Source: a virus
DNA length: 64,000 nt
IMG/VR virus record: IMGVR_UViG_3300029868_000018
Reading direction: 5' to 3' (one strand)
Below are positions 1 through 64,000 of the stretch, piece by piece (positions within the stretch are counted from its first letter, which is position 1; each line of letters opens with the position of its first letter). The notes under the pieces are model-generated. The model saw only the letters and a list, made by a program, of their open reading frames with translations, was not told the origin of the DNA and ran no database searches. The translations under genes were made by a program, and so were the position numbers.

Positions 1-4
1 AAAT

Positions 5-229
5 ATGCAGTTAAAGGGCCTTGAGGTTACCGCAAGCGTGAATAAAGAAGCTACTAAAGAAGAAGAAAGAAAAAACAGAATCGACCAAACAAGCACAAAC
101 ACCTCTAAACAAATAGAACAAAAGCAAAATAGCGCTCCTGCAATTACATTCGGCAATGAGCTTGAAGATATTATAAAAGACAATAAGGTGTTGTTAGAGA
201 ACACAAGTCAAGAACCTAATTTACAATAA
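5..229 (+). CDS. short ORF, possibly the 3' end of a gene cut by the window edge (Lys/Glu-rich, no domain recognised)
   Basis: 74-aa track ORF. The frame stays open back to base 2. Stop at 229 abuts the ATG at 231. Confidence 0.35.
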   Translation: MQLKGLEVTASVNKEATKEEERKNRIDQTSTNTSKQIEQKQNSAPAITFGNELEDIIKDNKVLLENTSQEPNLQ

Positions 230-230
230 A

Positions 231-542
231 ATGAAAACGAACACACTATTTACGTCAACACAAGAAGTAACAATTGCAGTCGGTGAAACATACACCCTTA
301 GAGCCGACGAAGTAATGATTAATAATGTTATCTACAGAAAAGCAGATATTGAAATCAGTTTGCAAAATAACGATACGGGTTCCGCAGTTGAAGATGTAAA
401 TATCGGGATCAATAAGAGAGACGGTGTAAGGAATTTACCCGCAGACAAGGTTCCTTTTACTAAATGGACTATTGATGGTGTAGCGCAAGTAATAGGGCTA
501 ACAGAAACAGTTGAAGCGATACAAGTAGGAATAAGAGAATAA
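231..542 (+). CDS. stand-alone copy of the tail-fibre N-terminal (anchor) domain
   Basis: The 103-aa product aligns end to end with aa 1-103 of the next gene (YTL..DEVMIN..IYRK.D, KRDGVRNLPA, W..DG..Q). Confidence 0.7.
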   Translation: MKTNTLFTSTQEVTIAVGETYTLRADEVMINNVIYRKADIEISLQNNDTGSAVEDVNIGINKRDGVRNLPADKVPFTKWTIDGVAQVIGLTETVEAIQVGIRE

Positions 543-543
543 G

Positions 544-2139
544 ATGATTAAAAACACTATATATAGTTCAGGTCAGGTAAGACCAATCGCGTCAGCAGAA
601 GATTACACTTTGAAAGGCGACGAGGTAATGATTAACGGAACAATCTATAGAAAATCAGACCTTATAGTTGCTATCCAAAGTATCAACCCTTTAGCTACTC
701 CCGATACTGTTTTGTTGGGTGTTAAAAAAAGAGATGGTGTAAGAAATTTACCCGCAGTAACAGTTAAATTCATTGAATGGAGTGTTGACGGAATAACTCA
801 AACAGCTTTAGGTGAATGTTTAACTAACATAAACGCAGCTATAGCTTTAGAAACGTTAAGTCAGGAAGTTCTTGACTTTATAGCTAGGGTAGAAGCTGAT
901 GGTGGAACGGTACTATCTCCTGAATGTATAGAAAGTCCTACTACTGCCGATTTCTATTATCAAGCGGGTGCAGGTGGTGATGGAGTGGCTTATAGTATTA
1001 AAAGTGGAGCTATAGATGATTTCTTAGTAATTAGAGCATCAGAAAAAAGGGTAATAGGTGAAAATGGTAACCTTGTAATAGTCCCTGCTAATTTCCCTGC
1101 TTATGACTATCCTGTTATTGGTGGTTGTCCTATATTGTTATTAGAAGGTCAAGCTACTAACTACATTAAGTTTAGTGAAGATTTCTCAGATGTTAATTGG
1201 GCTAAAAACAATATACTTATATCCCCTTCAACAGAGTTAGACCCACAAGGAAATCAAAATGCTTTTGAAATAACAGAGAACGGAGTCTTATCAAGTGTTT
1301 TAGCTAATGCTACAACAGCAGCACTCGCAGGGGAATATAATGGCTCTGTATGGGTTAAAGGGTTTAATGGGTCACTTAGACTTTCTGATTTTGCTTCTGA
1401 TAGTAATTCAGTTACTCAAGTTTTTACAGACACAGGGGAATGGCAAGAAATAGACGTTATAAATCCCGCAATCACAACATTAGGTTCAAGGCTTAGATTA
1501 GTAATAGATAGCGGTCAAACTGGGTTAATTTGGGGAGCGCAAGTTAAGCCTGAAAAATCTTCATACATTTATACAAATGGAGCTACAGCCACAAGACTTA
1601 AAGATGTTGTGTACAGAGCAGGAGATGTAAATAGTTTTAATAGTGTAGAGGGAGTTTTGCATATAGAAGCAGCTAAATTTCAAGATAATGAAACAGATAT
1701 TTTTGGGTTTATATCACTTTCAGATGGAACAAGAAATAATGAAATTTTAATATTTTCTAATACTCCTGAAAAAGTACATATTTTTGTAAAAGTAGGTGGT
1801 GTTACACAAGTATCTGGAGTAACATTATCTTTAGGAGAATCTACAGATTTTAGAATAATGGATTTAAGATGGAAACAAGATAACTACTCTTTATGGATTG
1901 GTGGAGATGAAAAAATTACAGACTTAATAGCAGACACTTTTCCTGTAGGTACATTAAATAATTGTAATTATTCATATGGGGATGGTTCAAATAACGCAAA
2001 GGCTAATGTTTTAACATCAAAAGTATTTAAAGAATACCTAAGTAATGACGAAATGAAATACTTAGGAGAAAACGGAACTCTACCAGAGTGGAGTACTTAT
2101 GAAGAAATGGCATTAGCATTTAACTATACAATTCAATAA
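544..2139 (+). CDS. tail fibre / receptor-binding protein (anchor domain plus jelly-roll-like C-terminal domains)
   Basis: 531 aa. N-terminus is paralogous to 231..542. C-terminal two-thirds is paralogous to 2141..3379 (LLLEGQ.TN, IWGAQ, TRLKD, FNS.EGV). Beta-rich and Gly/Asn/Thr-rich. Confidence 0.65.
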   Translation: MIKNTIYSSGQVRPIASAEDYTLKGDEVMINGTIYRKSDLIVAIQSINPLATPDTVLLGVKKRDGVRNLPAVTVKFIEWSVDGITQTALGECLTNINAAIALETLSQEVLDFIARVEADGGTVLSPECIESPTTADFYYQAGAGGDGVAYSIKSGAIDDFLVIRASEKRVIGENGNLVIVPANFPAYDYPVIGGCPILLLEGQATNYIKFSEDFSDVNWAKNNILISPSTELDPQGNQNAFEITENGVLSSVLANATTAALAGEYNGSVWVKGFNGSLRLSDFASDSNSVTQVFTDTGEWQEIDVINPAITTLGSRLRLVIDSGQTGLIWGAQVKPEKSSYIYTNGATATRLKDVVYRAGDVNSFNSVEGVLHIEAAKFQDNETDIFGFISLSDGTRNNEILIFSNTPEKVHIFVKVGGVTQVSGVTLSLGESTDFRIMDLRWKQDNYSLWIGGDEKITDLIADTFPVGTLNNCNYSYGDGSNNAKANVLTSKVFKEYLSNDEMKYLGENGTLPEWSTYEEMALAFNYTIQ

Positions 2140-2140
2140 T

Positions 2141-3379
2141 ATGAGCGCAAGTTTAATAATAGGAGGTGGTAACTTTTCAACTAAAGCAGAAGCTTTGTTG
2201 GGATATACTATTGATGATAATGGAAATTATAAACCAATAGCGGGTATTTTAGATAGAGCGAGTGAAGCGTCTAGGATTAATAAAAGTGGAGTACTTGTTT
2301 TTGAGGCTAATGATATAGCTAGAATAGATTATACAAGCGGAGTGGGCAAGTTGTTGTTAGAAGGACAGAGTACTAATTTAGCTTTACATAGTGAGGATTT
2401 TAACGGTAATTGGGGGGTTAATAATTTATCATATCAAACAAACTCCATAATATCTCCTGATGGAACTCTAAATGCAACTAAGTTAATAGAGGACAATACT
2501 AATAGCATACATAGAACTAATTCAATTACCATAATTGGATTACCAGTAGATGATTATAGTACTTTTATTTATGCGAAAAAAGGAGAAAGAAGTTTTATAT
2601 ATTTAAGAAATGGAAATGCTACTGTTTTTCCGTCAAGAGCATATTTTGATTTAGAAAATGGAGTTGTAGGTTCTGTAGTTCAAGGTACTGCAAGTATAGA
2701 AGATGTGGGCAATGGATGGTATAAGTGTATTATATCTAACGCAAATACTCTTATTGGAAATCATAATCTACAGGTTTATGTAACTAGCGGTGACGGTATT
2801 GAATCTTATCAAGGTGATGGAACAAGTGGGGTACATATTTGGGGTGCGCAAATAGAGGCATCAATAGTTCCAACCTCATACATCAAAACAATCGGAAGCA
2901 CAGTAACAAGATTAAAAGATATATTAACAGGCTTTGGAAATGTTAATACTTTTAATTCTGAGGAAGGGGTTATTGTTGCTAAAATGTCGGCTTTAAGTGA
3001 TGATTTAACAGAAAGGATTATTTCAATTAATGACGGGTCTAATACTAATGCAATAAGTATAGAATATAGAGGCACAACTAATTTTGTGACAGGAAGATGT
3101 AATTCAAGTGGTGGGAACACTTTTGTAAGCACTACGGTAGCTGATATGACTGATGAACTCGAAATAGCTTTTAAATGGAAATTAAATGATTTTGCTTTAT
3201 ATATCAATGAAATTGAAGTAGGAACGGATTTAAGTGGCTCAGTACCCGCAGATGGAACTTTAATAGCTTTTGATTTTAGAAGGGGAGATACCTTGAACAA
3301 TTTAATAGCTGAAACAGAATCAGTAAAAATTTATAAATCAATAGCAAAGGCACAAGTAGACTTGCCTTATATAACATAG
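2141..3379 (+). CDS. tail fibre / receptor-binding protein paralog lacking the anchor domain
   Basis: 412 aa. Shares LLLEGQSTN, IWGAQ, TRLKD and FNSEEGV blocks with 544..2139. Starts 1 nt after the upstream stop. Confidence 0.65.
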   Translation: MSASLIIGGGNFSTKAEALLGYTIDDNGNYKPIAGILDRASEASRINKSGVLVFEANDIARIDYTSGVGKLLLEGQSTNLALHSEDFNGNWGVNNLSYQTNSIISPDGTLNATKLIEDNTNSIHRTNSITIIGLPVDDYSTFIYAKKGERSFIYLRNGNATVFPSRAYFDLENGVVGSVVQGTASIEDVGNGWYKCIISNANTLIGNHNLQVYVTSGDGIESYQGDGTSGVHIWGAQIEASIVPTSYIKTIGSTVTRLKDILTGFGNVNTFNSEEGVIVAKMSALSDDLTERIISINDGSNTNAISIEYRGTTNFVTGRCNSSGGNTFVSTTVADMTDELEIAFKWKLNDFALYINEIEVGTDLSGSVPADGTLIAFDFRRGDTLNNLIAETESVKIYKSIAKAQVDLPYIT

Positions 3380-3384
3380 AAATT

Positions 3385-3867
3385 ATGAAAGTAGATAAAA
3401 TAGAAGCAATTATAAGATACCCGAATACAGAATTATTAATGCAAGTATTTTTAAATGCGGGTATGGACCCAATACCTTTAGGGGAAAGATATCCCGATAC
3501 TTTTTTAATAGTCGGGTTTCCTGCTCAGGCGGTTGCATTAGAGGAATATTTGAATAATGAGACTGATACTGTTCATTATGTAGGTTGTTGGAATTTGGAC
3601 GGTTCTCACTATATATGGGAGGGCGAAGAAAACACTCACAGGAATTATAGTCTAGCTAAATATACAGATATTTTAAAAGACATAATCATATTAGATGATG
3701 ATAACGAACCTATAGGAGAACCGAGAAGACCTAATGAAGAAGAAGTATTATCTTCAAAAGTAACGAGTATTCAAGGTGCGGGTAATAGAGATTTAACTGA
3801 CATAGATCAGCAAAAAGGAGACACTACCAATCCGTCATCTCCACCACCGCCACCACCAAAACAATGA
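3385..3867 (+). CDS. hypothetical virion-module protein with a C-terminal TNPSSPPPPPP tail
   Basis: 160-aa track ORF. Its stop overlaps the next start (ATGA). The proline tail motif recurs in 57330..57680. Confidence 0.6.
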   Translation: MKVDKIEAIIRYPNTELLMQVFLNAGMDPIPLGERYPDTFLIVGFPAQAVALEEYLNNETDTVHYVGCWNLDGSHYIWEGEENTHRNYSLAKYTDILKDIIILDDDNEPIGEPRRPNEEEVLSSKVTSIQGAGNRDLTDIDQQKGDTTNPSSPPPPPPKQ

Positions 3868-4217
3868 AAAATATATTAGTCATATTATTTATAGTTCTTT
3901 GGTTTTCTAATTATTGGTTGGCAGCTTATTTTTATCCAAACTACAAAATTGAAAGACTAGCATGGGACGGGTATATGGTGCTTAGAGAAATGATATTTGA
4001 AACAATGTTTTTTATATTATTAATAAGCTCAATTTTTAAACCATCAAGAGAGTCGAGAGCTTTGATATTCGCTACTTCTGTAGTCGTTGCGTTATCTATT
4101 GTAGATAAAATGTCAGGGGTTTTAACTTATGCTAAATCAGACATTATAGTGATCGCGTTTGCTGTATTTATAGGATTGTTTTATTATTTAATAGGGTACA
4201 AATGGATGAAAGAGTAA
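3864..4217 (+). CDS. membrane protein, about 4 TM segments (holin-class candidate)
   Basis: 117 aa with four hydrophobic stretches. Lies upstream of the endolysin. Start/stop overlaps both neighbours. Confidence 0.6.
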   Translation: MKNILVILFIVLWFSNYWLAAYFYPNYKIERLAWDGYMVLREMIFETMFFILLISSIFKPSRESRALIFATSVVVALSIVDKMSGVLTYAKSDIIVIAFAVFIGLFYYLIGYKWMKE

Positions 4218-4477
4218 GATTACCTAAAGTATTGGTTTGTTTATTATGGGCTTATATGGGAATTATGGGCGTTGTGATATTAACGGAAGCAGATATGGGA
4301 GATAATAATTGGTCTGTTTTTTTTTGGTCGTGTAACCTTTTTATATTCACAGCAGCAGCGACTTACGGGACTATAAGCTTTTATGAAGATTTAAAAAAAT
4401 ATGGAATAAAATATGTGGCGGAAAAAATTGGGTTAGTATATCTGATTAGAAAAATAAAAAGACTCCTTAACAAATGA
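4202..4477 (+). CDS. membrane protein, 2 TM segments (holin/antiholin candidate)
   Basis: 91 aa with two hydrophobic helices and a basic C-terminus. Overlaps both neighbours. Confidence 0.55.
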   Translation: MDERVRLPKVLVCLLWAYMGIMGVVILTEADMGDNNWSVFFWSCNLFIFTAAATYGTISFYEDLKKYGIKYVAEKIGLVYLIRKIKRLLNK

Positions 4478-4860
4478 AAATAAACGGATATACTTGGGTA
4501 CTATTTTTAATTCCTTTTTTCGCAGACCTTATATTTAAAGGCGCGAATTATGATGTTAATTTTTCGTTATTGATAATAGCAGTTTCAGCATCAGTAGTAG
4601 GGAGTACTGCTTTTATCGCAAAGAAATATGAAAACGAAAGAGCTAAATTTAAAAATATATTTGCTATTTATTCGACAGGGTTCTTTTTAAGTTATTTGAT
4701 GTTTGACTTAGCAACTCATTATAGATCTATGAGTATAGCGGGAGCAGGAAGCGCATTGGTATCTTATTTTTCAATAGAAGTGATACTGTTAGTTAGTAGT
4801 GTTATAAGAGGACTGCCGAGTGTGATATTAAGAATAATTGAGAGTTGGGGAAAAAAATAA
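4474..4860 (+). CDS. membrane protein, about 4 TM segments
   Basis: 128 aa, hydrophobic throughout, part of the lysis cluster. Confidence 0.6.
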   Translation: MKINGYTWVLFLIPFFADLIFKGANYDVNFSLLIIAVSASVVGSTAFIAKKYENERAKFKNIFAIYSTGFFLSYLMFDLATHYRSMSIAGAGSALVSYFSIEVILLVSSVIRGLPSVILRIIESWGKK

Positions 4861-4882
4861 CAAACCTTTTAAAAAAAAGACG

Positions 4883-5395
4883 ATGACACCTAAAGATAAA
4901 AAAAACGGCAGTAAATTAAAGAAAACTATTATAGGTATAAGCACCTTGTTGGTTGCAATATCAATTATTGGCGCTTTCTTTACAAATGAGCAAAAGAAAA
5001 AAGGAGATTTGCAGGAATATAAACAAGGGCAAAAAGAAGTTACTTTTGATGATTCTAAGCAAAAAAATGACGTTGTAAATCTATTAACCGTAGATATTCA
5101 TCCTTTTAGATTAGGAGAAGCGCAAAAAGAAATAGGAGTATCGCAAACAGAAATAAAGGATCATCTAGTAGAGGTAGATTCTTTAATCACTACCACTCTT
5201 AATCAAAAAATAATTGACGCAGAATATACAAGAGTTCAAGATTCTACAGAAAATGTAAGAGCGATAGAGATTCAAAAACTTAGAGAAAAAAAATATCTAT
5301 TACAAAAAGATATATGGGATGAATTAATACTTATAAAAGAAGCTCAAAGAAAAACGAACGAGAGATTTGACGGCTTAGAAAATCAAAATAATTAG
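4883..5395 (+). CDS. N-terminally membrane-anchored coiled-coil protein
   Basis: The track ORF begins at TTG 4838. The first ATG is 4883 (MTPKDKK). Basic N-terminus, one TM (IIGISTLLVAISIIGAFF), then a charged helical region. Confidence 0.6.
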   Translation: MTPKDKKNGSKLKKTIIGISTLLVAISIIGAFFTNEQKKKGDLQEYKQGQKEVTFDDSKQKNDVVNLLTVDIHPFRLGEAQKEIGVSQTEIKDHLVEVDSLITTTLNQKIIDAEYTRVQDSTENVRAIEIQKLREKKYLLQKDIWDELILIKEAQRKTNERFDGLENQNN

Positions 5396-5397
5396 TT

Positions 5398-5820
5398 ATG
5401 AAAGATTGTATTATTGACATTGCTTTAGAAGAATACGGGGTTAAAGAGATTGTGGGGAAAAACCACAATCCTAGAGTGTTAAAGTATTTTAAAGAGACGG
5501 GTAATAGTTGGGTTAATGACGATGAAACCGCTTGGTGTAGTGCTTTTATGAATTGGGTTGCTATGTCTGCGGGAGCGAAAACAAGCGGAAAGCTAAACGC
5601 TAGAAGTTGGTTAACCGTTGGTGAAGAAACTGAATCTCCTGAAAAGGGTGATGTAGCTGTTTTTTGGAGAGGGTCGAAGGACTCTTGGAAAGGACACGTA
5701 GCTATATTTATAAGGCAAACGAAAGATTTTGTTTATGTTTTAGGAGGTAATCAAGGAAACAAGGTGTGTATACAAGCGTATCGTAGAGACAGATTATTGC
5801 AATATAGAGACATTAGTTAG
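5398..5820 (+). CDS. endolysin, NlpC/P60-CHAP-like peptidoglycan hydrolase (TIGR02594-type)
   Basis: 140 aa. Has a catalytic-type Cys in ETAWCSAFMNW and a His in WKGHVAIF, and the GGNQGN motif typical of this family. Follows the membrane proteins. Confidence 0.8.
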   Translation: MKDCIIDIALEEYGVKEIVGKNHNPRVLKYFKETGNSWVNDDETAWCSAFMNWVAMSAGAKTSGKLNARSWLTVGEETESPEKGDVAVFWRGSKDSWKGHVAIFIRQTKDFVYVLGGNQGNKVCIQAYRRDRLLQYRDIS

Positions 5821-5958
5821 TATTATCAGACGAAAAAGCCCCTGCTGTAAACAAGGACTTTTTACTCTAAATAATACATAGTGCGCAATTTAATAGTTCA
5901 TTAAAACTAACAGGGACGTTAACTCCTGACAGGACAAAAGTACAATAAATTAATTAAA

Positions 5959-6339
5959 ATGGTTAAAACACGCGGTTTTATAGCGAAATACAAAAAATGG
6001 ATCATTATTTTATTCATAGCTGTTGTGGCTTGTTTTTTCCTTTTCGGGAGTCCTAAAGGATGGGATAGAGCCGAAAAATACTTAGATAAATTTGAGGTTA
6101 TTGAAAAGGAAATCCAAAAAAAAATAATAGACAGCCTTAAAAACGATAGGGAACTTTTTAAAACATATAAAGATAGCGTAGAAGGTGTTGTAACTATATT
6201 TATCCCTAATCAAAACAATGAAATAAATAGACTTAAAAATGAAAATAAAGCACTACATAAAGAGCTTGATTTTATTCGGTTTGCTCAATATACTCAACGT
6301 AGGCTTGACAGTTTCGCAGAACACGCAAAACACAAGTGA
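5959..6339 (+). CDS. N-terminal TM plus coiled-coil protein (i-spanin-like candidate)
   Basis: 126 aa. TM is WIIILFIAVVACFFLF, followed by a helical charged region. The last 101 nt overlap the next ORF in another frame. Confidence 0.5.
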   Translation: MVKTRGFIAKYKKWIIILFIAVVACFFLFGSPKGWDRAEKYLDKFEVIEKEIQKKIIDSLKNDRELFKTYKDSVEGVVTIFIPNQNNEINRLKNENKALHKELDFIRFAQYTQRRLDSFAEHAKHK

Positions 6340-6736
6340 GCCGAGTTTCTTTAGCGAAACAAGACCGATAAAATACAGAACGTTAAACGAAGCTTTGAAA
6401 ATCGCTGAGTCTGAAAAGCTTTTAAAGAAAAATGATAGTATTCAAAGAGAAACTATCGCGAGGCAGGATAGTATTATACAGGCTTTGACAAAAGTAAATG
6501 ACTGGTATAAAAACAATATTGTCCCAAATCTTGAACACCAAATCTCTTTATACAAGCAAAAAGAAGTTTCCAATGAAAAGCTATACGCTATTGAAGATGA
6601 TCGTTGGCAATTAAAATACGATAAGTTAAAGGCTAAAAAGCTAGGGATTGGATTTTCTGTTGGTTACGGTGTAAATACTATGGGTGTAAGCCCTTCAATA
6701 AATATATCTCTTAATTACACGTTGTTTAGACTGTAA
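6239..6736 (+). CDS. secreted coiled-coil protein with a beta-strand-like C-terminus (outer-membrane partner candidate)
   Basis: 165 aa. Signal-peptide-like N-terminus (MKIKHYIKSLILFGLLNILNVGLTVSQ) without a lipobox Cys. C-terminus reads GIGFSVGYGV..ISLNYTLFRL. Confidence 0.5.
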   Translation: MKIKHYIKSLILFGLLNILNVGLTVSQNTQNTSEPSFFSETRPIKYRTLNEALKIAESEKLLKKNDSIQRETIARQDSIIQALTKVNDWYKNNIVPNLEHQISLYKQKEVSNEKLYAIEDDRWQLKYDKLKAKKLGIGFSVGYGVNTMGVSPSINISLNYTLFRL

Positions 6737-6774
6737 CATTACCGATAATGAAGCGGTTAAAAATTAAAATAAAG

Positions 6775-6782
6775 TATTTTTG
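6775..6782 (+). promoter_or_regulatory. Bacteroidota-type -7 promoter box TATTTTTG
   Basis: Matches TAnnTTTG, 17 nt upstream of the ATG at 6800, in a 63-nt gap. Confidence 0.45.
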
Positions 6783-6799
6783 AGTAAATTAAATATGTC

Positions 6800-9052
6800 A
6801 TGGCTAAAATTGATAATAAAGATGCGTACAGAAAGCTTAATCCAATAAACCCCGAAGCGTATTGGGTGCTTACTGATCCTGTAACGGGCAAGACAACACA
6901 CATAACTTTAGCAGAGGTTAATGGAGAGATTATTATTACAGGAGCCACAACTAACAGGATTCTTTCAGGTAGAGCGACTTGGTTTCAGTTCTTTCAGTAC
7001 AAAACAACTCAAATAGTATCTGTATTTAATAACTCGACCTACACCACAACTTCAACTACACAGACATTAGAAGGATCTCACGACACATTAAATAGATATG
7101 ACATTATCACCCTTAAACTTGACGAAGATGGTCAAAGCGCCTCCGTTCGTGTTATAAAAGGACAGTACGCGGAGCATCCTGCAATTCCTACAGTTGAATT
7201 TTCTGACGTTGAAATAGTCCTTACAACGATTAGAATTAGTAAAGGCTCAACAACTCCTGATGAAGTTTCTAACGTATTAATGTACGATGAATTATTAGGA
7301 GAACCTGACGAGTTCGTGGTTACAGAAAATTCAGGAGGAATAGGAATAACAGTAAACAATTCAGAACACCCAAATACAGGAACTAAAAACATTAAAGTTA
7401 ATTATGCTTTATTAGAACCTACAGACGTTATTACAATGTCTACTTCAAACAGCTATAGTGTTAATGATATTTCTAGTCTTGATTTATATATTTATATAGG
7501 GACAGAAATTTCAGGATTATTAGCGCCTGACCCATTAGATTATATGTCAATAGGTCTTTTCAGTAATCTTAATCGGATTGGCTCAGAAGTTCAGTTAAAA
7601 AACGGAGTATATGGACTAGACACAAGTATAACGGGAGTTTATCAGCTTATTTCTATACCTATATCAGATTTTAACGCAGGTTCAACATCGGGATTCTTAG
7701 CTGCTGAATACTTTTTAAATAATATCGTTTTAGGATTTGTAGGACAGCTTGGTACAGAAATATTCTTAGATACATTTCATTTAACAAGCGGAGTACAGCC
7801 CCCAATTTACGCCAACACTCTTTTAGGGTTGAGAGATATTTTAAGCACTACATATTTAGGCAAAGAAGGGTTCGGGCTTGTAACTAGAGGTTCGGGAATG
7901 GTTTTAGAAAGAGCAGCTTTATTAACAGATTTATATAAAGGAAGTAAGGTTATTGTAGGTGATTATTCTCACGTACCTGATACAGACAGGACTTATTTGC
8001 CTTGGGCTAGTTTATATATTGTCGATAACGTTCCTTATGCAGATGTAAATGACTACATAACTAATGAAGTAACATTAAGCGCCCCTCCAATAACGGTAGG
8101 GCATCAAAGAACTGACGTTATAGTGGTTCGTGTAAATACATTAACTAATCCTCCAACAAAATCTATAGTAGTTGTAGAGGGTGTTGCGGGAACTATTTTC
8201 GCAAAGCCACCTATTAATTTACTAACAGATGCAGAACTTACTTTTATAACATTAAGTCAAGGAGAAACTACACCTCCCGACGTTGAAACGTCAATCTTTT
8301 ATGACGAAGGTACTGAGGCGACAAATATTTTAGCGTCAGCAGGAGTTGATTTAGAGTATCTTATTTCTCCATATTCAGGAGCTAAGTCGGTGTTCTTTCC
8401 TAAAAACGAACCTTTAACCAAAGTAGAACTTGCTTGGCAATTAGGAGCTACAGTTCCTTATGATCCAAAAGCAAAAGTTTCATTTGCTGTATTTTTCAAT
8501 AATCCTATATCGAATAGTCTTTCTATAGAGGTGAAATTAAAAGAAGGAGCAGCCGAAAGAGGTTCTTTTAATCTTAATTATAAAAATATTTATAATTACG
8601 GGTTTAACCCGAATACAAAAACAGGTTGGAGCGTAATTACCATACCTGTAATAGAGTTTTACAGCGTTGGAAATGGTTGGGGGCAACATGATGTTTTTGA
8701 AATTAAAATATCTAATTCCTCACATGGACAACTAGATTTAATCTTTTTACAAAGCGGAACTTCACGACCTCCTATTGGCGGGGCTGTTGAAAGAACATCA
8801 CAACTTACTAATGATGGTCAAGACGGGTTAAATCCTTTTATTTCAAGCACCGTTATTGACGATGGTCAAATGCAACTTTTCAAAGGTTCAGGGAGTACAG
8901 GTGATGGAGTTGAAATAAACGATGTTAGAGTAGGTTACTTTTATTCTAACAATAGATGGGTAAACGCTATATGGAAGGATACTTTAACAGACCAAGATTT
9001 AACAAACGCAGCTAATTATCAATTTTTAGTAGACATCGTTATCGGTGCATAA
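6800..9052 (+). CDS. large virion structural protein (tail/fibre-associated), function unknown
   Basis: 750-aa ORF, Thr/Ser/Gly/Asn-rich and beta-rich, inside the structural block. Confidence 0.7.
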   Translation: MAKIDNKDAYRKLNPINPEAYWVLTDPVTGKTTHITLAEVNGEIIITGATTNRILSGRATWFQFFQYKTTQIVSVFNNSTYTTTSTTQTLEGSHDTLNRYDIITLKLDEDGQSASVRVIKGQYAEHPAIPTVEFSDVEIVLTTIRISKGSTTPDEVSNVLMYDELLGEPDEFVVTENSGGIGITVNNSEHPNTGTKNIKVNYALLEPTDVITMSTSNSYSVNDISSLDLYIYIGTEISGLLAPDPLDYMSIGLFSNLNRIGSEVQLKNGVYGLDTSITGVYQLISIPISDFNAGSTSGFLAAEYFLNNIVLGFVGQLGTEIFLDTFHLTSGVQPPIYANTLLGLRDILSTTYLGKEGFGLVTRGSGMVLERAALLTDLYKGSKVIVGDYSHVPDTDRTYLPWASLYIVDNVPYADVNDYITNEVTLSAPPITVGHQRTDVIVVRVNTLTNPPTKSIVVVEGVAGTIFAKPPINLLTDAELTFITLSQGETTPPDVETSIFYDEGTEATNILASAGVDLEYLISPYSGAKSVFFPKNEPLTKVELAWQLGATVPYDPKAKVSFAVFFNNPISNSLSIEVKLKEGAAERGSFNLNYKNIYNYGFNPNTKTGWSVITIPVIEFYSVGNGWGQHDVFEIKISNSSHGQLDLIFLQSGTSRPPIGGAVERTSQLTNDGQDGLNPFISSTVIDDGQMQLFKGSGSTGDGVEINDVRVGYFYSNNRWVNAIWKDTLTDQDLTNAANYQFLVDIVIGA

Positions 9053-9064
9053 ATCAATTAAATT

Positions 9065-10924
9065 ATGAAAAAGTTATTTATTATACTCGCAGTATTATTT
9101 ACAGGACTATTAAGCGCTCAAATTACTACAAAAGTCGATGTTATTACAGTCGAAACATTAGGAGTTTCTACGGGGACAGACGAGATTGTTACTCGGAACG
9201 GTGCTAATCAACTTTCAGACTCAGGACTTACCGTAGATGATATTACCCCATACACAGGGTTAGAAGCTGTAGATGAAGGTCAAGGAATCGGTTATAGATT
9301 AAAAGATAGAGCGCCTAGAAACTCAGGTTTAGGAGGTGTAGATTTAAGTTTTTTCAGTAGCGGTTCAACCAATAAAGGGGCAAGTGGAGACTATTCGTTT
9401 GCGTCAGGAGAAAGTGTTTGGGCTTTAGGAGATCATTCGGCAGCTATAGGTAGAGGTGTTATCACCGCAGGAGAGATTTCTTTTGGCTCAGGAGAAAGTG
9501 TAGAAGCTCCTTCTTTTGCTGAATTTTCAATCGGAATGAACCCGCTTACATATACAGCAAGTTCGTCTACGGCTTGGGTTGGTACAGACAGGATATTCAA
9601 TATAGGTAACGGAAATGGCGCTAACTCAAATGTAGTTACGGTACTCAAAAACGCAGAGATAACATTTCAATCCACAACAGCAACAGAAATAGATAGCGCA
9701 GGTGATTTTTCTGCCATTACTAGAAAATATTATTACGACAATTTACCCTTAGATAATGAAGTTATAATTAATGACGCTTCTGATTTTCCTGCTGCCGTTG
9801 CGGGTGTAATAGAGTTAGTTCCTTTTAGTGGTGCTGCTATTACTTACACTATTGCAGGAAAAAATATTGATATGGGAAGTGATAGATTTACTGTTACAGA
9901 TGGTGATATTGTTATGAAAGGAAACCATAGAACAGAATCAACACTTACAACTACAAACGCAACAGTATTCTTTACAGTTGTAGATGCCGCTTTCTTTCCT
10001 GAATTTATAGGGTTCGATTGCTCTGCCGCTACTGTAATAGATTTTAGTACTCCCGTAGAAACTTTTAAATCACTCACTTTAGATAATGTTATTATAAGGG
10101 ATTGCGACGAGATAGCTGTTATAGACGGAGCGTTTACAACTTCATTAAGGACTCTTAGCGTAGTAACTACTCAGTCAGGAGGCATTACTTGGACAGGAGC
10201 GGATAATGGTCAAATAAATATATCACAAATGCTAGGTATTGATTGGACAGGCACATTACTCGACTTAGGAACAGCAACTTTTGATATTATCAATATAGGT
10301 ACAGGGAACAGGTTTATATCACCATCAGGAACTACTATTTTAAGCGGTGCTGCTGCAAGTGCTAACTTAACAGCTACAGGTAGGGGATTGGTAACTAACA
10401 ATCTGTTTAACGGTTTAGGTACTGCTTTAGGTGGTATCGATACAATGGATTTAAAGTGGAATTTTATTGGCAATACTTTTGTAGACGGAACAACTTTAAA
10501 TTCAAGAGAAGTATCGGATGCGTTTTTGACAGCTAGCACAACAGCTACAATAGGATCTATAGGTGTTTATGTAGCGGTTGGAGGGGTTAATTGGAGTAGT
10601 GATATAAGCGACAGGTTTACAGTTTCAACAGCAGGATTAATTACGTATATAGGATTAAAAAATATAGAGGTTGCTATTAGCGGACATTCTACGGTTGAGA
10701 AAGATGGTGGCGGTACTGATAAAATATGTACTAAAATAGCAATTAACGGCACTGTAGTAGATAAAACAATTAGCTGTACAGAAAACGCCACAGCTACGGG
10801 GGTGGCTTCAATAGGATTGTTCACATTGTCAACAGGCGACACAATACAATTATTTACAGGAAACGAAGGCAGTACGGCTGATGTTATAGCAAGTGAATCT
10901 ACAATATTAGTAATAGGAGGATAA
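9065..10924 (+). CDS. fibre/adhesin-like protein with YadA-head-like repeats and a signal-peptide-like N-terminus
   Basis: 619 aa. N-terminus is MKKLFIILAVLFTGLLSAQ. Repeats of type GASGDYSFASGESVWALGDHSAAIGRG..SFGSGES. Gly/Thr-rich C-terminus. Confidence 0.6.
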   Translation: MKKLFIILAVLFTGLLSAQITTKVDVITVETLGVSTGTDEIVTRNGANQLSDSGLTVDDITPYTGLEAVDEGQGIGYRLKDRAPRNSGLGGVDLSFFSSGSTNKGASGDYSFASGESVWALGDHSAAIGRGVITAGEISFGSGESVEAPSFAEFSIGMNPLTYTASSSTAWVGTDRIFNIGNGNGANSNVVTVLKNAEITFQSTTATEIDSAGDFSAITRKYYYDNLPLDNEVIINDASDFPAAVAGVIELVPFSGAAITYTIAGKNIDMGSDRFTVTDGDIVMKGNHRTESTLTTTNATVFFTVVDAAFFPEFIGFDCSAATVIDFSTPVETFKSLTLDNVIIRDCDEIAVIDGAFTTSLRTLSVVTTQSGGITWTGADNGQINISQMLGIDWTGTLLDLGTATFDIINIGTGNRFISPSGTTILSGAAASANLTATGRGLVTNNLFNGLGTALGGIDTMDLKWNFIGNTFVDGTTLNSREVSDAFLTASTTATIGSIGVYVAVGGVNWSSDISDRFTVSTAGLITYIGLKNIEVAISGHSTVEKDGGGTDKICTKIAINGTVVDKTISCTENATATGVASIGLFTLSTGDTIQLFTGNEGSTADVIASESTILVIGG

Positions 10925-10946
10925 TATAAAATTAAAGCTTATAATT

Positions 10947-11177
10947 ATGAAAATGTTAGAAGAAGAATCGGGAAAAACATCAGTAAAAAGAGTTTGGGGA
11001 AGTATAATTATGCTTGTCCTTCTTCTTATTTTTTGTTGGAAAGAATGGCATAATCTAACTGTACAAAACTTGGAGGTTTTTAAATATTTCTTAATAATAG
11101 CCTGTATTTTACTTGGTTTAGATATTCTGAAATACCTAAAAGCCTTTGGGTCATTAAAAGACAAGGATCCTAAATAA
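10947..11177 (+). CDS. small membrane protein (2 TM)
   Basis: 76 aa with two hydrophobic helices. Last gene of the rightward block. Its stop overlaps the convergent gene by 8 nt. Confidence 0.55.
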   Translation: MKMLEEESGKTSVKRVWGSIIMLVLLLIFCWKEWHNLTVQNLEVFKYFLIIACILLGLDILKYLKAFGSLKDKDPK

Positions 11178-11508
11178 GTATATAACCCACAACGTCACCT
11201 ACTTTGTAGATATTATTTAATTCATCTCTTAATTCGCTAAAATCCTTTCTAGTCCTATCCAACAATCCCTGATAGAAGTGAGGGGTCATATAAATTGACA
11301 TAAATATAACTTCCATATTTTCAGAAAGTATTGTCGGTTTTAAATTCAGATCCTTATTGCCTATATCTTCAGAGCAGGAAACAGGGCCTATTTTATCTTT
11401 TTGGAATGTTTTACGCCCGTCGTCGTATTTTACTTTGTATTTAATTGAGAAGAATGTAAATTCAATCTCGGTAGCAATTAAGCCAATCTTTTTTTTAGGT
11501 TTTGACAT
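11170..11508 (-). CDS. hypothetical protein (inverted two-gene cassette)
   Basis: 112-aa track ORF on the minus strand. Overlaps its upstream partner by 31 nt. Confidence 0.55.
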   Translation of the reverse strand: MSKPKKKIGLIATEIEFTFFSIKYKVKYDDGRKTFQKDKIGPVSCSEDIGNKDLNLKPTILSENMEVIFMSIYMTPHFYQGLLDRTRKDFSELRDELNNIYKVGDVVGYILI

Positions 11509-11840
11509 TTTTTATAGTGTTCAAACATTCGGGGCATTAAGTGTAATGGAGGATAATTGTATATAACGCTAAAATTAGCCATATTATTCAAGTAACTTTC
11601 GTGCTGTTTTGCTTCTCGTTCCTTTTTCAGTTTTTTATTGAAATTAAGGATCTCAAACACTTTTTCTTGAGAATAAGTAAACAATAAAGGCTCAAAATAA
11701 TACAGTCGTTTGTAGTATTTTGGCTTCATATAGTAAATGATATTAGGGCCTAGTTCTTTTTTCTTTAACTCATACGTTTCTATTTTCGTGTCAAAGATTT
11801 TATTTCCGTCTATCAAAAAACCATACTTTATTTTGCTCAT
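11478..11840 (-). CDS. hypothetical protein (inverted two-gene cassette)
   Basis: 120-aa track ORF with a minus-strand TAACTTTG box 57 nt upstream. Confidence 0.55.
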   Translation of the reverse strand: MSKIKYGFLIDGNKIFDTKIETYELKKKELGPNIIYYMKPKYYKRLYYFEPLLFTYSQEKVFEILNFNKKLKKEREAKQHESYLNNMANFSVIYNYPPLHLMPRMFEHYKKCQNLKKRLA

Positions 11841-11896
11841 TTAAAATATAAATATTTCCATTACTTCCATTTTATAAAAGCCGTGTAATTACAAAA

Positions 11897-11904
11897 CAAA
11901 GTTA
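11897..11904 (-). promoter_or_regulatory. -7 promoter box TAACTTTG for the leftward cassette
   Basis: The minus strand reads TAACTTTG (TAnnTTTG) upstream of the ATG at 11840. Confidence 0.4.
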
Positions 11905-11921
11905 GTTATTTTTTTAATATG

Positions 11922-11953
11922 TTTGGTAGTTAAATATAATGTACTTACATTTG
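11922..11953 (+). promoter_or_regulatory. consensus Bacteroidota promoter TTTG-N20-TACATTTG
   Basis: TTTG at 11922..11925, a 20-nt spacer, TACATTTG at 11946..11953, and the ATG 21 nt downstream at 11975. Confidence 0.6.
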
Positions 11954-11974
11954 CAATACTTATTATTAGAAATA

Positions 11975-12166
11975 ATGGCAAAAAGAAATACAAAATCAAC
12001 ATCGAAAAACGAAAACATAATTACTCGTTGCGATAAAGCGTTTAAAGACGATGCGACTAAATTCGCTAAATCTTTAGGTGATATTGGATTATCGGGACTT
12101 GTAAGATTATCTATTAACGAAAAAATGAAAAAAGAAAAATGGCAAGCTCAAAACAAAAAAGTATAA
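11975..12166 (+). CDS. small basic protein (ribbon-helix-helix/Arc-like guess)
   Basis: The track ORF starts at 11939, inside the promoter. The in-frame ATG at 11975 gives MAKRNTKSTSKNENIITRCDKAFKDD.., 63 aa. Confidence 0.55.
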   Translation: MAKRNTKSTSKNENIITRCDKAFKDDATKFAKSLGDIGLSGLVRLSINEKMKKEKWQAQNKKV

Positions 12167-12498
12167 AAATCAGAAAACACAACCTGATTCAGACTAGGAG
12201 AGAGAACGTTTTTAAGGATTGGAAACTTAAAATATGTAAGTGGATGCGAATACCCGTACTACACAGGTATCAGTTTATTTACCAAGTCGAATATTATTCG
12301 GGAAAAATACAAAAAGGAGACGTTCTTATTAATTTACAAGGTGTAGCTTTTGCGGTTATGTCGGCAGGGCAAGGAATGGCAACAATCATGTCTCACGATC
12401 CTAAAAGCGAGCAACCGAGAATGACAGGAGCCTTCGGTATAATTGACTCGAAACAGTACGACAAAAAAGAAAACGAAACTAAAACAGATAAAAAATAA
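12139..12498 (+). CDS. hypothetical protein
   Basis: 119-aa track ORF. The start is uncertain: it overlaps the upstream gene by 28 nt, and there is an alternative ATG at 12244. Confidence 0.5.
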   Translation: MASSKQKSIKIRKHNLIQTRRENVFKDWKLKICKWMRIPVLHRYQFIYQVEYYSGKIQKGDVLINLQGVAFAVMSAGQGMATIMSHDPKSEQPRMTGAFGIIDSKQYDKKENETKTDKK

Positions 12499-12500
12499 TT

Positions 12501-12878
12501 ATGCAAGTTGAAGGAAAAGTTAAAGTAATAGGAGAAACTCAAACCTTTGGGTCTAATGGATTCAGAAAAAGAGAGATAGTGGTGACTACCGAAGAAACGT
12601 ACCCGCAAGATATAATGATTGAATTTGTTCAAGATAAATGCGACTTGCTCGACAGTTGCAATGTTGGGCAAGATGTAAAAATAAGCATTAACTTAAGAGG
12701 TCGCTGTTGGTTGAATCCGCAGGGTGAAGAAAAATATTTTAACTCAATTCAAGGTTGGCGTATTGAAAACGTAAATGGATCTGCTTCAAGCGACGATATA
12801 CCTCCAATGCCTCCCGCAGATGCTTTTGAACCTGCAAACGACTTAGACTCTAAGGAACACGATGACCTTCCTTTCTAA
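12501..12878 (+). CDS. single-stranded DNA-binding protein, DUF3127-type OB fold with an acidic SSB tip
   Basis: 125 aa. MQVEGKV..FGSNGFRKRE..VTT is typical of the Bacteroidota DUF3127 family. The C-terminus EHDDLPF resembles the SSB tip D-D-D-I-P-F. Confidence 0.7.
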   Translation: MQVEGKVKVIGETQTFGSNGFRKREIVVTTEETYPQDIMIEFVQDKCDLLDSCNVGQDVKISINLRGRCWLNPQGEEKYFNSIQGWRIENVNGSASSDDIPPMPPADAFEPANDLDSKEHDDLPF

Positions 12879-12905
12879 TTAACTGATTATCAATGCGTTA
12901 TACAA

Positions 12906-13316
12906 ATGAACAACTACGGCAATTTAATTTTTGGTTGGAAAGACGGGGAGAGAAGCTTAAAGTTTCTTGAGAACGAAAACGGGAGTCATTATATGATTCC
13001 CTTAGACAACGGAGGTGTTGTTTATGCGACTAGATGGAGACTTTTAGAAGAATATAATAATAAATCAAACTATATGGAAGCGATTAAGAAATTTACAGGT
13101 ACAGTCCTTTTTAAAGGATTTAAAGTAGTATTTATTATTGTCGCTGTAGTGGTGTTTTTAGCGCTTGTCGGAACTTGGCTTTATTGCTACCGTACAGACG
13201 ATTACACTCTATTTAGTTTGTATTGGAGAGATTTTAAAGAGAGTTGGGGTATAATATTATCGATATATATAGCTGTTTCTTTAGGGTTTTCAATGCTTAT
13301 TAATTTCGATAATTAA
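12906..13316 (+). CDS. membrane protein (2 C-terminal TM)
   Basis: 136-aa track ORF. Hydrophobic segments VVFIIVAVVVFLALVGTWLY and IILSIYIAVSLGF. Confidence 0.6.
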   Translation: MNNYGNLIFGWKDGERSLKFLENENGSHYMIPLDNGGVVYATRWRLLEEYNNKSNYMEAIKKFTGTVLFKGFKVVFIIVAVVVFLALVGTWLYCYRTDDYTLFSLYWRDFKESWGIILSIYIAVSLGFSMLINFDN

Positions 13317-13353
13317 GTTGTAAATTAGCAACTAATCACTAAATCAAATAGTT

Positions 13354-13512
13354 ATGGCAATTACATACGCAACAAGGGCAGCAGCAGTAACCGCTTCAAA
13401 AGGTAAAGGGGTTCATAAAATGCCTAATGGCAAATGGATGGTTGGAAGCAAACACCCGACGACAAAGAAGAAGAAAGCGGGATCTAAAAAAAGTAAAGGA
13501 AGGGGTTATTAA
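13354..13512 (+). CDS. small basic protein (52 aa) not in the ORF track
   Basis: ATG 13354 to TAA 13512: MAITYATRAAAVTASKGKGVHKMPNGKWMVGSKHPTTKKKKAGSKKSKGRGY. It fills the gap between neighbouring genes. Confidence 0.5.
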   Translation: MAITYATRAAAVTASKGKGVHKMPNGKWMVGSKHPTTKKKKAGSKKSKGRGY

Positions 13513-13514
13513 TT

Positions 13515-13763
13515 ATGAAGAAGTTACTTGAAAATCTAGAAAACTATTCAATATATAGAGGGCTTATAATAATGTTTATGGTGTTTTCAATAACACTTCT
13601 TTTTGTCTTTGTTTTAGAGTTTTTAATAGCGTTATGGGATAATGAAATCCCTGTTCTTTTAGAAGAATATAAACAAAGGTTCTTTGCTATTTGGAAGAAG
13701 GTAATAGCTTTATACATAGTAACATCGTTAATGTTAGCTTTTTTTATTAGAAGCAGAAGTTGA
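13515..13763 (+). CDS. small membrane protein (2 TM)
   Basis: 82-aa track ORF with two hydrophobic helices. Confidence 0.6.
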   Translation: MKKLLENLENYSIYRGLIIMFMVFSITLLFVFVLEFLIALWDNEIPVLLEEYKQRFFAIWKKVIALYIVTSLMLAFFIRSRS

Positions 13764-13918
13764 AAATAATCAAGATACACGACAGTCTTTATAGAGTTTA
13801 CAACAACGATAGATGCAAAGATGTTTGGGTAATTGGAAAAGAAATACAGTTGCCTAAAACGGAAGCAGACGCGCTTTCTCCTACTGAGACACAAGCAATA
13901 GAAATGGAAATATTTTAA
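13760..13918 (+). CDS. possible 52-aa ORF with a TTG start
   Basis: Open frame KIIKIHDSLYRVYNNDRCKDVWVIGKEIQLPKTEADALSPTETQAIEMEIF fills an otherwise empty 165-nt gap. It has no ATG. The TTG at 13760 overlaps the upstream stop. Confidence 0.35.
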   Translation: MKIIKIHDSLYRVYNNDRCKDVWVIGKEIQLPKTEADALSPTETQAIEMEIF

Positions 13919-13928
13919 AACACAGATA

Positions 13929-14186
13929 ATGGAAAAGTACATTTTATTTATTCAAGACTTATTAATTAGAATAGCAAAAACGCAAGATTATAGCGGGTTA
14001 GATAGTTTGAAGCTAAATCACCATAGCGGTAAAGATTATTGGACAATCGATTTTGTTTTTTCTAGCGGAAATTCTAAATATACAGATTGCGTAGTTTTTT
14101 ACTTGAAAGAAGACAGTTTTAAAGAAGAAGAAATCTTTGCAGACTTTGATGAAATTTTAGCGAAAGCTAACCCTTTTTTAAAGTAA
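13929..14186 (+). CDS. hypothetical protein
   Basis: 85-aa track ORF, co-oriented and tightly packed. Confidence 0.6.
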   Translation: MEKYILFIQDLLIRIAKTQDYSGLDSLKLNHHSGKDYWTIDFVFSSGNSKYTDCVVFYLKEDSFKEEEIFADFDEILAKANPFLK

Positions 14187-14190
14187 GATA

Positions 14191-14526
14191 ATGGAAAACG
14201 CAAAAAACATATTTGAAGAAATAATAAATTCTTTCAACGGAGCTTTATCTAAAGAAAGAAACAGAATATCCTTTACGCTAGAAACTAAAGGCGGTGATTT
14301 AAAACCTAAAACCCATGGTGTTTTAGAGAAAAAACTTACCATTTTTAGAGGCGACAATAAGGTTGTCTTTTTTAACGAAAAAACAAATGTTCACTTTGTA
14401 TATTCTATAACAAAATATAACAACACTATTGAGGATATAGTTTTTGCAAATGCAATAAAAGCTTTATTTTTAGAAGGTATCGATAGTTTTCAAAGAAATG
14501 CAGAGGAACATGACATTAGAAATTAA
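14191..14526 (+). CDS. hypothetical protein
   Basis: 111-aa track ORF, co-oriented and tightly packed. Confidence 0.65.
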   Translation: MENAKNIFEEIINSFNGALSKERNRISFTLETKGGDLKPKTHGVLEKKLTIFRGDNKVVFFNEKTNVHFVYSITKYNNTIEDIVFANAIKALFLEGIDSFQRNAEEHDIRN

Positions 14527-14776
14527 ACCTATATCGACAAAGCTTAGTGAAAATATCAAAAACCATTTAGAGGCTTTAGAATTTATTTCTGAATTAGCGA
14601 AAGAACAGGCGGGAAGTAGTATTTGTCCCGATCACGATAAAGACTGTCAAAGCATGAGTAATGAAAAAGCTACTTGGTGTTATACAGGTTGTCAAGGACA
14701 CTCTTGTAGTCCTGATCCTAATAACTCACTTGGTACAGCAAAAGGATATTGCCCTATAATACATAAAGCTAATTAA
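14498..14776 (+). CDS. Cys-rich small protein
   Basis: 92-aa track ORF (alternative ATG at 14510). Seven Cys in CPDHDKDC..WCYTGCQGHSC..YCP. Confidence 0.55.
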   Translation: MQRNMTLEIKPISTKLSENIKNHLEALEFISELAKEQAGSSICPDHDKDCQSMSNEKATWCYTGCQGHSCSPDPNNSLGTAKGYCPIIHKAN

Positions 14777-14778
14777 TT

Positions 14779-15033
14779 ATGACACCTACAGAGATAAAAG
14801 CGGAAGCTAAAGCTACAGAGCTAAAGGATTTTTTCGTTCATATAGTTTACCCGTATTCAGGAAGCGGGTTTATGACCGATACAGCAGATAATTCGGTGAT
14901 TTTGATGAACTGCGTAAAGTGTGCCGTTAAAATAGCTGACGAAATGATTGAAGAATTATCTGTAATAAAAGGAATGGGTAAAATACATAAGCTAAAGTTT
15001 TGGAAATTGGTGAAAAAATACTTGGAGGAATGA
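14779..15033 (+). CDS. hypothetical protein
   Basis: 84-aa track ORF. Confidence 0.6.
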   Translation: MTPTEIKAEAKATELKDFFVHIVYPYSGSGFMTDTADNSVILMNCVKCAVKIADEMIEELSVIKGMGKIHKLKFWKLVKKYLEE

Positions 15034-15263
15034 CAGGGACAGGAACGGAAATTGAAATAAGTATTTATTCAAAAGACGAATTTCAGTTAAAAGGGCTTGG
15101 GGTTTTTACGCCTTCTGAAAATAATCTTTGGGAAAAAAGAACTTTTTGGAAAGTCGATTACGCTTATGTAAATATGGATAACAAAAACCATACAACATTT
15201 TGGATTGGCGATGAAAGTTTTGTAAGCAACATTACATATAAAGAATTTATAAAATTATTTTAG
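15030..15263 (+). CDS. hypothetical protein
   Basis: The track ORF starts at 15000. The ATG at 15030 overlaps the upstream stop (ATGA) and follows GGAGG, giving 77 aa. Confidence 0.55.
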   Translation: MTGTGTEIEISIYSKDEFQLKGLGVFTPSENNLWEKRTFWKVDYAYVNMDNKNHTTFWIGDESFVSNITYKEFIKLF

Positions 15264-15266
15264 TAA

Positions 15267-15392
15267 ATGATTGACGGATACTATTTCGATATACCTCAAG
15301 AAGACGTAGCTAAAGCTATTCAAGATGTTATAGACTTGCAAGTAGCGGAATTTTATTTTATGTATTTTAAAACCCCTTTTAATAATGATTGA
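15267..15392 (+). CDS. 41-aa ORF not in the track
   Basis: ATG 15267 to TGA 15392 (MIDGYYFDIPQEDVAKAIQDVIDLQ..). Overlaps the next start by 8 nt. Confidence 0.4.
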   Translation: MIDGYYFDIPQEDVAKAIQDVIDLQVAEFYFMYFKTPFNND

Positions 15393-16011
15393 TTCTAAGA
15401 TTTGCAAAGGCGTAGGCAAAGCAGCAGGTAGCGGTTGCGGTAAAATGGTAGCTGTAATAAAATACGGTAAAGCAAATAGAAAGTTCGGATTAGGTTTAGA
15501 TTGCAGATGTTACAGTACTTGGCTTCAAACGACCGATGTGGGTAAGGAGCTTTTAAGCAAGCACACATTAAACGCCACAAAAACTACTAGGGAATTTAAG
15601 GAATTTGAGAAGGAGGAAAAAACAAGAAAATCACTTAGTTGGCTGTTAAAAAACACCGTTATAGCTTGTCATGAATACATTAGATTAAGAGATAAAGGAA
15701 AAGCCTGTATTAGTTGCCAAGAGCCTTATAACTCAGGACACCAAGCAGGACACTATTACAAAGCTGAAAAATTTAGCAACATTAAGTTTAATGAATTTAA
15801 TATAAACGGGCAATGTGTTGGCTGTAATATTCGGAAAGACGGAAACGAAAGCGAGTATAGGGTACATCTTCCTAAAAGGATTGGGCTTGAAAACGTACAG
15901 GAATTAGATCGGCTTTCTAAAGAATATAAAATATTAGGCTTTAAATGGGATAGGGAAAAGCTGATTGAAACAAGAAAGTATTATTTGACGAAAATTAAAG
16001 AATTGAAATAA
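15385..16011 (+). CDS. ninG: NinG/Rap-like recombination endonuclease family protein
   Basis: 208 aa. CISCQE..GHQAGHYY..E.N.NGQCVGCN..GN..EY matches the lambda NinG family signature as I remember it. Confidence 0.65.
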   Translation: MIDSKICKGVGKAAGSGCGKMVAVIKYGKANRKFGLGLDCRCYSTWLQTTDVGKELLSKHTLNATKTTREFKEFEKEEKTRKSLSWLLKNTVIACHEYIRLRDKGKACISCQEPYNSGHQAGHYYKAEKFSNIKFNEFNINGQCVGCNIRKDGNESEYRVHLPKRIGLENVQELDRLSKEYKILGFKWDREKLIETRKYYLTKIKELK

Positions 16012-16163
16012 TGCCTGATAACGACACAACACCTTATTGCTATAAGCATAAAGAATATATGACTTGGGATAAAAATGTACTGGATTATTTTTGTTGGAGT
16101 TGTGGTGAATATTTAGAAGTGATCCAACAGGAACATAAGAAGGTAACAGACTTAAAAAAATAA
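16011..16163 (+). CDS. 50-aa zinc-ribbon-like ORF not in the track
   Basis: The ATG overlaps the upstream TAA (TAATG). MPDNDTTPYCYKH..FCWSCGEY has four Cys/His ligand candidates. Confidence 0.45.
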   Translation: MPDNDTTPYCYKHKEYMTWDKNVLDYFCWSCGEYLEVIQQEHKKVTDLKK

Positions 16164-16166
16164 GCT

Positions 16167-16430
16167 ATGGTAACATTAATTATATGTTGTGTTTTAGGAT
16201 ATGGATTATTAGTTAATTGGAAAACAATTCAATCTTACTTTAAGAGTAAAAAACCAAAGTCTAAAGCTGACGTTGGCATTGGGACAGGTATGGTTGGCGG
16301 TTTTACTTCTTCAATCTTTTGGAACATAGAGTCAGTTAGAGCTAGGAGAGACGCTGAAAAAGCTATTGATGATTTTAGAAAACAGGAGCTTAATAATCCA
16401 TTTAAAAATATAGACGATAAAGATGCCTAG
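16167..16430 (+). CDS. small membrane protein
   Basis: 87-aa track ORF with an N-terminal TM (VTLIICCVLGYGLLV). Confidence 0.6.
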   Translation: MVTLIICCVLGYGLLVNWKTIQSYFKSKKPKSKADVGIGTGMVGGFTSSIFWNIESVRARRDAEKAIDDFRKQELNNPFKNIDDKDA

Positions 16431-16608
16431 AGAATTAATCGGAAACCAAGAAGATAAAGATCCGCAATATCTGTATTACCCTAACGGAGTGACAAAGAAA
16501 GCTGTTTTGGTGCATATTTTAAAGAGTGGCGATTGTCCGAGTTGTTGGGAGAAGCTAGAAAATCACTTTACAGACGGGCAAAAAGTTTATAAAAGAATAA
16601 TGGAATGA
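16423..16608 (+). CDS. hypothetical protein
   Basis: 61-aa track ORF. Overlaps both neighbours. Confidence 0.5.
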   Translation: MPRELIGNQEDKDPQYLYYPNGVTKKAVLVHILKSGDCPSCWEKLENHFTDGQKVYKRIME

Positions 16609-17102
16609 TGTGTTTTGTAATAGAGGATGATTTATTAGATTTAGAAAGAGCGAATGATATGCTTAAAATTCCTGCGGTAAGTTATGACTTCGTGACTTCA
16701 ATGTGCGGGGAGTTTATAAATTCAGGACTTCACAGAAGCGTTTTTCATTATGCTTTAGATGAGAAGTATGTTATCAAAATAGAGCCGCTAAACACTAACC
16801 AAAACACTATTGAGTGGATGATGTGGAACGAAATACAGCACCTTCAAAATGAATTAGCTTGGGTTAAAGATTGGTTTGCTCCTGTAAAATGGATTTCTCC
16901 AAACGGAAGAATATTGGTAATGAGAAAAACAATACCTCAGTCTAAGGCAGAGAAAAAACTACCAACTAAAATACCTAAATTCCTTTGGGATATAAAGCAT
17001 AATAATTTTGGTTGGATTGGAAAGAATTACGTTTGTCACGATTACGGGCAATTTTATAATATGATTAGTTATAATAAACAAATGATTAATCCGACATGGT
17101 AG
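16605..17102 (+). CDS. minimal protein-kinase-like fold protein
   Basis: 165 aa. Gly-loop-like SGLHRSVF, beta3 Lys in YVIKIE, catalytic-loop-like WDIKHNNFG (D.K..N), DFG-like HDYG. Confidence 0.45.
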   Translation: MMCFVIEDDLLDLERANDMLKIPAVSYDFVTSMCGEFINSGLHRSVFHYALDEKYVIKIEPLNTNQNTIEWMMWNEIQHLQNELAWVKDWFAPVKWISPNGRILVMRKTIPQSKAEKKLPTKIPKFLWDIKHNNFGWIGKNYVCHDYGQFYNMISYNKQMINPTW

Positions 17103-17127
17103 ATGAATATAAAACTTTACACACATA

Positions 17128-17361
17128 ATGGAAAGACCAAAACTACAAGACTTTAACAGCTATAAAAGCCCAAACACCAAGAAGCTTGCGCATACGCTTG
17201 CTATGGAGAATTACATCGATTATTTAGAAAAGCTACTTAAAGTCACCGAAGAAAATTTAGAAGACCAACACAGGGTTATCGATGAAATACCCGAATGTAA
17301 AACACATGGAAGGTGCATACCTCATGCTATTGATTGGATTAAAGATAAAAAACAGAAATAA
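17128..17361 (+). CDS. hypothetical protein
   Basis: 77-aa track ORF. Confidence 0.6.
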   Translation: MERPKLQDFNSYKSPNTKKLAHTLAMENYIDYLEKLLKVTEENLEDQHRVIDEIPECKTHGRCIPHAIDWIKDKKQK

Positions 17362-17801
17362 TGAAAAACACAATTATAGTTGATATTGACGGAACAATAT
17401 CTAAAGTAGGAGATAGATTAAAATATCTACAGCAAACCCCTAAAGATTGGGATGCTTTTTACAACGCTTGTTTTGAAGACGAGCCAATTCAGGAGGTTGT
17501 TGATATGGTTAAAAAGCTAGAATCTGATTATAAAATAGTTTTTTGCACAGGAAGACGAGAGAGTGTAAGGGGTGTTACTGAAAAGTGGCTAATAAAAAAC
17601 GGGTTGGAAAGCTTATCTCTTTTATTAATGCGTCCTGATGAAGACTACAGGCACGACACAATAGTTAAACCCGAACAATTAGAAAAGGCGGGGATCAAAC
17701 TTGAAGATATAGCCTTCGTATTAGAAGACCGCAATTCGATGGTTATTCAATGGAGAAAAATGGGATTAATTTGTATGCAAGTTGCAGACGGGGATTTTTA
17801 A
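17361..17801 (+). CDS. HAD-superfamily phosphatase (Pnkp-phosphatase-like)
   Basis: 146 aa. Motif I VDIDGTIS, motif II FCTGRRE, and a late acidic motif VLEDRNSMV. Confidence 0.65.
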   Translation: MKNTIIVDIDGTISKVGDRLKYLQQTPKDWDAFYNACFEDEPIQEVVDMVKKLESDYKIVFCTGRRESVRGVTEKWLIKNGLESLSLLLMRPDEDYRHDTIVKPEQLEKAGIKLEDIAFVLEDRNSMVIQWRKMGLICMQVADGDF

Positions 17802-17813
17802 AATAATAAAATT

Positions 17814-18740
17814 ATGAAAATATTTTTAGATACGGAATTTTTAGAAGGAACTCAAAAGACTAGAAAAGAGAAAACTTTAATAGCTATCATTTTAGGCTTT
17901 TGCGCAGGATTAGCCGTAGTGAGCTTTTTACAGAAACATTTTTTCGATTTCAGTTTTTTTGTTATCGCTTGGACTGTGTTTATGTATTTGTACGGAAAAG
18001 CTAAAGACAAAACCGCAAACACAATAGACTTAATCTCTATAGGTATTGTCTCGGAAGATGACAGAGAGTATTACGCTATTTCAAAAGACTTTAATTTAAA
18101 AGAAGCTTGGAATAGGTATCAATGGACTGAGGTTTCAGGCTCAATAACAAAACCAAAATTTAAAGAATATTGGATTAGAGAAAATGTATTAAGACCTATA
18201 TTCGAGGAATTTTTAGAAAAGGAACGTGCTTATGTATATAAGGCTCAAAATTTAGGTGTAGCTATTAGTGGCGAAGTTAAAGACAAGTTCACTTATAGAC
18301 GCTTTAAAAAACTTCTAAAGAAATACGGTAAAACCAATAAGGAAATAGCTAAAGAAATTGAAGAATTTGTTTATAATCCTGAAAGTGTTAGACCTATGGG
18401 GACAGAAGAACCGATTGAGTTCTACGCTTATTATGCCGATTATGATTGGGTTGTTTTTTGTTGGTTATTCGGCAAAATGATAGACCTTCCAAAAGGTTTC
18501 CCGATGTATTGTCGTGATCTAAAACAGATGCTTGATGAAGAAGCGGAAAATATGGTAAGAGGGTTTGCTATTGGAGATACCGACGAAGAAAAAGAAAGAA
18601 TGGTGAAAAGAAGTATTAAAGGGCAACTTAAATCGTTTAAGACTTTTGCAAAATTCCCGTTCAATGAAGGGAAACACAGCGCTATTCACGACGCGAGATG
18701 GGGTAAGAAATTATATGAATTTATAAATACTTTAAAGTGA
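17814..18740 (+). CDS. DEDDh 3'-5' exoribonuclease (Rv2179c-like) with an inserted hydrophobic hairpin
   Basis: 308 aa. IFLDTEFLEG .. IDLISIGIVSEDDREYYAIS .. IEFYAYYADYDWVVFCWLFG .. HSAIHDARW parallels the Rv2179c family. About 55 aa carrying two TM-like helices sit between the first two blocks. Confidence 0.7.
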   Translation: MKIFLDTEFLEGTQKTRKEKTLIAIILGFCAGLAVVSFLQKHFFDFSFFVIAWTVFMYLYGKAKDKTANTIDLISIGIVSEDDREYYAISKDFNLKEAWNRYQWTEVSGSITKPKFKEYWIRENVLRPIFEEFLEKERAYVYKAQNLGVAISGEVKDKFTYRRFKKLLKKYGKTNKEIAKEIEEFVYNPESVRPMGTEEPIEFYAYYADYDWVVFCWLFGKMIDLPKGFPMYCRDLKQMLDEEAENMVRGFAIGDTDEEKERMVKRSIKGQLKSFKTFAKFPFNEGKHSAIHDARWGKKLYEFINTLK

Positions 18741-18937
18741 CCGTTAAACAACAACTAGACAGCGCTTCTAACGACTTAAATGCTTTAGGCTATCCAATAG
18801 TATTTAGAGTAATGGAGCGTTTAGATTTTACGTTTAAAAAAGAGACTATATGTTACTTTCCTGTTACGCAGAAATACATTGGTCTAGGAATTGAAAACGG
18901 CATTGGTTGGGATAACTTATTAAAAATAATTGGATAA
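18737..18937 (+). CDS. hypothetical protein (GTG start)
   Basis: 66-aa track ORF. The GTG start overlaps the upstream stop. Confidence 0.45.
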   Translation: MTVKQQLDSASNDLNALGYPIVFRVMERLDFTFKKETICYFPVTQKYIGLGIENGIGWDNLLKIIG

Positions 18938-19125
18938 TGGCTAAAATAACAGGAGAACCAACCGAAATACAAAAACTTGAATGGAAACTAAAAGCATTTA
19001 GAGACGCTTTACAATACTTGGTTGATACTAAGGAAAGAAAGGACACGATAGGTCAAGACTCTATTTACATGCAAAGGAAAAAATTTGGATGGATCAAAGC
19101 TAGAAATTTACTAAAAGAGGAATAA
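18937..19125 (+). CDS. hypothetical protein
   Basis: 62-aa track ORF. The ATG overlaps the upstream TAA. Confidence 0.55.
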   Translation: MAKITGEPTEIQKLEWKLKAFRDALQYLVDTKERKDTIGQDSIYMQRKKFGWIKARNLLKEE

Positions 19126-19502
19126 TGGGAGCGAATAAAACACCTTTAATCGATTTAATGAATGCCGATTTAAAGCATTACGAAGAAGCTAGTTCGGCAA
19201 TATCTCATTCTAGTAGTAGTATTCCAAAGGCGATAACAGAATATTGGAAAAAGAGAATTGAAAATGAAGGCATCTATGAATATGAGCAAATAAAAGAATC
19301 TTGTAAAAAAAAGATATTTGTTCAATGCCCTACAGGAATAATTAATTATATAGACAAGGAAGGAAATATAACTCATTCAGAGAAATATCCGAAAAATGAC
19401 GATGTGATTGCCCCGATATTCTTTAAAGACCAAAACGGCAGAATGACGGAGATGTTTAATATAGATTGGGAGAAAATAGATAAAGACTCAAAAAATAAAT
19501 AA
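19125..19502 (+). CDS. hypothetical protein
   Basis: 125-aa track ORF. Confidence 0.65.
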   Translation: MGANKTPLIDLMNADLKHYEEASSAISHSSSSIPKAITEYWKKRIENEGIYEYEQIKESCKKKIFVQCPTGIINYIDKEGNITHSEKYPKNDDVIAPIFFKDQNGRMTEMFNIDWEKIDKDSKNK

Positions 19503-19504
19503 TT

Positions 19505-19762
19505 ATGAACACACCACACAACATTACATCGAAAGCAATGGCTAAAACGCTAGTTACCGAGTTCAGCAATATCAATAACGTTGTTTACGCGATAATAAGA
19601 GAACCGAGTAAGTTGGCTATTATAAAGGCTAATATCAATATACACATAGGCTTGGTATTGGTTCGGATAGAAGATACTGAAGCTATAGAGTTTTGGAAAG
19701 AAACCAAAGAAGAAGTTAGAACCCTTATAATAAACTCAATGAGCGTTATCGTTTCTAAATAA
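19505..19762 (+). CDS. hypothetical protein (last gene of the rightward block)
   Basis: 85-aa track ORF. Confidence 0.6.
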   Translation: MNTPHNITSKAMAKTLVTEFSNINNVVYAIIREPSKLAIIKANINIHIGLVLVRIEDTEAIEFWKETKEEVRTLIINSMSVIVSK

Positions 19763-19767
19763 TTTTG
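19760..19767 (+). promoter_or_regulatory. promoter-like box TAATTTTG
   Basis: Matches TAnnTTTG and overlaps the stop of 19505..19762. About 90 nt upstream of a strong terminator with no convincing ORF between them. Confidence 0.3.
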
Positions 19768-19851
19768 TTATGTCAATATTTTTCAGTACTTTAGCCTCTC
19801 AAGACGTTGATGGTTCGTTTTGGTAATTGATATTTTAAGTTAATAAATCTT

Positions 19852-19883
19852 AAAAAGCTGTAGCGAACACCTACAGCTTTTTT
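19852..19883. terminator. bidirectional intrinsic terminator
   Basis: A-run, 9-bp stem AAGCTGTAG/CTACAGCTT with loop CGAACAC, then a T-run. Confidence 0.8.
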
Positions 19884-19913
19884 ATAGCCCCAATTTATGT
19901 GAATTATATTCAC

Positions 19914-19921
19914 TATCTTTA
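19914..19921 (+). promoter_or_regulatory. promoter-like box TATCTTTA
   Basis: One mismatch to TAnnTTTG. The same ACTATCTTT core occurs at 56517 and at the tmRNA-like gene promoter. 34 nt upstream of the ATG at 19956. Confidence 0.3.
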
Positions 19922-19955
19922 CATATATATTTACTAACCCCTTAAAACCTTTAAG

Positions 19956-20348
19956 ATGAAAAAAATCTTAGTTTTATTTTCTATCCTATTGTTGGCTTCG
20001 GTCACGTTTGCTTCGGCAGAGGTGCGTCCTACGGTAGATGATGATGTAGGCATTGAGCTTGCGTTATTCGCTGATTCTGTAACTTTAGACGTAATGTCTT
20101 TAGAAAACTACTTTGCTACGGCAGAGATCCTTGTTTTATACCCTAGTACGGGAATTCTCGGAACAGAATTTAATATTAGTCGAGATTTTTATATCTCGCA
20201 ATTTCTGGAAAAAAGTAATAAATTTTTAGATATAGAAAGTTTTTACCAATCCAAATACAGGGAAGATACATTTAAACCGCCTTCGATCACTCTTAAGAAA
20301 CTGTCAAGCTTTTGCTTGGGCCGTAATCAGGTGCGCCTACGGGCATAA
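19956..20348 (+). CDS. secreted protein encoded by a moron-like unit
   Basis: 130 aa. Signal-peptide-like MKKILVLFSILLLASVTFASA. The gene sits between two bidirectional terminators. Confidence 0.55.
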   Translation: MKKILVLFSILLLASVTFASAEVRPTVDDDVGIELALFADSVTLDVMSLENYFATAEILVLYPSTGILGTEFNISRDFYISQFLEKSNKFLDIESFYQSKYREDTFKPPSITLKKLSSFCLGRNQVRLRA

Positions 20349-20373
20349 TGATATTCGTCAGAAATATAAAGTC

Positions 20374-20409
20374 AAAAACCCTCTAATTGTCGAAACTAGA
20401 GGGTTTTTT
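20374..20409. terminator. bidirectional intrinsic terminator
   Basis: A5, stem AAACCCTCTA/TAGAGGGTTT with an 11-nt loop, then T6. It ends both the moron and the leftward operon. Confidence 0.8.
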
Positions 20410-20416
20410 AATGCTG

Positions 20417-20566
20417 TTATTTTTTAAACACTTTCAATAGTTTACGGGGGATTTTCCAATAAGCCCCAATTTGAGCCATTAAAATTAATCCATATACCGT
20501 AAGGGCCAAAAATGACGTGAAAACAATCCAAAACATTATTCCAATTACTGCTGATATATATTTCAT
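20417..20566 (-). CDS. 49-aa membrane protein not in the track
   Basis: Minus-strand ATG at 20566 to TAA at 20417: MKYISAVIGIMFWIVFTSFLALTVYGLILMAQIGAYWKIPRKLLKVFKK. Confidence 0.5.
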   Translation of the reverse strand: MKYISAVIGIMFWIVFTSFLALTVYGLILMAQIGAYWKIPRKLLKVFKK

Positions 20567-20568
20567 AT

Positions 20569-21102
20569 CTAGTTTTTATTTTTGTTTTCAGGGAACATAT
20601 AGTTTAACATATTTTCTTTTACTCTATTAGACACTTCCTTACCCATAGCATCCATTTTTCTTTTCGCTTCTTCTCTAGTTAATAACTCAGGTATAGGAGC
20701 TTCCTCAATTTGTTGAATCCAACCTTTTGTCCCTGCAAAATTAGGTTTTTCTTTTTCAGTTCGTTTGTCTAAAAGCCAAGAATGGTGTCCAAAATCATAA
20801 TGTCCGATTTCGTCCATAAGAAAATGAGGATCACATTTCATGCCGTCATAGGAAGAATTTTTAATAGGCTCCCAATCCATTACATCAAACTCACAGTCGA
20901 ATAAATTACAGGTGATGTAAACGTTGAAACTAACTTCAGCTTTATCGGCTTCTGAAGCGTTTTCCCAAAGAATACTTTTAGCGAAATATAAGTCTATTAT
21001 TTCTTTAGGAGTAATCTCAGGTAGCTTGTTGACTTCTAAAATCACTATGTTAGGCTCAAAACTGTAGACAAGGCCTATTATTGCGTCGTAGTAAAAATTC
21101 AT
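20569..21102 (-). CDS. hypothetical protein
   Basis: The track ORF begins at TTG 21111. The first ATG, at 21102, gives 177 aa. Confidence 0.65.
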   Translation of the reverse strand: MNFYYDAIIGLVYSFEPNIVILEVNKLPEITPKEIIDLYFAKSILWENASEADKAEVSFNVYITCNLFDCEFDVMDWEPIKNSSYDGMKCDPHFLMDEIGHYDFGHHSWLLDKRTEKEKPNFAGTKGWIQQIEEAPIPELLTREEAKRKMDAMGKEVSNRVKENMLNYMFPENKNKN

Positions 21103-21103
21103 A

Positions 21104-21283
21104 TTATTCAAGTATTTCTTTCAAATCCTTTTCCAATTTAGTTTCGTCTTCCATAGTATTATTATAGAGTTCAGGTTCGTGTTTTTCAAGGCAGGGCTCA
21201 CACCACCAAATACCATCTACGCCCGTTTCATTTACTCGCTGTAACGGCTGTCCGTTTGAAACTTTACATTTATTACATTCCAT
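21104..21283 (-). CDS. 59-aa zinc-ribbon protein not in the track
   Basis: MECNKCKVSNGQ..WWCEPCLEKH (CxxC..CxxC). Packed exactly between its neighbours. Confidence 0.55.
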   Translation of the reverse strand: MECNKCKVSNGQPLQRVNETGVDGIWWCEPCLEKHEPELYNNTMEDETKLEKDLKEILE

Positions 21284-21285
21284 AA

Positions 21286-22020
21286 TTATATAATTCGTTC
21301 GCGTTTTCTGTTTTTGAAATTGTAAACCTTTTCTATGTTATAGATATAGTCTTTAGCGGTTCCTTGCTTATCCATTATATTCGGGGCTTGAGAAATCTTA
21401 GTTTTAAGAACTTCAAGGTCTATTTTTCCAATTTTTATAAGCTTTTGCATTGCAACAAGAAGTCTTGAATGACTGTAAAACTTATATCTTCCGAAAATAT
21501 CTTTTACGGTTTCGGCTAAATCGACAGTTTCTTTAAGAAATCTTACCTTAAATTCTCCATCTCTAAAGAACTCCATACCGCCCTGCTTACTATCTATTTT
21601 TCCGAACATTAAAAAATCTACAGCGCAAGAATAAACTAGATTATGAGCTTGCATAGTTTCAAGTAGTGTCACGTAATCCTCAACACCAACACTTACATAA
21701 CAAGCTATGAAATCGCGGTTACTCCATTTATCGCTACGAGAATTCAATCTAGCTATTTGACGTAAATTTAAAACATCACATACAATATAATGAACGGGAT
21801 GATTTAGTAATTTAGAAACCTCGAAACGGTGTTGGCCGTCAATTATTTTAAACAATCCGTTTTGACTGTAAACTATTATAGGACAATACGGTAATAAATT
21901 AAGGCCCGCCTCAATGTCTTTTGTTAGCTTTTTAACTTTTATTTCGTTGATAATTCGATTACCTAAAATACTCTCGAATTTAGAATAATCTGATGTTTGG
22001 TTAATTAGTTGTGTTTTCAT
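21286..22020 (-). CDS. ParB N-terminal-domain (DGQHR motif) protein
   Basis: 244 aa. CPIIVY..FKIIDGQHRFEVSK is the ParB/sulfiredoxin-fold DGQHR signature. Confidence 0.7.
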   Translation of the reverse strand: MKTQLINQTSDYSKFESILGNRIINEIKVKKLTKDIEAGLNLLPYCPIIVYSQNGLFKIIDGQHRFEVSKLLNHPVHYIVCDVLNLRQIARLNSRSDKWSNRDFIACYVSVGVEDYVTLLETMQAHNLVYSCAVDFLMFGKIDSKQGGMEFFRDGEFKVRFLKETVDLAETVKDIFGRYKFYSHSRLLVAMQKLIKIGKIDLEVLKTKISQAPNIMDKQGTAKDYIYNIEKVYNFKNRKRERII

Positions 22021-22031
22021 TTCTAAGTTTT

Positions 22032-22111
22032 AAAAAAGCCGAGTCCTCTTGGTTATCAATTTCTCACAAAAAAAGAACAAGTCCGCGAAGGTTCACGGCA
22101 CAGGACTCGGC
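22032..22111 (-). promoter_or_regulatory. structured leader or small RNA ending in a terminator-like hairpin plus U6
   Basis: Perfect 10-bp stem GCCGAGUCCU/AGGACUCGGC (22102..22111 with 22038..22047) encloses 54 nt containing an inner hairpin. U6 follows, and the ATG at 22020 is 11 nt further. Confidence 0.5.
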
Positions 22112-22129
22112 ATTCCATTATTTCTATTG

Positions 22130-22137
22130 CAAATGTA
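22130..22137 (-). promoter_or_regulatory. -7 promoter box TACATTTG
   Basis: The minus strand reads TTG-N20-TACATTTG, about 18 nt upstream of the 10-bp stem. Confidence 0.5.
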
Positions 22138-22179
22138 GTTACAAATAACATACAAAGCAAGAGTTACTTGATTTAATCC

Positions 22180-22545
22180 TCAAAACCATTCCTTGTATTT
22201 ATCTAAAAACTCTTGTGAAACGAAAAGCGGGTGTGAGTGAGCGACCATACAAAGCAAATTTACAGGACAATCTTTTCCAAGCTCCTTTTCTTTATCGAGC
22301 AGGTGTTTTATATTTTCTTTAATCGTTTTCTCTCTTTCAAGTCGTCGCTCTTTATCTTTGTCGGCCCAATCAGTTAACATATCGTTAAGTTCTTTTTCTG
22401 TAGGCATTTTACCGTAAGCGACGGGAGGATTGCATTTCTCGTTATGTTTGAAAAAGCTAAACATTCCGCTAGGATATTCTTTCCCGCATTTATCGCAAGC
22501 GATGACTCCTATTTTAATTTCTTTTGTTGGATCCTGTTTCTCCAT
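22180..22545 (-). CDS. hypothetical protein with an N-terminal zinc-finger-like motif
   Basis: 121 aa, with CDKCGKEY..HNEKC. Confidence 0.65.
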   Translation of the reverse strand: MEKQDPTKEIKIGVIACDKCGKEYPSGMFSFFKHNEKCNPPVAYGKMPTEKELNDMLTDWADKDKERRLEREKTIKENIKHLLDKEKELGKDCPVNLLCMVAHSHPLFVSQEFLDKYKEWF

Positions 22546-22547
22546 AA

Positions 22548-22838
22548 TTAATCCCTGTTTGGGTTTGCTTTAACCATTTTAAGTTGTTCTTCATTATACC
22601 AAGCGCTTTTTTCAGGTATTCCTTTAATCGAATATTTAATTTGCCCCTGCGTTTCGGTTACTTTATCAACAACCCCCTTTTTTCCTACTACACCGCTATT
22701 CATATCGTGCCATATAATATCTCCCTCCTTATGTATAATAGGAAAGTTTGTTTTCATTTCTGAGTCTTTAGCTAACCAAAAAAGGTGTCCATATCCCACA
22801 ACTTTAACCTTATCTCCAATTACAAATTTGTTTTCCAT
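22548..22838 (-). CDS. hypothetical protein (SH3/KOW-like small beta protein guess)
   Basis: 96-aa track ORF, with GDKVKVVGYGH.. and GKKGVVDKV. Confidence 0.6.
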   Translation of the reverse strand: MENKFVIGDKVKVVGYGHLFWLAKDSEMKTNFPIIHKEGDIIWHDMNSGVVGKKGVVDKVTETQGQIKYSIKGIPEKSAWYNEEQLKMVKANPNRD

Positions 22839-22853
22839 ATCGCTTTAATTTAT

Positions 22854-22867
22854 CCGTTTACAAACGG
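22854..22867. promoter_or_regulatory. inverted-repeat 14-mer CCGTTT-nn-AAACGG (putative regulator site)
   Basis: The minus strand reads CCGTTTGTAAACGG. The same 14-mer, with at most one mismatch, occurs at 24617, 24637 and 25404. Confidence 0.45.
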
Positions 22868-22874
22868 CTATTTA

Positions 22875-23123
22875 TTATAATGGTTCCCCGATTTTAAGGT
22901 AACACTTACCGAAATGATCTGAATCAGGTTCAACAAATTGGTTATTCCTAAAGTCACTAAACTCCCAACCATCACCATCATCATAATCGTTAAGGATTGG
23001 TGTTTTGAACTCAACACTACCGTAGCTTTCGTATGCTCCCGCCTGTTGTTGTATTCCAAATTCAATTATCGTGTCTTCAGGGAACCTATTAAGCCATTCC
23101 TGTAAATCTTTTCTAGTAGCCAT
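22875..23123 (-). CDS. hypothetical protein
   Basis: 82-aa track ORF. Preferred over the overlapping alternative frame 22868..23065. Confidence 0.6.
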   Translation of the reverse strand: MATRKDLQEWLNRFPEDTIIEFGIQQQAGAYESYGSVEFKTPILNDYDDGDGWEFSDFRNNQFVEPDSDHFGKCYLKIGEPL

Positions 23124-23125
23124 GT

Positions 23126-23260
23126 CTATTTTTTTGATTTAATTTCTCCGTCACGCTTTACAGTAACGTTCATTAACGTATGCAGTTTCATCCAAGTCAT
23201 TTGTGTCTGATCCATTAAGTCTTTCATTTCCTGTATTTGCGCCTCGCTTAAACCTTGCAT
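23126..23260 (-). CDS. 44-aa ORF (trimmed from track ORF 23126..23392)
   Basis: The internal ATG at 23260 (MQGLSEAQIQEMKDL..) avoids overlap with 23271..23567. Confidence 0.4.
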   Translation of the reverse strand: MQGLSEAQIQEMKDLMDQTQMTWMKLHTLMNVTVKRDGEIKSKK

Positions 23261-23270
23261 AATTAATGTT

Positions 23271-23567
23271 TTAATTTCCTCTATAAGCAATGTTCCTCCA
23301 ATGGTTGTTTTTCTTTGTAAGTTTAACCGCAAACCTAGCCCAATTCTGAGGACTAACGTTAAACATTCCGAAGTGTATTCTGCCATAACCACGCCTACAC
23401 GCTCTTAAGCAAGCGTTTTCGTAGCTAGTGGCTAATACCGTAATGTAATCGCTTTGCCTGAAACCTTCTTTATCAAATCCAAGAAACTCTCCAAACAACC
23501 CTTTAGTAACCTCTACGTCATACCAATCAGACTTTTCACGTAACTTTTTAAAATATTTAGCTTTCAT
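23271..23567 (-). CDS. hypothetical protein
   Basis: 98-aa track ORF. Its ATG lies 12 nt after the U-tract of the upstream RNA gene. Confidence 0.6.
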   Translation of the reverse strand: MKAKYFKKLREKSDWYDVEVTKGLFGEFLGFDKEGFRQSDYITVLATSYENACLRACRRGYGRIHFGMFNVSPQNWARFAVKLTKKNNHWRNIAYRGN

Positions 23568-23578
23568 ATTTAAGAATT

Positions 23579-23834
23579 AAAAAAGGGGAGTGGCTTACGC
23601 CTGTCGTTTCTCCCCGTAACGTTCTACGCCACCGCTCTAAGCTGTGGAGTAAAAAGGTTTATAACTTTTACAGTTATGGTTAAATGATTCTCGGTAATGC
23701 TTCCTTATGCTGTCAAATCCAAGCGACCCCAAGAGGGAGTAACTAGCTCCCCACACTTTCTAAACTTAGTGGAGTCGGAGGGAGTCGAACCCTCGTCCAA
23801 ACATATTTATTCAAAACGTCAACAAATCATTAAG
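23579..23834 (-). ncRNA. ssrA: circularly permuted (two-piece) tmRNA-like gene
   Basis: On the minus strand, GGAC-GAGGG-UUCGACU-CCCUC-CGACUCC-A (23798..23770) precedes GGGGUCGCUUGGAUUUGACAGC (23730..23709). They form a 7-bp acceptor stem with G3:U70. Inter-piece helices are AGCAUA/UAUGUU and AAUCAUU/AAUGAUU. The terminator is GGGGAG..CUCCCC followed by U6. Confidence 0.75.
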
Positions 23835-23837
23835 CGA

Positions 23838-23867
23838 CAAAGATAGTAAATACATTGTAACTACAAA
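23838..23867 (-). promoter_or_regulatory. promoter TTTG-N18-TATCTTTG of the tmRNA-like gene
   Basis: The minus strand reads TTTG (23867..23864), an 18-nt spacer, then TATCTTTG (23845..23838). The first inter-piece helix starts 7 nt downstream. Confidence 0.55.
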
Positions 23868-23868
23868 A

Positions 23869-24270
23869 CTATTCCTTGTCTAAAACAACATTTTTTATTT
23901 TATAGATATATCTTTCATTGAAAATATAGTAATTGTAACCTACAGGTATTAATATCTCAAGCTCTTTAAAGACCGCCATTGCTTTATAAAATTGGTTGCG
24001 CCCAATAATATCTTTATGCTTTTCATAACTCACAAAGGATCCTCCTGACTTGACATAGCTATCGGTTCTGTTTACACCATTGACAATGTTATGAAGCAAT
24101 CTACCGTCAACTCCATAGAAATCGGTGACAAACATTCTAAGCATTGTAGTCGAATAAGGTCGATATTGATTGGCGCTATACCCCCAATACTCAACGGAAT
24201 TGTTGTAGTAAACCTTTTTATATCTAGGAATCCAATACTTATCAACGATATGTAATAACCTTTTGTCCAT
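23869..24270 (-). CDS. hypothetical protein (first gene of the leftward operon)
   Basis: 133-aa track ORF. Confidence 0.65.
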   Translation of the reverse strand: MDKRLLHIVDKYWIPRYKKVYYNNSVEYWGYSANQYRPYSTTMLRMFVTDFYGVDGRLLHNIVNGVNRTDSYVKSGGSFVSYEKHKDIIGRNQFYKAMAVFKELEILIPVGYNYYIFNERYIYKIKNVVLDKE

Positions 24271-24335
24271 AAAAAAAAGACCTCTAAATAAAAAAAGCAG
24301 TGCATCTACTCACTACTTAAATTAAAAAGAGGTCT
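24271..24335 (-). promoter_or_regulatory. leader hairpin plus U7 abutting the start codon (attenuator/terminator-like)
   Basis: Minus strand: AGACCUCU (24335..24328), a 42-nt loop, AGAGGUCU (24285..24278), then U7 directly followed by AUG at 24270. Confidence 0.45.
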
Positions 24336-24377
24336 AATAATTTCTTTCATTGTTTTAAGTAGATGACAACAACGTTT

Positions 24378-24408
24378 CAAAGATAAAGCTTATAAATGGC
24401 ATTACAAA
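24378..24408 (-). promoter_or_regulatory. consensus leftward promoter TTTG-N19-TATCTTTG
   Basis: The minus strand reads TTTGTAATGCCATTTATAAGCTTTATCTTTG. It lies about 100 nt upstream of the ATG at 24270. Confidence 0.65.
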
Positions 24409-24411
24409 ACG

Positions 24412-24478
24412 TGAGAGTACCCTAAAGAGGTACTGTGGTGTTTTATCCAAACCTGAGAGTACCTTAAAGAGGTACAGT
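24412..24478. repeat. two copies of a 25-nt palindromic element (operator-like)
   Basis: TGAGAGTACCCTAAAGAGGTACTGT (24412..24436) and TGAGAGTACCTTAAAGAGGTACAGT (24454..24478). Arms are AGTACC/GGTACT, the period is 42 bp, and the first copy abuts the -33 box of the leftward promoter. Confidence 0.6.
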
Positions 24479-24587
24479 ACCCAATTCGGGATGCGCCCAT
24501 ATACAGCATACAACGACAGCGTTTTTTAAGCCAAAATAAAAATAATCCTATTACGTAGTATACGGAAAAGCAAGATTAGGCAAACAA

Positions 24588-24603
24588 ACTAACGCTCGTT
24601 AGT
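24588..24603. promoter_or_regulatory. 16-nt palindrome ACTAACG-CT-CGTTAGT
   Basis: 7-bp inverted arms with a 2-nt centre. More likely a protein-binding site than an RNA hairpin. Confidence 0.35.
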
Positions 24604-24612
24604 CTACAACAT

Positions 24613-24650
24613 TTATCCATTTGTAAACGGCTATATCCATTTGTAAACGG
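24613..24650. repeat. tandem 20-bp repeat, each unit a DnaA-box-like TTATCCA/ATATCCA plus CCATTTGTAAACGG
   Basis: TATCCATTTGTAAACGG occurs at 24614..24630 and again at 24634..24650. Confidence 0.7.
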
Positions 24651-25086
24651 GTAATAATTCATTTAAAGCGTTGTAAGCGTTTTTATACTGCTACGGCATA
24701 ATGTATTGATTCATTTGCAAAACGTTCAGAAATGATAACATCTGATTACGTGAGCGTATAAACTTACAGTTACTTGGAGCCACGAATACAAACGCTATTT
24801 ACAAATTGTTCGACTACTTATATGTTACGGCTTAGGGTAGGGGTATGGACGTCTTTGGCGCTGAGGGTATTCGCTTTCTCGCAATGGGGTGGGGTCGGTT
24901 TTGGTTTGCGGTTGCGAAAGTTTTTGAACTTTTTAAGCTCGTCGCGGTTGAGGTATCGAATTAACCTAATGTACTGTGAATGCTTGTTTTATAACGCCTG
25001 ACAATCGCGTATTTGTAAATGGTGCGGGGTATTATACTAATACGTAAACGTCACGCGGTTAATATCCTGCTGTTATGCGTTAACCG

Positions 25087-25284
25087 TTTGCAATGAGGTA
25101 AACGTTTACAATTGTATTGGTCAGATCTTCGCGCGCTCTTGCATTGCGTTATACTATTGCGTGACAACGTGAACACTCAGCGCAACGAATTACAACGCGT
25201 TCAACGGTTCAGGGGACAACGTGACCACTTCACGCGATTGAATGACAGAGAGTGACGGAAAACCTTTGCAATGTGAACGTTTAC
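25087..25284. repeat. cluster of dispersed direct repeats in the G+C-richer core of the non-coding region
   Basis: TTTGCAATG-N(2-5)-AACGTTTAC twice (25087..25109, 25265..25284). GACAACGTGAmCACT twice (25163, 25215). CAACG five times (25165-25221). Palindrome GTAAACGTTTAC at 25098..25109. Confidence 0.6.
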
Positions 25285-25328
25285 GCACGTTTGCACCACC
25301 AAAGCGCGGGTATCTTTAACTCTTTAAA

Positions 25329-25410
25329 TCGTTTGTCGTTTGGTGTTTGTTCGTTTGGTGTTTCGTTTGTAGTCTTGAATTGTTATGTGTTATTCGTTTG
25401 TAGTCGTTTG
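25329..25410. repeat. iteron-like cluster, TCGTTTG x6
   Basis: TCGTTTG at 25329, 25336, 25351, 25363, 25394 and 25404. Nested repeats TCGTTTGGTGTTT x2 and TTCGTTTGTAGTC x2. Confidence 0.7.
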
Positions 25411-25639
25411 TAAACGGTTAAGTGTTAGGTGTGTAGTTCGTCGGGTTTATGTTTGTTGTACTATAAATATGCGTTTTTGTAGTAGATTGTTGAGTGATTT
25501 AGTTGTTTAGTTTGTTGTATCGTTTCTTGTATTGCTTGTTAAGTGTTGTTGTCATTGGGTTGCAGGTCATTATATTTTTATTGCTTTTATTAGTTGTATA
25601 TACAGTTAAAGAGTTATCTTAGTACTATAATTAATTAAC

Positions 25640-25776
25640 GCTCTTATAAATATTTTGTTTCGAGATTTCAGCAAGCCAAACCGCACCGAGTAACTAGATA
25701 CGGACATAGACACTAGCAAAAGGGTATAGGAGGGTAAAAAAAGACTGTTATTAGTATAAGCATTATTTATAAGAGC
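25640..25776. repeat. perfect 13-nt inverted repeat bracketing the early-operon leader
   Basis: GCTCTTATAAATA (25640..25652) and TATTTATAAGAGC (25764..25776). The right arm ends 14 nt before the ATG at 25791. Confidence 0.6.
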
Positions 25777-25790
25777 ATAAAAAAAACATT

Positions 25791-25991
25791 ATGAAAATTT
25801 GCGACACATTAAACCAATTAAGTACTGAAGGGATTAAAAACGTACTATCTCAACACTCTCACGTATCTATTAAAACCATTGAAACAAGAAAGGACGCTTT
25901 AACAGTAGCGCAATTAAATATTAACGGAATTGAAAAGGGACTGTTAGGTATTGACGAGATAGAATTTATTATTGAGTTAAGCGGAGAATAA
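25791..25991 (+). CDS. hypothetical early protein (first gene of the rightward block)
   Basis: 66-aa track ORF. Confidence 0.55.
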   Translation: MKICDTLNQLSTEGIKNVLSQHSHVSIKTIETRKDALTVAQLNINGIEKGLLGIDEIEFIIELSGE

Positions 25992-26027
25992 AAACAATTA
26001 AATTTATAAACCTTAATACTATATAAT

Positions 26028-26342
26028 ATGAAAACTTTAAATTTTACACAGTTACGACGATTATTTATTACAATGTTAATCCTTTTAGTTTGCGCAGTAG
26101 CAGCAGCACAAGACACGACGAGAGCGAAAACACAGTATAAAGTCGTTAATAATGAAATAGTAAGAGTTACACCCGCGAGAGTTAAAACGCCCCCAACAAT
26201 AACGGAATATACTTTTACAATTAAAGATATTGTTTACCCTGTTTATAAAAGTAGTCGAGGCAGTTATTTTATTATTCGAGTAGCTAAGAAAAGCGGAAAA
26301 ACTAGAAAGCAATATTTTGATAAAGCAATCTTTAAAAATTAA
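26028..26342 (+). CDS. small secreted/basic protein
   Basis: 104 aa with a signal-peptide-like LFITMLILLVCAVAAAQ. Confidence 0.6.
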   Translation: MKTLNFTQLRRLFITMLILLVCAVAAAQDTTRAKTQYKVVNNEIVRVTPARVKTPPTITEYTFTIKDIVYPVYKSSRGSYFIIRVAKKSGKTRKQYFDKAIFKN

Positions 26343-26345
26343 GCT

Positions 26346-26489
26346 ATGACAACCGAATACGTTATAAAAAAACTAATTAACGGAGAAACCGTTTTAGTAA
26401 AAGAAGAACAACGAATCGAGGTAAGAAACAAATTAAGAAGTATAAAAAAGAATTGTACAATAGTTTTATCTCAGATTAAAAACGATTAA
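26346..26489 (+). CDS. 47-aa ORF not in the track
   Basis: ATG 26346 to TAA 26489 (MTTEYVIKKLINGETVLVKEEQRIEV..). Confidence 0.4.
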   Translation: MTTEYVIKKLINGETVLVKEEQRIEVRNKLRSIKKNCTIVLSQIKND

Positions 26490-26515
26490 AAACGTAATTA
26501 ACTCCCCTTAATTAC

Positions 26516-26564
26516 TCCCTGCATAAATGTATTAAGATTTTTACCTTTCGATAGGATGCAGGGA
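26516..26564 (+). promoter_or_regulatory. intergenic hairpin (9-bp stem)
   Basis: TCCCTGCAT pairs with ATGCAGGGA around a 31-nt loop. Preceded by the tandem TAATTA(A)CTCCC x2 and followed by AACAACAACAA. Confidence 0.4.
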
Positions 26565-26587
26565 ACTAACAACAACAATTTGATATT

Positions 26588-26797
26588 ATGAAAAAGTTAA
26601 CAGCCGTACAATTTAATCTTCTTGAATTGATACGTAAATACCGCCCCGAAAATGGAATATTTGAGTATGAAGAAATTAAAAAAGCTTGTGATTTTAAGAG
26701 CTTCGACGGTTCATTTAATGCCCTGCTATTTAAAGGACATATAAAACATTTTTCTACAACAGCCGACAAAAACACTTTCATAACAACAATAAAATGA
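26588..26797 (+). CDS. hypothetical early protein
   Basis: 69-aa track ORF. Confidence 0.55.
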   Translation: MKKLTAVQFNLLELIRKYRPENGIFEYEEIKKACDFKSFDGSFNALLFKGHIKHFSTTADKNTFITTIK

Positions 26798-26997
26798 AAA
26801 CACGTAAACAATTAACGCGAGTAATTAAAGCCCTTATTTTTATCTTAGTTATTCTTTTAACCTTGTTTTTATCCGCGCTTTATATAGGGCGAGAAGCGGC
26901 AAACTTCAATACTTTTATATTATTTGCAATCATTATAATGATTAATATTTACCTGATAATATACTATAACAATAAACTAACTAAAACTTATCATTAA
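26794..26997 (+). CDS. small membrane protein (2 TM)
   Basis: 67-aa track ORF, hydrophobic, with an ATGA overlap to the upstream gene. Confidence 0.55.
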   Translation: MKTRKQLTRVIKALIFILVILLTLFLSALYIGREAANFNTFILFAIIIMINIYLIIYYNNKLTKTYH

Positions 26998-27008
26998 AAC
27001 CAAATACC

Positions 27009-27158
27009 ATGAACAATTCAATTTATTTATACTTCAAATTAATAGAAAGAACTTACAACGGTGATTTTTTAACCGATAAAGAAACCTCATTCATTGAGCG
27101 CACAGAGTACAGAGCGCAAGCAAACCACCAATTTAATATGAATAATTCAGCAATTTAA
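27009..27158 (+). CDS. 49-aa ORF not in the track
   Basis: ATG 27009 to TAA 27158 (MNNSIYLYFKLIERTYNGDF..). Confidence 0.4.
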   Translation: MNNSIYLYFKLIERTYNGDFLTDKETSFIERTEYRAQANHQFNMNNSAI

Positions 27159-27164
27159 AACGCC

Positions 27165-27335
27165 ATGAAAACAACCGCAACAGGCTACAGACTAAATAAA
27201 AACGGAGCTATAATAAAAGGTATTGAAAAGGACGCAATTAAAAAAACTGTTTTTTCAGGAAATGTAATAAAAGAAGAAGGTGTTTATTACTTCTTTAACA
27301 GGAAGCAAGGCAAAACCTACATTTATTTAAGTTAA
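27165..27335 (+). CDS. 56-aa ORF not in the track
   Basis: ATG 27165 to TAA 27335 (MKTTATGYRLNKNGAIIKGIEK..). Confidence 0.4.
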   Translation: MKTTATGYRLNKNGAIIKGIEKDAIKKTVFSGNVIKEEGVYYFFNRKQGKTYIYLS

Positions 27336-27453
27336 CAATTTAAAGCTATGACACCAACAGAGCGCAAAGCCTATATAATTTTAGTAATTACGCTTTTAAT
27401 TATAGGTATAGGAACAATTTAAAAACAAATAACAACAACAAAATAAATTTATC

Positions 27454-27900
27454 ATGAACACATTAGCAACATTAAGAAAGCAAGCCGAAAGAGTAAACAA
27501 ATTCTTTAATAAAAAAGTTTTTGAAATAGGGCAAAGAAACGGTTTTAAATACTTTGATTTCGTAGATCATAACAAAAGCCCACTATTTAACAGCGCATTA
27601 TCTAACAAGGTATTAAGTGAGAATATAAGCGCATTTTATGAAGGTCTAATCTTTAAATTAACCGACAGAAAAACAATTCATTTTATTTGTACCGTAAATG
27701 ATAGTATTAATAATTATGATGAAATAGCCTCCTATTATTGTGATGTTTATACGGTAGAGGAAGCGAAAACATATTTTTTAAATCATAGTTTTATTAAAAA
27801 GCACATGGGGCGCGAACGCTACCAAATAAGCATAAAACAAAACCCTATTTTATTGCAAGATTCGCACGAATATTTAAAAAACTGGACAAAACTAAAATAA
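27454..27900 (+). CDS. hypothetical early protein
   Basis: 148-aa track ORF. Confidence 0.65.
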   Translation: MNTLATLRKQAERVNKFFNKKVFEIGQRNGFKYFDFVDHNKSPLFNSALSNKVLSENISAFYEGLIFKLTDRKTIHFICTVNDSINNYDEIASYYCDVYTVEEAKTYFLNHSFIKKHMGRERYQISIKQNPILLQDSHEYLKNWTKLK

Positions 27901-27922
27901 GCCAACTTTAAAAACCGCAGCC

Positions 27923-28045
27923 ATGACAGACTTAAAAATATTAGAGCAACTTTTAAACGGTTATCATTTAGAACCGTTGGAACTGATACGAGCAAAGCAA
28001 ATAATTGCAAAGCTTGAAAACGAAGTAAACAACCGTAAAATATAA
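27923..28045 (+). CDS. 40-aa ORF not in the track
   Basis: ATG 27923 to TAA 28045 (MTDLKILEQLLNGYHLEPLELIRAKQ..). Confidence 0.35.
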   Translation: MTDLKILEQLLNGYHLEPLELIRAKQIIAKLENEVNNRKI

Positions 28046-28050
28046 AAAAT

Positions 28051-28098
28051 TGTTGTTGTTAAGGGGCAGAAGCCACAAGCCAAAGCCCCGACAACAGC
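28051..28098 (+). repeat. intergenic hairpin repeat, copy 1 (TGTTGT..GGGGC-loop-GCCCC..ACAACA)
   Basis: GGGGC (28063..28067) pairs with GCCCC (28085..28089), extended by TGTTGT/ACAACA. A-tracts flank both sides. Confidence 0.6.
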
Positions 28099-28125
28099 GA
28101 AAAAACAAACCTAAAATAAAATATC

Positions 28126-29046
28126 ATGGAAACAGCAACAGCAGAAAACACCTATAAAAAATATTGCCCTAATGTATTTGTGGCAAAATGTACAGGAAAG
28201 CACGAAAAAGGGGAAACTATTATTTTAACCACCAAATACGGACAGGAGCATGAATGTGAGGTACACAATTATCTAGGCAAAACGGCAGACGGTTTTTATT
28301 TGTATTCTATTACAAGGCGCGACGGTTTTAATAGTCAAGAAAGAGCCAAGAAAAAAGCCGAAAAGTTAAACGGTTATGCAAGCAACGCAGAAAAAAGAAG
28401 TACAGAGGCTTACAAAAAATCTGATATGTCAGAAAATGCAACAGGTATTCCATTCGGTCAGCCTATTTTAATAGGACACCACAGCGAAAGAAGACACCGT
28501 AAAACCATTGAAAGAGCATGGGCGCAAATGGGTAAAAGTGTTGAAGAAAGCGAAAAAGCAAAAGACTATATAAATAGGGCCGAATATTGGGAAAGAAAAG
28601 CCAAAGATATTAATTTATCTATGCCCGAAAGTTTAAGTTTTTACGAATTTAAGCTATTAGAAGCCACTAAGGAGCATAAAAATTTAAAAGACAACCCAAG
28701 CCAAAGAGTGCACAGTTACTCATTAACCTATGCAGGTAAAAGAGTAAAAGACGCAAAGAAAAATATAGATTTAGCTGTTAAACTTTGGGGAACTGATGAA
28801 GAAATACAGCTAATTAACAGGGAGAAAGAAGAAGAAGCCAAAGCCAAGACAGGAAAAAAGAAGATTGATTTAATTGCAAAATATGGCGGATTTTTCTTTT
28901 TTGGTTCAGATGCAGAAGCTTTTAAAGTAAAGTATAACGTAATTTTAGAAGCGGGACACGTTGAAGAAGGGGAAAAAGTACAGCACGTAAAAGCAGGGTT
29001 ATACTTGCCCTCTAAAAATGTAAGCTCATTTATTAACGATCTATAA
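28126..29046 (+). CDS. DUF3560-like protein
   Basis: 306 aa. The GQPILIGHHSERRHRK core is what I recall for DUF3560 proteins of plasmids and conjugative elements. Confidence 0.5.
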   Translation: METATAENTYKKYCPNVFVAKCTGKHEKGETIILTTKYGQEHECEVHNYLGKTADGFYLYSITRRDGFNSQERAKKKAEKLNGYASNAEKRSTEAYKKSDMSENATGIPFGQPILIGHHSERRHRKTIERAWAQMGKSVEESEKAKDYINRAEYWERKAKDINLSMPESLSFYEFKLLEATKEHKNLKDNPSQRVHSYSLTYAGKRVKDAKKNIDLAVKLWGTDEEIQLINREKEEEAKAKTGKKKIDLIAKYGGFFFFGSDAEAFKVKYNVILEAGHVEEGEKVQHVKAGLYLPSKNVSSFINDL

Positions 29047-29057
29047 AAAACAATATT

Positions 29058-29273
29058 ATGATAAAGTTATTTAAAATAGCCTCTCTTAATGACGGTACAG
29101 AGAGATTTCAAACACAATTATCAATCGGAAGCGATACCGCGAACTTTATTCGTGAACCTAAAGGAAAAATGAAAGCCTACGGAAACGGAAAAAATGGATT
29201 TTCTTTTTACGAATACAATGAACCCTATCAAGTTGTTGATAATATAAAAGAAATGAGAACTCAAATACTTTAA
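29058..29273 (+). CDS. hypothetical early protein
   Basis: 71-aa track ORF. Confidence 0.55.
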   Translation: MIKLFKIASLNDGTERFQTQLSIGSDTANFIREPKGKMKAYGNGKNGFSFYEYNEPYQVVDNIKEMRTQIL

Positions 29274-29280
29274 AAAATAA

Positions 29281-29326
29281 TTGTTATTGATAGGGGCAGA
29301 GGATGAAACCAAAGCCCCGCAACAAC
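29281..29326 (+). repeat. intergenic hairpin repeat, copy 2
   Basis: TTGTT..GGGGCAGAGG..AACCAAAGCCCCG..AACAA, near-identical in the stem and loop edges to copy 1. Confidence 0.6.
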
Positions 29327-29341
29327 TAAAAACCTAAAATC

Positions 29342-29539
29342 ATGCATATAGAAGTAACAAACTCGACATTTCATAAAATTTTCATACCGTCAGATGATTT
29401 TCTAAATACAGAACATTTAGAAAGCGCTAGAAAACATCATTACTACAACGAAGACAGCGAACAAAGGGGAATTATAATATATAATTTCACAAGTAGTAAA
29501 ACCATAATACAATACTATTTAACAGATATTAACGCCTAA
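29342..29539 (+). CDS. hypothetical early protein
   Basis: 65-aa track ORF. Confidence 0.5.
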   Translation: MHIEVTNSTFHKIFIPSDDFLNTEHLESARKHHYYNEDSEQRGIIIYNFTSSKTIIQYYLTDINA

Positions 29540-29550
29540 AAAACAACATC

Positions 29551-30096
29551 ATGAAAACAGCAACAAAAGAAAACGTAAAAACCACAACTTTAATAGTAAT
29601 CGAAAACGATTATAACGGAGACACCGCAGAACAAGAAAGAACCGAAGACATAAATTTGATAGTTAATGAAATAAATGTTTTTTGTGAAATATCGAACCGC
29701 GATTTTATAAACATAGTCGAACAGGAAAAAAGATATGCAGGAGAAAAGGAAGATTATAAAAATAGTATTCAGGTAAATGCAAAAGGCTATTCTCAAAGCG
29801 ACTGGCAAGATTATACTCTTTATTATAACGAAAAAGAGCTAAAAACACCACAGCAAAGAATGTATTTTAGTGATTTAGTGAAACATTTGGAAAGGTCATT
29901 TACTCACAATAATAATTATCAAGCCAATCAATTTGAAGTAGTAGAAATCGACGGCAAAAAATTTAAAGGAGAAAGTGAGGAAGATTATTATTTTTCAATT
30001 ACTCATGACGAATTTCCTGACAAAGAAGAAGTAAAAAAATCTTTCACAGAAATTTACGGAGAAGATTTTGATAAAATAGAAATTAATATAAACTAA
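29551..30096 (+). CDS. hypothetical acidic early protein
   Basis: 181-aa track ORF, Glu/Asp-rich. Confidence 0.65.
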   Translation: MKTATKENVKTTTLIVIENDYNGDTAEQERTEDINLIVNEINVFCEISNRDFINIVEQEKRYAGEKEDYKNSIQVNAKGYSQSDWQDYTLYYNEKELKTPQQRMYFSDLVKHLERSFTHNNNYQANQFEVVEIDGKKFKGESEEDYYFSITHDEFPDKEEVKKSFTEIYGEDFDKIEININ

Positions 30097-30098
30097 TC

Positions 30099-30350
30099 AT
30101 GGGAGTAAAACACATTTTAAAAGTCCAGACGCACGAATTATTGAATAATGCTAATATCCCGCAATCATTAGACGATAACAGAAACAAAGCATTAAGAAGC
30201 GGGGCAATAGTTAAAGACGCAATAAAAGAGGGCGACATGGAAACCGCGAAAGCTATTTTAATTTGCACCCTTGAAAATATAATTTATGATTTGAAGCCCT
30301 TAACAGGTAACGGGAAAAAGACCGCAAATCAATTAAGAAGAATTTTATAA
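30099..30350 (+). CDS. hypothetical early protein
   Basis: 83-aa track ORF. Confidence 0.6.
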   Translation: MGVKHILKVQTHELLNNANIPQSLDDNRNKALRSGAIVKDAIKEGDMETAKAILICTLENIIYDLKPLTGNGKKTANQLRRIL

Positions 30351-30361
30351 AAAACAACATT

Positions 30362-30685
30362 ATGAAAAATCAATTCACAGAAGCAGAAAACCGAATTTTA
30401 ACCGAAACATACCGACGGCTTAACTATCTAGCTAAAGGCGATTTAAACAGCCGTTTATTATTATTAGAATTTCCTTCAAATGTAAAAACTTTAAAAGCTA
30501 AAGGAATTTTAAAGCCTAGTAGCTCAGAAACTCCAAAAATTATTAATTGGTATAATTTAACCGAGAAAGGAAAAGAACTATTTAAAACCCGTATTGTAAA
30601 AATTAGCAGTAAAAGAAATTTACAATTATTTGAAGGTAACGAGGTAATGAATTTTAATAAAAACGAAACTATACAAAATTACTAA
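30362..30685 (+). CDS. hypothetical early protein
   Basis: 107-aa track ORF. Confidence 0.6.
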   Translation: MKNQFTEAENRILTETYRRLNYLAKGDLNSRLLLLEFPSNVKTLKAKGILKPSSSETPKIINWYNLTEKGKELFKTRIVKISSKRNLQLFEGNEVMNFNKNETIQNY

Positions 30686-30691
30686 ATATAC

Positions 30692-30744
30692 GTTGTTGTT
30701 TTTGAGGGGGAAACGGGTAAAACTATGACCCCCGAAAACAGCAA
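30692..30744 (+). repeat. intergenic hairpin repeat, copy 3
   Basis: GTTGTTGTTTTTGA-GGGGG-loop-CCCCC-GAAAACA. Shares the leader ATATACGTTGTTGTT with the element at 35940. Confidence 0.55.
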
Positions 30745-30780
30745 AGCAAAGCCCACGAAAAAACAACAAAATACAACGAT

Positions 30781-31107
30781 ATGGCACACGAATTTAACAC
30801 AGCACCCGAAGGAATGAAAGAAATTTCATTAGAAGAATTTACTAAACACATGTTTCATTATGTTTTAGGACAGCCCGACAGCAAGCAAGTTACAGACCCT
30901 AGAAATTACGGATTAAGAATGTTTCCTTTAGGATATGGAAAAGAAAAGGAGGATTTAGGGTTTGCGATAATGAACGACTGGTTTAATGATGAAACTAAAA
31001 AAAATAGAGACAAACCATTAATTCGTTTTTTCAGATACGGAAGCCGCGAAAAATGGAACAAATTTACAGCACATTTTATAGGACAATTTCAAGGGGATAA
31101 CTCTTAA
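30781..31107 (+). CDS. hypothetical early protein
   Basis: 108-aa track ORF. Confidence 0.6.
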   Translation: MAHEFNTAPEGMKEISLEEFTKHMFHYVLGQPDSKQVTDPRNYGLRMFPLGYGKEKEDLGFAIMNDWFNDETKKNRDKPLIRFFRYGSREKWNKFTAHFIGQFQGDNS

Positions 31108-31136
31108 TTAAAAACAACAATTTTAAAATAAATATT

Positions 31137-31460
31137 ATGAAAACAATTAAATTAGGATGCTTATTACTGGATAACAAAGAAATCATGTTCAACGGCAGAA
31201 GCTTAGGCTTTTTTAAAGATGAAGAAATTGAAAAATTTGTAACCTACGAAAAGAAAGTAGAAACAGCATTACTAAACCTATTTATTGTATTAGAACAACA
31301 GCAAATAGGAAACCACGAACTACTTACAATCTTAAAAGAGGTTGAAATCCACACGCAATGCGGAGTAACTATTGAAGAAGACGGAGAAGTATGGGTAATA
31401 GGTGTTAACCACTCCATAGAAGTTACTGAGTATTGTAAATCATTTATTTTAATAGAGTAA
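31137..31460 (+). CDS. hypothetical early protein
   Basis: 107-aa track ORF. Confidence 0.6.
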   Translation: MKTIKLGCLLLDNKEIMFNGRSLGFFKDEEIEKFVTYEKKVETALLNLFIVLEQQQIGNHELLTILKEVEIHTQCGVTIEEDGEVWVIGVNHSIEVTEYCKSFILIE

Positions 31461-31472
31461 AAACCCGCGAAA

Positions 31473-31646
31473 ATGAAAAAAATACAAATAGGAGAAACCT
31501 TAACAGGAAATCTAAAAGAAGGTACATGGACTTTTGAAATTGAAGGAGACATGGAATTGAAAGCGGGTAAATTTGCGATCATAGAAATTACTAACCTTAG
31601 CCTTATTCAATTAACCAATTTAGAAAACTTTATAAACGCCCTTTAA
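31473..31646 (+). CDS. 57-aa ORF not in the track
   Basis: ATG 31473 to TAA 31646 (MKKIQIGETLTGNLKEGTWTFEIEGD..). The next ATG is at 31648. Confidence 0.45.
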   Translation: MKKIQIGETLTGNLKEGTWTFEIEGDMELKAGKFAIIEITNLSLIQLTNLENFINAL

Positions 31647-31647
31647 A

Positions 31648-31905
31648 ATGCAAATAGAAATATCTTTTAATGTACAAGAATCTAAAAGCGTAATAAGCTA
31701 TGAACAGGCACAGGCACAAAAGGAAATTTTTGACCTATCAAGCGAGTATAGAGGCAAGCAAGAAACCGCCCGTTATTTAATGGGAAACAGACGGGGAGCG
31801 TGGGGAAGAACAACCCAAGCCGACGAAAAAAGAAGCAACCAATTAGCAAATTTAAAAATCAAAATAGGAATAAAGCAAAGAGCTTTTAACGAAAAATATA
31901 TATAA
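31648..31905 (+). CDS. hypothetical early protein
   Basis: 85-aa track ORF. Confidence 0.55.
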   Translation: MQIEISFNVQESKSVISYEQAQAQKEIFDLSSEYRGKQETARYLMGNRRGAWGRTTQADEKRSNQLANLKIKIGIKQRAFNEKYI

Positions 31906-31907
31906 TT

Positions 31908-32207
31908 ATGAAAAATTTTAAAGGAACACCGTTTACATGGAAAGCATTGCCGTCACATAGTCAACAAATAGATATAGTTGCAGGAGGCGGGACAGTAATA
32001 GCCACAGTAAAGCCAAGAGATTTAAAAGGAGAAGCAAAAGCCAACGCCAAAGTAATGGCAGCCTCTAAAGAATTATTAGAGGCATTAGAATTATCAAATA
32101 AATGGCTTATAAAAATATTGCCGATGGTTTCTAATTCAAAAGATTTTACCGACGCTTTAACTTATGGCATTAAAAGAAATAATGAAGTGCTAAACAAAGC
32201 CCTATGA
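31908..32207 (+). CDS. hypothetical early protein
   Basis: 99-aa track ORF. Confidence 0.6.
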   Translation: MKNFKGTPFTWKALPSHSQQIDIVAGGGTVIATVKPRDLKGEAKANAKVMAASKELLEALELSNKWLIKILPMVSNSKDFTDALTYGIKRNNEVLNKAL

Positions 32208-32383
32208 TAACTCTAAGCATAAGCACCTATACAGAGGTAAACGAAAAGCAATACAAGATCATAGTAGCGAGATATTCTTTTGCTATTGGCTACAGTATAA
32301 AAGCCGAAAAGTATTTTATAAAGCCCTTTCTTTTTTTAGGGTATAAAGCGCAAATTGAAAACCAGTTAAACGAATTAAATTAA
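32204..32383 (+). CDS. 59-aa ORF not in the track
   Basis: The ATG at 32204 overlaps the upstream TGA (ATGA). MITLSISTYTEVNEKQYKIIVARYSF.. Confidence 0.45.
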   Translation: MITLSISTYTEVNEKQYKIIVARYSFAIGYSIKAEKYFIKPFLFLGYKAQIENQLNELN

Positions 32384-32388
32384 ATATC

Positions 32389-32754
32389 ATGAAAAACATT
32401 CTAATAATATTAATAATGCTTATTGCATTTACCAACTATTCACAGTCGGACACTTTAAAAAAGCCGTCGGAATTTCAAGCAACAATAGTTTCAGAACTTC
32501 AAAAAACTAATCGTTGGAAGCTTGAAGAAATAACGAGTTTTTATTCTAGGTCTTTTAAAGCATATCATAAAAGTAAGCCGATAATTATTAGTTGGAACAC
32601 AATCGGATTAAGTGTTTACAATAACGAAATGGAAGTTTTTATAAACCTTACCGAAACAGAAGAAAATTCAATAGAACACGCTTTTAATTTATTTATCGGA
32701 GAATTTAAAAAAAGGGAACAAGAAAAAGCTAGAAAAGCATTATCTAAAAATTAG
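32389..32754 (+). CDS. small secreted protein
   Basis: 121 aa with a signal-peptide-like MKNILIILIMLIAFTNYSQ. Confidence 0.6.
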   Translation: MKNILIILIMLIAFTNYSQSDTLKKPSEFQATIVSELQKTNRWKLEEITSFYSRSFKAYHKSKPIIISWNTIGLSVYNNEMEVFINLTETEENSIEHAFNLFIGEFKKREQEKARKALSKN

Positions 32755-32756
32755 CT

Positions 32757-33107
32757 ATGAGCGAAACAATGAAAAAATGTTGTGGGCTATGCCCGTATTC
32801 TAGGAAAAACACACTATTCCTACACCCTGAAAGAGCGACTGATTTTGCTTATTCTGCCGAAAACCCTTATAGTGATTTTGTATGTCATAAAACAGGAGTA
32901 ACACATGAAGACCTCCCCGACGAAGACAGGCAAAACGAAATAGTAAGAGGTGAAAAGTCATTAGCTTGCGCAGGTTTTCACGCAATGCAACATATTTTAA
33001 ACGGAACAGAAGAAAAATCTGAAATAGAAATTGACTACAGAGATCATTTTTCAGATACTTACGAAATGATTGAACACCACGAAGAAGAATATTATAAAAA
33101 CCGATAA
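32757..33107 (+). CDS. Cys-rich protein
   Basis: 116 aa with CCGLCPYS .. FVCHKT .. LACAGFH. Confidence 0.6.
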   Translation: MSETMKKCCGLCPYSRKNTLFLHPERATDFAYSAENPYSDFVCHKTGVTHEDLPDEDRQNEIVRGEKSLACAGFHAMQHILNGTEEKSEIEIDYRDHFSDTYEMIEHHEEEYYKNR

Positions 33108-33109
33108 CC

Positions 33110-33283
33110 ATGCAAAAAAATATTGTAATCATATTACTGATAATCTTAACTCCTATTTCTTTTTACTTAGGAAAACAAACCCATAAAAAAGAGGTAATAG
33201 ACAGAGCTAAAACAATTCCTGAAATGGGTTGTTATACTGAACTTGACATTGAAATTATTGTTTTTGGCGAAAGTCAGGAATAA
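33110..33283 (+). CDS. 57-aa membrane ORF not in the track
   Basis: ATG 33110 to TAA 33283, with TM NIVIILLIILTPISFYL. Confidence 0.45.
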   Translation: MQKNIVIILLIILTPISFYLGKQTHKKEVIDRAKTIPEMGCYTELDIEIIVFGESQE

Positions 33284-33315
33284 ACGAAGATCCATTAACC
33301 GAAAAAAATTATAAA

Positions 33316-33627
33316 ATGTATTATATCTTAACAACTAAAAAAGACAGGGGAATTCTTGTTACTCAAGATTTCAATAAATGCTATGATTTTATCATAAAGC
33401 ATAATGATACGAAAATTCGGCAAATGGATTATTCGGCAAAGCCCCGCATTTTTGACCGACGGGAGTTTTTAACCACCTTCAGGGAGCGCGTAGAAGATAT
33501 TAACAAGTTTTTTATTTTGACCGACGCTCTAGTAAAAGGAAAGACCAACGTTTTGCATTTTTTAAGCAAGCTAAATTTAACTTTGGAGTATAATGCTCAT
33601 AAAGAACATTATAGTAAACTATTGTAA
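33316..33627 (+). CDS. hypothetical early protein
   Basis: 103-aa track ORF. Confidence 0.6.
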   Translation: MYYILTTKKDRGILVTQDFNKCYDFIIKHNDTKIRQMDYSAKPRIFDRREFLTTFRERVEDINKFFILTDALVKGKTNVLHFLSKLNLTLEYNAHKEHYSKLL

Positions 33628-33628
33628 T

Positions 33629-33874
33629 ATGGAAAATTTAAAATCAAAAATCTCTCGTTGGAGAGAAAAAAGAAAACGCAAACAACACTTAGATAATATC
33701 AATTCAACCATTACAGGATTGTATCTAAGAATAACCGAATCAGGATTTAAAGAAGTTGAACAGGTTAATATTTTAAAAGCCGTCACAGACAAGATTAAGC
33801 ACGATAAAAGCCAAAACTGTATAGTTTATCGAACACAAGCAAGCGAACTATATACAGCGCTAAAACTACTATAA
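33629..33874 (+). CDS. hypothetical early protein
   Basis: The track ORF starts at 33593. The ATG at 33629 (MENLKSK..) follows the upstream stop directly. Confidence 0.55.
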   Translation: MENLKSKISRWREKRKRKQHLDNINSTITGLYLRITESGFKEVEQVNILKAVTDKIKHDKSQNCIVYRTQASELYTALKLL

Positions 33875-33884
33875 AGCCACAACC

Positions 33885-34286
33885 ATGAGTTTAAAATATA
33901 AATGTATTTCCGCCCATAAAAAGCTAGTTAAAAAGTACAAAAGAGAATTGTGCAAACACAACAGCAAAAACCAACTCATGTCTTTAAATTTGTTGTTTAA
34001 AGAAGACCTAGAGGCGTTTCAAAAAGAGTTTTCAGATTGGGAGACGCATTTGTATTTTGGCACGAAAGAAAAAAGGAGTTTAGAAGGCTTAGGCTTGACT
34101 AATGGGGAGAAAGTAACGTTTACTTATATGGATATAGATGTTAGGGGTGTTGTGCGTAAATATACACTTTTAACACTACAGCTATTGTTATTAGAGGATT
34201 ATGTAAAAAACAATACAACTTGGTATAAAGGAGAAAAAAAATACTTCTCCATAGATTGTATAGAGGATTTTAAAATAATTAGCTAA
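33885..34286 (+). CDS. hypothetical early protein
   Basis: 133-aa track ORF. Its stop TAA is the first triplet of the TAACGAATTTGG element. Confidence 0.6.
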   Translation: MSLKYKCISAHKKLVKKYKRELCKHNSKNQLMSLNLLFKEDLEAFQKEFSDWETHLYFGTKEKRSLEGLGLTNGEKVTFTYMDIDVRGVVRKYTLLTLQLLLLEDYVKNNTTWYKGEKKYFSIDCIEDFKIIS

Positions 34287-34318
34287 CGAATTTGGGTATG
34301 GTTAGATTTTTAACGATT
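34284..34318 (+). repeat. conserved intergenic element, copy A (TAACGAATTTGGGTATGGTTAGATTTTTAACGATT)
   Basis: 34 of 35 nt identical to copy B at 35254. It starts at the stop codon of the upstream gene. Confidence 0.7.
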
Positions 34319-34333
34319 TAATAAAAAATAATT

Positions 34334-34417
34334 ATGGATAACATAGATAAAATTAATGAACAAATAAATGAGGTTATAAACGCTTTAGAAGATAGACACT
34401 TAAAATTAACATTATGA
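34334..34417 (+). CDS. 27-aa ORF not in the track
   Basis: ATG 34334 to TGA 34417 (MDNIDKINEQINEVINALEDRHLKLTL), with an ATGA overlap to the next gene. Confidence 0.3.
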   Translation: MDNIDKINEQINEVINALEDRHLKLTL

Positions 34418-34725
34418 ATTACAATACACTTATTGAAATGGCACAAGAACAAGGTAAAGACGAAACCTTTATAGACTTACTAAAAAACAAACCACTATAC
34501 CCGATTGAATTTACGGATCATAATACTGGTGAATTTGGTAAGAAAATAGAATTTACAGGAAACACGTCTGAAACAGGAATTAAACAAAACGGATTGGGTT
34601 ACGTGCTTGGAATTGCTAGACATAACCCTAACGTTGGTAGAGAAACAGGTTGGATGGAAATTTTGTTTTTGGATGGAACGGTTTACGGTTTGTTTTTTGA
34701 CGATATTAATTTTTATTGTTTATAA
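34414..34725 (+). CDS. hypothetical early protein
   Basis: 103-aa track ORF. Confidence 0.6.
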   Translation: MNYNTLIEMAQEQGKDETFIDLLKNKPLYPIEFTDHNTGEFGKKIEFTGNTSETGIKQNGLGYVLGIARHNPNVGRETGWMEILFLDGTVYGLFFDDINFYCL

Positions 34726-34748
34726 CGAAAATAATAAATACTGAAGCG

Positions 34749-34994
34749 ATGACACAAGTACATGAAATATTAGAAAAATACACATGGTTAAATGACGGTA
34801 GAAAAGCTGAGTTGAAAAATGAGCTTTTGGATTTATTTGGTGTTAGCGGTTCGTTGGAGCTGCTACAAAAAGAAAGAGAACGACTACACACCGAAAGAAC
34901 TGTATTGACACCAGACTGGATGTGTAGTAAGTTAAATAACCAACTACATGCTGTATGGATTGCAGAAGAGTTAGTGAAAGGTAATAACCAATGA
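34749..34994 (+). CDS. hypothetical early protein
   Basis: The track ORF begins at TTG 34716. The first ATG is 34749 (MTQVHEILEKY..). Confidence 0.55.
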   Translation: MTQVHEILEKYTWLNDGRKAELKNELLDLFGVSGSLELLQKERERLHTERTVLTPDWMCSKLNNQLHAVWIAEELVKGNNQ

Positions 34995-35049
34995 CCGCTA
35001 ACGTTAAGTATAAATGCCGTTGCGATATACGGCACTAAATTAAAAAGAT

Positions 35050-35256
35050 ATGAGTAAAGAAAGCAATGGAATTTATACAGTGTTACCTACCGTTTACCCT
35101 TTGATTGATAATAAACTATGGTACGCTGAGAATGGAACAGTTTACAATGAAGCGGATGAAGATTTTAGAATTTTAATGGTTTGCGGAGAAAATAGTGAAA
35201 TGAACTTACCTAATGATGTAGCAGAAAAAATAGCTGAATATCTAAATGGTAGGTAA
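35050..35256 (+). CDS. hypothetical early protein
   Basis: 68-aa track ORF. Its stop TAA starts element copy B. Confidence 0.55.
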   Translation: MSKESNGIYTVLPTVYPLIDNKLWYAENGTVYNEADEDFRILMVCGENSEMNLPNDVAEKIAEYLNGR

Positions 35257-35288
35257 CGAATTTGGGTATGCTTAGATTTTTAACGATT
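35254..35288 (+). repeat. conserved intergenic element, copy B
   Basis: TAACGAATTTGGGTATGCTTAGATTTTTAACGATT, with the ATG at 35303 downstream. Confidence 0.7.
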
Positions 35289-35302
35289 AAAAAACAGAAA
35301 CA

Positions 35303-35608
35303 ATGAATTTAAAACAGATAAAAGAAAAAATTGACAAAATTAAAAATAATAAAGATATAGAGAATATTGAAAGTATTTTAGGTTATGGTGATTTAGGATA
35401 TAAAATAATAGAAGTATTGGACGCGGTTAAAAAATTAACTATACCCGTTGTTATGCCTAGTTCTTTTTCGTTTGATAACTACACTAAGCAAAAAGGCGAT
35501 TGCCAAGACTGTATTTTAGTAAATGACTGTAGACCCCATAACGCTACCGTTACAATGGAAGGTAAGGAATATACTTGCCCTTTAAAGTTTGAGCAAAATT
35601 GGGCATAA
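35303..35608 (+). CDS. hypothetical early protein with a Cys-rich C-terminus
   Basis: 101 aa with GDCQDCILVNDC..YTCP. Confidence 0.6.
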   Translation: MNLKQIKEKIDKIKNNKDIENIESILGYGDLGYKIIEVLDAVKKLTIPVVMPSSFSFDNYTKQKGDCQDCILVNDCRPHNATVTMEGKEYTCPLKFEQNWA

Positions 35609-35640
35609 GTACTCGTATATGATTAGTCACGGATTAAAAG
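35606..35640 (+). repeat. degenerate copy of the intergenic element (GTATATGAT..CGGA core)
   Basis: TAAGTACTCGTATATGATTAGTCACGGATTAAAAG resembles the core of copy D (TTGTATATGATGTCGGAATTTTA). Confidence 0.35.
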
Positions 35641-35664
35641 AAAAAAACTTAAATAAATAACGAA

Positions 35665-35937
35665 ATGAAAGCAAAAAAAATTAGTAAAGAAAACTTATTA
35701 AATAGAGGTTTTACAAAGGAATACGCTGATAGAATAGATGGATTTTACTTATTACAAAATGTAGATGATAAGTTTTATTTTACGGTAGATTTCAAAACAA
35801 TGACCGTATCAATACAATTAAATGGTTACGGACATATTAAGAGATTAAACAACATAGAAACTATTACTGATTTTGATAATCTATTTTTTGCGGTTACAGG
35901 CAATAAAGTAGAGGTTAAAGACTTAGTTAGTGATTAA
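35665..35937 (+). CDS. hypothetical early protein
   Basis: 90-aa track ORF. Confidence 0.6.
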   Translation: MKAKKISKENLLNRGFTKEYADRIDGFYLLQNVDDKFYFTVDFKTMTVSIQLNGYGHIKRLNNIETITDFDNLFFAVTGNKVEVKDLVSD

Positions 35938-35948
35938 TTATATACGTT

Positions 35949-35977
35949 GTTGTTGTGTCGTTTTAATGCACTACAAC
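35949..35977 (+). repeat. intergenic hairpin related to the GTTGTTGTT family (copy 4)
   Basis: GTTGTTGTG pairs with CACTACAAC (8 of 9 bp) around an 11-nt loop. Preceded by ATATACGTTGTT, as at 30687. Confidence 0.4.
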
Positions 35978-36025
35978 TTTACAGTATAACATTAGTAGTG
36001 TGAAATAATAATAAAATTTAATACA

Positions 36026-36160
36026 ATGGATGATTTAATTAAAATACTTGAAGAAATAAAAGAACATCAAATGCAGACAGTACAATTAGCTAGAACAACA
36101 AAAATATATAAATTAGCTGAAAAAGGTATAGAAACTATTAATGTTATGCGTAGTTATTAA
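36026..36160 (+). CDS. 44-aa ORF not in the track
   Basis: ATG 36026 to TAA 36160 (MDDLIKILEEIKEHQMQTVQLARTTK..). Confidence 0.4.
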   Translation: MDDLIKILEEIKEHQMQTVQLARTTKIYKLAEKGIETINVMRSY

Positions 36161-36170
36161 CTGTGCTATT

Positions 36171-36189
36171 TGTTCATGTAACATGAACA
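36171..36189 (+). promoter_or_regulatory. perfect 8-bp hairpin with a 3-nt loop
   Basis: TGTTCATG-TAA-CATGAACA, then an A-run. No U-tract follows. Confidence 0.35.
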
Positions 36190-36384
36190 GTCTAAAAAAA
36201 TGAACAACAAAAAAATATAAAAAATGGAAATACTAGATATATATTTAATAATAGTACACGTTTTAGCTTGTTATGGTATTTGGAAAATGCCTACGGATTA
36301 AAAACAAATAGTATTGTTTATAACTTTACAGGGTATGGCACGTTGCGAATAAAAAGAATTTAATTAATATAAAATTATATAAAA

Positions 36385-36525
36385 ATGGAAGATTTAAACA
36401 GACTTTTTGATGGAATACTTAAAGAAGATATGAGCGCAGACCTTCGGACTATGTTAATGGAGTTGTCTATTATGGTAGATAAACTACAAAAGCAATGTGA
36501 TATACCTAGTGTTATAAATAGTTAA
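36385..36525 (+). CDS. 46-aa ORF not in the track
   Basis: ATG 36385 to TAA 36525 (MEDLNRLFDGILKEDMSADLRTMLMEL..). Confidence 0.4.
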   Translation: MEDLNRLFDGILKEDMSADLRTMLMELSIMVDKLQKQCDIPSVINS

Positions 36526-36529
36526 AATT

Positions 36530-36700
36530 ATGAAAAAATTTACAATGGAAGATATAGTTGATATTGCAAAAGCTAGATACCCAATACAAACAGTAAGAGA
36601 TATTGATGGTGATTATTATGACGCAAATAAAAACGAAAGACAATCTTTTGGAATAGGAATGATGACCGCATTTAAGTTATCAAAAACATTTACTAAATAA
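36530..36700 (+). CDS. 56-aa ORF not in the track
   Basis: ATG 36530 to TAA 36700 (MKKFTMEDIVDIAKARYPIQTVRDIDG..). Confidence 0.45.
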   Translation: MKKFTMEDIVDIAKARYPIQTVRDIDGDYYDANKNERQSFGIGMMTAFKLSKTFTK

Positions 36701-36712
36701 TTTTTATTTTTA

Positions 36713-36762
36713 TAACGAATTTGGCTATGATTACGTTTTATTTTTCACAAAATGAATTATAG
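36713..36762 (+). repeat. conserved intergenic element, copy C (long form)
   Basis: TAACGAATTTGGCTATGATTACGTTTTATTTTTCACAAAATGAATTATAGG. Shares the extension TTTTATTTTTC..AAAAT..GAATTATA with copy D. Confidence 0.6.
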
Positions 36763-36810
36763 GTATTGTTATGTGTAGTGCGACTGAATAATAACTAAAA
36801 TTTTATAAAA

Positions 36811-37011
36811 ATGGAAATACAAATTGAAGAACACGAAGAAGAAACGACTTGGCAAGAAGAACAAGAACAACACGATTTTGAAAACGAAATGACAGAAGAA
36901 AACGACGATTATGGATTTGGAAGTTGCCCTAAATGTGGTAGCAAAAAATATGTAAGCGTGGCAAGAGGTGAAAACTGTGATGACTGCGGTTATTTTGTAC
37001 ACTACCCTTAG
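36811..37011 (+). CDS. acidic zinc-ribbon protein
   Basis: 66 aa. Glu-rich N-terminus, then CPKCGSKKY..CDDCGY. Confidence 0.6.
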   Translation: MEIQIEEHEEETTWQEEQEQHDFENEMTEENDDYGFGSCPKCGSKKYVSVARGENCDDCGYFVHYP

Positions 37012-37020
37012 CATTACACA

Positions 37021-37078
37021 TAACGAATTGTATATGATGTCGGAATTTTATTTTTCTTAAAATTATGAATTATATACG
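37021..37078 (+). repeat. conserved intergenic element, copy D (long form)
   Basis: TAACGAATTGTATATGATGTCGGAATTTTATTTTTCTTAAAATTATGAATTATATACGG, about 65 nt upstream of the methyltransferase ATG. Confidence 0.6.
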
Positions 37079-37143
37079 GTGTTAACTGCTTTTATTTTTT
37101 GAGCGTTGGCAAATTAATTTTAGTAAAAATTAAAATATAGATT

Positions 37144-37830
37144 ATGAGTAAACCGAAATTATTAGAATTATTTGCAGGAAGTAGATCCTGGGGTAAAATA
37201 GCAGAAGAATTAGGGTATGAAGTTTTTAGCGTAGACCACAAACCTTTTGATGGTATTGATTTAGTTATTGATATTGAAGATTTAACGGAAGAAATGTTGC
37301 CTTGGATACCTGATGTAGTAATTGACGGAAGACCTTGTACAACATTTTCTATGGCAGCAGGAAGAACGCATAGGCTGAAACCAAACTTTGACCCAAAAAC
37401 ACCATTTGCTGCAAAGTGTGATAGGATGAATATTAAATTAAACAACCTTTATAAAAAATGGAATTGTATTTATTACATTGAAAACCCAAGGGCAATGTTG
37501 CGTAAAATGCCATATATGAAAGGAATGAACAGAGCGACCGTTTGGTATTGTAAGTATGGGGATTTTAGAGCAAAGCCGACTGATATTTTCAGCAATAACA
37601 TTTACGATTCTTTTAATTTAAAAGGGTGGAAACCTAGACCAATGTGCAAAAACTTTAAATACAATAAAGAAACTGGCGAAATAATAGATAAACATTGCCA
37701 CCACGAAAGCGCAAGGCGTGGAGCAAAAACAGGAACGCAAGGACTTAAAGGGAATTACGAAAGAAGCAAAGTACCTAAAGAATTATGCGAAGAGATTTTA
37801 ACGCAAACATTGGCACGTGTAGATGGCTAA
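37144..37830 (+). CDS. compact DNA (cytosine-5)-methyltransferase
   Basis: 228 aa. Motif I LELFAGSRSWG, motif IV GRPCTTFS (catalytic Pro-Cys), motif VI IENPRAML. No adjacent restriction gene. Confidence 0.7.
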   Translation: MSKPKLLELFAGSRSWGKIAEELGYEVFSVDHKPFDGIDLVIDIEDLTEEMLPWIPDVVIDGRPCTTFSMAAGRTHRLKPNFDPKTPFAAKCDRMNIKLNNLYKKWNCIYYIENPRAMLRKMPYMKGMNRATVWYCKYGDFRAKPTDIFSNNIYDSFNLKGWKPRPMCKNFKYNKETGEIIDKHCHHESARRGAKTGTQGLKGNYERSKVPKELCEEILTQTLARVDG

Positions 37831-38110
37831 AAAATTATTGCAGTTAACTCCTTTTATCATTAATTGCAAAATACAACCTATGAAGACACTTACAAACATT
37901 GAGCGTTTTGAAAAAGCATTGAATAATGGAACTTTCAATATGAAAGAAGAATTAGAAATGATAAGCTTGTTAGTTACAAAATACAACTTCATTTCTAAAA
38001 GCGAATACGCAAGAAAAGAAGGCGTTTCTCCACAAGGAGTATTAGCAAGGCTAAAATCTAAAAACGACCCGTATATAAAAATGATTGGGAAAATATTTAT
38101 TATAAACTAA
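37823..38110 (+). CDS. hypothetical protein (possible HTH at the C-terminus)
   Basis: 95-aa track ORF. The start is uncertain: the ATG at 37823 overlaps the MTase stop, and there is an alternative ATG at 37880. Confidence 0.5.
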   Translation: MAKKLLQLTPFIINCKIQPMKTLTNIERFEKALNNGTFNMKEELEMISLLVTKYNFISKSEYARKEGVSPQGVLARLKSKNDPYIKMIGKIFIIN

Positions 38111-38118
38111 ACTATATT

Positions 38119-38694
38119 ATGAAAAAAACAATTTTAATTATACTCCTTGCGACAGGAGTAACAGCACAGGCACAATGGATTTCGTTGCCAAAACAAGAGA
38201 GTTTTCAATTTACAGTATGGACAGATATAATTTCTGCTATAAATGAAGAAATTTTACCGCCTCATATCGGAGTAGAAGTAACGTATTCAGGAGGCGGGTT
38301 TGTCTCTCTAGGAATATCGTATTTTGATTTAACCCCCGCTTATTTCGACATAACAGTTTCAGGAGGTATTAACCTTAATTTATTTAATTTTGATAGGGTA
38401 AGATATTATGCAGGAGGTAGAATAGGTGTTGAATTTAGAGAAGGAAACCCCCACCCTTTAGTTGGAGCAGTACTAGGTTTTGATTGGAAAGCAACCGACA
38501 ATTTTACTATAGGACTAAGAGCTTGGGTAGATTATAGAGCAAGTCAAGATAATCAATTTTATGGCGACGACACCGCTTATATATCGGGGATAATTATAGA
38601 CAATCCAATGACCCAAGAAAACGGGGCTATTGTGTTTAATTATACTTGGGAATGGAAAAAGAAAACTAACAAGCTTAAAGGCACAACACGATAG
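38119..38694 (+). CDS. outer-membrane beta-barrel protein (Lom/OmpX-class)
   Basis: 191 aa. Signal peptide MKKTILIILLATGVTAQAQ. Alternating aromatic/Gly beta-strand pattern (VEVTYSGGGF, YYAGGRIGVEF, VLGFDWKA, TIGLRAWVDY). Confidence 0.6.
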   Translation: MKKTILIILLATGVTAQAQWISLPKQESFQFTVWTDIISAINEEILPPHIGVEVTYSGGGFVSLGISYFDLTPAYFDITVSGGINLNLFNFDRVRYYAGGRIGVEFREGNPHPLVGAVLGFDWKATDNFTIGLRAWVDYRASQDNQFYGDDTAYISGIIIDNPMTQENGAIVFNYTWEWKKKTNKLKGTTR

Positions 38695-38696
38695 TT

Positions 38697-38993
38697 ATGG
38701 AAGATTTAAAAGAACTGCAAATGCTTACAGACGCAATTATAAGACTAAAAGAAAAAAGGATTAATAAGTTTGGTAAAAAGTGGCATTTAAAATTAGCTAA
38801 CAATAACAGGTGGGGCGATAAAACAAAGCTAGAATATGCTAAGAAAATAGAGGAATATATGGCGTTAAACGAACTGACAATAGGAAGGGCTATGGAGAAT
38901 ATTGGCGTAGGCAGAGAGGTGTTTAATAGGCTTAGAAAGCTATCTATAAACACAAAAAACCAATCAAAAATTGAAACTTTTTTTAGTAAATAA
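38697..38993 (+). CDS. hypothetical protein
   Basis: 98-aa track ORF. Confidence 0.6.
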   Translation: MEDLKELQMLTDAIIRLKEKRINKFGKKWHLKLANNNRWGDKTKLEYAKKIEEYMALNELTIGRAMENIGVGREVFNRLRKLSINTKNQSKIETFFSK

Positions 38994-39022
38994 AGCCCTT
39001 ATCATAATTAAAACACAAAGTC

Positions 39023-39271
39023 ATGGAACTATCTAAACAACCACCAACAACAATAACAATAGAACAAGTTGTCGCAACAACAGCTTATTCTAAAATGAAC
39101 CCTATCAGAAAACAGATCATTCGTAAATGGAATAATATAAAAGCCATTGATAACGGGCTTAAAGTTTCACTTCATTTAGGTTATGAAAATTGGAGCAAAG
39201 ACACCAACGCTACGAATATCAATAAAGATATTATAAAAGAACTTTACGATATTCACAGGGCCAATGTTTAA
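39023..39271 (+). CDS. hypothetical protein
   Basis: 82-aa track ORF. Confidence 0.6.
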   Translation: MELSKQPPTTITIEQVVATTAYSKMNPIRKQIIRKWNNIKAIDNGLKVSLHLGYENWSKDTNATNINKDIIKELYDIHRANV

Positions 39272-39587
39272 AATGATCGACAAAAAAGGAGCCGTTCTTA
39301 AGTCTGATAACATAAGCGACCTTTGCGATAAAATAATAGACAACCATAACGGAGAATGTCATTTTTTTATCGACTACGCCCTTTTAACCGACGATGATTT
39401 TCTAAAAACATACTTAACCAACGCTAAAAACTACACCAAGTACCTTGAGTTGTTTCGGCTGATAAAGCGACCTAGAAAAAGCTTGGTAAAATCAAGCCCA
39501 AAACTATATGTAGCGACAAAAAAACCAATGTCAATTTTTAATTACGTAAAATCCTTGCAATGGCAAAAAAAAACCAACACACATTAG
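39264..39587 (+). CDS. hypothetical protein
   Basis: 107-aa track ORF. Confidence 0.6.
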   Translation: MFKMIDKKGAVLKSDNISDLCDKIIDNHNGECHFFIDYALLTDDDFLKTYLTNAKNYTKYLELFRLIKRPRKSLVKSSPKLYVATKKPMSIFNYVKSLQWQKKTNTH

Positions 39588-39997
39588 AAGACGTTTTTAA
39601 GGCTGTAAAAGAACGGCTTATAAACAACAACCTTTCGTTGAAAGAGATTTCCGACAGTATGGGGGTTTCCGAAGAAATTTTAGATATATTTTTTGACGAA
39701 TCTAATAATGTAGTCAGCGACTTATCAAACCTAATCGCGTTTTCAAAAACCGTATTAACTTTTAGGCAATATCAATTCAGGCCCTTTATTATTACTGAAG
39801 AAAAAGAGTATATAAAAATCACAAAAACATTGGTTCCTAAATGCTCAGTCTATTACAGCAAGATAAGTGAAGAATTTTACAGGTTCTATACTCCGCACCA
39901 AAAAAACCTTACCGAAGAAGCTAAACAAGTAGCTTTAAACGAAATGCACGACAAGATTAAGGAGTATATAGGTAATCGTGATAAGGTAAAATCGTAA
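39560..39997 (+). CDS. hypothetical protein with an N-terminal HTH-like segment
   Basis: 145 aa. LSLKEISDSMGVSEEIL looks like a helix-turn-helix. Confidence 0.55.
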   Translation: MAKKNQHTLEDVFKAVKERLINNNLSLKEISDSMGVSEEILDIFFDESNNVVSDLSNLIAFSKTVLTFRQYQFRPFIITEEKEYIKITKTLVPKCSVYYSKISEEFYRFYTPHQKNLTEEAKQVALNEMHDKIKEYIGNRDKVKS

Positions 39998-40013
39998 ATA
40001 ATTTACATTTATC

Positions 40014-40044
40014 TTGTCAGCGATACAATTATGTTGTAATTTTG
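40014..40044 (+). promoter_or_regulatory. promoter TTG-N20-TAATTTTG
   Basis: TTG at 40014..40016, a 20-nt spacer, TAATTTTG at 40037..40044, and the ATG at 40060. Confidence 0.55.
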
Positions 40045-40059
40045 TAAAAAATATTTTTA

Positions 40060-40563
40060 ATGAAAGCAAATACCTACATAGCATTTGACGGACAGAACTA
40101 CAAGATAGGGTCTTCTATCAATCCAAATATAAGAATAGCAAATATAAGAACAATGAACCCTACGGTTAAATTAATTCATTTTGGAAGCAAAGGGACTGTT
40201 GAGTCGATAATGCACAAGATTTTCAAAGACTTTAGGGTTGACGGATCAAGAGAGTGGTACTCTTTTGATGAAAAAACATTAAAACAAGCAATTCACTATA
40301 TAGATGTCGAGTTTATAGATTTAAAAATAACAAACCCTTTAAAGGCAAGGGTTCAGGCTTGCAAAAACAAAATAGAGCGGTTAGGGGTAAAATCAGCGTT
40401 ATATTATTTTTGCTTGCATCACGAAAAATATCAATACGACAAAAGAAACCCGTCAGGGAGAGCTAAAAACCTTTGGTACTGTAAAATTACAGACGAAGAT
40501 TTTACCACAAAACTAGAAGAATTTGTAATTAATAAAACAAAAGAGCATAAACAATATAAATAA
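40060..40563 (+). CDS. T5orf172/GIY-YIG-superfamily domain protein
   Basis: 167 aa. YIAFDGQNYKIGSS..NIR..N, then H..F...R..GSREWY matches the T5orf172 (MUG113-like) pattern. Confidence 0.6.
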   Translation: MKANTYIAFDGQNYKIGSSINPNIRIANIRTMNPTVKLIHFGSKGTVESIMHKIFKDFRVDGSREWYSFDEKTLKQAIHYIDVEFIDLKITNPLKARVQACKNKIERLGVKSALYYFCLHHEKYQYDKRNPSGRAKNLWYCKITDEDFTTKLEEFVINKTKEHKQYK

Positions 40564-40564
40564 T

Positions 40565-41635
40565 ATGGATAATCCAAAAGCAAATTTAGCAAAAGCAGTA
40601 CTTAAAGTAATGAAAGCCGTTAGTAGTGTTGAAAAAAACACCAACGTCGGCACAGGAAGAAGCTCATATAAAGGGGTTTCCGACAAAGATGTTAAAATAG
40701 CCTTTCAAAAAGCATTTATAGACGCAAATCTTGTCATACTACCTATTAAAGTAACGCCAAGAATACACATTGACTCTTGGGAGGAAGTAAATCAGCAATA
40801 CAATACCACAAAGCTAAAACGTTCTGTTTTCACCGAAGTAGACACCGAATATTTATTAATTCACGCAGAGAGCGGAGAAAGTCAAGTGATTGTTGGGTAC
40901 GGACATGGAGTTGACAGTCAAGACAAATCGTGTGGTAAAAGCACGACTTACGCCTTAAAATACACGCTCCTGTACACGTTCTTAACCCCTACAGGTGACA
41001 TTGACGATAGCGACAACACTCATTCAAACGATATTCCAAACGTCCCTGCAAACAAACAAAAACCTCAACAGACTCAACAGAAAAAAACTGTTACGGAAGT
41101 TAAAAAGACACTTACAGAGGAAGCGTTCCAAAAAGCTCTTAAGTTTACAAAGCCTGAAATTGAAAAGTTGCTAAGACTTTACAATGTTACTCCCGAACAC
41201 GCCCAAGAACTTACTGCGAAAATTGAGTCGTTATCTTCAGGAGCCAAAAAGGAACCGACAAAGGAAGAAGAAAATACCGTTGAAGTGAAAGCGGGGGAAA
41301 CAGGAACCGATATTAAACCGAAAGAACTGCCTAAATTAACTAAAGGGAGTGACGATTGGAAGAAAGTTGTAGGGTATATCGAAGACGGAACCTTAGTTGC
41401 TATGTCTCAAGTACAAGCGAAATTCAAAGTTACTGTAGCTTTAACGAAAACCATAAAAGGATTAATAGCTACCAAGCAAGTAGAAATCCCTGAACAGCAA
41501 GAAAGAAAACCTGCAATTCCAATCGCTGTTTACAAAGAAGTGTTGAAAATGGAGAAGCTAGACATAATCCCAATACTTGAAAAATACAGAATGTCGGCAG
41601 ATCAACGCAAGACGCTTGAAAACCTATCTAAATAA
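40565..41635 (+). CDS. erf: Erf-family single-strand annealing recombinase
   Basis: 356 aa. LAKAVLKVMKAV..VEKN..Y.GVSDKDV, then GHGVDSQDKSCGKSTTYALKYTLLYTFL..TGD.DD matches the ERF superfamily core. Confidence 0.7.
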   Translation: MDNPKANLAKAVLKVMKAVSSVEKNTNVGTGRSSYKGVSDKDVKIAFQKAFIDANLVILPIKVTPRIHIDSWEEVNQQYNTTKLKRSVFTEVDTEYLLIHAESGESQVIVGYGHGVDSQDKSCGKSTTYALKYTLLYTFLTPTGDIDDSDNTHSNDIPNVPANKQKPQQTQQKKTVTEVKKTLTEEAFQKALKFTKPEIEKLLRLYNVTPEHAQELTAKIESLSSGAKKEPTKEEENTVEVKAGETGTDIKPKELPKLTKGSDDWKKVVGYIEDGTLVAMSQVQAKFKVTVALTKTIKGLIATKQVEIPEQQERKPAIPIAVYKEVLKMEKLDIIPILEKYRMSADQRKTLENLSK

Positions 41636-41651
41636 TTAAAAATTCAGCATA

Positions 41652-41879
41652 ATGACAGATCAGGAAATTCAAAACTACGAATATTGTAAAAAACACCTAA
41701 AAGAAATAAAGGGCTTTAAGGAATCACTCCCTCATAATCACCAAATGCATGGTTGTGGATCACAAGCTCCAAGTATAGAGCATAGTCTTGATAAGACTCA
41801 TAGAGAGATGCACGAAAGTATATTAATTGCTTATGATGTTGCTAGAGATAAAATACAAGGAATGATTAAAAAGATTTAA
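41652..41879 (+). CDS. hypothetical protein
   Basis: 75-aa track ORF. Confidence 0.6.
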   Translation: MTDQEIQNYEYCKKHLKEIKGFKESLPHNHQMHGCGSQAPSIEHSLDKTHREMHESILIAYDVARDKIQGMIKKI

Positions 41880-41882
41880 GCT

Positions 41883-42125
41883 ATGAAAAACTTGTTATTT
41901 ATATTCCCCGCATTATTGTTTTTAGCTTCATTCCATAGCAGTCAACAAACCTTCTGTAGTGGATTTAAAATAGGCTACAAAAATGGATGGTGTTATAATC
42001 AAATTTCGCCTTGCACGACACCAAATACTCCTAATTGCCCCTTGCCTGAGATTTACAAAGAAGATTATCAAGACGGGTATAATCGGGGCTTTATAAAAGG
42101 GATAAAGGATTTTGAAGGTAGATGA
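41883..42125 (+). CDS. small secreted Cys-containing protein
   Basis: 80 aa with a signal-peptide-like MKNLLFIFPALLFLASF. Confidence 0.55.
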   Translation: MKNLLFIFPALLFLASFHSSQQTFCSGFKIGYKNGWCYNQISPCTTPNTPNCPLPEIYKEDYQDGYNRGFIKGIKDFEGR

Positions 42126-42304
42126 AACGGAAAGCTAACAGCACGTTACCGCTTGAAACGGAAATTGAAGTAGTGGCTATCAAAGGTGACACGATTATTA
42201 AACAGGTTATGACTTACGGAAAAGCCCTTAACGCGAAAAAAGCAAAGGGATGGTCTTATACAAATTATCAATTAGGATTTAGCTCATTTAAAAATACGAA
42301 ATAA
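42122..42304 (+). CDS. hypothetical protein
   Basis: 60-aa track ORF with an ATGA overlap. Confidence 0.5.
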   Translation: MKRKANSTLPLETEIEVVAIKGDTIIKQVMTYGKALNAKKAKGWSYTNYQLGFSSFKNTK

Positions 42305-42678
42305 TGGAAATTGTACAAATAGGTAGCAGAAATTGTGTTGAAAACAACGACGGAAAACACAAAACAATCCCTTTAAAATACCTAGCCCTTGTTGAAGGTC
42401 TTAGAAAGTTCGACTTCGACTTTTCTAAAAAACTATTGTTTCCGCACGAAAGGTTCAAGTTTGAGGTTATGCTTTATGAAAATAACATAAAGTCAACCGA
42501 GCCATATCTATACGAATTGATAGAAGGGGTGAAGCCTACAAAGGTTTTTAAGGTTGAATGCAAGTTCAATGACGACAGGTACGAAATATTGTACGGGGAG
42601 TATTCTTTAAAATGTAGCGAAAAGCTTTACAAATACGCTGACAAAGAAATGCAACATAATAAAAAATCACAACTGTAA
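42304..42678 (+). CDS. hypothetical protein
   Basis: 124-aa track ORF. Confidence 0.6.
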   Translation: MEIVQIGSRNCVENNDGKHKTIPLKYLALVEGLRKFDFDFSKKLLFPHERFKFEVMLYENNIKSTEPYLYELIEGVKPTKVFKVECKFNDDRYEILYGEYSLKCSEKLYKYADKEMQHNKKSQL

Positions 42679-42932
42679 TGAAAGCAGAAAAAGCCGTTAA
42701 ACCACCATTAGGTGTAATGAGTAAAAGGCACTACACCGCTTTCTTAAGAGAAGATATTGACGCAAACGGAGGAATGAGTTTAAATTCCATAAGAACCAAA
42801 AGGCTAGGTGACTTAAACGGAGCCATTCAAAGATATGCCGAAGCAAAAATGAATATAGATATTAAGTGGATTAATGAGTATAACGACATTCTTAGTGAAT
42901 TAGGTGTTGAGCCGAATAATTTTAAGTTATGA
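42678..42932 (+). CDS. hypothetical protein
   Basis: 84-aa track ORF. Confidence 0.6.
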   Translation: MKAEKAVKPPLGVMSKRHYTAFLREDIDANGGMSLNSIRTKRLGDLNGAIQRYAEAKMNIDIKWINEYNDILSELGVEPNNFKL

Positions 42933-43138
42933 TGATAGATGTTATTTTATGGATTATAGCGATAGGCTTTACAGTAATAGCCGTTCACGACTTTGTAATT
43001 CCCTTTATCAAAAGGAAACTGATGTGGTTTAGTGTTATTCGGAAAATGAAGAAGATCATTAAAAGCAATCCAAAATCTGAATCGCTTGACAATATTTTAA
43101 AAGAAATGAAAGAGTGTAATAAAGAAGAAAAGTTATGA
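42929..43138 (+). CDS. small membrane protein (1 TM)
   Basis: 69 aa with N-terminal TM VILWIIAIGFTVIAVHDFVI. Confidence 0.55.
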   Translation: MMIDVILWIIAIGFTVIAVHDFVIPFIKRKLMWFSVIRKMKKIIKSNPKSESLDNILKEMKECNKEEKL

Positions 43139-43635
43139 AAAAAATAGAAATATCAGACGAAATGTATAATTCGTTAATGGAGCTATCAAAAGACCTAAAC
43201 AGTCAAAACCATAGAATTACAACAATGCCTTACTTTTTCCAAATCCAAACAGACGAGCAAGTGGCTGTTCCCGAAGGAAATGGTACGGAGGCTTGGCACT
43301 ATGACGGGGCTGTTATAGAAACCGACGAGGAAATTAAAGACGCTGTTATTGAGTATAAAGAATGGGAGGATTATAAGGCTGAATTTGACAAGCTTACCGA
43401 TTCTGAAATTGAAGAATATTTAGAAGAAGCGGGTTGGAGTAAATGTAATTTCGACACCGTTAAAAGACTTGAAAATTCTTTTTTCACAGAAAAGGCTTGT
43501 AAAGCTCATATAGAACAAAACAGCTATCATTACAACAATCCTGTAGATTATCTTTCTCACGCGACTAGAAACCCTGAAATGGAGCTTGTGATGAAATTTC
43601 TTTGTGAGTTAAGCGGAGGAAAATTACATAAATAA
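43135..43635 (+). CDS. hypothetical acidic protein
   Basis: 166-aa track ORF. Confidence 0.65.
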   Translation: MKKIEISDEMYNSLMELSKDLNSQNHRITTMPYFFQIQTDEQVAVPEGNGTEAWHYDGAVIETDEEIKDAVIEYKEWEDYKAEFDKLTDSEIEEYLEEAGWSKCNFDTVKRLENSFFTEKACKAHIEQNSYHYNNPVDYLSHATRNPEMELVMKFLCELSGGKLHK

Positions 43636-43640
43636 TAATT

Positions 43641-43772
43641 ATGAGCGAAAGAACCGACTTTGACGACCCACAAAATGAAAAAGAAGCGCACCAATGCAAC
43701 GTTTGTGAGTGCGAGATAGAAAGCGAAGGAATATGTAACAAAAGGTCTTGCTTTGAGGCTGATAACAGATAG
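43641..43772 (+). CDS. 43-aa Cys-rich ORF not in the track
   Basis: ATG 43641 to TAG 43772 (..HQCNVCECEIESEGICNKRSC..). Confidence 0.4.
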   Translation: MSERTDFDDPQNEKEAHQCNVCECEIESEGICNKRSCFEADNR

Positions 43773-43776
43773 AATT

Positions 43777-44196
43777 ATGACACCAATAAACCATATAATA
43801 CCCTACTTACCTTATCAATTAAAATTTGAATTGTTAGATTATAAGTCGGATTACGTAGGTGAGAAATACGGAATATGTAACGGATTCTACTTTATAGGAG
43901 ATGGAGCGTATTATACTTTTAAAGACAGAAGTACTGCGGGTAAAAACACCAATAACTGCAAGCCGATATTAAAACCAATCGCAGACCTTAACACGTTGAT
44001 ACATAAAGACGAATTAGAGTGTACTTATTTTGATTGGATTTTAGTAGAATATGATATTAATATATTCAAGTTTTTAGATACGCATGGTCTTGAAAAACTC
44101 CCATACGAAGTGATGGAGTATTTGCTCGAACATCATTTTGATATTTTCGGCTTAATAGAGAAAAAGCAAGCGGTTGACATTAATACTTTGAAATAA
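43777..44196 (+). CDS. hypothetical protein
   Basis: The track ORF begins at a non-ATG codon, 43753. The first ATG is 43777 (MTPINHIIPYLPYQ..). Confidence 0.6.
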   Translation: MTPINHIIPYLPYQLKFELLDYKSDYVGEKYGICNGFYFIGDGAYYTFKDRSTAGKNTNNCKPILKPIADLNTLIHKDELECTYFDWILVEYDINIFKFLDTHGLEKLPYEVMEYLLEHHFDIFGLIEKKQAVDINTLK

Positions 44197-44492
44197 TGAG
44201 AGGATCTAAAGAACAACTTATAGAAATGCAACAAAAGTGGATTCAGGACACGCCCGTCTTCGCTATTGACCGTATTTATTGCAAAGGGTTGCTTCAAGAG
44301 TTTGCTGATTACGAAGAAGAAAGCAAGGCGACACGAATTCATAAAATGTGTTTAGCTGTAGGTAAGTTTAATCTTGCAGAGAAAATATATATCAAATATA
44401 GCTTAACTGAAATACACGACCTCACAGTCGCTTGCGGATTAGCATTATTAGCTTCAAAAAACTTAAAATCAAAAAAACGTAATGGAAACTAA
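44196..44492 (+). CDS. hypothetical protein
   Basis: 98-aa track ORF. Confidence 0.6.
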   Translation: MRGSKEQLIEMQQKWIQDTPVFAIDRIYCKGLLQEFADYEEESKATRIHKMCLAVGKFNLAEKIYIKYSLTEIHDLTVACGLALLASKNLKSKKRNGN

Positions 44493-44790
44493 TTTACCAA
44501 CACACTACAGGTACGAAAGACGATATTCCTTAGACCAAACGGTTAAAAGTATAGAGCTTATAAAGTATGAAGCTATTAGAGAAACAAATGGGGGTTATTG
44601 GCTTAAACAGCAATATTCAGCAGACAAGTTTGTTTTGAAAGTTTCAAACCGAAGATTTGCATACCCAACAAAAGAAGAAGCTTTTGACAGCTTCACAAAA
44701 AGAACTAAAAAATCTTTTCAATACGCGAAAAGAGATATGTTAAATGCCGAAACGTTTTTAATGCTAATTAAAGAATTTAAGATCAAATAA
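44482..44790 (+). CDS. hypothetical protein
   Basis: 102-aa track ORF. Confidence 0.6.
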   Translation: METNLPTHYRYERRYSLDQTVKSIELIKYEAIRETNGGYWLKQQYSADKFVLKVSNRRFAYPTKEEAFDSFTKRTKKSFQYAKRDMLNAETFLMLIKEFKIK

Positions 44791-45758
44791 TGGAAAAAAC
44801 TAAAGCAGTACCCTACGAAGAAATGTCAGTACGTCAACAAGTTATTCAAGACTTGATTGATAAAAAAGTACGGCTAAGTTATTCAACTTTAAAAAAGTTT
44901 GACAGCCCAATTTCTATCATAAACCATTTGGTTAAAAAAAGAACAACGGTTTTTATACCTACAGAAGCAATGGTATTTGGAAGTATTTGCGATCAACTTC
45001 TTTTCACTCCCGACGACATAGATAAGAACTTTGTTTTTACCGACCATATTCCAAGCACAGACTTAATGATTGGATTTGCTAACGACATGATTCAGTTAGG
45101 ATTGGAAGGTAAAGAAGCTGACGACGACACAAAGCAAGCGATTTATTCTAATTGGTATAAGAAAGGGACATTTGAGAAAACCTACGAGAAGCTAGAAGTA
45201 TTTATTGAAGGTAAGATTGCTAAAAAAGACGTTGGAACAAAGGTATTGCTTGAAACTGCGAAAGATTTAATTGGAAATCTTAAAGAGCATAACGAGGTTG
45301 ACGAATTGTTAGACCAAATGGTTGAGACGCAAAAGAAAATAGGCTTTATCTACGACGGTTGGGAGTTTATAGGGTATTTAGACGCGTATATGAAAGGTGA
45401 CAATATTCTTGACGGGAAATACACAAAGGATTCAAACCCTGAACAATTTAATAGAGATATTTACAATTTAAAATACCACCTCCAAGCGGGTGTTTATAGC
45501 TCTTACTTGATTGAGTCAGGTATTAATATGTTTCCTGAATACACGTTTTTAACTTATGATAAATCTTACAACTACTCCGTTATTAAAATGGATAGAAATT
45601 ATATCAATTATGGCATACGTGAATTTCAATTTCTTACACAGAAAATGAGCCAAATGTCAAAATACAAGCAATTCGGGAAATCATACGGTTTCTTTAAAAA
45701 AGAATTTACAGCTACTAAGCCTAATTGGGCTAGAGGATTTGATTTAAAAGGAGAATAA
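44790..45758 (+). CDS. PD-(D/E)xK nuclease (RecB/Cas4-like exonuclease)
   Basis: 322 aa. FGSICDQ, then GYLDAY..ILDGKYTKD (D..D.K), then YHLQAGVYSSY (Q..Y), the usual motif order of this fold. Confidence 0.6.
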   Translation: MEKTKAVPYEEMSVRQQVIQDLIDKKVRLSYSTLKKFDSPISIINHLVKKRTTVFIPTEAMVFGSICDQLLFTPDDIDKNFVFTDHIPSTDLMIGFANDMIQLGLEGKEADDDTKQAIYSNWYKKGTFEKTYEKLEVFIEGKIAKKDVGTKVLLETAKDLIGNLKEHNEVDELLDQMVETQKKIGFIYDGWEFIGYLDAYMKGDNILDGKYTKDSNPEQFNRDIYNLKYHLQAGVYSSYLIESGINMFPEYTFLTYDKSYNYSVIKMDRNYINYGIREFQFLTQKMSQMSKYKQFGKSYGFFKKEFTATKPNWARGFDLKGE

Positions 45759-45760
45759 TT

Positions 45761-45955
45761 ATGAGAGAGTTTGAAGAATTATCAGAAGTTGAAAAAGCCT
45801 TAAGAAGCTTAATATATGCGGTTGAAAGTAAAGATATACCCAATCCAAAACACCCGTTCCCTTTAGGAGAACAATATCTTTCTATAACACTTGTAGACGT
45901 TAAAAAAATAGCCAAAAATCTTAATATTCCATTAGTCAAAATCGAAAAACTTTAA
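45761..45955 (+). CDS. hypothetical protein
   Basis: 64-aa track ORF. Confidence 0.5.
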   Translation: MREFEELSEVEKALRSLIYAVESKDIPNPKHPFPLGEQYLSITLVDVKKIAKNLNIPLVKIEKL

Positions 45956-45957
45956 AA

Positions 45958-47268
45958 ATGAAAATAAAAAACATTAAAATACAGAATTACAAAGCTATAT
46001 CTAGTCAGAATTTAGATTTAAACGGAGCTTCCGTTATTGTTATGGCAGGAAATAACAAAGGTAAAACAAGCGCTTTACGCGGGTTAATTGACCGTTTCAG
46101 AGGCGAAAAACCTGAAATAATAGTTAAGGAAGGTGAGGAAAAAGGCTTCAATAGAATGGAGCTAACCGATGGATCTAAAATTGATTGGAAATTTACCAAG
46201 AAAGGAGAATCCTTTTCATTCACAACCGCAGACGACATTAAAATGACCACAGGCGTATTGTCAGCTATCGGAAAGAAGTATTTTGGAGAAAGGTTTAGTA
46301 TTGATGACTTTCTTAAAAGCAGTAAAGCAGAGGCGCTTAAAATGGTGCAAAAATTATTAGGCATAGATTTATCTGAATTGGAAGCAGAACATAAAGTTGC
46401 TTTCGATAAAAGAACAATCGCTAACGCAGAGATTAAGCGTTTACGGATTTTAGACAAAAAAGCTCCCGAAGTAGTTACCGCCCCTGATATTGAAGGATTA
46501 AAGAAAGAAAAAGAAGGACTGAAAGAAAAAAATACAGCTCTTAAAGCTAAATGGGAAATAGATAATACAGCGCACCAAAAAGAAGCTACTGATTTCAATA
46601 ACATTCAAGCCGAAAGAAAGAAGCGCAGAGAGGATTTTATGACAGATTGGAAAACAGTTGACCACCTTGAAGACGAAGACACTCACGAAATTACCGCTTT
46701 TATAGACCTAGAAAGCATTAGTAGGTTTTATGATAAAATGAAATCTCCTGAGCAATTAAAAGAAATCACTTCTTTAAACGAACCTAAGTATAACGACTTT
46801 GTTGATATTGACGCTAAGATTGAAACGGCTATAGGAGACAAAGCTAAATTCGATAATTACGAAACCGACCTTAAAGATTTTAACGATTGGAGAGAAGAAG
46901 GGAATACCGCCCTAGCTACTCGCGACGATCTTAATGATGAAATTGGCGTAATAGCGGGTAAAAAACTAAAACTAATCAAAAAAGCAAAACTCCCTGCTGA
47001 TTTTGAAATGACCGACGAAGGGCTGTTTTACAAAGGGCTTCCTTTAGACGATAATCAAATTTCTAGTTCGGCAAAATACATTTGCGCTTTAAAACTTGGG
47101 GTCTTGGTTTTAGGTAAAATACGCACAATGCACTTTGACGCGTCTACATTAGATAAGCAGTCGTTAGCTGAAATTCAAGAGTGGGCGATTGAACAAGATT
47201 TACAGCTTTTAATTGAGCGTCCTGAGTGGGATGGTGGCGAAATCAAGTATGATATAATTGAAAATTAA
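45958..47268 (+). CDS. SMC/RecF/SbcC-like AAA ATPase with a coiled-coil insert
   Basis: 436 aa. IKIQNYKAI.. N-terminus, Walker A GNNKGKTS, a long Lys/Glu coiled-coil middle, and a C-terminal LQLLIERP (Walker B-like). Confidence 0.65.
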   Translation: MKIKNIKIQNYKAISSQNLDLNGASVIVMAGNNKGKTSALRGLIDRFRGEKPEIIVKEGEEKGFNRMELTDGSKIDWKFTKKGESFSFTTADDIKMTTGVLSAIGKKYFGERFSIDDFLKSSKAEALKMVQKLLGIDLSELEAEHKVAFDKRTIANAEIKRLRILDKKAPEVVTAPDIEGLKKEKEGLKEKNTALKAKWEIDNTAHQKEATDFNNIQAERKKRREDFMTDWKTVDHLEDEDTHEITAFIDLESISRFYDKMKSPEQLKEITSLNEPKYNDFVDIDAKIETAIGDKAKFDNYETDLKDFNDWREEGNTALATRDDLNDEIGVIAGKKLKLIKKAKLPADFEMTDEGLFYKGLPLDDNQISSSAKYICALKLGVLVLGKIRTMHFDASTLDKQSLAEIQEWAIEQDLQLLIERPEWDGGEIKYDIIEN

Positions 47269-47271
47269 GCT

Positions 47272-47745
47272 ATGAACAATCCAAAATTTAGAGCGTATTT
47301 AATCAAAGAAAATAAGATGGTTGTCCCGTCTACAATAAACTATAACAGAGGTTATGGCGGAGCTTTAGAAATATTTGTAGATAATCCGTTATTTGACGCT
47401 TATCGAGATATTATAGAAAAGCCTGATTCTGATGTAAAGCCTTTTTTCTCATATATAAATCATTCGCTAGATGTTCATAAAAAAAGAAATAACGGAGATG
47501 ATTTTATATTAGATCAGTTTACGGGAGCGGAGAGCAATAACGGGATGAAAAGCGTAGAGATTTTTAGCGGAGACATTTTACACAACGCAAGTGTAAATAG
47601 CTATTCTGTAGTTGTTTATAATAACGATAAAGCTAGGTGGGACGTAAGGTATTCCGACGAACAGCGAATAAGTTTATCAGACGCTATCGGGAACTTAGAT
47701 ACTGTAGTTGGAAATATTCACTTTAATAAAAATCTACTAAAATAA
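47272..47745 (+). CDS. YopX-family protein
   Basis: 157 aa. KFRAY near the N-terminus and GNIHFNKNLL at the C-terminus. Confidence 0.6.
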   Translation: MNNPKFRAYLIKENKMVVPSTINYNRGYGGALEIFVDNPLFDAYRDIIEKPDSDVKPFFSYINHSLDVHKKRNNGDDFILDQFTGAESNNGMKSVEIFSGDILHNASVNSYSVVVYNNDKARWDVRYSDEQRISLSDAIGNLDTVVGNIHFNKNLLK

Positions 47746-47749
47746 AGGT

Positions 47750-48058
47750 ATGGAGAATTTTAAAGCTAGAGTTTGGGACAAAGTATGTAAATGTTACCCC
47801 GAAAATTACAAAATATTCTTTAACGGGGCGGTATCAATAGAAGATACTTGGGCTTCTAACGACTCGATAATTGAACTATACTCAGGTTTACCCGACTCAA
47901 AAGGCACAGACATTTACGCAGGTGACGTTGTTTATCTTGCAGGGTATGGATTATACGAATGCGAGTTCCTGTTTACATTACTTTACGAGGCTTCAACCGA
48001 AGGCGACATTGGAGAGATTAAAGGAAATATTCATTTAAACCCTGAACTTTTGAAATGA
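47750..48058 (+). CDS. YopX-family protein (short paralog)
   Basis: 102 aa. FKARVWD and a C-terminal GNIHLNPELL. Confidence 0.6.
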   Translation: MENFKARVWDKVCKCYPENYKIFFNGAVSIEDTWASNDSIIELYSGLPDSKGTDIYAGDVVYLAGYGLYECEFLFTLLYEASTEGDIGEIKGNIHLNPELLK

Positions 48059-48468
48059 AACTTGGATTAATTAAACAACTAAACAACACTTTTAAATCGG
48101 CTTTTGATAGCGATTACGAGTATATCAAAAAACTTAAGGTTGGCGAAATTTACTTTTATGAAGTAAAGCGGGAGCGGAATATAGGTTTTCATAGAAAGTT
48201 TTTTGCATTAATTAAAATGGTTTATGAAAATCAAGAACACTATTCCAATTCAGACGATTTAAGAGAGGATCTGCTTATAGAGGCGGGTCACTTTATAAAA
48301 GTTGTTACTTATTGGGGTGAGGAAAGGAAAAAAGCAAAGAGCTTAAGTTTTGCAAGTATGAAGCAAGATGATTTCGATATAATGTACGAAGACGTATTAA
48401 ATACAATCGTAAAACACTTTCACTTTGATAAGCAGGATATTATTGATAACGTAGAGCAATATTTTTAA
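48055..48468 (+). CDS. DUF1367-like phage protein
   Basis: 137 aa. The R.IGFHRKFFALIKMVYENQE block resembles the DUF1367 signature as I recall it. Confidence 0.45.
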   Translation: MKLGLIKQLNNTFKSAFDSDYEYIKKLKVGEIYFYEVKRERNIGFHRKFFALIKMVYENQEHYSNSDDLREDLLIEAGHFIKVVTYWGEERKKAKSLSFASMKQDDFDIMYEDVLNTIVKHFHFDKQDIIDNVEQYF

Positions 48469-48479
48469 ATAAAAACACC

Positions 48480-48941
48480 ATGAAAAGATTAACAGAAATA
48501 GAGAAAGTTGTTTTAAATAATAAAAGCAACGAATTAAGGAAGACCGTTGAGTTTAATATTATCTCAGGAAAAGTAAAAAGACATTACTCTTTAACAGACG
48601 AACAGCTAAACGTAAGGTCAAGAAAAAGGGCTTTAGCGTTGTCTAGGCATATTATATTTCATTTAACATACAAACACACGAAAGGAATTTCTCAGTCCGT
48701 TGTAGGTAATATATACGACAGAGATCACGCAACCGTTAATCATTCTACAAAAGTGATTGGAAATTTAACGTCTTATGACAAAGGGCTTGTAAAATTCCTG
48801 TCCGAAATTGAAACCGCAGTTTTAAAATACAAAAGAAGAAAAATTATCACTAAAAAAGATGTTTTTCGCAAGCTGTTAAAAGATGTGGTCGTTGGAGAAC
48901 AAAAAAATGTATGGAATCAGCAGTTTGAATTAGCTAAATAA
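48480..48941 (+). CDS. DnaA domain-IV-like (DnaA-box-binding HTH) protein
   Basis: 153 aa. RSRKRALALSRHIIFHL..GISQSVVGNIYDRDHATVNHSTKVI parallels the DnaA C-terminus (R..R...MYL...S...IG..F..RDHTTV.HA..KI). Confidence 0.65.
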   Translation: MKRLTEIEKVVLNNKSNELRKTVEFNIISGKVKRHYSLTDEQLNVRSRKRALALSRHIIFHLTYKHTKGISQSVVGNIYDRDHATVNHSTKVIGNLTSYDKGLVKFLSEIETAVLKYKRRKIITKKDVFRKLLKDVVVGEQKNVWNQQFELAK

Positions 48942-48948
48942 GGTTTGT

Positions 48949-49236
48949 ATGAAGAACATAGGCGGTCATGAGGAATTAAAGAGGTTTGTTGGAGACAGCA
49001 ACTATTTATTCAATTTCGGGTATTCTAAAGTGACAGTATTAATAGAGTTGGAGTCGAAAATGAATTACGACAAAATATTCTTTAGTTATAGAGATTTAGA
49101 ATTGAATTATTGTTATGAAGTTTTTAATTATAATTTTAATTCTACTTCTTTAGAGTTTTCTTACAGCGAGTGCGCTAGAGTGACAGGTATTTCATACCAC
49201 AACGTAAAAAGAATATATGATAAATATTTAAAGTAA
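48949..49236 (+). CDS. hypothetical protein
   Basis: 95-aa track ORF. Confidence 0.55.
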   Translation: MKNIGGHEELKRFVGDSNYLFNFGYSKVTVLIELESKMNYDKIFFSYRDLELNYCYEVFNYNFNSTSLEFSYSECARVTGISYHNVKRIYDKYLK

Positions 49237-49241
49237 TAAAT

Positions 49242-49586
49242 ATGAAAAACGAAATTAATGACTATACTTATTCTTTCTATACTAAAATAGAAACAAATAT
49301 TATTAAACACCCTAAATGGTGGGCGTTTTGGAAGCAATCAAAACTCGTTAAATCAGAAAAATGGGTAAAGAAAGCGGTTACAATTCAAGACACTGAAAAA
49401 GGAGCTTTAATGTATTTTGAACATGATAGGTTTATAGATATAATTAGACAGCTTCACAATCCAATAAATTTACAGTTAGAGAAATCAAACCCTTCAACTC
49501 CATATATTCCAACAAACATTGATTGGGATGATACGCTTCTGTTAGAAAAACCTAAGACTAACTTTTTAAAAAACTCTGAATTATGA
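49242..49586 (+). CDS. hypothetical protein
   Basis: 114-aa track ORF. Confidence 0.6.
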   Translation: MKNEINDYTYSFYTKIETNIIKHPKWWAFWKQSKLVKSEKWVKKAVTIQDTEKGALMYFEHDRFIDIIRQLHNPINLQLEKSNPSTPYIPTNIDWDDTLLLEKPKTNFLKNSEL

Positions 49587-49987
49587 ACCAAAACCCTTTA
49601 AATATGGAGGAATTATACTCCTTAGAAGGCGAAAGATTGATGCTTAAAATAGCTAAGATTTTTGAAATTAAAAACAAAGGAGCCACAGAAAAGGCTATTA
49701 TTTTGTGTTTTAAGCTCAGTCACGAAAAAATACTAGACATTAACGCGAACATTGAAATAATCGTAGCCACCTCAGCAGGTAGGTCTAAAGAGCAGGTAAA
49801 AGAGGAAACGGATCATTTTTCCCTGCAAGAGCAAAAGCACTTATTCGCCTCTATAATAAATATTGCGTTTTTCATTTACAGCTTCAGCTTTGTAGACTCC
49901 GACTTAAACGACGAGTTATTCACCGAGTTTTCAAATATGTTTGTAAAGGAAATTTCGGAAATAACCAATAATGTAATACAAATTTAA
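49583..49987 (+). CDS. hypothetical protein
   Basis: 134-aa track ORF. Confidence 0.6.
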   Translation: MNQNPLNMEELYSLEGERLMLKIAKIFEIKNKGATEKAIILCFKLSHEKILDINANIEIIVATSAGRSKEQVKEETDHFSLQEQKHLFASIINIAFFIYSFSFVDSDLNDELFTEFSNMFVKEISEITNNVIQI

Positions 49988-49995
49988 TATATTTG
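49988..49995 (+). promoter_or_regulatory. -7 promoter box TATATTTG
   Basis: Matches TAnnTTTG immediately after the stop at 49987. Confidence 0.4.
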
Positions 49996-50011
49996 CAATG
50001 AAGTTATTTGC

Positions 50012-50095
50012 GCTGTACATAAAAATAACTATAAAAAATACTGACCGTATTAGGTGGATAGGAGTACAGCCCTTGAAACTTAATGCGGTTTTTCA
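50012..50095 (+). ncRNA. candidate small RNA or structured leader with pseudoknot topology and a terminator-like 3' end
   Basis: Helix A is GCUGUAC (50012..18) with GUACAGC (50064..70). Helix B is ACCGUAUUA (50044..52) with UAAUGCGGU (50081..89). The two interleave, and a U-run follows at 50090-50094. Confidence 0.35.
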
Positions 50096-50140
50096 TTATC
50101 TAACTTTTTATGGGTTTTTAAATAAAACCTTTACGAAAAT

Positions 50141-50356
50141 ATGCCAAATATAGATACGCATTTCTTATGCTCGTCAGGAGACGGAACTAATATCCAATGC
50201 TTTTTAAATAACGAAAACAAGATCACTTTTTACATTTCTAATAAAAGCGATAGTGAAGAATTAATGGTGTATTTAGATAAGTCTACCGCCATTAAATTAG
50301 CCAAAACATTACGAACTGAAATAAATAAAATAGAAACGGAGGCTAGTAATGGCTAG
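50141..50356 (+). CDS. hypothetical protein
   Basis: 71-aa track ORF. Confidence 0.55.
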   Translation: MPNIDTHFLCSSGDGTNIQCFLNNENKITFYISNKSDSEELMVYLDKSTAIKLAKTLRTEINKIETEASNG

Positions 50357-51113
50357 ACCACAAAGAAATAATGTAGATTACTTTCCTTTTTATTGTGAAG
50401 AAGGAAAAAAAATGTACTACTTAGAAGAAACTTATGGGAATGATGGTTTTGCTGTTTTTATTAAGCTTCTTAGAGAATTAGCGAAAACAGATTATCATTA
50501 CTTAGATCTATCTAAAAACACAACTCAAATGTTTCTTAGTGCTAAATGTAAAGTTTCAAAACAATTACTATTAAATATCATAAATGATTTAGTTGAATTA
50601 GAAAAGTTTGATAGCGTGTTATGGAATGAAAATAATATAATTTGGTGTCAAGATTTTATTGACAGTATTCAAGACGCTTATATTAAGAGAAAAAATAAAT
50701 GTATCAGTTATGAGGGTTTAATCTCCCTTTTAATAGGTTTAGGGGTACGGAAACAAAGTAAACTCCCCCTTACAGGTGTCGGAAACCCACAAAGTAAAGT
50801 AGAGTATAGTAAAATAAAGAAAAGTGAGAGTAAAAACGCGCTCACTTTTTTAAAAAGTCATTTAAGTAAATGGGAGGTTATTCAAATGCAAAACAAAAAA
50901 AGATTTAATGGAGATTGGGATAGAATGCTAGAATTGTTTTCTTATAAAGTTGATGAAGAAGAATTAAAATATGAATGGAAAATTTTAAACGCCCGATTAA
51001 TGAGATGGATGGATGCTTGGACTAATAACAACAGAAAATCTACTAAAAAAACTAAGCCTTTAAATTCGGCAGAGCAAAAAATTAAAGAAGAACTAGAAGC
51101 GCTTGAGAAATAA
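50349..51113 (+). CDS. replication initiation protein, DUF4373 (Lin1244/Lin1753-like N-terminal) family
   Basis: 254 aa. NVDYFPFYCEEGKKMYYLEETYGNDGFAVFIKLL is the characteristic N-terminal block of this family. Confidence 0.65.
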   Translation: MARPQRNNVDYFPFYCEEGKKMYYLEETYGNDGFAVFIKLLRELAKTDYHYLDLSKNTTQMFLSAKCKVSKQLLLNIINDLVELEKFDSVLWNENNIIWCQDFIDSIQDAYIKRKNKCISYEGLISLLIGLGVRKQSKLPLTGVGNPQSKVEYSKIKKSESKNALTFLKSHLSKWEVIQMQNKKRFNGDWDRMLELFSYKVDEEELKYEWKILNARLMRWMDAWTNNNRKSTKKTKPLNSAEQKIKEELEALEK

Positions 51114-51823
51114 TGGAAGGAATCGATAAATACATACAAGACAGAAAGGACAATGCTCAGTCGGAAAGGTTGAAGCAAACGCATAAAGTTTATGCGTGGT
51201 CTAAAGAAGATCCTAAAAAACAAGGAATGGTTCTTACAAAGAAAATATTTTGGGCCTTGTTTAAAGAACAGGTTGGGAAAGATTTTATTTTCAACGAAGT
51301 CAATACAGATGTTATTTACACGATTTTTAAATATTTCTTAAAGCAGGAAGATTTTAACGAAGCGTCAAATTTAATATCAAACGAGGCGAGTTTAGTAAAA
51401 GGGTTATTAGTTTGGGGAGATAATGGCGTTGGAAAAACAATGTTATTTGATACCATACACGAAATAGGATATAAATTAACCAAGTTCGGTTGTTATGATT
51501 TATGGTTTAGAAAAATATCTGCCCCAACTTTTGTCAAGGATTATATGAAAGCCGTTACAAATAAAAGTAGCGTCTTCGATTTAAAAAATTACTATACAGG
51601 CGCTTTATACATCGATGATTTAGGATTAGAGGACAAAGCTTTTAATAGTGAGGAACTTCTAGGAACCTTGTTATTCGAGAGAGATAAAAATGATGCACCA
51701 ACTTTTATTACAACCAACAAAAAGCCGTCAGAACTTCTTGAGAGGTATGGCCCTGCAATTGGAGATAGGCAAAAAAAGATGTTTAATATTATAAAATGGA
51801 AAGGCGAAAGCTTTAGAAAATAG
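51113..51823 (+). CDS. DnaC/IstB-like AAA+ helicase loader
   Basis: 236 aa. Walker A GDNGVGKT, Walker B LYIDDLG. Immediately follows the initiator. Confidence 0.65.
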   Translation: MEGIDKYIQDRKDNAQSERLKQTHKVYAWSKEDPKKQGMVLTKKIFWALFKEQVGKDFIFNEVNTDVIYTIFKYFLKQEDFNEASNLISNEASLVKGLLVWGDNGVGKTMLFDTIHEIGYKLTKFGCYDLWFRKISAPTFVKDYMKAVTNKSSVFDLKNYYTGALYIDDLGLEDKAFNSEELLGTLLFERDKNDAPTFITTNKKPSELLERYGPAIGDRQKKMFNIIKWKGESFRK

Positions 51824-51826
51824 ATT

Positions 51827-52108
51827 ATGGATAAAAGATATAGAATGTCTGACGACTATAAAAAATATAAGGGCGAAGAAATAATGTCAAATTATGACGG
51901 GAAAGTAGTAGAAGAAACCGTTAAAGCTATAAAAGGAAAAGAGTTATTTAGCCATTACACAGGATGGAATTTTTGCGGTAGAGTTTGGTGGGAAAACGAT
52001 AAATGGCTATGTGAAGTTTATCGTTATGGTAGTTATAACCAAACCTTTATAAACGATGCTCTTGAAGAAATAATGAAAGATGTGTGTTCTGAATACGGGA
52101 GCGAATAA
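51827..52108 (+). CDS. hypothetical protein
   Basis: 93-aa track ORF. Confidence 0.6.
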   Translation: MDKRYRMSDDYKKYKGEEIMSNYDGKVVEETVKAIKGKELFSHYTGWNFCGRVWWENDKWLCEVYRYGSYNQTFINDALEEIMKDVCSEYGSE

Positions 52109-52117
52109 TTTAAAACT

Positions 52118-52453
52118 ATGGACATTCTAAAACATAAAGACAGCGTTATAGCACTTTTAAAGTCGCACCCGCATTTAAGGGATGACGATAATAAGCTTGT
52201 CGCTAACATTTGGCACAAACACTTGAAAGACGCAGGAATGCTCTCTAAAGATATTACAGCCGAGAAGTTTTTAGAATTGTTTTCAGAGAATAAAATACCA
52301 AACGCCCAAAGCATTAGAAGGATCAGGCGCAAGCTACAGGAGGAATTCAAAGAGTTGCGCGGTGAGAAGTGGCGGGAACGTCATAACGAGCAGGAAAAAG
52401 TAAAAGATCAATTATATAATACTCCCAATATATTAGCGGGAGGAGCGCCTTAA
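52118..52453 (+). CDS. hypothetical protein
   Basis: 111-aa track ORF. Confidence 0.6.
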   Translation: MDILKHKDSVIALLKSHPHLRDDDNKLVANIWHKHLKDAGMLSKDITAEKFLELFSENKIPNAQSIRRIRRKLQEEFKELRGEKWRERHNEQEKVKDQLYNTPNILAGGAP

Positions 52454-52465
52454 AAACTAGAAATA

Positions 52466-52810
52466 ATGAAAGATTTAATAGAAGAACTTAAAAAAGAAAA
52501 TAAAATAATATTACTTAGAAACCCTAAAGTGGCGACAGAGTTTGATTGGTCTAGCGACGCTTACAAATTACAGCATAATGAAGAAATGATAAGTAAGTTA
52601 AGTTTATTGAATACACCCACGGTTATTAATTGGGTTACGATAAAAAGCAATGTAAGGCCTAATGAAAATGTAGAGGAATGTTTGGTTAAATATAATAACG
52701 GGCAAGTAAGAACTGCATTATTTAGTCAAGAAGATAATAGGTTTTATAACTCTATTAATGACCAAGATATTTCAGATAACATACAGGCTTATGCAGAGTT
52801 GCCTAACTAA
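52466..52810 (+). CDS. hypothetical protein
   Basis: 114-aa track ORF. Confidence 0.6.
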   Translation: MKDLIEELKKENKIILLRNPKVATEFDWSSDAYKLQHNEEMISKLSLLNTPTVINWVTIKSNVRPNENVEECLVKYNNGQVRTALFSQEDNRFYNSINDQDISDNIQAYAELPN

Positions 52811-52868
52811 ATAACCTTGTTTATAGCTACTTTTATCATTAATTACAAAATACAACTAAATTATAGAA

Positions 52869-52997
52869 ATGAAGAAAAATCAAAAATACGGACTAGAAGT
52901 AGCGAAAGCTATTGAGGATTATCACTTAAAGAACGGTAAAAATAAAATAGATTTCTCTAAAATTAAAGGAGTTTGGGGCGGATCCAAAAATATTTAA
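52869..52997 (+). CDS. 42-aa ORF, in frame with the next gene across a single TAA
   Basis: ATG 52869 to TAA 52997. 52869 and 53001 are in the same reading frame, separated by TAA-AAA. Confidence 0.35.
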   Translation: MKKNQKYGLEVAKAIEDYHLKNGKNKIDFSKIKGVWGGSKNI

Positions 52998-53000
52998 AAA

Positions 53001-53282
53001 ATGCTAGGAAAAGGAATAAGAATCACTAGAAAGCAAAACAATTTAACTCTCCTAGAGCTATCTACAAAGCTAAAAATACACGTAAATCATTTAGGAGCTT
53101 TAGAGAACGAAAGAAAAACGCCAACTATAAAATTACTTTATAACATTGCTAAAGCGCTAAAAACACACCCCGCAGTTTTATTTTGGAATGGCGTAGACGA
53201 AAAAGAGATAAAGAAAAAGAACAGGCCCAAGCTACTTGTGTTTAAACCAACTATTGACAATATCTTTAAAGAGTTGTTTTAA
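53001..53282 (+). CDS. XRE/Cro-family helix-turn-helix regulator
   Basis: 93 aa. GIRITRKQNNLTLLELSTKLKIHVNHLGALENERKTPTIKLLYNIAKAL is a classic HTH_XRE pattern. Confidence 0.7.
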   Translation: MLGKGIRITRKQNNLTLLELSTKLKIHVNHLGALENERKTPTIKLLYNIAKALKTHPAVLFWNGVDEKEIKKKNRPKLLVFKPTIDNIFKELF

Positions 53283-53767
53283 CTATAAAAATCAGCGAGA
53301 ACACCTTTTGTTTTTGCTTCCAAACTTAGATCCGTACTTCTGTTTTTCATTATATTCCCTTCGTTGTTATCAACCAAGCTATTAAATTCTAAAACTATAC
53401 CTACACCACGATCCGTAAGCTTATACAATACAGTCGATTTATTATTAAACGACTCAGCCATATAACCTGCATGGATAAACTCAGCTAACTTAATCTTCTC
53501 CCCAAACACTTTTATCGGGTCGCTGAATAGGCCCAATTCCTGTAAGTAAAGTAATACCAATATCTTCTCATAGCTTATTTTGTATTTTTCTTTAATTTCT
53601 TGAAGCTGAAATATTAAATACGAAGTTTTAACGTCAGTACTTTTCATAACAATTTCCTCTTTATTAAAAACCTGCTTTCTCGTAAGGGCTTTTTTATTAT
53701 ACTTAAAATCTATTTTTACAGGAGCCTCCGTTAATGGATTAAAATTCTTAAGCTTTATGTTTTTCAT
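53279..53767 (-). CDS. winged-helix (MarR-like) regulator candidate
   Basis: The track ORF begins at TTG 53803. The first ATG is 53767 (MKNIKLKNF..). ILVLLYLQELG..LAEFIHAGYM..YKLTDRGVGIV is wHTH-like. It is the only minus-strand gene here. Confidence 0.5.
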   Translation of the reverse strand: MKNIKLKNFNPLTEAPVKIDFKYNKKALTRKQVFNKEEIVMKSTDVKTSYLIFQLQEIKEKYKISYEKILVLLYLQELGLFSDPIKVFGEKIKLAEFIHAGYMAESFNNKSTVLYKLTDRGVGIVLEFNSLVDNNEGNIMKNRSTDLSLEAKTKGVLADFYS

Positions 53768-53832
53768 AATGTAAAAATAACAAAAGCATTTCAATATTAC
53801 CAATATTCAAAACCCGATCAAATATTTATCTA

Positions 53833-53840
53833 TAGGTTTG
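53833..53840 (+). promoter_or_regulatory. -7 promoter box TAGGTTTG of the late/structural operon
   Basis: Matches TAnnTTTG, 23 nt upstream of the ATG at 53864. Confidence 0.5.
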
Positions 53841-53863
53841 TCTTAATTATAAAAATTATAATA

Positions 53864-55057
53864 ATGGACAAAGGTATTAATAATGGAATAGTGATACTTG
53901 GAGATGACCCGTTAGGGGATAATTCTCAGGTAGAGAAAAAAGTAGTTTTAGAAAACAACGACCCTAAAAACGAAATAGTAGTTTTAGATAATCAGCCGAA
54001 AAAGGAAACTAAGGTAGATGATAAAGCTGTTATAGATGACGTTTTAGACGTTAAACCTAAAACTATTGAAAGCAAAGAGAAAATTGAAAAACCAATTGTA
54101 GACGAAGAAAAGGAAACTTTAGAGTTTACGTTTGATAATGAGAAGCCTAAACCTCAAGAAAAAAAACAACAACAGGAAACTGTAGTTGAAGTTAACGAGG
54201 CTAATGTTTTAGAGTTTTTAAACAAAAATGGTATCAATGTTAAAAACGTCTCGGAGTTATCAAAAAAAGAAGTCTTATCAGAACAGGTAAAGGAATTTCA
54301 AAAATTTAATGCAGAAACAAACGGCACTATCGCTGATTTTTATTCGATTCAGAAGGATTGGACTAAAGAGTCAGATAGCAGTTTGTTAAAAGCTTATTAT
54401 GAGAATTCTGACACCAATTTATCGCCCGAAGCAGTACAAGGTCTAATCGACCACATTACTGTTTCTGAGCAAGATGAAGTAGATCTTAACGACAGGGAAT
54501 TGGCAGGAAGAAAGAATGATTTAGTTAGAGAAATATCTAAAGCAAAATCATTTATGTCTGACTTTCAGAAGAAACACAAAGTTTCTCTTGAAAAAACACA
54601 GGTAGCAAAACCGCCAACTGCTGAGGAAATAGCTAAATCTCACGCACCTTATTGGAAAGATCGTAATAAGTCTTTGAAGAAACTTACAGATATTAAAGTG
54701 AGTATTAAAGGATTAGGAGATATTATCATTCCTGTTAGCGATGAAGATAGAATTACTGTAGCGAGAAATACGCAAACAGTAGACGACTTCATTGGTAGAT
54801 TTAAAGGGGAAGATGGTAAAATGAACACAGACAGAACCGTAAGGAGTACGCTGTATTCAGACCCAACATTCTTTCAAAACGCTGTAATTTCTGTAGCCAA
54901 ACAAGTTCACGCATTGACGCTTGAAAATTTCTCAAAGGAAAACCGAAATTTAACTTTAGGAAAGCACAAGCAAATAACGGAAATTAATAATAACGACGAC
55001 GGAATGGTTGTGACAGGCCGCAAAAAAGAAGGCTTCGCACCAAAAGCTCGTTTTTAA
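53864..55057 (+). CDS. scaffolding-like protein (acidic/Lys-rich, helical)
   Basis: 397 aa with a low-complexity K/E/D-rich N-terminal half. Lies directly upstream of the putative capsid gene. Assigned by position and composition only. Confidence 0.4.
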   Translation: MDKGINNGIVILGDDPLGDNSQVEKKVVLENNDPKNEIVVLDNQPKKETKVDDKAVIDDVLDVKPKTIESKEKIEKPIVDEEKETLEFTFDNEKPKPQEKKQQQETVVEVNEANVLEFLNKNGINVKNVSELSKKEVLSEQVKEFQKFNAETNGTIADFYSIQKDWTKESDSSLLKAYYENSDTNLSPEAVQGLIDHITVSEQDEVDLNDRELAGRKNDLVREISKAKSFMSDFQKKHKVSLEKTQVAKPPTAEEIAKSHAPYWKDRNKSLKKLTDIKVSIKGLGDIIIPVSDEDRITVARNTQTVDDFIGRFKGEDGKMNTDRTVRSTLYSDPTFFQNAVISVAKQVHALTLENFSKENRNLTLGKHKQITEINNNDDGMVVTGRKKEGFAPKARF

Positions 55058-55072
55058 CAAAAATTAAATATT

Positions 55073-56452
55073 ATGGCAATTACTGGCCCAACAAACCCCC
55101 ACAATAACAGACCTCCTTTGTTACTAACACAGGACAATTATGTCGATCCTTATACTGTAACAGGATCCGCAGGAATACCACAATCGGTATATGACACAAT
55201 ACAGAATGATTGTCTTTTGATGATGAAAGATGATGTAATGGGATTCTTAGACGAATTCTCAATGACCAAATCATTTGTAACTAATACTGTTGAGTATGTA
55301 GAAACTACAACTAGAGATAATGTAATTGATGATGACGGAGCGGTAACAAGAACAGGAGATGTTTTTACAATTGACTGGACAGCCGTTGAAGGTTATGACG
55401 CATCACAAGAACATTTCACTTATAAAGTAGACACTACTATTTTCGTAGTAGATGGAACTAAAATGGAACAGGGTGTTATTACTGCCGTAGATATAGGAGC
55501 AGCAACAATAACTGCAAAATGTGCTAATGGCGCGTCTTGGACTATTGCAACATCTGTACTTACGTTAGGAACTATTGGAGGTGACTTTGATAGAGGTAGT
55601 TGTGGCCCTGAAGGGACTCTTGAAAACAGAAAAACAACTAATCGTTTTGTAAAACTTGCAACTACTAGAGTTGCTATGCAGAGTAATGGCGGAGAAAGAT
55701 ATGCTTGGTTGTATAACGGAGCTTGGCAATGGTACGATGACAATACGAAACGTGTAAGAAAATTACTAAACTCGGAAGTTGCGAAGAAACTTTTAATTAG
55801 TATTCAAAGTGCTGATTCTTCAGGAGCGCATGCTATTGGAAAATACGGAACCGAAGGATTGTTTGAGAATATTAGAGCAAACGGAGCCGTACAATCAGGA
55901 TATATTACGGATTTAGCAGGAATGCAAGCTGTAACTGATTATTGGGATGAACTTGGAATGACAGAAAAAGTTTTCTTAGCGAAAGTTGATAAAACACAAT
56001 ACCGTCACTTTGAGCAAATCGCAAAAGAAGTTATGTCTAATTTAGGAGCTATAACCAATGTTGATGTAAATAACAACAGCGAAAACTTTGCTAAGTTTGG
56101 ATATAATACTCTTGAGGTAGATGGTTATACCATTCACTTCGCTAAATGGGGATTAACTGAAGGAAACAGCCCGTTTGGTAAAGCTAGAATTATAGATGTA
56201 TTCCCTAAAGGTGTTATTATCCCAATGGGTTCTACAATGACTAAGATCAACGGAATAGAACAAAGTACGCCTTATATCTTTAAAGCGTATCAAGTATTCC
56301 CTGAGCATAATCAAAACGGAATGGTTAGAGAAGTGATTACAGGAGCATTTGCCCCGACCCCAACTAACGATTGCGAGTATGAAAAACTAACCTTGTCTAC
56401 GACTACAGGAATAATTATTCCTTGTCCTGAGCCATTGGTTATAATAGATTAA
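55073..56452 (+). CDS. putative major capsid protein
   Basis: 459 aa. Follows the scaffold-like gene and is followed by the strongest intrinsic terminator in the window. No homology check was possible. Confidence 0.5.
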   Translation: MAITGPTNPHNNRPPLLLTQDNYVDPYTVTGSAGIPQSVYDTIQNDCLLMMKDDVMGFLDEFSMTKSFVTNTVEYVETTTRDNVIDDDGAVTRTGDVFTIDWTAVEGYDASQEHFTYKVDTTIFVVDGTKMEQGVITAVDIGAATITAKCANGASWTIATSVLTLGTIGGDFDRGSCGPEGTLENRKTTNRFVKLATTRVAMQSNGGERYAWLYNGAWQWYDDNTKRVRKLLNSEVAKKLLISIQSADSSGAHAIGKYGTEGLFENIRANGAVQSGYITDLAGMQAVTDYWDELGMTEKVFLAKVDKTQYRHFEQIAKEVMSNLGAITNVDVNNNSENFAKFGYNTLEVDGYTIHFAKWGLTEGNSPFGKARIIDVFPKGVIIPMGSTMTKINGIEQSTPYIFKAYQVFPEHNQNGMVREVITGAFAPTPTNDCEYEKLTLSTTTGIIIPCPEPLVIID

Positions 56453-56478
56453 AGACTCCATTATTTCTATTTTTTAGA

Positions 56479-56516
56479 AGCCGTTACAGACTCGTTTGTA
56501 ACGGTTTCTTTTTTTT
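56479..56516 (+). terminator. intrinsic terminator
   Basis: Stem CCGTTACA/TGTAACGG (56481..88 with 56497..504), then TTTCTTTTTTTT. Confidence 0.8.
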
Positions 56517-56518
56517 AC

Positions 56519-56526
56519 TATCTTTA
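56519..56526 (+). promoter_or_regulatory. promoter-like box TATCTTTA
   Basis: ACTATCTTTAC, as at 19913. 15 nt upstream of the ATG at 56542. Confidence 0.3.
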
Positions 56527-56541
56527 CGAAAAATAAAATAT

Positions 56542-57309
56542 ATGGACTTAATAACATTTGTAACAATAAGAGATGGAAAAATCTTCCCAATGAATCGACT
56601 TATTGTTAAGCAACCTGCCGATTACATACAAAAAGACGGCAACGGACGAACAAAAGCAAAACGATCAATGCAGTACGTCCCTTCACTAACAAGCGTCTTT
56701 ATAAACGAACAAATCAAAATAGACCCCACTCCTGTTAGAGAGAAGATTGAATTTACAAAAAAACGTCCCTTAGTTATAGACAGGGATCTATACCCAAATA
56801 AAGTTGACTTTTTAGAAAGACACGAACATTTAGGCGTTAGATTTAGAGTTTTAGATGTTGCGCAAGAAGAAATGTATCAGTTAAAAGCAATGGGAGAATC
56901 AGACGACGCAAAATCGTATGTATTGAAAGTAGCCGACGCTAATTCAATTAGAGCAATGGCTATTGAAATGTTTTCTCCTTCTATCGGTCAAAGCAGAACA
57001 GTTGGTAAACTTCGTATAATGTTACGAGAATTTGCCGAGCAAGGTGAGACTGAAGTTAAAGCTATTAATGACTTTAAAGACGATAATTTCAATCAAGAAA
57101 AATTATTAGTTTCCGCTCTATTGATTTCAAAAACTATTAAATTAGCAGGGAAAACATTTAGTTGGATGGACTCTGATGAAAAGATATATACAGCATCTCA
57201 AGCTCAAGACGCTCCTAGAGAGCTAGCGATTTGGCTTAAAAATGACGAAGAAGGAAGGCAAACACAAGCTATATTTAATAAAAAAATAGGAGATTTAAAG
57301 AAAAAGTAA
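56542..57309 (+). CDS. virion-module protein, function unknown
   Basis: 255-aa track ORF. Confidence 0.65.
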   Translation: MDLITFVTIRDGKIFPMNRLIVKQPADYIQKDGNGRTKAKRSMQYVPSLTSVFINEQIKIDPTPVREKIEFTKKRPLVIDRDLYPNKVDFLERHEHLGVRFRVLDVAQEEMYQLKAMGESDDAKSYVLKVADANSIRAMAIEMFSPSIGQSRTVGKLRIMLREFAEQGETEVKAINDFKDDNFNQEKLLVSALLISKTIKLAGKTFSWMDSDEKIYTASQAQDAPRELAIWLKNDEEGRQTQAIFNKKIGDLKKK

Positions 57310-57329
57310 CCAATAAAATCTAATACAAA

Positions 57330-57680
57330 ATGTTTAAAGGAAAACTACCAAAGTTCGCGAGCAATAAGATTGTTGGCGCAATGAAAATCACGAAGCTTAT
57401 TCGTGAAATGGACAAGACAGCTACAATGAAGCTTGAAAAAGGAAAAAAGTTTATTGTCCCTGCTCACGTAATGATCGCGAAAAACCCGAAATTAGGAATG
57501 TACTACGTTCAGTATGCTGACGGAACCATTGGTTTCCAAGACGCTAAACAGTTTGAGGCAGGATATTCGGAACTAAAAAAAACAACAAACCCCTCAAGCC
57601 CACCGCCACCGACAAATAAGAAGGAGGAAAAAGAAACTCCTGAAAAGGAAACTCCTAAAAAAGAGGAACCTAAAAAATAA
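57330..57680 (+). CDS. small virion-module protein with a TNPSSPPPP motif and a Lys/Glu tail
   Basis: 116 aa. The C-terminal KKTTNPSSPPPPTNKKEEKETPEKETPKKEEPKK shares TNPSSPPPP with 3385..3867. Confidence 0.6.
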   Translation: MFKGKLPKFASNKIVGAMKITKLIREMDKTATMKLEKGKKFIVPAHVMIAKNPKLGMYYVQYADGTIGFQDAKQFEAGYSELKKTTNPSSPPPPTNKKEEKETPEKETPKKEEPKK

Positions 57681-57703
57681 ACCTTTCAATTCTCTATATC
57701 CCT

Positions 57704-57738
57704 AAAAGCTCTCACGATTAATTTCGTGAGAGCTTTTT
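57704..57738 (+). terminator. intrinsic terminator
   Basis: 13-bp stem AAAGCTCTCACGA/TCGTGAGAGCTTT with a 6-nt loop, followed by Ts. Confidence 0.8.
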
Positions 57739-57802
57739 ATTACCAATTCAATAAAAGATTTTTGTTTATAATTCTTATTTTTACTTTTTATACAAATCTC
57801 TC

Positions 57803-58510
57803 ATGTTAGATAAATTATATAAAACAGTTCAAGCAAACCTTAACGAAGCTCAATTGGGCGGGTTAAAACCGATTAACTTTAATTTATTCGCGAATAACGG
57901 TGTAATAAAAATAGTTGGAGATATTTTACTTTCCATAAAAACTAACGTTAGGAAGCAAAATTGGATGCTTGACGGACAAGATTTAGCAAATATTTCAGAT
58001 CACAACAAGCAAATAATGGAACATTTCTTAACCCCATTATTTATTTCATCTACAGAGGTAGGAACCGAACTACATTATATCTTGCCTTCAGACGTAGAGT
58101 TTGTTAAAGATATTGTTGTTTTAGGGAATTTAGCAGAAAAATTATCTTACAGAAAATTTACGTTGCTAGAAAGAAATATTTACGCCAAACCAAGCGCATG
58201 TACACCCAAAGCTACAAAATTAAGCGATTACTTGTTAGTTAGCCCTTCGCTGCCTGTAGCTGTAAAAATCATATATTTAAGAAAAGTAAAATCCCCTAAT
58301 TGGACATTTTCAGACTTTCAAGGTAAACCTGTTTTTAATCCGTCCGCCAATGATTTTCAGGATATTGACCTTCCTGTAATAACAGGCGTGTTTGACAGGT
58401 TAGTTAGTCTTGTGACAGAACAGGCGAGTGTATATTTAAGAGATTTTCAAGTACATCAAACGACTAACACGGAACAGGCCCAAGACGCTCAAAATCAAAA
58501 TAGACAATAA
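57803..58510 (+). CDS. virion-module protein, function unknown
   Basis: 235-aa track ORF. Confidence 0.65.
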   Translation: MLDKLYKTVQANLNEAQLGGLKPINFNLFANNGVIKIVGDILLSIKTNVRKQNWMLDGQDLANISDHNKQIMEHFLTPLFISSTEVGTELHYILPSDVEFVKDIVVLGNLAEKLSYRKFTLLERNIYAKPSACTPKATKLSDYLLVSPSLPVAVKIIYLRKVKSPNWTFSDFQGKPVFNPSANDFQDIDLPVITGVFDRLVSLVTEQASVYLRDFQVHQTTNTEQAQDAQNQNRQ

Positions 58511-58512
58511 CA

Positions 58513-59343
58513 ATGGCAGTAGATCCTTTATTAGAAAACGACCAAGCTTATTACGAAGACCCTGAAGCATGGGGAAAATCTCAATATATTACATTACAGA
58601 ATGTAATTGATAATATTATGCTTACCGCAGGTGACGATAGCTATTTCAAACACGCTAGCCCAACAGCTTGTTCTATACACGGCAAAATGGGAATGAAAAA
58701 ACTATTAGTCGATATTAAAACTGAAAGCAGAGCTATAAGAATTCAATTAAAGCCAACGTTAATCTTTCCGTTTCCTAGATTTATGACGGATTGGGTACGG
58801 ATAGGCGTTGTTAATAAATGCGGAAACTTAGAAATTTTAGAAATTAACGAAACTCCAACAATACACGACTATCTACAAGATCATAATTGGGAACTTCTGT
58901 ATGACAGCGAAGGAAGGGTTTTAAGAGGAAGTGACGTAGATCATCAAACAGGATATTGCTGCCTTCCCATACAATGTGATGACAACCCAAAAACAACTTG
59001 TCCTGACGATACTTTTAAAAATAGTTGGGTTAAGGCAAATATACAGGGCGGTTATTTTGAATTTAGCCCTGACCTTGAAGACGAATTAATAGTTATTGAA
59101 TTTACCTCTATGGGATTACAGGAACTAGACGATTGTGATGTGTTAATTCACAACCACCTAGAACTAACGATTACTAGATGGATTCAATGGCAGCTTTTAT
59201 TAGGCACAAGAAACACATCTGAGTCAAGAATAGAAAGATATTACGACCTTTATAAAAAGGAAAAAAAGAGAAGCGAAGCCTTGAATGTTGACTTAACTCT
59301 TGAGGGAATAGTAAAATCCGTAGGAATTAGATACTTGAATTAA
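58513..59343 (+). CDS. virion-module protein, function unknown
   Basis: 276-aa track ORF. Its stop overlaps the next ATG. Confidence 0.65.
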   Translation: MAVDPLLENDQAYYEDPEAWGKSQYITLQNVIDNIMLTAGDDSYFKHASPTACSIHGKMGMKKLLVDIKTESRAIRIQLKPTLIFPFPRFMTDWVRIGVVNKCGNLEILEINETPTIHDYLQDHNWELLYDSEGRVLRGSDVDHQTGYCCLPIQCDDNPKTTCPDDTFKNSWVKANIQGGYFEFSPDLEDELIVIEFTSMGLQELDDCDVLIHNHLELTITRWIQWQLLLGTRNTSESRIERYYDLYKKEKKRSEALNVDLTLEGIVKSVGIRYLN

Positions 59344-62300
59344 TGGCTAAATTAAGAAACGTTTTTGTTGAGGGAAAAATGAGAAAGGACACGGCTAAAG
59401 AGTTGTTGCCTCAAACTTCTTTTGTTCACGCTGAAAACCTAAGATTTCATATAAACGACGGGGCCGACGGTAAAGGGAAAAGCCCAAAAGGAAGTTTAAA
59501 GATTAGTGACGTTACAGAAGGTAATACTGATTTAAAATGTATTGGAGCCTATCACAACCAAGACTTAAATGTCATTTACTATAAATTAGCAAGTACCGAC
59601 GGGCTTATCAGTATTGATGCCGAATACGACATACTTAACGACGAAACAACAATAGTACAAAAAGACACTAATGGCGTTCTAAAATACGACAAAACAGGCT
59701 TTATTACGGGGTGGGATGAAATTGACGGGCTTCAGATTTGGAGCGAATGGGGAAACAATCCAAGAAGAATTAACACCGAAAGATCTAAAGCTAATTTTCT
59801 AGCAGTAGGAGCCAACGGATTTACCGAGGAAGACATACAGCTTATCGTAATTCCCCCATTTAACAAACCTAATATAACACTACAAATAACAACAACAACA
59901 CAAGAAAATTTTATTGAAGAAATATTCCCTTACTTCTCTTATAGATGGAAATATTTAGATGGAGAATATAGCGTACTCTCTCCTTTTTCTAACCCTGCAT
60001 TTTTACCTAAAGATTTTCTATATGACTATCAGGAACAAAACAGCGTTTCAATGGTTAATCGATTTAACCAAATAGTAATTGGGTTTGATACAGGTAACGA
60101 AAGAGTTGTTGAGATACAATTAATTTTCAAAGAAAGCGAAAGTAATAGTGAATGGATAATTGATGATTTTAATAAAGAACAACTTGGTTGGGGTCATAAC
60201 GAACCAAGAACATTTACTTTTGACAATAGTAAGAGGTACAGGGCCTTAAGTGATGAAGTTTTAAGAGGAAGTCAAGATAATGTGCCGAGAACTAATAAGG
60301 CTCAGGCAATGATTAACGGAAGGCTTAATTTAGGGCACTACAAAGAGCGCTATAATATTGAAAACCCTATAGGAACAAAACTATTAATAGATTATTCGGT
60401 AGTTCTTGACACGTTCCCTAACAGGGATAGACAAAATGACACCCCTATAGGTATTGCCACACTTGAACTCGAAACCGCAACACACGCCACAACACCAAGC
60501 TCCCCGATATTAACAATGGTATCAGATAGGTTCTTGAGTTTTTCTTTTTTCGCAGGAGATCCTATAACTATACAGGCGGGTACGGAAAACGAAGGTGAGT
60601 ACACCGTAGTTTCTTCGGAAGAAAATATACTTGTATTAACGAAAGACAACTTACCTAATCCTACGTTTAGTGGAATAGACACGGACGGTACAATACTCGC
60701 TTTAGAATACAACATAATCCCTACATTAATCCCTAGAGAAACAGCTAAAAGCAACAGGGGTTATGAAATTGGGATAATGTATTTCGACGACCCTCTTAGG
60801 GCTACAACCATCCTTGTTAGCGAAACAAATACTGTTTTTATAGATGCAGGGAAAAGCGTAAACGTAAACTCGTTTGACGTAATTTTAAAAAACCTTCCGC
60901 CTTATTTTGCAAAATATTATAGATTTTTTATTAAACAAAACAAAAGAAATTACGACCAAATATCTCCAATAATATTTCACGAAGACGACGCTTACGTTTG
61001 GGTTAAACTAGAAAAAGGAGATATAGACAAGGTTAAGGAAGGGGATTATTTAATCGTAAAAGCAGACACGGTAGGTATTAAAGGTACTTTAGTTAGAACT
61101 AAGGTTTTAGAAGTTGTTTCTCAGCCACAAAACTTTTTAGAACCCGAAGACTCAACGTCTGATGTGATACAAAAAGCAGGTGTTTATTTTAAATTAAGAC
61201 CTAAAAATTACACGCTAGATACAAGTCAGCAGTCTGCTTTTAATTTAAGCACAGTAGACTCGTCAGGTATAAATGAGGCGGTTAATTCAATTATCAACAA
61301 CGGTACGTATGTAGGAGAGTCTCATTTTTATGGAGATACGCTAGACGACATGACTACATCAGGAGCGTTTACAGCAACCCCCTTCTTAGGAAGAAGGTAC
61401 AGGGTAGAAATTGACGGAACAAACATTCCAAATACTTTTAGATGGAGTGATGACGACGGGAACACTTTTACCACAGAGGTCGATATAGACGCAGGAAACC
61501 CGCAGCTATTAAATGACGGAGTTAGCGTTACCTTTGCGTCAGACGCAGGGCATTCAGCTTTAGATAATTGGACTTTTTACACAAGGGCTGATATTCCTGT
61601 TGCGGGAGGTGGTCGTATTTATGGATTTTTCAGATTTTTCGCGTCTCACGGAGAGGATTTAATTTCTTTAGAAAATGATAAAGTCAAGAACGGAGCGCAG
61701 ATTTCTATAGAATATCAATCAACCGAACCTAACGACTCGTATCTTATAGAGGTAATTGCGCAAAATAATTATGATAATATTCAAGAATGGTTTTTTGAAG
61801 ACAATATCAAAGATTTAATAGAAGATGCGACTCAAAACCCTACGGATATATGGTTTGCTAGAGGAACAATAGCTAAGGTCGGTTCGGAGACAAAACTAAC
61901 AATAGATAATGATTTTGCGGTAGGAGCAATGACGATGGTCGCTAGAACAAGCGTAACAAGTCAGCAAAGCATAGGAACCGCCTATGCAGATACAGAGATA
62001 ATTCAATCGTCATCTGCTGTAGGTATTTTACTTGAAACAGAAGGTAAAAATCTACCTCCTGAAACTTATTACGAAATAGGAAAAACATATAAAATTGTAA
62101 ACGGTTTTCATATTTCCGATAATCCAAACATTCCGTCCGATAGAGATCAGACAGGATCAATAGATTTAAAAGTACGCTTAGATTGGTTTAATGCGTTTTG
62201 TTACGGAAATGCAGTAGAGAGTTATAAAATTAAGGATGAATTTAACAGGAAAGGAATTGATTTAGGTATTAGAACCTCAGCCGTTTCAGATGAAGAATAT

Positions 62301-63521
62301 AAAGAAGTGGATAGAATTGCGGACGTTACTTGGAGCGGAGTCTATCAAGATAATGCGAATTTTAACGGGTTAAGCACATTCAACCTTTCAACCCGTAATT
62401 GGGTTGTCTTAGATAAAGAAAGCGCCTCTATTCAGAAATTATTGAACTTTAATAGCGACTTGTTAGTTTTTCAAGAAAATGCAATTGGAATAATGCCTTA
62501 TAATAAAAACATTATTAAAGATATTGCGGGAGGAAGCGCAATCGGAATAGCGAAAGATATTTTAAACAAAGAAAGTTATCGTCCATACGCAGGAGGCTTG
62601 CATGGGGTTTCTAAACACCCCGAAAGTGTTGTTGCTAGAGGTAGAAGTGTTTATCTTCAAGACAAGAACAGGGGAGATACGTTAAGGCTTGCCAATAACG
62701 GCATTACAGAAATAAACAGAAACGAGCTAGAACACGAAATGTCAAATTTAATGGAAGACCCGTTAAACAACTCTTTCGTTTCAGCATTCGATCCAAAACA
62801 TAAAGAATATTTATCTACGTTCCAAACAATAGGGGTATTGGCTTTTAAAGAAAAAGCTAAAGGCTTTCCGAATTATTATACTTTTCAGCCCGACTTTATG
62901 CTTGGGGCCGACAACGCTCTTTATGGTTGGAAGAACGGAGTAATGTATAAAATGAATGCAACAGAAAACCATAACAACTTTTTTGGAGTTCAATATTTGA
63001 GTAAACTTAAGTTTTACGTAAATCACGAATTTGGTTTAGATAAAATATTTAAAGCAATGTCTTTGTTTAGCTCTCACGCTTGGGACGTTATTGTAACGAC
63101 AACGCTCACTTCTAGGTCAATACCAAAAGAACATTTTGAAAAACACGGTAGTTTTTGGTTTGCCGATATAATGACAAACACCAACAACAACACGATAGCT
63201 AATAATATTTTTGGAATTGGAGAAAAACCAATTGTAAACGGAGAAATAGAGATTACTGAAAAACCGTCTGTTATTTCTATTGGAGATCATATAGTAAGCT
63301 CAACACTTTTATTTACACCATCTAAAATTATCGACATTACCGAGACTAAAATAATTATTGAGGATCCACTTAATACAGCAACTTCGTTCTTAATGTATTC
63401 TAAAAACCAAGCTATAGACGGGGTAGATATTACAGGTGATTGTTTAGAAGTTGAATTGTCTATAGAAACTGAAGATGAAGTAATTATCAGTTCAGTCACT
63501 ACAGAAGTTGAAAAATATTAA
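59343..63521 (+). CDS. very large virion structural protein (1392 aa), function unknown
   Basis: Longest ORF in the window, beta-rich, with no catalytic motif recognised. Confidence 0.75.
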   Translation: MAKLRNVFVEGKMRKDTAKELLPQTSFVHAENLRFHINDGADGKGKSPKGSLKISDVTEGNTDLKCIGAYHNQDLNVIYYKLASTDGLISIDAEYDILNDETTIVQKDTNGVLKYDKTGFITGWDEIDGLQIWSEWGNNPRRINTERSKANFLAVGANGFTEEDIQLIVIPPFNKPNITLQITTTTQENFIEEIFPYFSYRWKYLDGEYSVLSPFSNPAFLPKDFLYDYQEQNSVSMVNRFNQIVIGFDTGNERVVEIQLIFKESESNSEWIIDDFNKEQLGWGHNEPRTFTFDNSKRYRALSDEVLRGSQDNVPRTNKAQAMINGRLNLGHYKERYNIENPIGTKLLIDYSVVLDTFPNRDRQNDTPIGIATLELETATHATTPSSPILTMVSDRFLSFSFFAGDPITIQAGTENEGEYTVVSSEENILVLTKDNLPNPTFSGIDTDGTILALEYNIIPTLIPRETAKSNRGYEIGIMYFDDPLRATTILVSETNTVFIDAGKSVNVNSFDVILKNLPPYFAKYYRFFIKQNKRNYDQISPIIFHEDDAYVWVKLEKGDIDKVKEGDYLIVKADTVGIKGTLVRTKVLEVVSQPQNFLEPEDSTSDVIQKAGVYFKLRPKNYTLDTSQQSAFNLSTVDSSGINEAVNSIINNGTYVGESHFYGDTLDDMTTSGAFTATPFLGRRYRVEIDGTNIPNTFRWSDDDGNTFTTEVDIDAGNPQLLNDGVSVTFASDAGHSALDNWTFYTRADIPVAGGGRIYGFFRFFASHGEDLISLENDKVKNGAQISIEYQSTEPNDSYLIEVIAQNNYDNIQEWFFEDNIKDLIEDATQNPTDIWFARGTIAKVGSETKLTIDNDFAVGAMTMVARTSVTSQQSIGTAYADTEIIQSSSAVGILLETEGKNLPPETYYEIGKTYKIVNGFHISDNPNIPSDRDQTGSIDLKVRLDWFNAFCYGNAVESYKIKDEFNRKGIDLGIRTSAVSDEEYKEVDRIADVTWSGVYQDNANFNGLSTFNLSTRNWVVLDKESASIQKLLNFNSDLLVFQENAIGIMPYNKNIIKDIAGGSAIGIAKDILNKESYRPYAGGLHGVSKHPESVVARGRSVYLQDKNRGDTLRLANNGITEINRNELEHEMSNLMEDPLNNSFVSAFDPKHKEYLSTFQTIGVLAFKEKAKGFPNYYTFQPDFMLGADNALYGWKNGVMYKMNATENHNNFFGVQYLSKLKFYVNHEFGLDKIFKAMSLFSSHAWDVIVTTTLTSRSIPKEHFEKHGSFWFADIMTNTNNNTIANNIFGIGEKPIVNGEIEITEKPSVISIGDHIVSSTLLFTPSKIIDITETKIIIEDPLNTATSFLMYSKNQAIDGVDITGDCLEVELSIETEDEVIISSVTTEVEKY

Positions 63522-63913
63522 GTTACTTGCTTGAAATATTGATTTACCAACAAATCCCCCTCAATATAACCTTCACTTGTTAGAGCTTCAATTACAGGAA
63601 CTATAGGGGAGGTTGTATATATCATTGCAAAACCCTCTTTTTTTGCGTAAACCTCTATTTCGTTAAGTAAAAACTGTAAAGCCCCTTTTCTTTGCTCTTT
63701 TGTCGAGTCAAGATTTGATATAGGGTATGCTAAATAAGCTAACAAGCTATCAGTCCGATAAAGCCAACAGCAAAAAAGGTCGTGACTATCATCGGAAACG
63801 ATAAAAACATTAGGAGGTAGAAGTAATTTATGAGGTGTAGGAAAATTATGTCTTTCCCACCAAGTCACCGCAGTTGGATAAAATTCTTTTGTTCTTTCGA
63901 TTCTAACTTTCAT
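63518..63913 (-). CDS. GNAT-like acetyltransferase candidate
   Basis: The track ORF begins at TTG 63928. The ATG at 63913 gives MKVRIER.. The QRKGALQFLLNEIEVYAKKEGFAMIY block resembles GNAT motif A. Its stop overlaps the convergent stop (TTAA). Confidence 0.45.
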   Translation of the reverse strand: MKVRIERTKEFYPTAVTWWERHNFPTPHKLLLPPNVFIVSDDSHDLFCCWLYRTDSLLAYLAYPISNLDSTKEQRKGALQFLLNEIEVYAKKEGFAMIYTTSPIVPVIEALTSEGYIEGDLLVNQYFKQVT

Positions 63914-63917
63914 ATTG

Positions 63918-63925
63918 CAAAGATA
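63918..63925 (-). promoter_or_regulatory. -7 promoter box TATCTTTG only 4 nt from the ATG (leaderless-type)
   Basis: The minus strand reads TATCTTTG-CAAT-ATG. Confidence 0.4.
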
Positions 63926-64000
63926 CAATTACTTTAAAAAGGTAAAACTTAAACAGCAATAAACTATATTTGTAATTAAAATCAATATATTATGGCTATA

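Follow-up and report, generated by a model that had tools for sequence, protein, structure and literature searches.

The window, the whole 64,000-nucleotide stretch of viral DNA analysed here, very probably carries on its minus strand a working phage tmRNA gene of the two-piece (circularly permuted) type; tmRNA rescues ribosomes that have stalled. The acceptor piece, which represents the 3' half, is encoded first, at 23770..23832, with support from ARAGORN, the Rfam alignment and covariation. It would be about 63 nt long before the post-transcriptional addition of CCA, with a 5' end predicted from the position of the promoter. The piece contains the 5' strand of helix P2b (AAUGAUUU, 23824..23831), which pairs with 23690-23683 in the co-fold, the precursor fold and a motif-anchored test, and continues with a GUUGACG motif (23817..23823) in the internal loop of helix 2, which reads [G/A]UUGAY in most family members. 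The 5' strand of helix P2a, (U)AUGUUUG, lies at 23798..23805 according to RNAalifold and pair counts, and is followed by GGAC and the T-arm (23798..23778), the T-arm itself being GAGGG-UUCGACU-CCCUC at 23778..23794. The 3' acceptor strand CGACUCC (23777..23771), recognised by sequence and covariation, and the discriminator A (23770) complete the piece. CCA is not encoded after the discriminator, where the genome has CUA.

A 39-nt spacer (23731..23769), which would be lost on maturation, separates the acceptor piece from the coding piece. It holds a hairpin, GGGGAG-CUAGUUA-CUCCCU (23752..23734), seen in both the sequence and the fold. Among the relatives the spacer varies from 18 to 238 nt and its sequence is not conserved. 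The coding piece, which represents the 5' half, extends over about 152 nt (23579..23730) from the predicted RNase P site at G23730 to the terminator, as placed by ARAGORN and Rfam. It starts with the 5' acceptor strand GGGGUCG (23724..23730), all seven nucleotides of which pair, followed by CUUGGAUUUGACAGC. The D-loop analogue CUUGGAUUUGA (23713..23723) has uGGnUUUGA in 24 of 24 aligned sequences and leads into no anticodon arm. Together with a T-arm of the GGUUCGAnUCC type, these features make up the tRNA-like domain of a tmRNA. The 3' strands of P2a (CAGCAU, 23707..23712; Rfam alignment and covariation) and P2b (GAAUCAUU, 23683..23690; pairing test and sequence) come next, so that helix 2, which links the tRNA-like and mRNA-like domains, is formed here between the two pieces. 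The tag reading frame (23624..23671) opens at a GUA resume codon (23671-23669), encodes VKVINLFTPQLRAVA with the hydrophobic C-terminus RAVA, and ends at an in-frame UAG (23626-23624); U(-5)A(-4), which sets the frame, is at 23676-23675. A helix-5-like hairpin, GGGGAG / AAACGACA-GGC-GUAA-GCC-A / CUCCCC followed by U6 (23579..23615), appears in the precursor fold and is a putative intrinsic terminator. Relatives likewise have a hairpin after the tag, with an RCGAMA-like loop, and then a U-run or a tRNA. Because the hairpin has an internal loop, a simple terminator scan found no site at the locus; such scans, like those for sigma-70 promoters, are unsuited to it. On recomputation, every sequence element named in a preliminary description of this DNA, including the spacer hairpin and the terminator hairpin with its U6 tail, was found in its place on the minus strand.

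A putative Bacteroidota-type promoter lies upstream at 23838..23867, with TTTG at -33 (23867-23864), an 18-nt spacer and TATCTTTG at -7 (23845-23838), and transcription is predicted to start at about 23833-23831. A TAnnTTT[G/A] box occurs at the equivalent position in five relatives (L035, L073, L056, L145 and L146). The motif described earlier as a dedicated promoter is thus present, but its full form shows no enrichment there (5 occurrences in the window against 3.2 expected), and therefore we infer the promoter from its position alone. Small ORFs on the same strand flank the gene on both sides, but its description as part of a phage operon is loose, since the promoter-like and terminator elements make it apparently a unit of its own. 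No Pfam or PHROG family was found for these flanking ORFs. There is no SmpB, integrase or Clp/Lon domain among the 137 ORFs of the window, although the phage genome is probably larger and may carry SmpB or integrase genes elsewhere, and no tRNA gene lies in the window. Therefore, the alanyl-tRNA synthetase (AlaRS), SmpB, RNase P and CCA-adding enzyme of the host would be needed. The phage is related to phages of Flavobacteriaceae; it is Gundel_1/Panino-like, of marine type, and its host probably belongs to this family. Megablast of window positions 20-40 kb against phage genomes gave no match, and so no near-identical phage is available.

The two-piece reading is based on two independent detectors, ARAGORN and Rfam, on covariation in relatives and on conservation of the tag, all of which support, for a phage of Bacteroidota, the two-piece form with 3' half before 5' half proposed in the preliminary description. 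The permuted tmRNA called by ARAGORN spans 23533-23859 on the minus strand and has the tag VKVINLFTPQLRAVA. Its 3' limit of 23533 goes too far, and the gene most likely ends at about 23579, at the terminator. The Rfam permuted tmRNA model (RF04321) is matched over its full length, 1-213, with 54.1 bits, the gathering score being 47; the E-value of 9e-8 refers to a search of the whole 64-kb window with all 4227 Rfam families, and the locus searched alone scores 56 bits. None of the alphaproteobacterial, betaproteobacterial and cyanobacterial models that had been suggested as checks (RF01849, RF01850 and RF01851) is reached by the locus, all remaining below 38.4 bits at a permissive threshold. 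The best clan match at that threshold is the standard model RF00023, which aligns over the 3' half only and gives 38.4 bits where the cut-off is 47. For comparison, a viral gene of the beta type (L013) scores 90.9 bits with the beta model, the cut-off of which is 84 bits. The Rfam search found no riboswitch.

The acceptor stem is formed in trans by CGACUCC (23777-23771) and GGGGUCG (23730-23724), with seven base pairs including the predicted G3:U70 wobble (G23728:U23773), which is kept in 24 of 24 relatives. With A73 (A23770) as the discriminator, the RNA has the alanine identity elements. The covariation proposed as a check is seen in the acceptor stem, the T-stem, P2a and P2b. In 24 related permuted genes, gathered by a pattern that fixes part of P2a and the T-arm, 98.8% of the alignment cells of the acceptor stem, T-stem and P2a are paired, as compared with 85.5% after shuffling, and none of 500 shuffles attains the paired fraction of the real alignment. 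Compensatory changes on both sides of a pair number 52 cells as against 12.4 in the shuffles, and sliding the register leaves at most 66% paired. The acceptor stem is 100% paired in the relatives and four of its seven pairs covary; the 5' acceptor strand of the relatives was first found through this complementarity, yet it always lies 2-4 nt before the conserved uGGnUUUGAC. The T-stem is also 100% paired in 24 sequences, with two covarying pairs (AU/CG/GC/UA and GC/AU). The pattern GGGGNNGNTTGGATTTGACAGC matched no viral contig.

Both inter-piece helices seen in the preliminary description, AGCAUA with UAUGUU and AAUCAUU with AAUGAUU, correspond to P2a and P2b. RNAalifold favours a register of the 6-bp P2a with one bulged U, and the outermost pair of this helix covaries (UA in 10 sequences, CG in 5, AU in 4, UG in 2 and GU in 1). 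P2b (23831-23825 with 23689-23683) gains one extra G-U pair to reach 8 bp. In a position-restricted test with anchors set in each sequence by the motif alone, P2b forms in 12 of 17 cognate combinations but in only 17 of 272 (6.2%) non-cognate ones (p=1.6e-11). The duplex energy of cognate and non-cognate pieces over long windows is nearly uninformative (p=0.04; the window gene ranks 21/23), because AT-rich segments pair promiscuously, and the precursor as a whole folds with unremarkable energy (z=-1.1).

Three candidate tag frames had been left side by side in the preliminary description. The frame ending in PQLRAVA-UAG is retained; those ending in YSTA and GEKRQA are rejected, since the VKVI frame alone is conserved in relatives. 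The resume codon falls at positions 57-68 of the coding piece in 22 of 23 members, and at position 86 in the remaining one, L053. U(-5)A(-4) is kept in 21 of 23 members and A(-4) in all 23, in agreement with the frame-setting element U85/A86 of E. coli (PMC2481249). Kindred tags are encoded by L076, L043, L126, L104, L081, L142 and the Panino gene, and close pairs of tags differ mostly by synonymous changes. To judge from these comparisons, the tag evolves as a translated sequence would. It is unrelated to the host-type tag GENNYALAA.

Pseudoknot PK1, which in tmRNAs typically lies between helix 2 and the tag, is lacking in the window gene: only 11 nt (UAACCAUAACU) lie between P2b and the resume codon, leaving no room for it, and no pseudoknot-forming complement is seen. 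Two-piece tmRNAs have fewer pseudoknots, and PK1 is typical rather than strictly defining, but in E. coli it is required for tagging unless replaced by a hairpin (PMC3968760). Therefore, the activity of the window RNA cannot be assumed from model organisms.

Permuted tmRNA genes are already known in phages, including those of Bacteroidota, contrary to the novelty first claimed for the locus, and the range of known kinds of system is unchanged. Fifty-three unique permuted tmRNAs have been reported in phage genomes, with two-piece forms in Melnitz and pelagiphages, and Table S1 of the same study lists as permuted those of Cellulophaga phage phi4:1 and crAssphages cr115_1, cr114_1, cr10_1, cr50_1 and cr273_1 (PMC9004378). 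Homologues in Maribacter phage Panino and Chryseobacterium phage MA9V-3, labelled 'SsrA' in GenBank, are permuted according to ARAGORN and Rfam. The closest homologue in a cultured phage is that of Panino, a phage of a flavobacterium, in which the gene (PP540027, 27557-27889) is annotated 'transfer-messenger RNA SsrA'; its permuted state is not mentioned in the paper on this phage (PMC11590407). It is 79.7% identical by blastn over the 5' domain, is called permuted by ARAGORN and scores 62.2 bits with RF04321, and it shares with the window gene the 39-nt spacer length, the P2a/P2b plan, the unencoded CCA and a tag, GKVMNVSFAPTVRQFA, that can be aligned with VKVINLFTPQLRAVA. In contrast, the Panino gene lies within an array of 20 tRNAs and is followed by tRNA-Thr where the window gene has a terminator, its resume codon is GGU instead of GUA, and Panino has an integrase (PMC11590407) whereas none was found in the 64 kb of the window.

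The crAss-like phages of Suoliviridae (cr125_1, cr114_1, cr10_1, cr60_1 and cr50_1), which also infect Bacteroidota, encode the acceptor piece first as well. They have in common with the window gene the UGUUUGGAC...GGUUCGA core, the 5' domain UUUGACAGCA, AUAACU|GG before the resume codon and the unencoded CCA. Their spacers are much longer, 76-166 nt as against 39 nt, the pairing 5' strand of cr125_1 lying 166 nt downstream and the spacer of cr114_1 holding a tRNA-His. Their tags are of another kind (GNFYVTDYTRIAA and the like) and are followed by roughly 100 nt of additional structure with a tRNA-like element at its end, and several members score near or below the Rfam cut-off (40-51 bits). 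In Melnitz, a phage of OM43, and in the pelagimyophages, which are lytic marine phages lacking an integrase, a permuted ssrA also lies behind an early promoter, but the Melnitz gene is of the alphaproteobacterial lineage and is associated with a glutamine riboswitch (PMC9004378), whereas the window gene reaches none of the lineage models and no riboswitch was found.

The two-piece tmRNAs of bacteria (RF01849 alpha, RF01850 beta and RF01851 cyano, with RF04321 as the merged model of the tRNA domain) have the same permuted order, and that of Caulobacter is experimentally functional according to a passage in PMC3968760 citing Keiler et al. 2000. In them the tRNA-processing enzymes produce two base-paired RNAs, as is predicted for the window gene, and they have fewer pseudoknots than one-piece forms, none being detectable in the window. 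Their tags also have a hydrophobic or Ala-containing end, but those of the window and its relatives start with V or G, are basic and are not ANDE-like. The window gene differs further in its unencoded CCA, its failure to match the lineage models and a host phylum, Bacteroidota, that uses one-piece tmRNAs, 24380 standard against 48 permuted having been counted there (PMC11915505, Supplementary Table 2). The one-piece Bacteroidota tmRNAs L039 (tag GENNYALAA) and L148 (Chitinophagaceae, GNTTYAMAA) share with the window gene UUUGACAGCA, AUAACU|GG before the resume codon and the unencoded CCA, and about 25 of the first 28 nt of L148 are identical by eye. Their RNA is about 390-400 nt long in the standard order, as compared with about 218 nt in permuted order, and host-type tags are short, with an acidic or polar character, whereas that of the window is basic.

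We infer as follows where the transcript starts and ends, how it is processed and charged, that it uses host SmpB and what the phage gains from it. A single transcript of about 255 nt would start near 23832 at the Bacteroidota-type promoter and end at the hairpin and U6 at 23579. Host RNase P would cleave just before G23730, the acceptor piece would be trimmed to A23770 by a 3' processing activity of the host and the host CCA-adding enzyme would add CCA, yielding a pair of RNAs, about 66 and 152 nt long, joined by the 7-bp acceptor stem, the 6-bp P2a and the 8-bp P2b. Host AlaRS would charge the 3' end with alanine through G3:U70, and host SmpB and EF-Tu would bring the RNA to ribosomes that have stalled at the ends of broken mRNAs. 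There, translation would restart at the GUA at 23671, set by U(-5)A(-4), add A-VKVINLFTPQLRAVA and end at UAG, freeing the ribosome and marking the peptide with a hydrophobic, degron-like C-terminus. The likely benefit is that ribosome recycling would be kept up during degradation of host mRNA or under host defences that cleave RNA, and the phage-specific tag may alter the fate of tagged proteins.

An improbable alternative is that tagging is irrelevant and that the tmRNA-like RNA acts as a decoy, binding host SmpB or stalled ribosomes so as to block or replace host trans-translation. Such a role has been proposed for the gene of mycobacteriophage DS6A, which has the tRNA-like domain only (PMC4131195, PMC11915505), and it would suit an RNA without any pseudoknot that, with no SmpB encoded by the phage in the window, has to contend with host tmRNA for that of the host. 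The frame of the tag, its length, stop codon, U(-5)A(-4) and hydrophobic C-terminus are all conserved, however, and the mainly synonymous differences between close relatives would be unexpected for an unused coding part. Still less probable is an attP-type remnant, in which the T-arm and acceptor strand are a host tmRNA or tRNA fragment for integration and the coding piece is a chance or decaying capture. Passages in PMC9004378 and PMC4383910 describe tmRNA genes as common integration sites that leave displaced fragments in prophages, many viral-contig matches to the 3'-end pattern are host-type standard tmRNAs at contig ends, and positions 23806-23766 share 85% identity with the 3' end of a tmRNA from Chitinophagaceae. 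Such a fragment would comprise the 3' part only, beside an integrase; instead both halves are present, their acceptor strands covary across relatives, P2b and the non-host tag are conserved, and no integrase domain occurs in the 64 kb. A dual role as attP and working gene is compatible with the present data. That AT-rich phage sequence merely resembles a tRNA-like domain by chance is hardly credible, even though the Rfam score exceeds the cut-off by only 7 bits and database curation rejected some candidate tmRNA calls after manual review (PMC11915505), since two independent methods concur, covariation far exceeds the shuffle and slide controls and the same architecture is shared by homologues from three cultured phages and from 20 or more distinct viral contigs.

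The functional two-piece tmRNA favoured here comprises a tRNA-like domain, helix 2, a tag and helix 5, which add up to about 218 nt. What may be new is this architecture of about 66 + 152 nt without a pseudoknot, combined with a basic tag and Bacteroidota-type hallmarks. Because of these hallmarks, there is the possibility, which we regard as rather doubtful, that the genes form a separate phage-borne two-piece lineage, arising from at least one permutation of a Bacteroidota one-piece tmRNA independent of the alpha, beta, cyanobacterial and mitochondrial events, reduced to a pseudoknot-free minimum and with its own family of basic tags ([G/V]K[V/I][I/V]N..PQL[R/K]A[A/V]A). Identity over 27 nt, at 14-23 of 27, does not discriminate Bacteroidota one-piece tmRNAs from other lineages, and so an independent origin is put forward as a hypothesis.

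The window gene is a cleanly delimited and unusually small example among phage two-piece tmRNAs, from a group of phages that infect hosts with the one-piece RNA. As a minimal natural tmRNA free of pseudoknots, it would be a handy test of the real requirements of trans-translation. About 20 related viral genes with defined helices and tags could seed a dedicated covariance model, which is worthwhile because several crAss-like members score near the threshold of existing models or under it. The sequence of the tag offers a handle for mass spectrometry on why phages carry tmRNA. If the separate lineage is real, the phage would not just be adding rescue capacity but would be giving rescued proteins a fate of its own choosing.

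ARAGORN calls a permuted tmRNA with the tag VKVINLFTPQLRAVA at 23533-23859 on the minus strand as the sole RNA gene of the whole 64-kb window, and RF04321 (tmRNA_permuted), matched over the full model with a score of 54.1 bits (E=9e-8; cut-off 47), is the sole Rfam family over its gathering score in the window. The preliminary description had proposed a two-piece tmRNA and named both searches as checks; the tmRNA gene is real and that interpretation is correct. When coordinates were recomputed from the sequence, every element that it had listed on the minus strand between 23867 and 23579 was found in its place. The promoter-like TTTG-N18-TATCTTTG (23867-23838) is followed on this strand by the P2b 5' strand AAUGAUUU (23831-23824), a GUUGACG motif (23823-23817), (U)AUGUUUG-GAC (23805-23795), the T-arm GAGGG-UUCGACU-CCCUC (23794-23778), the 3' acceptor strand CGACUCC (23777-23771) and the discriminator A (23770), P2a and P2b being the two parts of helix 2 formed between the pieces. 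Beyond a 39-nt spacer with a hairpin (23769-23731), the coding piece consists of the 5' acceptor strand GGGGUCG (23730-23724), the D-loop analogue CUUGGAUUUGA (23723-23713), the P2a 3' strand CAGCAU (23712-23707), the P2b 3' strand GAAUCAUU (23690-23683), a reading frame of 15 codons (23671-23624) and a composite hairpin that runs into U6 (23615-23579).

When IMG/VR was scanned with the conserved P2a/T-arm junction, >120 loci were returned, and ARAGORN, run on all collected loci, called ~35 permuted genes, 29 of them non-redundant. In each permuted gene where it could be located, first by complementarity, a perfectly complementary 5' strand lies 18 to 238 nt downstream of the 3' acceptor strand and 2-4 nt before the conserved uGGnUUUGAC motif; the pairing 5' strand was not located in one locus (L065). 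The acceptor strands change together between relatives, the 3'/5' combinations being CACCUCC with GGGGGUG, AUGCUCC with GGGGCAU, CAUCUCC with GGGGAUG, CGGCUCC with GGGGCCG, CGCCUCC with GGGGGCG, CAGCUCC with GGGGCUG, CGACUCC with GGGGUCG and UAGGUCC with GGGCCUA. RNAalifold predicts the T-stem, the trans acceptor stem and P2a unprompted from an alignment of 24 relatives (A3) in which the spacer was masked. Pair counting on A3 gives 98.8% paired cells vs 85.5% in shuffles (0/500 shuffles reach 98.8%), every slid register leaves <=66% paired, and 52 cells are changed on both sides vs 12.4 in shuffles. Two caveats apply: some of P2a and three pairs of the T-stem were already set by the search pattern, and complementarity served to locate the 5' strand in the first place; the positions that covary are the free ones. 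G3:U70 is kept in 24/24. Acceptor-stem complementarity is kept in these 24 sequences with both strands co-changing, as the proposal of a two-piece RNA had led one to look for in related phage genomes.

The inter-piece helix AAUGAUU/AAUCAUU (P2b), also part of that proposal, has a different sequence in every relative, and a first test on long segments was uninformative. In a retest, the motif alone set the 5' strand (the 6 nt immediately 5' of [G/A]UUGAY), and coding-piece positions 40-46 held a fully complementary strand in 12/17 cognate vs 17/272 non-cognate pairs (p=1.6e-11). P2b thus covaries, indicating that three helices hold the pieces together: the 7-bp acceptor stem, the 6-bp P2a and P2b, which has 8 bp in the window. 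The internal loop between P2a and P2b carries the conserved GUUGAY ([G/A]UUGAY) on the acceptor piece (23823-23817 in the window), faced on the coding piece by an AAGAG-like, purine-rich motif (~23696-23691), at the same places in the relatives of A3. Pairing offers no obvious explanation for this conservation, and the loop may serve in protein binding or tertiary contacts. Since P2b is only 11 nt away from the resume codon, there is no room for PK1, the pseudoknot between helix 2 and the tag. A single hairpin follows the stop codon, and the window tmRNA appears to be without any pseudoknot.

After the tag, relatives form a hairpin whose loop is RCGAMA-like; next comes a U-run in the window, L035, L104, L071, L076 and Chryseobacterium phage MA9V-3, or a tRNA gene in Maribacter phage Panino, L048, L142, L126 and crAss-like phages. 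The window hairpin was missed by a simple terminator scan; the fold does show it, with an internal loop and a GGC-GUAA-GCC insert, then U6. CCA is not encoded in the window gene (A-CUA), nor in most relatives, nor in the host-type Bacteroidota one-piece genes; proteobacterial-type permuted genes in the same scan encode it. The dedicated promoter is putative, and its evidence weaker: a -33/-7 motif that fits the Bacteroidota promoter consensus is present upstream, and L035, L073, L056, L145 and L146 have its -7 box in the corresponding position, but across the window the whole motif occurs about as often as chance predicts (5 vs 3.2 expected). A second match, TTTG-N17-TATGTTTG, lies within the acceptor piece (23826-23798, minus strand); as the conserved P2a strand UAUGUUUG serves as its '-7 box', the tmRNA consensus probably produces this match by coincidence.

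The resume codon falls at coding-piece position 57-68 in 22/23 distinct members and at position 86 in L053, a proteobacterial-type gene. U(-5)A(-4) stands before it in 21/23 and A(-4) in 23/23, the same arrangement as that of U85/A86, which determines the frame in E. coli (PMC2481249). The tags are VKVINLFTPQLRAVA in the window, VKVIQMNTTPLRMAV in L076/L145 (read by homology), VKVIQMNFSPLRMAV in L146/L147, GKVINLFGNDVKVAA in L043, GKVINLFGNTVQAAA in L126, GKIIKMTTPQLKAAA in L104, GKTVNIFGYEAKVAA in L081, DNVYQLGGVQLRAVA in L142 and GKVMNVSFAPTVRQFA in Panino. For L076/L145 (IMG/VR 3300007542_002733; Ga0208795_1000302), ARAGORN gives ERNQNNSFLGATENVKVIQSLIMP, which is implausible and in the wrong frame, homology and the U(-5)A(-4) rule giving VKVIQMNTTPLRMAV; therefore, automatic tag calls in this lineage can be wrong. 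Codon changes are 4 synonymous vs 3 non-synonymous both in L043/L126 and in L142/L048, and the last two tag codons differ between L076 and L146 by GCA to GCT and GTA to GTC. Such largely synonymous differences between close pairs have the appearance of translated sequence, which argues against the RNA being a pure SmpB decoy. Since the tag varies among relatives in this way, the homologous tags settle the choice among the three candidate frames in favour of ..PQLRAVA-UAG, and ..YSTA and GEKRQA are set aside.

GenBank holds no near-identical phage. Tenacibaculum phage Gundel_1 (Pachyviridae) has a counterpart, at 47% identity, of the virion protein at 55073-56452, to which proteins of the Cellulophaga phi18:3-like phages and of Panino are more distantly related; tail, Erf, NinG, ParB-like and crAss muzzle-type domains are recognised in further ORFs, and G+C is ~33%. 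This relationship to flavobacterial phages makes a host among the Flavobacteriaceae (Bacteroidota) very probable. Gundel_1 carries ten tRNAs and no tmRNA (PMC8776804), whereas the window carries a tmRNA and no tRNA. No SmpB, integrase, Clp or Lon domain was found among the 137 window ORFs at E<=1e-3, nor a known family for the small ORFs on both sides of the tmRNA gene. A stand-alone PNKP-type HAD phosphatase (17361-17798, plus strand; PF25109, E=1.3e-28) adjoins a gene with an Rv2179c-like 3'-5' exoribonuclease domain (17814-18737, plus strand; E=3.5e-6); located ~5 kb from the tmRNA, the two may repair or trim RNA ends. Among protein genes, only the phosphatase is common to the window and L147 (58-65% amino acid identity), a contig carrying the most closely related tmRNA lineage. 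A nearby Ribonuclease 2-5A match (19125-19499, plus strand; E=0.0012, 19.4 bits vs cut-off 23.3) may well be chance. The tmRNA gene belongs to a leftward block (20417-24513), which is separated from rightward early-looking genes by ~1.3 kb almost without ORFs (24514-25790); because Gundel_1 has direct terminal repeats at the equivalent place, this may be a genome end or regulatory region.

The idea that a permuted tmRNA was new to phages or to Bacteroidota does not hold. The paper on phage Melnitz counts 53 unique permuted tmRNAs among phage genomes, and its Table S1 lists Cellulophaga phage phi4:1 and crAssphages cr115_1, cr114_1, cr10_1, cr50_1 and cr273_1 as permuted (PMC9004378); SsrA annotated in GenBank for Panino, MA9V-3 and several crAss-like phages was confirmed as permuted. 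Cellulophaga phages Calle_1 and phi14:2, in contrast, have the standard form; the Panino and Calle papers only name a 'tmRNA'. The one-piece form prevails overwhelmingly in Bacteroidota genomes, with 24380 standard vs 48 permuted genes (PMC11915505). The window gene is one more phage two-piece tmRNA, not a first.

The window gene does not reach the alpha, beta or cyano tmRNA models; its best clan match is the standard model over the 3' half (38.4 bits), and UUUGACAGCA, AUAACU|GG and the missing CCA are common to it and Bacteroidota one-piece tmRNAs, suggesting an independent permutation in phages of Bacteroidota. Among bacterial genomes, the 5' pattern of the window gene matches solely a one-piece tmRNA of Chitinophagaceae; short-sequence identity ranking does not decide the question. 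Four IMG/VR contigs (L050, L143, L106, L066) have standard-order viral tmRNAs with very long tags, e.g. ANVELSTWTFEDAMAFAEGELEMAA, and the acceptor stem in the first three is GGGGCAU paired with AUGCUCC or AUGUUCC. Since the 5' domain of standard-order L143 nearly matches that of permuted crAss-like tmRNAs, there is a hint that the permutation happened within a phage lineage. In cr114_1 (L024), a complete tRNA-His gene (1544-1616) occupies the spacer between the pieces, so tRNA processing would release both tmRNA ends. In crAss-like phages a RAGATH-9 RNA, scoring up to 155 bits, lies directly before the permuted tmRNA, and Hatchet ribozymes and a RAGATH-20 RNA lie nearby in a dense structured-RNA cluster (L002 2788-2956 and 1429-1557; also L006, L007, L014, L024, L025 and L026).

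The observed gene order, helices and tag are best read as those of a two-piece but otherwise ordinary trans-translation RNA. By established tmRNA biology (reviewed in PMC3968760), on which every biochemical step is modelled, a single transcript would cover both pieces, RNase P would cut at 23730, and the 3' end would be trimmed to 23770 and receive CCA. G3:U70 would lead to alanylation, host SmpB and EF-Tu would deliver the RNA, translation would resume at GUA, and A-VKVINLFTPQLRAVA would be added before release at UAG. Specialists may be interested in the predicted absence of all pseudoknots, in the small size, in a tag family specific to phages and in an origin that may be independent. The leading idea is that the phage benefits because ribosomes would be kept recycling when infection or host RNA-cleaving defences break mRNAs, and tagged proteins may meet a different fate through the divergent, basic tag.
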